The notes: a model not told the origin generated them from the sequence alone. Positions 1 to 15,463 are shown, counted from the first letter of the stretch. The stretch: 15,463 bases of DNA from Fidelibacterota bacterium (GCA_034723415.1 JAYEOX010000079.1:1-15463); one strand, 5' to 3'. Numbers and translations: made by a program.

Positions 1-446
1 AAACATTTTCTTGGTTCGCTTTTGTTAGTTCTTTATTCGTCGCAAAAACATTTTCTTGGTTCGCTTTTGTTAGTTCTTTATTCGTCGCAAAAACATTTTC
101 TTGGTTCGCTTTTGTTTGTTCTTTATTCGTCGCAAAAACATTTTCTTGGTTCGCTTTTGTTTGTTCTTTATTCGTCGCAAAAAACATTTTCTTGGTTCGC
201 TTTTGTTAGTTCTTTATTCGTCGTAAAAACATTTCTTGGTTCGCTTTTGTTAGTTCTTTATTCGTTGCAAAAACATTTCCTTGGTTCGCTTTTGTTAGTT
301 TTTGTTCGTTGCAAAAACATTTCCTTGGTTCGCTTTTGTTAGTTTTTGTTCGTCGCAAAAACATTTTCTCGGTTCGCTTTTGTTAGTTTTTGTTCGTTGC
401 AAAAACATTTCCTTGGTTTGCTTTTGTTAGTTTTTGTTCGTTGCAA
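1..446. repeat. Tandem array of 10 units of 44-46 bp, truncated at window start
   Basis: Unit AAACATTTTCTTGGTTCGCTTTTGTTAGTTCTTTATTCGTCGCAA starts at 1, 46, 91, 136, 181, 227, 271, 315, 359, 403; lengths 45,45,45,45,46,44,44,44,44,44; no unique spacers. Confidence 0.97.
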
Positions 447-485
447 AATTTTTCAATTCCTTTATCCCTCAATCTCCAGGTCTCG

Positions 486-514
486 CAGTCACACAGTCAC
501 ACAGTCACACAGTC
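486..514. repeat. 8-bp microsatellite (CAGTCACA)x3 plus CAGTC
   Basis: Exact copies at 486, 494, 502; partial at 510. Confidence 0.9.
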
Positions 515-521
515 TCTTTTC

Positions 522-547
522 CTTTGCGTCTTAGCGCCTTAGCGAGA
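522..547. repeat. Degenerate 8-mer triplet CTTTGCGT-CTTAGCGC-CTTAGCGA
   Basis: Three consecutive CTT(T/A)GCG octamers just downstream of the USP stop codon. Confidence 0.7.
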
Positions 548-555
548 AAATCTTC

Positions 556-1029
556 CTACGGCATCTTAAAGGAGTGATTCGGATGTCTAACTGTCAGAAC
601 GGGAATTGGCGATTTCTTTACCACTTTTGAAGCTGTAGTACCAAAAATAATTTCAGATAATCCTGAAGTTCCGTGAGTTGCCATCACGATCAGATCAAAT
701 TTTCCCTTTTTTGCGAAGTTAATAATTTCGCTGAATGGTTTGCCATAACAGATTTCATAATTTACCTTTAGTTTTGCAGGAATTTTCTCTTTTAAAATAG
801 TTTCAAATTCCTTTTTAGCAAATTCCGTAGCTTTTTTCTCAATATCATTAATGTTATAGCCAACTCCATAACTTTCCCATGAATAGTCAATAGGAGCAAT
901 GATCGGTTCAATTACATGAATTAGAGTTAAATTTGCAGAATATTTTTTTGTTAGATCAATAGCATGATCTAATGGATACAGGGAATAATCGGAAAAATCA
1001 GTTGTAAATAAGATCTTATTTATTTTCAT
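556..1029 (-). CDS. uspA: Universal stress protein (UspA family)
   Basis: N-terminal KILFTTDFS, LIHV, and C-terminal DLIVMATHG-x9-GTTA...KSPIPVLTV Usp motif; GGAGG RBS upstream (cctcc at 1034-1038). Confidence 0.93.
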   Translation of the reverse strand: MKINKILFTTDFSDYSLYPLDHAIDLTKKYSANLTLIHVIEPIIAPIDYSWESYGVGYNINDIEKKATEFAKKEFETILKEKIPAKLKVNYEICYGKPFSEIINFAKKGKFDLIVMATHGTSGLSEIIFGTTASKVVKKSPIPVLTVRHPNHSFKMP

Positions 1030-1064
1030 AATACCTCCGAATAATTTGTAAAATTAATTTACTT

Positions 1065-1108
1065 AAACTTCCGAAGTTTAGATTTGTTATTTTTAACTTC
1101 GGAAGTTT
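1065..1108. repeat. REP-like inverted repeat / possible stem-loop between vorA and usp
   Basis: AAACTTCCGAAGTT (1065-1078) and its exact reverse complement AACTTCGGAAGTTT (1095-1108), 16-nt loop; a sister element lies at 12798-12829. Confidence 0.8.
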
Positions 1109-1118
1109 TATGTATTAT

Positions 1119-2561
1119 TCATTTCTTATGTTTTTTACCGAATTCAAATCCTTTGTGAAGTGCATTCATATTAAGTTCGTCAAATTTTTTCTTATTAATT
1201 ATGTGCTTAACTCCCCATTCGATATATTTCTTATCAAAATATCCGGTTATTTCTGCATAGAGAGCAAATAGAACCATATTTGCTGCTTTTGTTGAACCAA
1301 GTTTGTCTGCAATTTCAGTTGCTTCTATTGGATAAACATTCACATCGTTCCTTTTCGGAGGAGTGTCAATTAATCCACTATCGTAAATTATATTACCACC
1401 TTTTACAACATCATCTTCAAATTTTTCTAACGATGGTTTGTTAAGTGCAATTAGCGTTGTTGGATTATCAACAATAGGAGCGCCAATACGATTGTCTGAT
1501 ATTTTAACACTGCAATTTGCCGTTCCACCTCTCATTTCCGGTCCGTAACTTGGCAACCAGCTTACTTCATAATTATGTCCCATACCTATATTTGCTAATA
1601 CATAACCTAAACTTAAAACTCCCTGTCCGCCAAATCCGGCAATTTTTATCTCTTCAGAAATATTTTGAATTTCAGGAGTTTTCGGAACATCAGGTAAATT
1701 ATTTAGACTTTGAATATCAAGCAATTTATGAAAGTCACTGTATTTCGGTGTTTCTCTTTTTATAATTGTCGGCTCTCTCTCTTCGCTTACATCTTTTTTA
1801 ACACCAACCGGGAAATATTTTTCCATAACATTTTCAATCCATTCTGTGGAATCGTGTGGAGTTTTTTTCCATCCGGTTGGACAAGCAGATAGAACTTCAA
1901 TAAATGAAAATCCTTTATTGTCTATCTGATTTTTCAATGCTTTTCTAACTGCTTTTCTTGCCTTAGTTATATTTTTTGGATCTGTTAGCATTACTCTTTC
2001 TATATATACCGGCGCTTCTAATGTTGCAAGAATTTCGCTCATTTTCAAAGGATAACCTTCGTTTTGAACAGTTCTACCTCTTGGTGTAGTTGTACTTTTT
2101 TGACCAATTAATGTTGTTGGTGCCATCTGCCCGCCTGTCATTCCATAAGTTGCATTATTGACAAAAAATACGGTAATATTTTCGCCTCTGTTCGCAGCTT
2201 GTAGAATATTATTTCCGCCTATTGAAGCCAAATCGCCATCACCTTGATAAGAGATAACTATTGAATCTGGGTTTGCTCTTTTATATCCCGTTCCAACAGC
2301 AGGATTTCTTCCATGAGCTGATTGAATATTACCATTTTGAAAATAATAGTAAGCAAACACAGAACATCCAACAGGACTTAACAAAACCGCTTTATCATCA
2401 ACACCAAAGTCAACTAATGCTTCGGCAATTAATTTATGTAAAATTCCGTGACCACAACCCGGACAATAATGAGTTACCTTTAATTCTTCACCGGCTTTTC
2501 TTTCAAATGTATCATAAAATATTGATGATTTTTGTAATATTGTAGATTGAATGTCTTTCAT
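1119..2561 (-). CDS. vorA: 2-oxoacid:ferredoxin oxidoreductase, fused beta (TPP-binding) + gamma subunit, VorA type
   Basis: [21 protein letters not shown] motif GDGD...NN, YGMTGGQ, ACPTGW; then gamma domain [28 protein letters not shown]. The 480-aa fusion matches VorA architecture. Confidence 0.9.
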
Positions 2562-3613
2562 ACTTCACCTCGCTTTTTTATATGATTGATAATTTCTTGA
2601 ACTGTCGGAATATTTCCTCCCATGCGATTGTAAAAAGTTACAGGTTTTCTTCCATTTACAACTAATTTTACATCATCAACCATCTGCCCATTACTCATTT
2701 CAATTACATTGAAACTCTTTACATTTTTTTTACTTGCATATTTATCAATTATCTTTTTTGGAAATGGGAATAATGTAATAGGACGAACCATACCTGCTTT
2801 TATTCCAATATCCCTTAATTTGTCAACTACTGTTTGGATTACTCGACTAACTATACCGAAACCAACAACTATTACATCCGCATCATCAGTTTTATATTCT
2901 TCACACATAACTTCATTCTCTTCTATTTCAGCATATTTCTTTTGCAAATGAATATTATGTTTTTCCAGATCATCGGGGGCAAGATCAATCGAACAGATTA
3001 AATTATCCTTTGTCTCTTTTGTAGCTTTTATTGCCCATGGTTTTTCGGGAAATTCTTTTACAGGTTCCGGAAATTCTACAGGTTCCATCATTTGTCCTGT
3101 AAATCCATCAGCTAAAACTACTGCAGGATTACGATATTTATCAGCTAACTCAAATGCTTTCATGGTAAAATCATTCATTTCTTGTGCATTGTTTGGTGCT
3201 AAAACAATTAATTTATAATTTCCATGTCCGCCACCTTTTACAATTTGATTATAATCAGCTTGTGAAGGAGCAATATTTCCTAAACCCGGTCCACCTCTCA
3301 TAACATCAATAATAACACAAGGCAATTCCGATCCGGCTAAATATGAAATTCCTTCCATTTTTAAACTTATTCCCGGGCCGGAACTCGCTGTCATTGTTCT
3401 TACTCCTGCACTTGCTGCTCCATAAACCATATTAATTGCGGCAACTTCACTTTCTGCTTGTAAAAAACTGCTACCAACTAATGGAAAATAGAATGCTGCA
3501 GTTTCAGCTACTTCGCTGGCAGGAGTAATTGGATAACCAAAAAAGTTTTTACAACCGGCAAGTGCTGCACCTCTAATAATTGCTTCATTTCCTTTTATCA
3601 ACATTTTTGACAT
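2558..3613 (-). CDS. vorB: 2-oxoacid:ferredoxin oxidoreductase alpha subunit (2-oxoisovalerate type, VorB)
   Basis: [63 protein letters not shown]; 4-bp overlap with vorA. Confidence 0.92.
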
Positions 3614-3620
3614 AATAACC

Positions 3621-3956
3621 TCACTTTATTTCATTTAAACATTTTGTGCAAATATTTACTTTTGGATTCTTTGCAGATGGAAAAACCTTTTGCTCTTTTT
3701 TACAAACAGGACAATATTGTGTCTCTTTAATATCATCCCATTTTTTAAAAACCGTGATTGTCCCTAATTCCGGACAAGCATAGAAACAAAATCCACAACC
3801 AATGCATCCTTCACCTTTGTAAACCGCATAATGATATCCCATTCGATTTAAAGATTCTGAAAGTGATAAAACATTCACCGGGCAAGCATGAACACAAAGT
3901 TCGCATCCTTTGCATTCATCTTTTTTGATTACAACATGACCATTTGCTTTTGCCAT
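3621..3956 (-). CDS. 2x[4Fe-4S] ferredoxin-like delta subunit (VorC/D) with a C-terminal CxxC...CxxC extension
   Basis: [12 protein letters not shown] and [12 protein letters not shown]; tail CPVC-x17-CTKC. Start moved from 3980 to ATG 3956 because AAGGAGA (3967-3961) precedes it. Confidence 0.88.
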
Positions 3957-3976
3957 AAATTCTCCTTTTTTTATTG

Positions 3977-6094
3977 TCATACATTCTTATTTTTATCAAA
4001 TTTTTTTGGTGGAAATGGTGCTTTTGAAATTCCTAATCTCAATTGGCAGGTCAAACATCTGTTTGCTTCACTTCTTGCTACGGATTCTTCAAAATTTAGT
4101 TCCACTTCTTTATAATTATGTTCTCTATCTTTTAATGGTATTGTTTTTACCGGTTTTCTCTTCCTGTCAGCAAATTTCATGTCTCTACCAAGGGAAATGT
4201 TTGGTTCATCTTTTTCAACAAAATTTTGATCAATATTGCCATCTCCGCCAAGATATTTATCAATAGATTTTGCCCCGATTCTACCATAATTTATTGCATC
4301 AATTACAGATGCAGGTCCGCTGACAACATCACCACCTGCAAATATTCCATCTTTATTTGTTAATAGATTATCATCTGTTTGAATATTGTTCCATTTATCT
4401 AATTCTAATCCGTATTCTTTAGGGACTTCTGATTTTTGTCCGATAGCCATAACAAGTTTATCCAATTCCCAAGTGTATTCACTTCCTTCAATTGGAATGG
4501 GTCTTTTTCTACCACTTGAATCCGGTTCACCTAATTTCATTTTTATACATTTTACATCTAATTTATCTTCTTTTTTACTGTCTTTAATTTCTATTGGATT
4601 ATTTAGAAATTTGAAATTTACTCCTTCATTCATCGCCTCTTTAATTTCTTCATCTGTTGCCGGCATCTGCTCACGAGAACGGCGGTATATTACAGTTGTG
4701 TCAATTCCCTCTCTTAATAAACAACGAGCAACATCCATCGCAACATTTCCGCCGCCAACTATGCCAACTTTTTTTCCAATATCAATTTTTTCATCATTAT
4801 TTATCTTAGCCAATAGTGAAAGTCCGTCTAAAACATTTTTGTGATCAACTCCGGGAACTCGCATTTTCATCACTCCGGAAGTTCCAATTGCAATATAAAC
4901 GGCATCAAAATCTTTTTTCAATAATTTGTCAGGATATGTTATTCTTGAATTTGTCTCAATTTTTACACCAATATTTTCAATTTCTTTAATTTCGTTATCA
5001 AGAATTCTTCTTGGTAATCTATATTTTGGAATTGCGGTTCGCATCATTCCACCGGCTTTTTCATCTGCTTCAAAAATTGTTACAGAATGACCCTTTGTTC
5101 TTAAAAACCAACCGGCAGTTAAACCGGCAGGGCCACTTCCAATTATCGCAACTTTCTTATTTGTATCAGCAGTAATTTTTAATTTATCTTTCCATCTGCC
5201 ATTATCTTTTTCGGCAACGAATCTCTTTAATGCTCTTATTGAAATTGGATCAGTTACATCATTTCTTTTACACTCTGTCTCACATGGATGAAAACAAACT
5301 CTACCAAGAACTTCCACTAACGGAGAAATCTCTTTATTTACTTCATAAGCATCTTGATACTTCCCTTCGGCAATTAATCTGACATAATAAGCTGCATTTG
5401 TTCCTGCCGGACAGGATCCCTTACATGGTACTAAAGTTTTTTCTCTTTCAACTTCATTATCTTCATCAAACTGTCGAGATAGGACATCTGTCAAAGCACC
5501 GGAAGGGCAGACCTCAACACAAGCGAGACAAAATTTACAACCTGATTCTGCAAGTGGTTTATCTTCGGCAGTTGCAATAACTGAATCTATTCCTCTATTT
5601 GCAAAACCAATCACTCCGGTTTCTCTAACTTCTTGACAGATATTTACACATCGACCACAAAGAATACATTTATTCATATCTCGAACAATCAATGGTTCAT
5701 TATCTAAAACTGGCAAGTTCTTTTCTTGTGGAGCATAATTTGATAATATTTTTTTCACTCCGATATAGTCAACTACTTTTTTTAATTGAGAGTTTGGAGG
5801 AATATCTTTTGGTAATTCACTCAAGGTAAGCCAAATCAAATTTTTCCGATGATTCTGCAACTTTTCTGTTTTTGTTTTAACTTTCATTCCATCTAAAATT
5901 ACTGTATTACAAGCTGTAGAAACACCTTGTCTTCCTTCGATTTCTACAATACAAAGTCGGCAAGATGTTTCCTTTTTTAAATCAGGATGATAACATAAGT
6001 TTGGAATATAAATATCATTTTCGAGGGCAACTTCAAGAATTGTTTGATTCTTTTTTGCGGTTATTTTTTTATTATCAATTGTTAAATTTATCAT
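3977..6094 (-). CDS. Fe-S flavoprotein: HydA/NuoG-like N-terminus ([2Fe-2S] + 2x[4Fe-4S]) fused to a GltD/NfnB-like FAD/NAD(P)H domain; probable A subunit of a HydABC-type transhydrogenase
   Basis: IPNLC...SCRLC...[14 protein letters not shown] and [31 protein letters not shown]; two Rossmann motifs ([14 protein letters not shown]) with YRR; FAGGD...GP; C-terminal EANRCLTC. No H-cluster or molybdopterin domain. Confidence 0.88.
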
Positions 6095-6109
6095 TTTTTC
6101 CTAATATTT

Positions 6110-7858
6110 TTATATAATTGCATCAAAATTACAAGCTTCATAACAGGCTTTACATTTTATACATTTATCTTTATTAATATAAGCAACTTCACCTTTTTTC
6201 CATTCGAGTGCATCCGTCGGACAAGCTTTGAAACATAATCCACATTTTGTACATTTGTCCGGAACCACAGTAAATTGAAGTAATTCTTCACACACTTTTG
6301 CTCTACATTTTTTCTCTTCAATATGTTCTTGATACTCTTCGGGAAAATATTTTATCGTTGTCAGAACCGGATTCGGAGCCGTCTGCCCTAAACCACAAAG
6401 TGAAGTCTCTTGAATAGTTGGTGACATCTCTTTCAAAAAATCTAAATCTTCTTGAGTTCCTTTTCCATCAGAAATTTTTTCTAATGTTTCAAGCATTCTT
6501 TTTAAACCAACTCTACAAGGTACACATTTTCCACAAGATTCTGCAACTGTAAAATTTAAAAAATACTTCGCAATATCAATCATACAGGTATCTTCATCCA
6601 TAATAATCATTCCACCTGATCCCATGATCGCACCGGTTTTATTAATTGATTCAAAATCAATCGGTGTTTCAATCAAACTCTCAGGTAAACATCCACCTGA
6701 TGGACCACCGAGTTGCACAGCTTTAAATTTCTTTCTCTTATTCTTTAATCCGCCACCCGGCCCATAAATCAATTCTTTAATCGTAGTTCCCATTGGCACT
6801 TCAACAAGTCCTGTGTTTTTTATTTTTCCGGCTAATGCAAATACTTTCGTTCCTGAGCTGTTTTTGGTTCCTTTTGAAGCAAACCATTTTGATCCGTTTG
6901 TAATAATGTGTCTAATATTTGCAAGCGTTTCTACATTATTAATGATAGTAGGATAGCCCCAAAGTCCTTTGTTAGCTGGAAATGGAGGTCTTGGTTTGGG
7001 ACGACCGCGGCGGCCTTCGATAGATGCAATAAGAGCTGTCTCTTCACCACAGACAAATGCACCGGCTCCGGCTTTTATTTTTAAATTAAATGAAAAATCT
7101 GTTCCGAGAATATTCTCTCCGATAAAACCTTTCTCTTTTGCCTGTTTAATAGCAATATTTAATCGCTTAATTGCAAGCGGATATTCGGCACGACAATAAA
7201 TATATCCGTTATTTGCGCCGATCGTATATCCTGCAATTATCATTCCTTCCAATATAGCATGCGGATCGCTTTCGAGAACACTTCTATCCATAAATGCACC
7301 CGGATCACCTTCATCAGCATTACAGATAATATATTTTGTATCACTCTCAGCTTTTTTCCCAAATCCCCATTTTATTCCTGTTGGGAATCCACCTCCACCG
7401 CGACCTTTCAATCCCGAATCAGTAACTTCATCTAAAACTTCTTCTCTCGACATTTTAAATGCTTTTTGAAGTGCTTTATATCCATCTTGTTCCAAGTAAG
7501 AATCAATTTTTTCCGGATCAATTATTCCACAATTTTTTAAGACGATTCTCTCTTGATCTTTGAAAAAATTTTCATAATTTTTATCGGCAAGCCGCTTTTT
7601 GTATAATTCATTATTTATTATATGAGATTTTACTATATTAGTTACATCTTTCGGTTTCACATTTATATAAGTTGTCTCTTTTGAATCTATAATCTCTACA
7701 ATTACGTCAACAAATAATCCCTTATCACCCGTTTTAATGATTTCATATTTGTCCGAAAGTTTGTTTTTTTCCAATTCCGATTGAAAAATATCCGCTACTT
7801 CATCCGCTCCGGCAGATAATCCACTTGTTCCTACACATATTAATATTTTATTTTTCAT
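6110..7858 (-). CDS. nuoF: NuoF/HydB-like FMN/NADH-binding subunit with N-terminal thioredoxin-like and C-terminal 2x[4Fe-4S] domains
   Basis: GLKGRGGGGFPTG, CNADEGDPGAFMDR, GAGAFVCGEETAL, GGPSGGC, ESCGKCVPCR...LCGLG; C-terminal CTKCGLCFKACP / CIKCKACYEAC. HydB-like length; no other complex I genes nearby. Confidence 0.93.
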   Translation of the reverse strand: MKNKILICVGTSGLSAGADEVADIFQSELEKNKLSDKYEIIKTGDKGLFVDVIVEIIDSKETTYINVKPKDVTNIVKSHIINNELYKKRLADKNYENFFKDQERIVLKNCGIIDPEKIDSYLEQDGYKALQKAFKMSREEVLDEVTDSGLKGRGGGGFPTGIKWGFGKKAESDTKYIICNADEGDPGAFMDRSVLESDPHAILEGMIIAGYTIGANNGYIYCRAEYPLAIKRLNIAIKQAKEKGFIGENILGTDFSFNLKIKAGAGAFVCGEETALIASIEGRRGRPKPRPPFPANKGLWGYPTIINNVETLANIRHIITNGSKWFASKGTKNSSGTKVFALAGKIKNTGLVEVPMGTTIKELIYGPGGGLKNKRKKFKAVQLGGPSGGCLPESLIETPIDFESINKTGAIMGSGGMIIMDEDTCMIDIAKYFLNFTVAESCGKCVPCRVGLKRMLETLEKISDGKGTQEDLDFLKEMSPTIQETSLCGLGQTAPNPVLTTIKYFPEEYQEHIEEKKCRAKVCEELLQFTVVPDKCTKCGLCFKACPTDALEWKKGEVAYINKDKCIKCKACYEACNFDAII

Positions 7859-8321
7859 TTGTTTTTCTATAATTGTTTAATATATCATCTATTTCTTTTA
7901 ATTTTACCTTGCCGTAGAATTTTTCATCCACTGCGACTACCGGAGCAATTCCACAAGCACCGAGACAAGCAACTCGTTCAAGCGAAAACAATCCGTCTTC
8001 AGTTGTCTCACCATCTTCTATGCCTAATTTATTAGAAAAATTATCCAATAATACTTTCCCGCCCATAACATGACATGCTGTTCCTTGGCAAACTCTGATT
8101 ATATGTTTTCCCGGAGGATTTAAATGAAATTGACTGTAAAATGTCAGAACTCCATAAATTTCTACCGGAAATATTGACAATTCTTCAGCTATCAGGTAAA
8201 TAGATTCCTTCGGAACATATCCATATTCAGTTTGTACATCTTGTAGCAGAGGGATTAATGCACTTTTTTCTTTCCCATTTTCAGTTATTAGTGATTTTGT
8301 TTTTGAAATAATTTCGGTCAT
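7848..8321 (-). CDS. nuoE: NuoE/HydC-like [2Fe-2S] subunit
   Basis: LIPLLQ.VQ..YGY, TFYSQF, CQGTAC...CLGAC; overlaps the nuoF-like start by 11 bp. Confidence 0.93.
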   Translation of the reverse strand: MTEIISKTKSLITENGKEKSALIPLLQDVQTEYGYVPKESIYLIAEELSIFPVEIYGVLTFYSQFHLNPPGKHIIRVCQGTACHVMGGKVLLDNFSNKLGIEDGETTEDGLFSLERVACLGACGIAPVVAVDEKFYGKVKLKEIDDILNNYRKTNEK

Positions 8322-8423
8322 ATTACTCTTTTACCTTTTATCGAATAATTATTATTTAACTTGTTTCATAAATTTTAATATGGTGTATCAATTAATATTA
8401 TTCAATTTTCCCATCATTTTATT

Positions 8424-8452
8424 ATTATAATAAAATAATAAATATTTATTAA
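8424..8452 (-). promoter_or_regulatory. Candidate sigma70 promoter for the oxidoreductase operon
   Basis: Minus strand TTAATA (8452-8447), 17 nt, TATAAT (8429-8424). Very AT-rich context, so weak evidence. Confidence 0.35.
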
Positions 8453-8543
8453 AATAGAAAGGAAATTTTAAAAAAATGAAAAGTAAAATGTGAAAAGTGT
8501 GGAATTCAAAATTCTCAATTCGTGGTTATTAATTAGTAATTTA

Positions 8544-9512
8544 TTATTGTTTTATTTCTTGTTTTTTAATTTCTTTATATTTGATATGCGATTCTAAATA
8601 AAAAATGAATCCTAATATCACTACCGGAATCAATCCTATTAAATGTAACATTACAGAAATAGGCGACGAAACTGATTTTTCAATTCCGAACATGCTCAAT
8701 GTAATAATTACAGCCGAATGATAAGTTCCAATATTTCCCGGTGCTGCCGGAATGCTTATTGCAAAAGTAGTTGTAACCAATAAAAATAAAGCGATTTTTA
8801 TTGCCGATGCAACAGAGAAAGCCATGAGCCCGCAATAAAATAGTCCACCATAAATTAGCCAAATTAATAAACTTAAAATAAAAATTAATAAAGGCCTTTT
8901 AACCTTAAATAGAGAGCTGAAACCGACATTCAATTTAGATAGAAAATTATGAAAAATATTATTTTTTGAATCAAAATGTTCTTGTATCTTTTCTTTATAT
9001 TTATAATAAATTATAGAGATCAGGAACAGAGCACCGATGAATATTGGTATAATAGTTTTCAAAAAATTTAATTGCTCACCAAATGGGACGAAAATTGAAG
9101 CAATTAAAATAAATACAAAAAACGCGATCATGTCAATAAATCGTTCTGCTATGATAGTTGGAAATAATTTTGTTCCGCTGTAATTGGTAAATTTACCTGT
9201 AATATAAGCACGCAATATTTCTCCCATTCTTATAGGCAAAACATAATTCCCAAAAAAACCAACTATTGTGCCTTTAAAAAGAGGAATAACTTTAAACGAT
9301 CTTATTGGCTTGAGTAATAATTTCCATCTTACTGCTCTTAGAAAAATTGCTATTATTGCTACAATACAACCGGAAATGTACCAAAATAAATTTATTTGTT
9401 TTATTTGGGATAGAAATATCTGCCAATCAATTCCCGAAAATGCGTAGTAAAGAGCTGCTCCGGAAATTAAAATTCCCAAAGTGATATGAATAAGTTTTTT
9501 ATTTATTTTCAT
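8544..9512 (-). CDS. Lysylphosphatidylglycerol synthase TM / flippase-like membrane protein (UPF0104)
   Basis: LRAVRW, GFFGNYVLP.RMGE..R, ERFID, IPAAPGNIGTYH; many hydrophobic segments. Confidence 0.88.
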   Translation of the reverse strand: MKINKKLIHITLGILISGAALYYAFSGIDWQIFLSQIKQINLFWYISGCIVAIIAIFLRAVRWKLLLKPIRSFKVIPLFKGTIVGFFGNYVLPIRMGEILRAYITGKFTNYSGTKLFPTIIAERFIDMIAFFVFILIASIFVPFGEQLNFLKTIIPIFIGALFLISIIYYKYKEKIQEHFDSKNNIFHNFLSKLNVGFSSLFKVKRPLLIFILSLLIWLIYGGLFYCGLMAFSVASAIKIALFLLVTTTFAISIPAAPGNIGTYHSAVIITLSMFGIEKSVSSPISVMLHLIGLIPVVILGFIFYLESHIKYKEIKKQEIKQ

Positions 9513-9516
9513 ATTC

Positions 9517-10251
9517 TTAATAATTTTTTAATAGTTTAATTGCATCTTTCATTTTTGAGCCGCCCTGTTTTAATAATTCATTAATTTTCTTTTTCTCTTC
9601 AGAAGACAGATTTTCATAAACTGATTTTATATATTGAATATCTTGGAAAGTCAAATTATCAATATTATCAAGTATTTTATTTAAATCCCTTGATGTAAAT
9701 TTTTTGTCGCTCTTAAATTTATTAAATTTGTCAGTGACATTGTCAAAATGTTGATCTATATTTGCCTTTTTAATAAATGGTTGAATAACAATTTTATATA
9801 TTGTAGGAGCAACATTTTCAAAGATAGAATATGACTTGGATTTATATTTTATTGCTTGTGTCAACCCATTTGCCGGTAACATCATCATTCCCCAAAAGAG
9901 TAAACTAATTAAAATTGCTGCTTTGGCAAAACCTAAGATCACTCCTCCTAATTTATCCAACCATCCCAAAAGTATTATATTTAAAGTTGATTTAAGTAAA
10001 TTCCCGATAATTTGAATAATGATCACAACTATTATAAAAACAATTACATATCCGAGAATGCTGCTGATTTTATCCGGAACTGATAATTTGTTACTTAGAA
10101 ATTCAATAATAAAATATCCGTATTTAGCCGATAATATTATTCCTAATATTAATCCTATAAAGCGGAATAAACTGATGATCAAACCGGAAGAATAATCTTT
10201 ATAAACAAACCACACTAAAATAATTAATGCAATAATATCTACCCAGTACAT
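9517..10251 (-). CDS. cvpA: CvpA (colicin V production) family membrane protein with soluble C-terminal extension
   Basis: N-terminal WVDII, GLI, four to five hydrophobic helices, LGWLDKLGG.ILG..K, SKSY; adjacent to yqeY. Confidence 0.85.
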   Translation of the reverse strand: MYWVDIIALIILVWFVYKDYSSGLIISLFRFIGLILGIILSAKYGYFIIEFLSNKLSVPDKISSILGYVIVFIIVVIIIQIIGNLLKSTLNIILLGWLDKLGGVILGFAKAAILISLLFWGMMMLPANGLTQAIKYKSKSYSIFENVAPTIYKIVIQPFIKKANIDQHFDNVTDKFNKFKSDKKFTSRDLNKILDNIDNLTFQDIQYIKSVYENLSSEEKKKINELLKQGGSKMKDAIKLLKNY

Positions 10252-10253
10252 AT

Positions 10254-10700
10254 TTAGCCCCCCAATTCCTTTTTAACTATTGTTTGAACAATTTTGCCAT
10301 CCGCCTTTCCGGCTGCTTCTTTCATAACGGGCTTCATTACATTTCCCATATCTTTCATCGATTCAGCACCGGTTTCTTTTATTACTTTTTTTATAATTTT
10401 TGTAATTTCAGATTCATTTAACGCTTTCGGTAAATATGTTTTAATAATATCCATTTCTTCTTTTTCCTGTTTTGCCAGATCATTACGGCCGGCATCAGAA
10501 TATGTAACATAAGATTCTTTTCGGGTCTTTAATTCTTTATTAATTACACCTATTTCTTGTTTTTCATCCAAATCCTCATTCAGCTCAATTTTCTTTAATT
10601 TCAGCTTGGAAATCACACTTCTTAATGTTAGTATTTTAACTTTATTTCTGGATTTCATAGCGGTTATTAAATCTTTTTGTATTTTTTTTAAGTATTTCAT
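10254..10700 (-). CDS. yqeY: GatB/YqeY domain protein
   Basis: DLITAMKS, LR, K.RKES...Y..AGR.DLA..E..E, YLP, GA.SMKDMG.VM, GKADGK. ATG 10700 is better spaced from AGGAG than TTG 10706. Confidence 0.92.
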   Translation of the reverse strand: MKYLKKIQKDLITAMKSRNKVKILTLRSVISKLKLKKIELNEDLDEKQEIGVINKELKTRKESYVTYSDAGRNDLAKQEKEEMDIIKTYLPKALNESEITKIIKKVIKETGAESMKDMGNVMKPVMKEAAGKADGKIVQTIVKKELGG

Positions 10701-10851
10701 TGCCAAATCTCCTATTTTTCCTTAATATAATTAAAAAAGATGATGATAATTACAAAAAATTTCATTATTTTTGAATTAATTGAATTTTTTTTGAAAAGAA
10801 GGCGAAAATAACGAATGATAGATAAACCAAAACGGAAAAAATAGTACCTAA

Positions 10852-11121
10852 ATGAAAAATATTGATAGAAAGTTAGATATAAAATATCCTTGCGAATGGA
10901 CTTATAAAGTTATTGGTAATGAATATGAATTAATTATTGATGCGATCAATAACATTTTATCTAATGATAATAAGCAAAATTATAAAACCGATATTTCAAA
11001 AAAGAGCAAATCTGCAAAGTATATTAGTGTAAATTTGGATATCGAAGTTGATGACGAAGCGACTCGTGTGAAATATTATAAAAAATTATCTGAACATAAA
11101 GATATAAAAATTGTACTTTAG
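10852..11121 (+). CDS. DUF493 / YbeD-like ACT-fold protein
   Basis: YPCEWTYKVIG, SKSAKYISV, Y..L..H..IK.VL; 89 aa. Confidence 0.85.
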   Translation: MKNIDRKLDIKYPCEWTYKVIGNEYELIIDAINNILSNDNKQNYKTDISKKSKSAKYISVNLDIEVDDEATRVKYYKKLSEHKDIKIVL

Positions 11122-11143
11122 AATTAATTAATGGAGAAATGAC

Positions 11144-11467
11144 TTGAAAATCGGAATGATTAAAAAAAATACTATTTTAATTTTACTGTTTGTTTTTGTT
11201 TTAACTTCTTGTGCATCGATCGGTATGGAATTTGAAGGGAGTTATGCTAACAAGATTAAAATTGGAGTAACTAAAAAATCAGATGTTAAAAAAATGTTAG
11301 GTGATCCTTGGCGAGTAGGAATTGATAACGGAAATACAGCGTGGACTTATGGATATTATCATTTTAAAATATTTAAAGGAATTGAGACAAAAGATCTCTA
11401 TATTGCTTTTGATAAGGATGGCAAGGTAAGATCATTTACATATAATAGAAGTGATTTTAAAAAATAA
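11144..11467 (+). CDS. SmpA/OmlA (BamE-like) outer membrane lipoprotein
   Basis: Signal peptide with lipobox LTSC; IKIGVTKKSDV..MLGDP, WTY, L.I.FD..G.V. Confidence 0.8.
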   Translation: MKIGMIKKNTILILLFVFVLTSCASIGMEFEGSYANKIKIGVTKKSDVKKMLGDPWRVGIDNGNTAWTYGYYHFKIFKGIETKDLYIAFDKDGKVRSFTYNRSDFKK

Positions 11468-11474
11468 GAGGTGA

Positions 11475-12245
11475 GTGATGAAAGCTTTTATTAAAATACT
11501 TATTCTTTTAACAGTGCTGACAACAATAATATTTGGTCAGCAGTTTCTTGTGCCTGTTGATCTAATAAATACACCAACTGCAGGTACACTTGGGAAAGGT
11601 TACTTTTCTACTGAAATGAGATTTGCAACTCGCGGTGGTGTATTAGGTGGAATTCAAGTTGGGATATCTGATCGTTTTGATATTGGACTTTCTTACGGAG
11701 GCGGAAGAATAATTGGAAATGAAGAGGTAATTTGGAATAAACAACCCGGAGTGCTTGCTAAATTTAGAATATTAGACGAGGGGAACAATTATCCCGGTGC
11801 TGCTGTAGGATTTAATTCGCAAGGTTATGGAGAATATATTGATTCACTTGGACTATATGAAATTCGTTCGCTGGGAGCTTATGCAGTTGTTAGCAAAAAT
11901 TGGCAAACAATATTTAATAGTCAACTTGGATTACATTTGGGAATAAATTATTCATTTGAACAGCCGGATAGTGTAAGAGTTCCATCTCTATTCATGGGAA
12001 TCAGTTGGGAAATAAGTCCTCAGTTTGGATTGTTTGTAGAATATGATTCAGCTATTGATTATGAAAAATATTGCGATGTGGGGAATTTTAAGATAACAAA
12101 AGGATCCGGATTTTTAAATGCAGGAATAAGAATAGCAGTTTCCGAAGAATTCTATGTAGAATGCGATTTTAATAATCTGATATTTGGTGAGAATGTAGAA
12201 TCATTTAATAGAGAAATTAAATTGAAATATATTAGTAGTTTTTAA
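11475..12245 (+). CDS. Exported beta-barrel-like outer membrane protein (YjbH-like)
   Basis: Signal peptide; LINTPTAGTL, G...RFDIGL, KFRILDE...YP..AVG, YAVVSK, HLG; alternating beta strands; terminal Phe. Confidence 0.65.
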   Translation: MMKAFIKILILLTVLTTIIFGQQFLVPVDLINTPTAGTLGKGYFSTEMRFATRGGVLGGIQVGISDRFDIGLSYGGGRIIGNEEVIWNKQPGVLAKFRILDEGNNYPGAAVGFNSQGYGEYIDSLGLYEIRSLGAYAVVSKNWQTIFNSQLGLHLGINYSFEQPDSVRVPSLFMGISWEISPQFGLFVEYDSAIDYEKYCDVGNFKITKGSGFLNAGIRIAVSEEFYVECDFNNLIFGENVESFNREIKLKYISSF

Positions 12246-12260
12246 TTAAAAGGAGGGAGT

Positions 12261-12785
12261 GTGATGAAAAAAGTGATTTTTATTTTGGTGCTTGTGTTGA
12301 TGGTAACAAATGTTTTCGCTGAATTGCCATTGGGAGAAAAACCACCGGTAATTGAACTTAAGGGAAAAATTGGAGAGAGAGTAGATGGAACGCCATGGAG
12401 CAGTAATGAATTAGTCGGCAAGGTTTGGGTTGTGTTTTATGCAGATCCCGATGAATCAGATTTGAATGATCCTGCTGCTGATTCGATAAAGGCAAAAGAT
12501 TTTCCGGAAGAGAAACAGAGTTCGGTTGCAATTGTAAATTATGCCGCAACTTGGAAACCGAATTTTGCAATTTCTCTGATCTTGAAGGGAAAACAAAAGA
12601 AATTTCCAAATACAATATATGTTAAAGATTATAAAAAACATGTTGTGAAGAAATGGAACTTAAAAGATGATTCAAATGACATTGTTGTATTTGATAAAGA
12701 GGGAAAAGTTCTATTCAGTAAAGATGGAAAATTATCAAAGAATGATATACAAATATTATTAAAAACGATAGAAGATAATTTATAA
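12261..12785 (+). CDS. ytfJ: YtfJ family exported thioredoxin-fold protein
   Basis: Signal peptide (VFA); WSSNELVGKVWVVFY, AIVN, KFP...V.D, W.L, V.DK.GKVLF.KDGKL; AGGAGG RBS. Confidence 0.78.
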   Translation: MMKKVIFILVLVLMVTNVFAELPLGEKPPVIELKGKIGERVDGTPWSSNELVGKVWVVFYADPDESDLNDPAADSIKAKDFPEEKQSSVAIVNYAATWKPNFAISLILKGKQKKFPNTIYVKDYKKHVVKKWNLKDDSNDIVVFDKEGKVLFSKDGKLSKNDIQILLKTIEDNL

Positions 12786-12797
12786 GATTTAAATAAT

Positions 12798-12829
12798 AAA
12801 CTTCCGAGGTTTTTGAAACTTCGGAAGTT
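12798..12829. repeat. REP-like inverted repeat (second copy)
   Basis: AAACTTCCGAGGTTT-TTG-AAACTTCGGAAGTT; same arms as 1065-1108 with one A>G change that still gives a G:U pair. Confidence 0.8.
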
Positions 12830-12850
12830 GTATATTAAAAAAGATTTTAA

Positions 12851-13642
12851 ATGAGGAAAGTTAGTATTATGAAAAAGTATTACCAACCGATACCTGTCAA
12901 AAATAAATTTTTTATCATTTGCGCACATAGTTTATTCGTAATCTTATTATTAATTACATTTTATGGATGTCAAAAGACAAAACAGACAAGTTCTTGGAAC
13001 GAAAAATATGATTTTATTTATGATATTCAACCCATCATTTTTCATTATGACCATGGAATCCTTGCAGGGAGTTATCCACAAAATCAAGAAACTACGGAAG
13101 TAGAATTTAATGATGTCTGTAATTATTTAGGACATGTTTGTTTGTGTGGTGCAGGAGGATATAAGATTTCCGAAATAGCACTGGATTCGTTTAAAGAAAC
13201 TGATGAAACTCTTGAGAAAGGCGATTTTATACTGATTAGTAGTAGAGATCACACAATTAGCGATGTAATTTCTTTTGTTTTAGGATGTAGCAGAAGGAAT
13301 GATTCTGAAAATAATCAGTATTTTATTGATTCCACGATTAAAGCACCAAAGAGAGAATATCATTATTTTATTGGTTATCCTCCACAAAAAAAAGCTGTTC
13401 ATATTATTTATCGTAAACATTTACTTATTGGGAATGAACTGATGGATAGATTATGGAAAGTTGAGCTGGCTTATGAAAAAAATCCTGCTTCTGTAAATCA
13501 AACTGATTTAGAATTATATAAAAATACAATGTTCAGTATTGTAAAAGATGTTTTGTTAGATCAAAAAAAAGGTCTTTTTGATGTAGAATTGATTGATTAT
13601 GATGAATTTTTATTAATATTAAAAAGATTAAAAGCAGAATGA
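12851..13642 (+). CDS. Putative lipoprotein with an FmdE-like His/Cys motif
   Basis: 263-aa ORF; hydrophobic stretch ending FYGC; YLGHVCLCGAGGY resembles FmdE HGHxCxG, and SDVISFVLGCS resembles its D....TGCT segment. Start could be 12869. Confidence 0.55.
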   Translation: MRKVSIMKKYYQPIPVKNKFFIICAHSLFVILLLITFYGCQKTKQTSSWNEKYDFIYDIQPIIFHYDHGILAGSYPQNQETTEVEFNDVCNYLGHVCLCGAGGYKISEIALDSFKETDETLEKGDFILISSRDHTISDVISFVLGCSRRNDSENNQYFIDSTIKAPKREYHYFIGYPPQKKAVHIIYRKHLLIGNELMDRLWKVELAYEKNPASVNQTDLELYKNTMFSIVKDVLLDQKKGLFDVELIDYDEFLLILKRLKAE

Positions 13643-13668
13643 AGAATTACATTGGTTAACAAAATCCA

Positions 13669-13827
13669 TTGAAACGATACGAAAATCATTTTTCAGATAA
13701 AATAAGTGAAGAGTTAGAAAAATATATTATTCATTGCAGAGGAGACAGTCCGGCATTTGGACCTGTAAGATTAAAGGATTATTTCCTGTCCGCCTGCCTG
13801 TGGCAGACAGGAAGCAGACGGGATTAA
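13669..13827 (+). pseudogene. Possible remnant of an IS481/IS3-like transposase HTH segment
   Basis: My translation: (M)KRYENHFSDKISEELEKYIIHCRGDSPAFGPVRLKDYF, then a palindromic insert and stop; resembles the 'E..I..R...P..G...L' pattern of IS481-type transposases. Confidence 0.35.
13784..13823. repeat. GC-rich nested inverted repeat
   Basis: Outer arms TCCTGTCCGC / GCAGACGGGA enclose inner arms CCTGCCTG / CAGACAGG; stands out from the AT-rich flanks. Confidence 0.7.
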
Positions 13828-13884
13828 TTTTGACTTAACTAGGGAATATGTCTATGTGGTAAACAGAGTTTTATTATTTTTTAC

Positions 13885-13913
13885 TTGCCAAATTCCTATA
13901 TTATTGCTAAACT
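13885..13913 (+). promoter_or_regulatory. Candidate sigma70 promoter with extended -10
   Basis: TTGCCA (13885-13890), 17 nt ending TGC, TAAACT (13908-13913). Confidence 0.45.
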
Positions 13914-14162
13914 AAACACAAATAAAGGATTTAGGATGACGAATTTAGTAAACAGGTCATTATTTTCGATTGTATATATCTGGAATGGTACGCTATTCGT
14001 TAATTGGTATGGAAAAAATTAAGACTCTCATTTATATTTGCATTGTGCCTGATGTTATGGGGCAGTGCATGAAATATTAATGTAATCTACGATAAGGGAA
14101 TTTAATAGTATAATTTAGTTTATTAAAAGAAATTTTGTATAAAAAAACAAAGAGGAAAAAAG

Positions 14163-15463
14163 ATGAATAATAAATTTAATAGAAATTTTATGAAATTACC
14201 CTTAATTCTGCTTTTTCTCTATTTGACAGGTTGTGAAGAGTTGTTTGATCCTACAACAGTTGAATTAACTGCTCCATCTAATTTTACCTATAAGAAAATT
14301 AAAATAAATAGTATACAGTTTAGTTGGACAGATAATTCCGTTGGAGAAGAAGGCTTTAAGATAGATAAGAAAATAGTGGATGGGAACTGGATAGCAGGAT
14401 ATGGAGTGGTTGATGCAGATACAACCCAGTGGATTGATGAAAATGCCGAAATTAATAAAAAATTACAGTATCGTATTTGTGCATATTTTGATAACGATAG
14501 TTCTTCTTTTATTGAGACTGATGTAATAGATAACATATTCCCATCACCTACAAATATTAGTTATGAGAGTATTGCGATAGATGAAGTACAACTTAATTGG
14601 ACAGACAATTCCAATGGAGAGGATGGTTTTAAGATAGATAAAAAAGTAGATGAGGGAAATTGGAATCTGTCTTATGGAGTTGTTGATTCGAATATAACTC
14701 AATGGACAGATGAGAATGCAGAGATAAATAGTAATTTTCAATATCGGGTTTATGCTTATGTTGGTATTGATAGTTCGTCTTCTATAGAAACAGAATTTAT
14801 AGACAATACATTTCCAGTACCCAGTAATCTTGTGCTGGAACAGATAGATTTAGGCACTCCTACTTGTAAATTAACTTGGGAGGACAATAGTATTGGAGAA
14901 GAAGGTTTTAAGATAGATAGGAGGATAGACGATGGTAAATGGGTTGATTCATTGGGGATTGTTGATTCTAATATTACAGAGTGGACAGATAATTCTATAA
15001 CTAGTGATTATGATATAATTTATTACAGGGTTTATGCATACTCAGGTGAATATACTTCAGTCAAGATAGAAAAGAATAGCAACACTATTTTTCCAGGTCC
15101 CACGAATCTTGTAAGCGGAAGTATTGCTATTGATAAGATTAAGTTAATTTGGACAGATAATTCAAATAGTGAAGAAGGCTTTAAGATAGATAAGAGATTA
15201 GAGGATGGGAACTGGATAGCAGGATATGGAATAGTTGGTGAGAATGTAAAGCAGTGGACAGATGAGAGTGCAGAGATAAATAGTAAACTTCAGTATCGTG
15301 TTTATGCTTATAATAGTGAGAATGTTTCGTCATCGGTTGAGACTGATGTAATAGATAACATATTCCCATCACCTACAAATATTAGTTATGAGAGTATTGC
15401 GATAGATGAAGTACAACTTAATTGGACAGACAATTCCAATGGAGAGGATGGTTTTAAGATAGA
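14163..15463 (+). CDS. Lipoprotein with tandem fibronectin type III-like repeats (3' truncated; absent from ORF track)
   Basis: Open from ATG 14163 (GAGG upstream) to window end: MNNKFNRNFMKLPLILLFLYLTGC, then ~91-aa units P.N...W(T/E)DNS..E(E/D)GFKID...W...W.D...YR(V/I).AY; four complete units plus a partial fifth. Confidence 0.92.
   Translation, partial: MNNKFNRNFMKLPLILLFLYLTGCEELFDPTTVELTAPSNFTYKKIKINSIQFSWTDNSVGEEGFKIDKKIVDGNWIAGYGVVDADTTQWIDENAEINKKLQYRICAYFDNDSSSFIETDVIDNIFPSPTNISYESIAIDEVQLNWTDNSNGEDGFKIDKKVDEGNWNLSYGVVDSNITQWTDENAEINSNFQYRVYAYVGIDSSSSIETEFIDNTFPVPSNLVLEQIDLGTPTCKLTWEDNSIGEEGFKIDRRIDDGKWVDSLGIVDSNITEWTDNSITSDYDIIYYRVYAYSGEYTSVKIEKNSNTIFPGPTNLVSGSIAIDKIKLIWTDNSNSEEGFKIDKRLEDGNWIAGYGIVGENVKQWTDESAEINSKLQYRVYAYNSENVSSSVETDVIDNIFPSPTNISYESIAIDEVQLNWTDNSNGEDGFKI
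15337..15463 (+). repeat. Exact 127-bp direct repeat of 14512-14638
   Basis: TTGAGACTGATGTAATAG...GGTTTTAAGATAGA identical at both positions; offset 825 bp. Confidence 0.95.

Follow-up and report, generated by a model that had tools for sequence, protein, structure and literature searches.

An NfnABC-like gene cassette with a degenerate B5 site beside VOR genes in a Marinimicrobia genus

Gene content and transcription of the locus

In the window, the whole 15,463-nucleotide stretch of Fidelibacterota DNA analysed here, six genes lie on one strand in the order C-B-A-delta-alpha-beta/gamma (Table 1), with gaps of -11, 15, 20, 7 and -4 bp; the spacers flanking the block measure 222 bp on its upstream side and 89 bp on its downstream side. 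The delta start was set at the ATG at 3956, which is preceded by GGAG, and a second in-frame ATG at 3980 overlaps the stop of A. This arrangement had been reported in the first-pass annotation, and the open reading frames, the span and all five gaps were confirmed, while Pfam and NCBIfam domain matches support the identities given there to C, B, A, delta, alpha and beta/gamma. A universal stress protein gene also lies downstream of vor in a sister genus, g3.

Table 1. Features of the six-gene locus and its flanks
Feature	Coordinates	Strand	Length and description
C subunit (NuoE/HydC/NfnC-like)	7848..8321	-	157 aa; Pfam PF01257, E 4e-52; NuoE-type 2Fe-2S
B subunit (NuoF/HydB/NfnB-like)	6110..7858	-	582 aa; Complex1_51K + SLBB + NADH_4Fe-4S + two Fer4; FMN/NAD site
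A subunit	3977..6094	-	705 aa; Fer2_4 + Fer4_Nqo3 + Fer4_20 + Pyr_redox_2
VOR delta subunit	3621..3956	-	111 aa; Pfam Fer4_7; 2x[4Fe-4S] + C-terminal CxxC-x17-CxxC
VOR alpha subunit (VorB family)	2558..3613	-	351 aa; NCBIfam PRK07119
VOR beta/gamma fusion	1119..2561	-	480 aa; Pfam PF02775 (TPP_enzyme_C) + PF01558 (POR gamma)
Spacer 5' of C, AT-rich, probable promoter region	8322..8543	-	222 bp (gap size)
Universal stress protein gene, 3' of vor	556..1029	-	Pfam PF00582

As had been proposed earlier, the ABC and vor genes probably form one operon, given the short gaps; in the window, the A-delta spacer contains no terminator-like site or hairpin. The promoter scan of the window was at chance level (73 found versus 77.1 +/- 8.7), which leaves the spacing as the ground for co-transcription. 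Within this chance-level scan, two sigma70-like sites (10/12) lie upstream of C, at 8494-8465 and 8452-8424, and a search for a Rex-like box gave no match under 3 mismatches.

Cofactor sites of the A, B and C subunits

The A subunit has ligands for a [2Fe-2S] cluster, A1 (C34, C45, C48 and C62), and for two [4Fe-4S] clusters, A2/A4 (eight Cys at 143-196), followed by a GltD-like FAD/NADP(H) domain that would hold the A6 and A7 clusters, and the A1 and A2 sites of the Bfu family are both present. The GltD-like domain has C228, C267, C271 and K290, with Lys290 at the A7 ligand position; these four residues, R359 and Y470-R471-R472 are invariant in 107/107 A homologs, and the motif suggests a preference of A for NADP. 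A has the GltD-like domain, Lys-ligated A7 and FAD-adjacent Arg of Nfn-Bfu enzymes; the insertion of GltD after A1, the His-ligated A3 path and the C-terminal NuoG/FdhF domain of that group were not found in it. A hydrogenase-type A3 motif occurs in 0/120 A homologs, the window A has no spare Cys or His for A3, and no FdhF-like domain is present in its 705 aa. The best sequence and fold matches of A are NfnA/StnC and, judged by its sequence, A is a rearranged NfnA without A3 or the FdhF domain, a compact subunit that would offer a different wiring.

B and C, in one probable operon, have the BfuB domains (FMN/NADH, SLBB, B1 and C-terminal Fer4), the BfuC subunit and the B1, B2, B3, B4 and C1 ligands listed for the Bfu family (Schut 2022). 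In C, the C1 [2Fe-2S] ligands are C78, C83, C119 and C123, invariant in 42 aligned sequences, and in B the ligands of B1 (C442/445/448/488), of the B2 hinge Zn site (C425, H512, C518 and C523; 3Cys/1His) and of B3/B4 (eight C-terminal Cys) are invariant across homologs. The markers of bifurcating beta subunits, which in T. maritima numbering are A/E232, M234, F367 and GGPSG (Losey 2020; PMC7311640), are present in B as A188, M190, GGPSG 384-388 and a Phe, F326, which aligns with a Phe in both 7T2R_B of A. mobile and 9BOV_B of C. saccharolyticus and is equated with position 367 by offset.

The N-terminal B5 site of B (Adams numbering) is degenerate, retaining one of the four Cys listed for the Bfu family in Schut 2022 (C8), with G13, D45 and F49 replacing the others. 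The first-pass annotation mentioned neither this site nor the lack of a His-ligated cluster in A. The metagenome set contains 77 B subunits, of which 10 are truncated; the replacement motif is fixed in 60/67 B partners, and C8, S12, D45 and D51 are fixed in 59-60/60 intact members of the clade. In C. saccharolyticus NfnB, where the B5 Zn has 3Cys/1Glu ligands (PMC11829005), the residue aligned with D51 is a Glu adjoining the B5 cysteines; C8, S12, D45 and D51 may form a single-metal site. Five Cys-containing B N-termini are nested within the same clade in a FastTree tree that contains no characterised Bfu sequence, so both B5 states occur with the same A; rows without a match to the motif received the tree label 'B5cys' by default, so that P0159, which is also without those Cys, is mislabelled.

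The role of B5 is disputed. For T. kivui HydABC and Stn, it has been described as indispensable, acting as a relay or gate, and the C82G/C86G variant of T. kivui HydABC showed roughly tenfold poorer bifurcation (PMC10021017), whereas two proven bifurcating NfnABCs hold Zn, not a cluster, at B5, with B1-FMN-C1 as the minimal site (PMC11829005, PMC12018979). The characterised bifurcating B subunits compared keep 3-4 Cys at B5. The ABC clade would amount to a natural deletion, kept under purifying selection, of three of the site's four cysteines; close relatives carry them, so such an enzyme pair would allow a direct test of the minimal B1-FMN-C1 model.

We propose that ABC is a streamlined NfnABC-type transhydrogenase, with the predicted reaction reduced ferredoxin + NADH + 2 NADP+ <-> 2 NADPH, and the link from reduced ferredoxin and NADH to NADPH suggested in the first-pass annotation is plausible. 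Electrons from ferredoxin via B3/B4 to C1, and from NADH to FMN, would converge at the B1-FMN-C1 site, and the onward path would be B1 -> A1 -> A2 -> A4 -> A6 -> A7 -> FAD -> NADP+. Because ligands for A3, through which Stn and NfnABC pass electrons, are missing from A, the route must run via A4. In the ferredoxin trap, the leg formed by the B N-terminal domain would then hold no cluster (or a single metal), and it is fairly likely that the ABC clade bifurcates without a B5 cluster.

Alternatively, ABC might have lost tight bifurcation with the B5 cluster and might act, uncoupled or with loose coupling, as an NADPH:NAD+ transhydrogenase or a ferredoxin:NAD(P)+ reductase, serving as a valve complementing NfnSL, which we regard as somewhat unlikely. 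The single remaining B5 cysteine and the behaviour of the T. kivui variant would fit such a loss, as would the finding that 3/4 congeners encode an NfnS homolog with a GltD-like gene next to it and that NfnSL adjoins the cassette in three metagenome loci, a co-occurrence that implies redundancy if ABC has the same function. However, the B3/B4 ferredoxin domain and hinge Zn ligands, which are missing from the non-bifurcating homologs named in PMC11829005, are invariant here, the beta-subunit markers are present, and enzymes with Zn-only B5 do bifurcate.

NfnS was not found in the window's own genome, and mutual exclusion of NfnSL and the cassette is ruled out by the three congeners with NfnS. 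The commonest cassette neighbour is glutamate dehydrogenase, at 13/79 loci or 5/23 clusters at 75% (raw counts); five full-length copies were scored, of which all pass the NADP-specific model PRK09414 and two score higher on PRK14030, a model whose name gives no cofactor. In many uncultured anaerobes, ABC-type genes carry the annotation NuoF or glutamate synthase, and they probably encode NADPH-balancing enzymes.

The VOR genes and the distribution of the pairing

The alpha subunit scores 539.6 bits against the NCBIfam VorB model PRK07119 (cutoff 399), the beta/gamma fusion matches separate beta and gamma chains in the PDB, and the TPP and gamma domains and the 2x[4Fe-4S] delta of the VorB family are all present; going by the family name, oxidation of branched-chain 2-oxoacids is predicted. 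In delta, 12 Cys are invariant in 17 family sequences, and its C-terminal 4-Cys tail, a predicted zinc ribbon (weak Zn-finger match), is invariant also in genera without the ABC module. As a substitute for B5 this tail is ruled out, since it is conserved without the module and B5-less B subunits exist without VOR. An alpha homolog is encoded by 32/33 family genomes, with about 68-74% identity outside the genus, and the vor neighbours in sister genera differ from ABC; VOR is native to the family. In genus g3, vor is accompanied by CoA-transferase-like, Glu dehydrogenase and Met-lyase-like genes, a context that fits amino-acid fermentation.

The six-gene order is present in 4/4 congeners (2 whole, 2 split across contig ends) and persists over 80-90% protein identity within the genus. 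Elsewhere, VOR was found downstream of C-B-A in 0/57 non-congener metagenome loci (39 clusters) and 0/5 Thermoplasmatota genomes, and a Bfu gene was found near 0/16 vor loci in sister genera. The pairing is confined to this Marinimicrobia genus; beyond it, the refuting condition named in the first-pass annotation, an unconserved linkage, applies, and a conserved, dedicated ABC-VOR system is not supported. Elsewhere C-B-A is a widespread cassette that stands alone; it is complete in 53/53 metagenome loci with 2.6 kb upstream, and its neighbours are varied; the metagenome set comprises 82 pattern matches, 2 of them without a retrieved locus, and L068 is without an A ORF. Among 401 Marinimicrobia genomes, the A-family motif occurs in this genus only, with a reversed control pattern matching 5/401, and no A-family match at E<=1e-170 was found across 121 genomes from the phylum to which G402 belongs, a set without positive control. 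Genome G248 has two 2-mismatch matches to the motif. Probably the ancestor of the genus acquired the cassette, which inserted upstream of vor; loss of ABC in other lineages may be an alternative. ABC matches vor in GC and GC3, so its composition carries no trace of transfer.

The cassette could also have landed upstream of vor by chance, with a vor promoter in the A-delta spacer and no special functional link, although we consider this unlikely. The genes downstream of the cassette elsewhere are mostly unrelated housekeeping genes, the spacers 5' of delta are long in sister genus g2, and in four congeners and in L103, TATAAT or TGTAAT lies about 30 nt 5' of the delta start (AT-rich DNA), so that vor may have separate transcription. 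Against this, the window has AAGAAT at the position of that -10-like hexamer, the A-delta spacer, hairpin-free in the window, measures 20-39 bp across most of the genus and 90 bp in a single case, and the arrangement has persisted over the divergence given above.

The strong form of the first-pass proposal, a six-subunit VOR-Nfn-Bfu complex in which delta would dock in the B/C ferredoxin site and channel 2-oxoacid electrons, with NADH, to NADP+, is very unlikely. It would account for the tight spacing conserved in the genus, has a parallel in an unrelated locus, L116, where a monomeric PFOR lies 163 bp downstream of A, and would resemble the Por-Bfu already proposed; but the genes are neither fused nor interleaved, VOR does not follow the cassette in the non-congener loci or the archaeal genomes, the features of delta occur in the absence of ABC and the B5-less motif in the absence of VOR, and the genome encodes a free ferredoxin of 62 aa, which also rules out its absence as the cause of direct docking. 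Moreover, A carries its own NADP domain, so that the A-side input of the proposed Por-Bfu would be occupied. Scarcely probable, too, is a combined reading of ABC as the smallest natural bifurcating transhydrogenase, with no B5 redox metal and with A4 wiring, that in this genus is assembled with VOR ferredoxin-free, as an early unfused Por-Bfu-type stage (branched-chain 2-oxoacids + NADH -> NADPH).

With about even confidence, the locus is read here as an NfnABC-type cassette and a native vor, probably co-transcribed and likely linked via free ferredoxin, through which VOR and ABC would exchange electrons, and not as a six-subunit complex. The ABC module is the less ordinary part of the locus, and the VOR pairing, an operon rearrangement at genus level, is of lesser weight.

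Comparison with known systems

The Methanothermobacter-type VOR has fused beta and gamma subunits. With the three-subunit VorB-family VOR (PRK07119), the locus has the delta-alpha-beta/gamma order in common, and delta here has an extra C-terminal 4-Cys domain. Residues 1-204 of A follow the N-terminal layout of HydA in HydABC (T. maritima 7P5H, T. kivui 8A6T and A. woodii 7Q4V), and B is most similar to 7T2R_B of NiFe-HydABCSL (767 bits); compared with these enzymes, a GltD-like domain replaces the H-cluster domain, and the His-ligated cluster and B5 [2Fe-2S] ligands are absent.

The pairing had been put forward as a candidate for an undescribed system, and in part it was not new, for a Bfu core beside a 2-oxoacid oxidoreductase was already predicted as Por-Bfu in Dehalococcoides (12 sequences; Schut et al. 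2022, PMC9304861), which shares with our locus BfuABC genes next to 2-oxoacid:ferredoxin oxidoreductase subunits and a BfuA without A3. What stands is the difference in composition: Por-Bfu has a short Type 2 BfuA without catalytic or NADP domain and four POR subunits, neither of which was found here, whereas our A has a FAD/NADP domain and is paired with a VorB-type enzyme of three genes, in a link limited to one genus. No description of the clade or of a VOR-Nfn-Bfu operon was found in the literature, and Supplementary Table 1 of PMC9304861 may include the clade.

In StnABC of Sporomusa ovata (8OH5/8OH9; PMC10482914), K170 and R239 correspond to the invariant K290 and R359 and the same reaction is predicted, whereas the Stn electron route runs via an A3-equivalent cluster and Stn carries a [2Fe-2S] in the B N-terminal domain, neither of which is present here. 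Compared with NfnABC (C. saccharolyticus 9BOV/9BP5, PMC11829005; Thermococcus sibiricus 9N5U/9N5V, PMC12018979), A is shorter (705 versus 963-1178 aa) and is without the FdhF-like domain or A3 ligands, its two-[4Fe-4S] domain lies before, not after, the GltD domain, the predicted A model superposes with a whole-chain rmsd of 8-11 A, and B5 has one Cys instead of three. The two have in common, however, the C-B-A order, the FMN, B1, B2(Zn), B3, B4 and C1 ligands, the GltD-like FAD domain and the Lys-ligated A7, and NfnABC provides the top sequence matches of A (494 and 452 bits) and the fold matches of its predicted model (Z 44-47). Together with the invariant K290, R359 and YRR, these ligand sets and best matches bear out the NfnABC/Stn-like nature of ABC indicated in the first reading of the sequence.

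Gene order and its conservation

The first-pass annotation had described six genes in the order C-B-A-delta-alpha-beta/gamma with gaps of -11, 15, 20, 7 and -4 bp, and this matches the open reading frames exactly. By Pfam and NCBIfam, C is NuoE-like, B is NuoF-like with a ferredoxin domain at its C-terminus and A is a Fer2-Fer4-GltD fusion (together the ABC cassette), while in the vor set delta is ferredoxin-like, alpha belongs to the VorB family (NCBIfam, 539.6 bits against a cutoff of 399) and beta and gamma are fused in one gene. A promoter scan of the window remained at chance level and the A-delta spacer holds no terminator-like site, so that co-transcription of ABC and vor is judged from gene spacing, which makes it probable. 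Neutral adjacency, with vor under a separate promoter, is distinctly unlikely, and a -10-like hexamer preceding delta in the congeners is a weak hint in its favour.

The same order is present in all four congeners, whole in G004 and G002 and broken by contig ends in G001 and G003. Full-length A was not found in the other 36 of the 40 relatives searched, and among 401 genomes of the phylum the A-family motif occurs only in the window genome and the four congeners, barring two 2-mismatch matches in genome G248, which lie at the control-pattern rate. The nearest A records (83-87% identity) are titled Candidatus Neomarinimicrobiota or Marinimicrobia. The vor alpha gene is found in 32 of 33 family genomes, with about 68-74% identity outside the genus, and no Bfu gene lies near vor in 16 vor loci of the sister genera g2 and g3. 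Upstream of vor, g3 carries CoA-transferase-like, PPDK-like, glutamate dehydrogenase and methionine-lyase-like genes, and g2 mostly what we take to be an RseP-like gene; in three loci examined, g2 also encodes a conventional NfnABC (A of 966-973 aa) away from vor. It appears that vor is native and that the cassette was gained by the ancestor of the window's genus; GC and GC3 carry no trace of this acquisition.

Coordinates of features in the window, its genome (G000) and fetched loci
Feature	Location	Remarks
ABC-vor genes	window 1119-8321 (-)	six genes
Delta C-terminal domain	window 3624-3740	extra CxxC-x17-CxxC; invariant in 17 family sequences
REP-like palindrome	window 1064-1108	in the vor beta/gamma-usp interval, stem of 14 bp; arms in 24-28 exact copies across genome, often paired
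Further REP-like arm	near window 12817	
Tandem repeat	window 1-448	44-45-bp unit x10 at contig end; unit core without match elsewhere in genome or in fetched loci; minus strand an ORF of 15-aa repeats, open at contig edge
Spacer upstream of C in G004	L021:11171-12363	about 1190 bp vs 222 bp in window; insertion possible
NuoI-type/GltD-like FAD/NADP fusion operons, membrane complex I-like	G000:C8:17780-19573; G000:C10:940-2805	C8 copy: 871 on PRK13984 (cutoff 946)
Monomeric PFOR	L116:4441-8049	1203 aa; begins 163 bp past A, same strand
BfuB-GltD fusion	L030:6339-9401	Dehalococcoidia record; 1020 aa, then short A, Fdh-like gene, NfnSL-like genes

Compact A and degenerate B5

Residues 1-204 of A have the HydA layout (A1 plus two [4Fe-4S] clusters), and residues 222-684 align with the GltD-like domain found in NfnA/StnC, with C228/C267/C271/K290 as the counterpart of the Lys-ligated A7 cluster; K290, R359 and a YRR motif are invariant across all 107 A homologs. 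A1, A2, A4, A6 and A7 account for 19 of the 21 cysteines; at the A3 positions, the His/Cys residues are substituted. Since the available text on Stn (PMC10482914) leads electrons through the A3 equivalent and that on the T. sibiricus enzyme likewise uses A3, the path in this variant would have to run through A4. The AlphaFold2 model of A is confident (pLDDT 87.7, pTM 0.83); its best fold matches, NfnA/StnC, reach Z 44.5-47.7 but with an rmsd of 8.4 Å, against 2.0 Å for the fit to the GltD domain of P. furiosus NfnI alone, which is consistent with a different domain packing in the model.

In B and C, sites B1, B2 (hinge Zn site), B3, B4 and C1 have full ligand sets, invariant in the alignments (numbering from the accessible part of PMC11829005), and the bifurcating beta-subunit markers given in excerpts of PMC7311640 are present. 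At B5, where 7T2R_B has C11/C16 and a later Cys pair, C8 alone is kept. The loss of these cysteines is not decay, as 60 of 67 intact B partners carry a replacement motif, CxGTSG...GD(R/K)G(L/Y)F(R)D, in this region, with C8, S12, D45 and D51 fixed in the motif-bearing subunits. In a tree built from the B core with the N-terminal domain left out, the motif-bearing subunits form one clade (FastTree support 100, 58 rows). Nested in this B5-less clade at three positions are five Cys-type N-termini (loci L042, L100, L107, L065 and L055), which suggests repeated domain exchange; two more Cys-type B partners of the same A family fall outside it.

Bifurcation by a B subunit of this type is favoured by the NfnABC enzymes of C. 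saccharolyticus and T. sibiricus, which have Zn at B5, yet bifurcate, and whose N-terminal B5 domain is one leg of a ferredoxin trap (PMC11829005 and PMC12018979, partial texts). It is disfavoured by the T. kivui C82G/C86G variant, whose activity fell about tenfold (available part of PMC10021017), and by the three cysteines that the C. saccharolyticus enzyme retains at B5 (PMC11829005, same excerpt). An ABC without tight bifurcation is unlikely but deserves weight.

The cassette in other organisms

A homologs at 55-62% over residues 1-330 form at least 115 clusters, with names among them such as Thermoplasmatota, Planctomycetota, Omnitrophota, WOR-3, KSB1, Dehalococcoidia and Desulfobacterales. 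Scanning of metagenomes produced 82 matches, from which 80 loci were fetched, 79 with an A ORF; B adjoins A in 77 of these, and C-B-A is complete in all 53 loci with enough room. None of the 57 loci from non-congeners (39 clusters at 90%, at least 500 bp of downstream sequence each) has a VOR gene downstream, and the five of 201 Thermoplasmatota genomes searched that carry C-B-A are all without VOR. The VOR linkage, which the earlier proposal of one operon, possibly one complex, would need to be conserved, is specific to the window's genus; a dedicated six-subunit complex is very improbable. The PFOR in L116 is the sole independent oxoacid-oxidoreductase adjacency to the cassette found. In three loci an IOR lies 2.9-6.5 kb downstream with other genes intervening, and one locus has a 2-oxoacid oxidoreductase 5.7 kb upstream.

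By raw count, glutamate dehydrogenase is the top neighbour, at 13 of 79 loci, or 10 of 50 clusters at 90% and 5 of 23 at 75%; each of the five full-length copies tested passes PRK09414, an NADP-specific model, and two of them score higher on PRK14030. A PPDK_N-domain protein of about 1000 aa recurs beside glutamate dehydrogenase and the cassette in 9 of 50 clusters (loci L044, L049, L052, L058, L188 and L190; also G000:C69). Moreover, in L041, L063 and L110 the cassette is immediately preceded by NfnS-NfnL genes and a gene for an HTH regulator, and L041 and L111 contain another Bfu set, whose A is short.

Proposed function and relation to known systems

The window's genome, which is 94% complete, encodes proteins read as PFOR, another 2-oxoacid oxidoreductase, Rnf, a hydrogenase of the Hox type, a split gdhA product and two membrane complexes with NuoI-GltD fusions, the last being candidate NADP(H)-linked ion pumps (some labels by sequence inspection), as well as a free ferredoxin of 62 aa. 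Neither NfnS nor a conventional NfnA was found in it; NfnS stands beside a GltD-like gene in three of four congeners, so the cassette does not strictly replace NfnSL. We give about even chances to two enzymes, probably on one transcript, coupled through free ferredoxin: VOR would be the source of reduced ferredoxin, from which, together with NADH, ABC would form NADPH. Alternatively, ABC might run in reverse and reoxidise NADPH from glutamate dehydrogenase.

The pairing of Bfu with an oxoacid oxidoreductase has already been proposed as Por-Bfu (PMC9304861, available part). No description of this B5-less clade or of this VOR-ABC operon was found in the literature searched, including the accessible portions of PMC13768988, PMC11406978 and PMC12016516, with subscription journals thinly covered. 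What merits testing here is the streamlined cassette. ABC may function like NfnABC/StnABC, but it departs from these systems as published in two defining features, namely the ligands at B5 and the architecture of NfnA.
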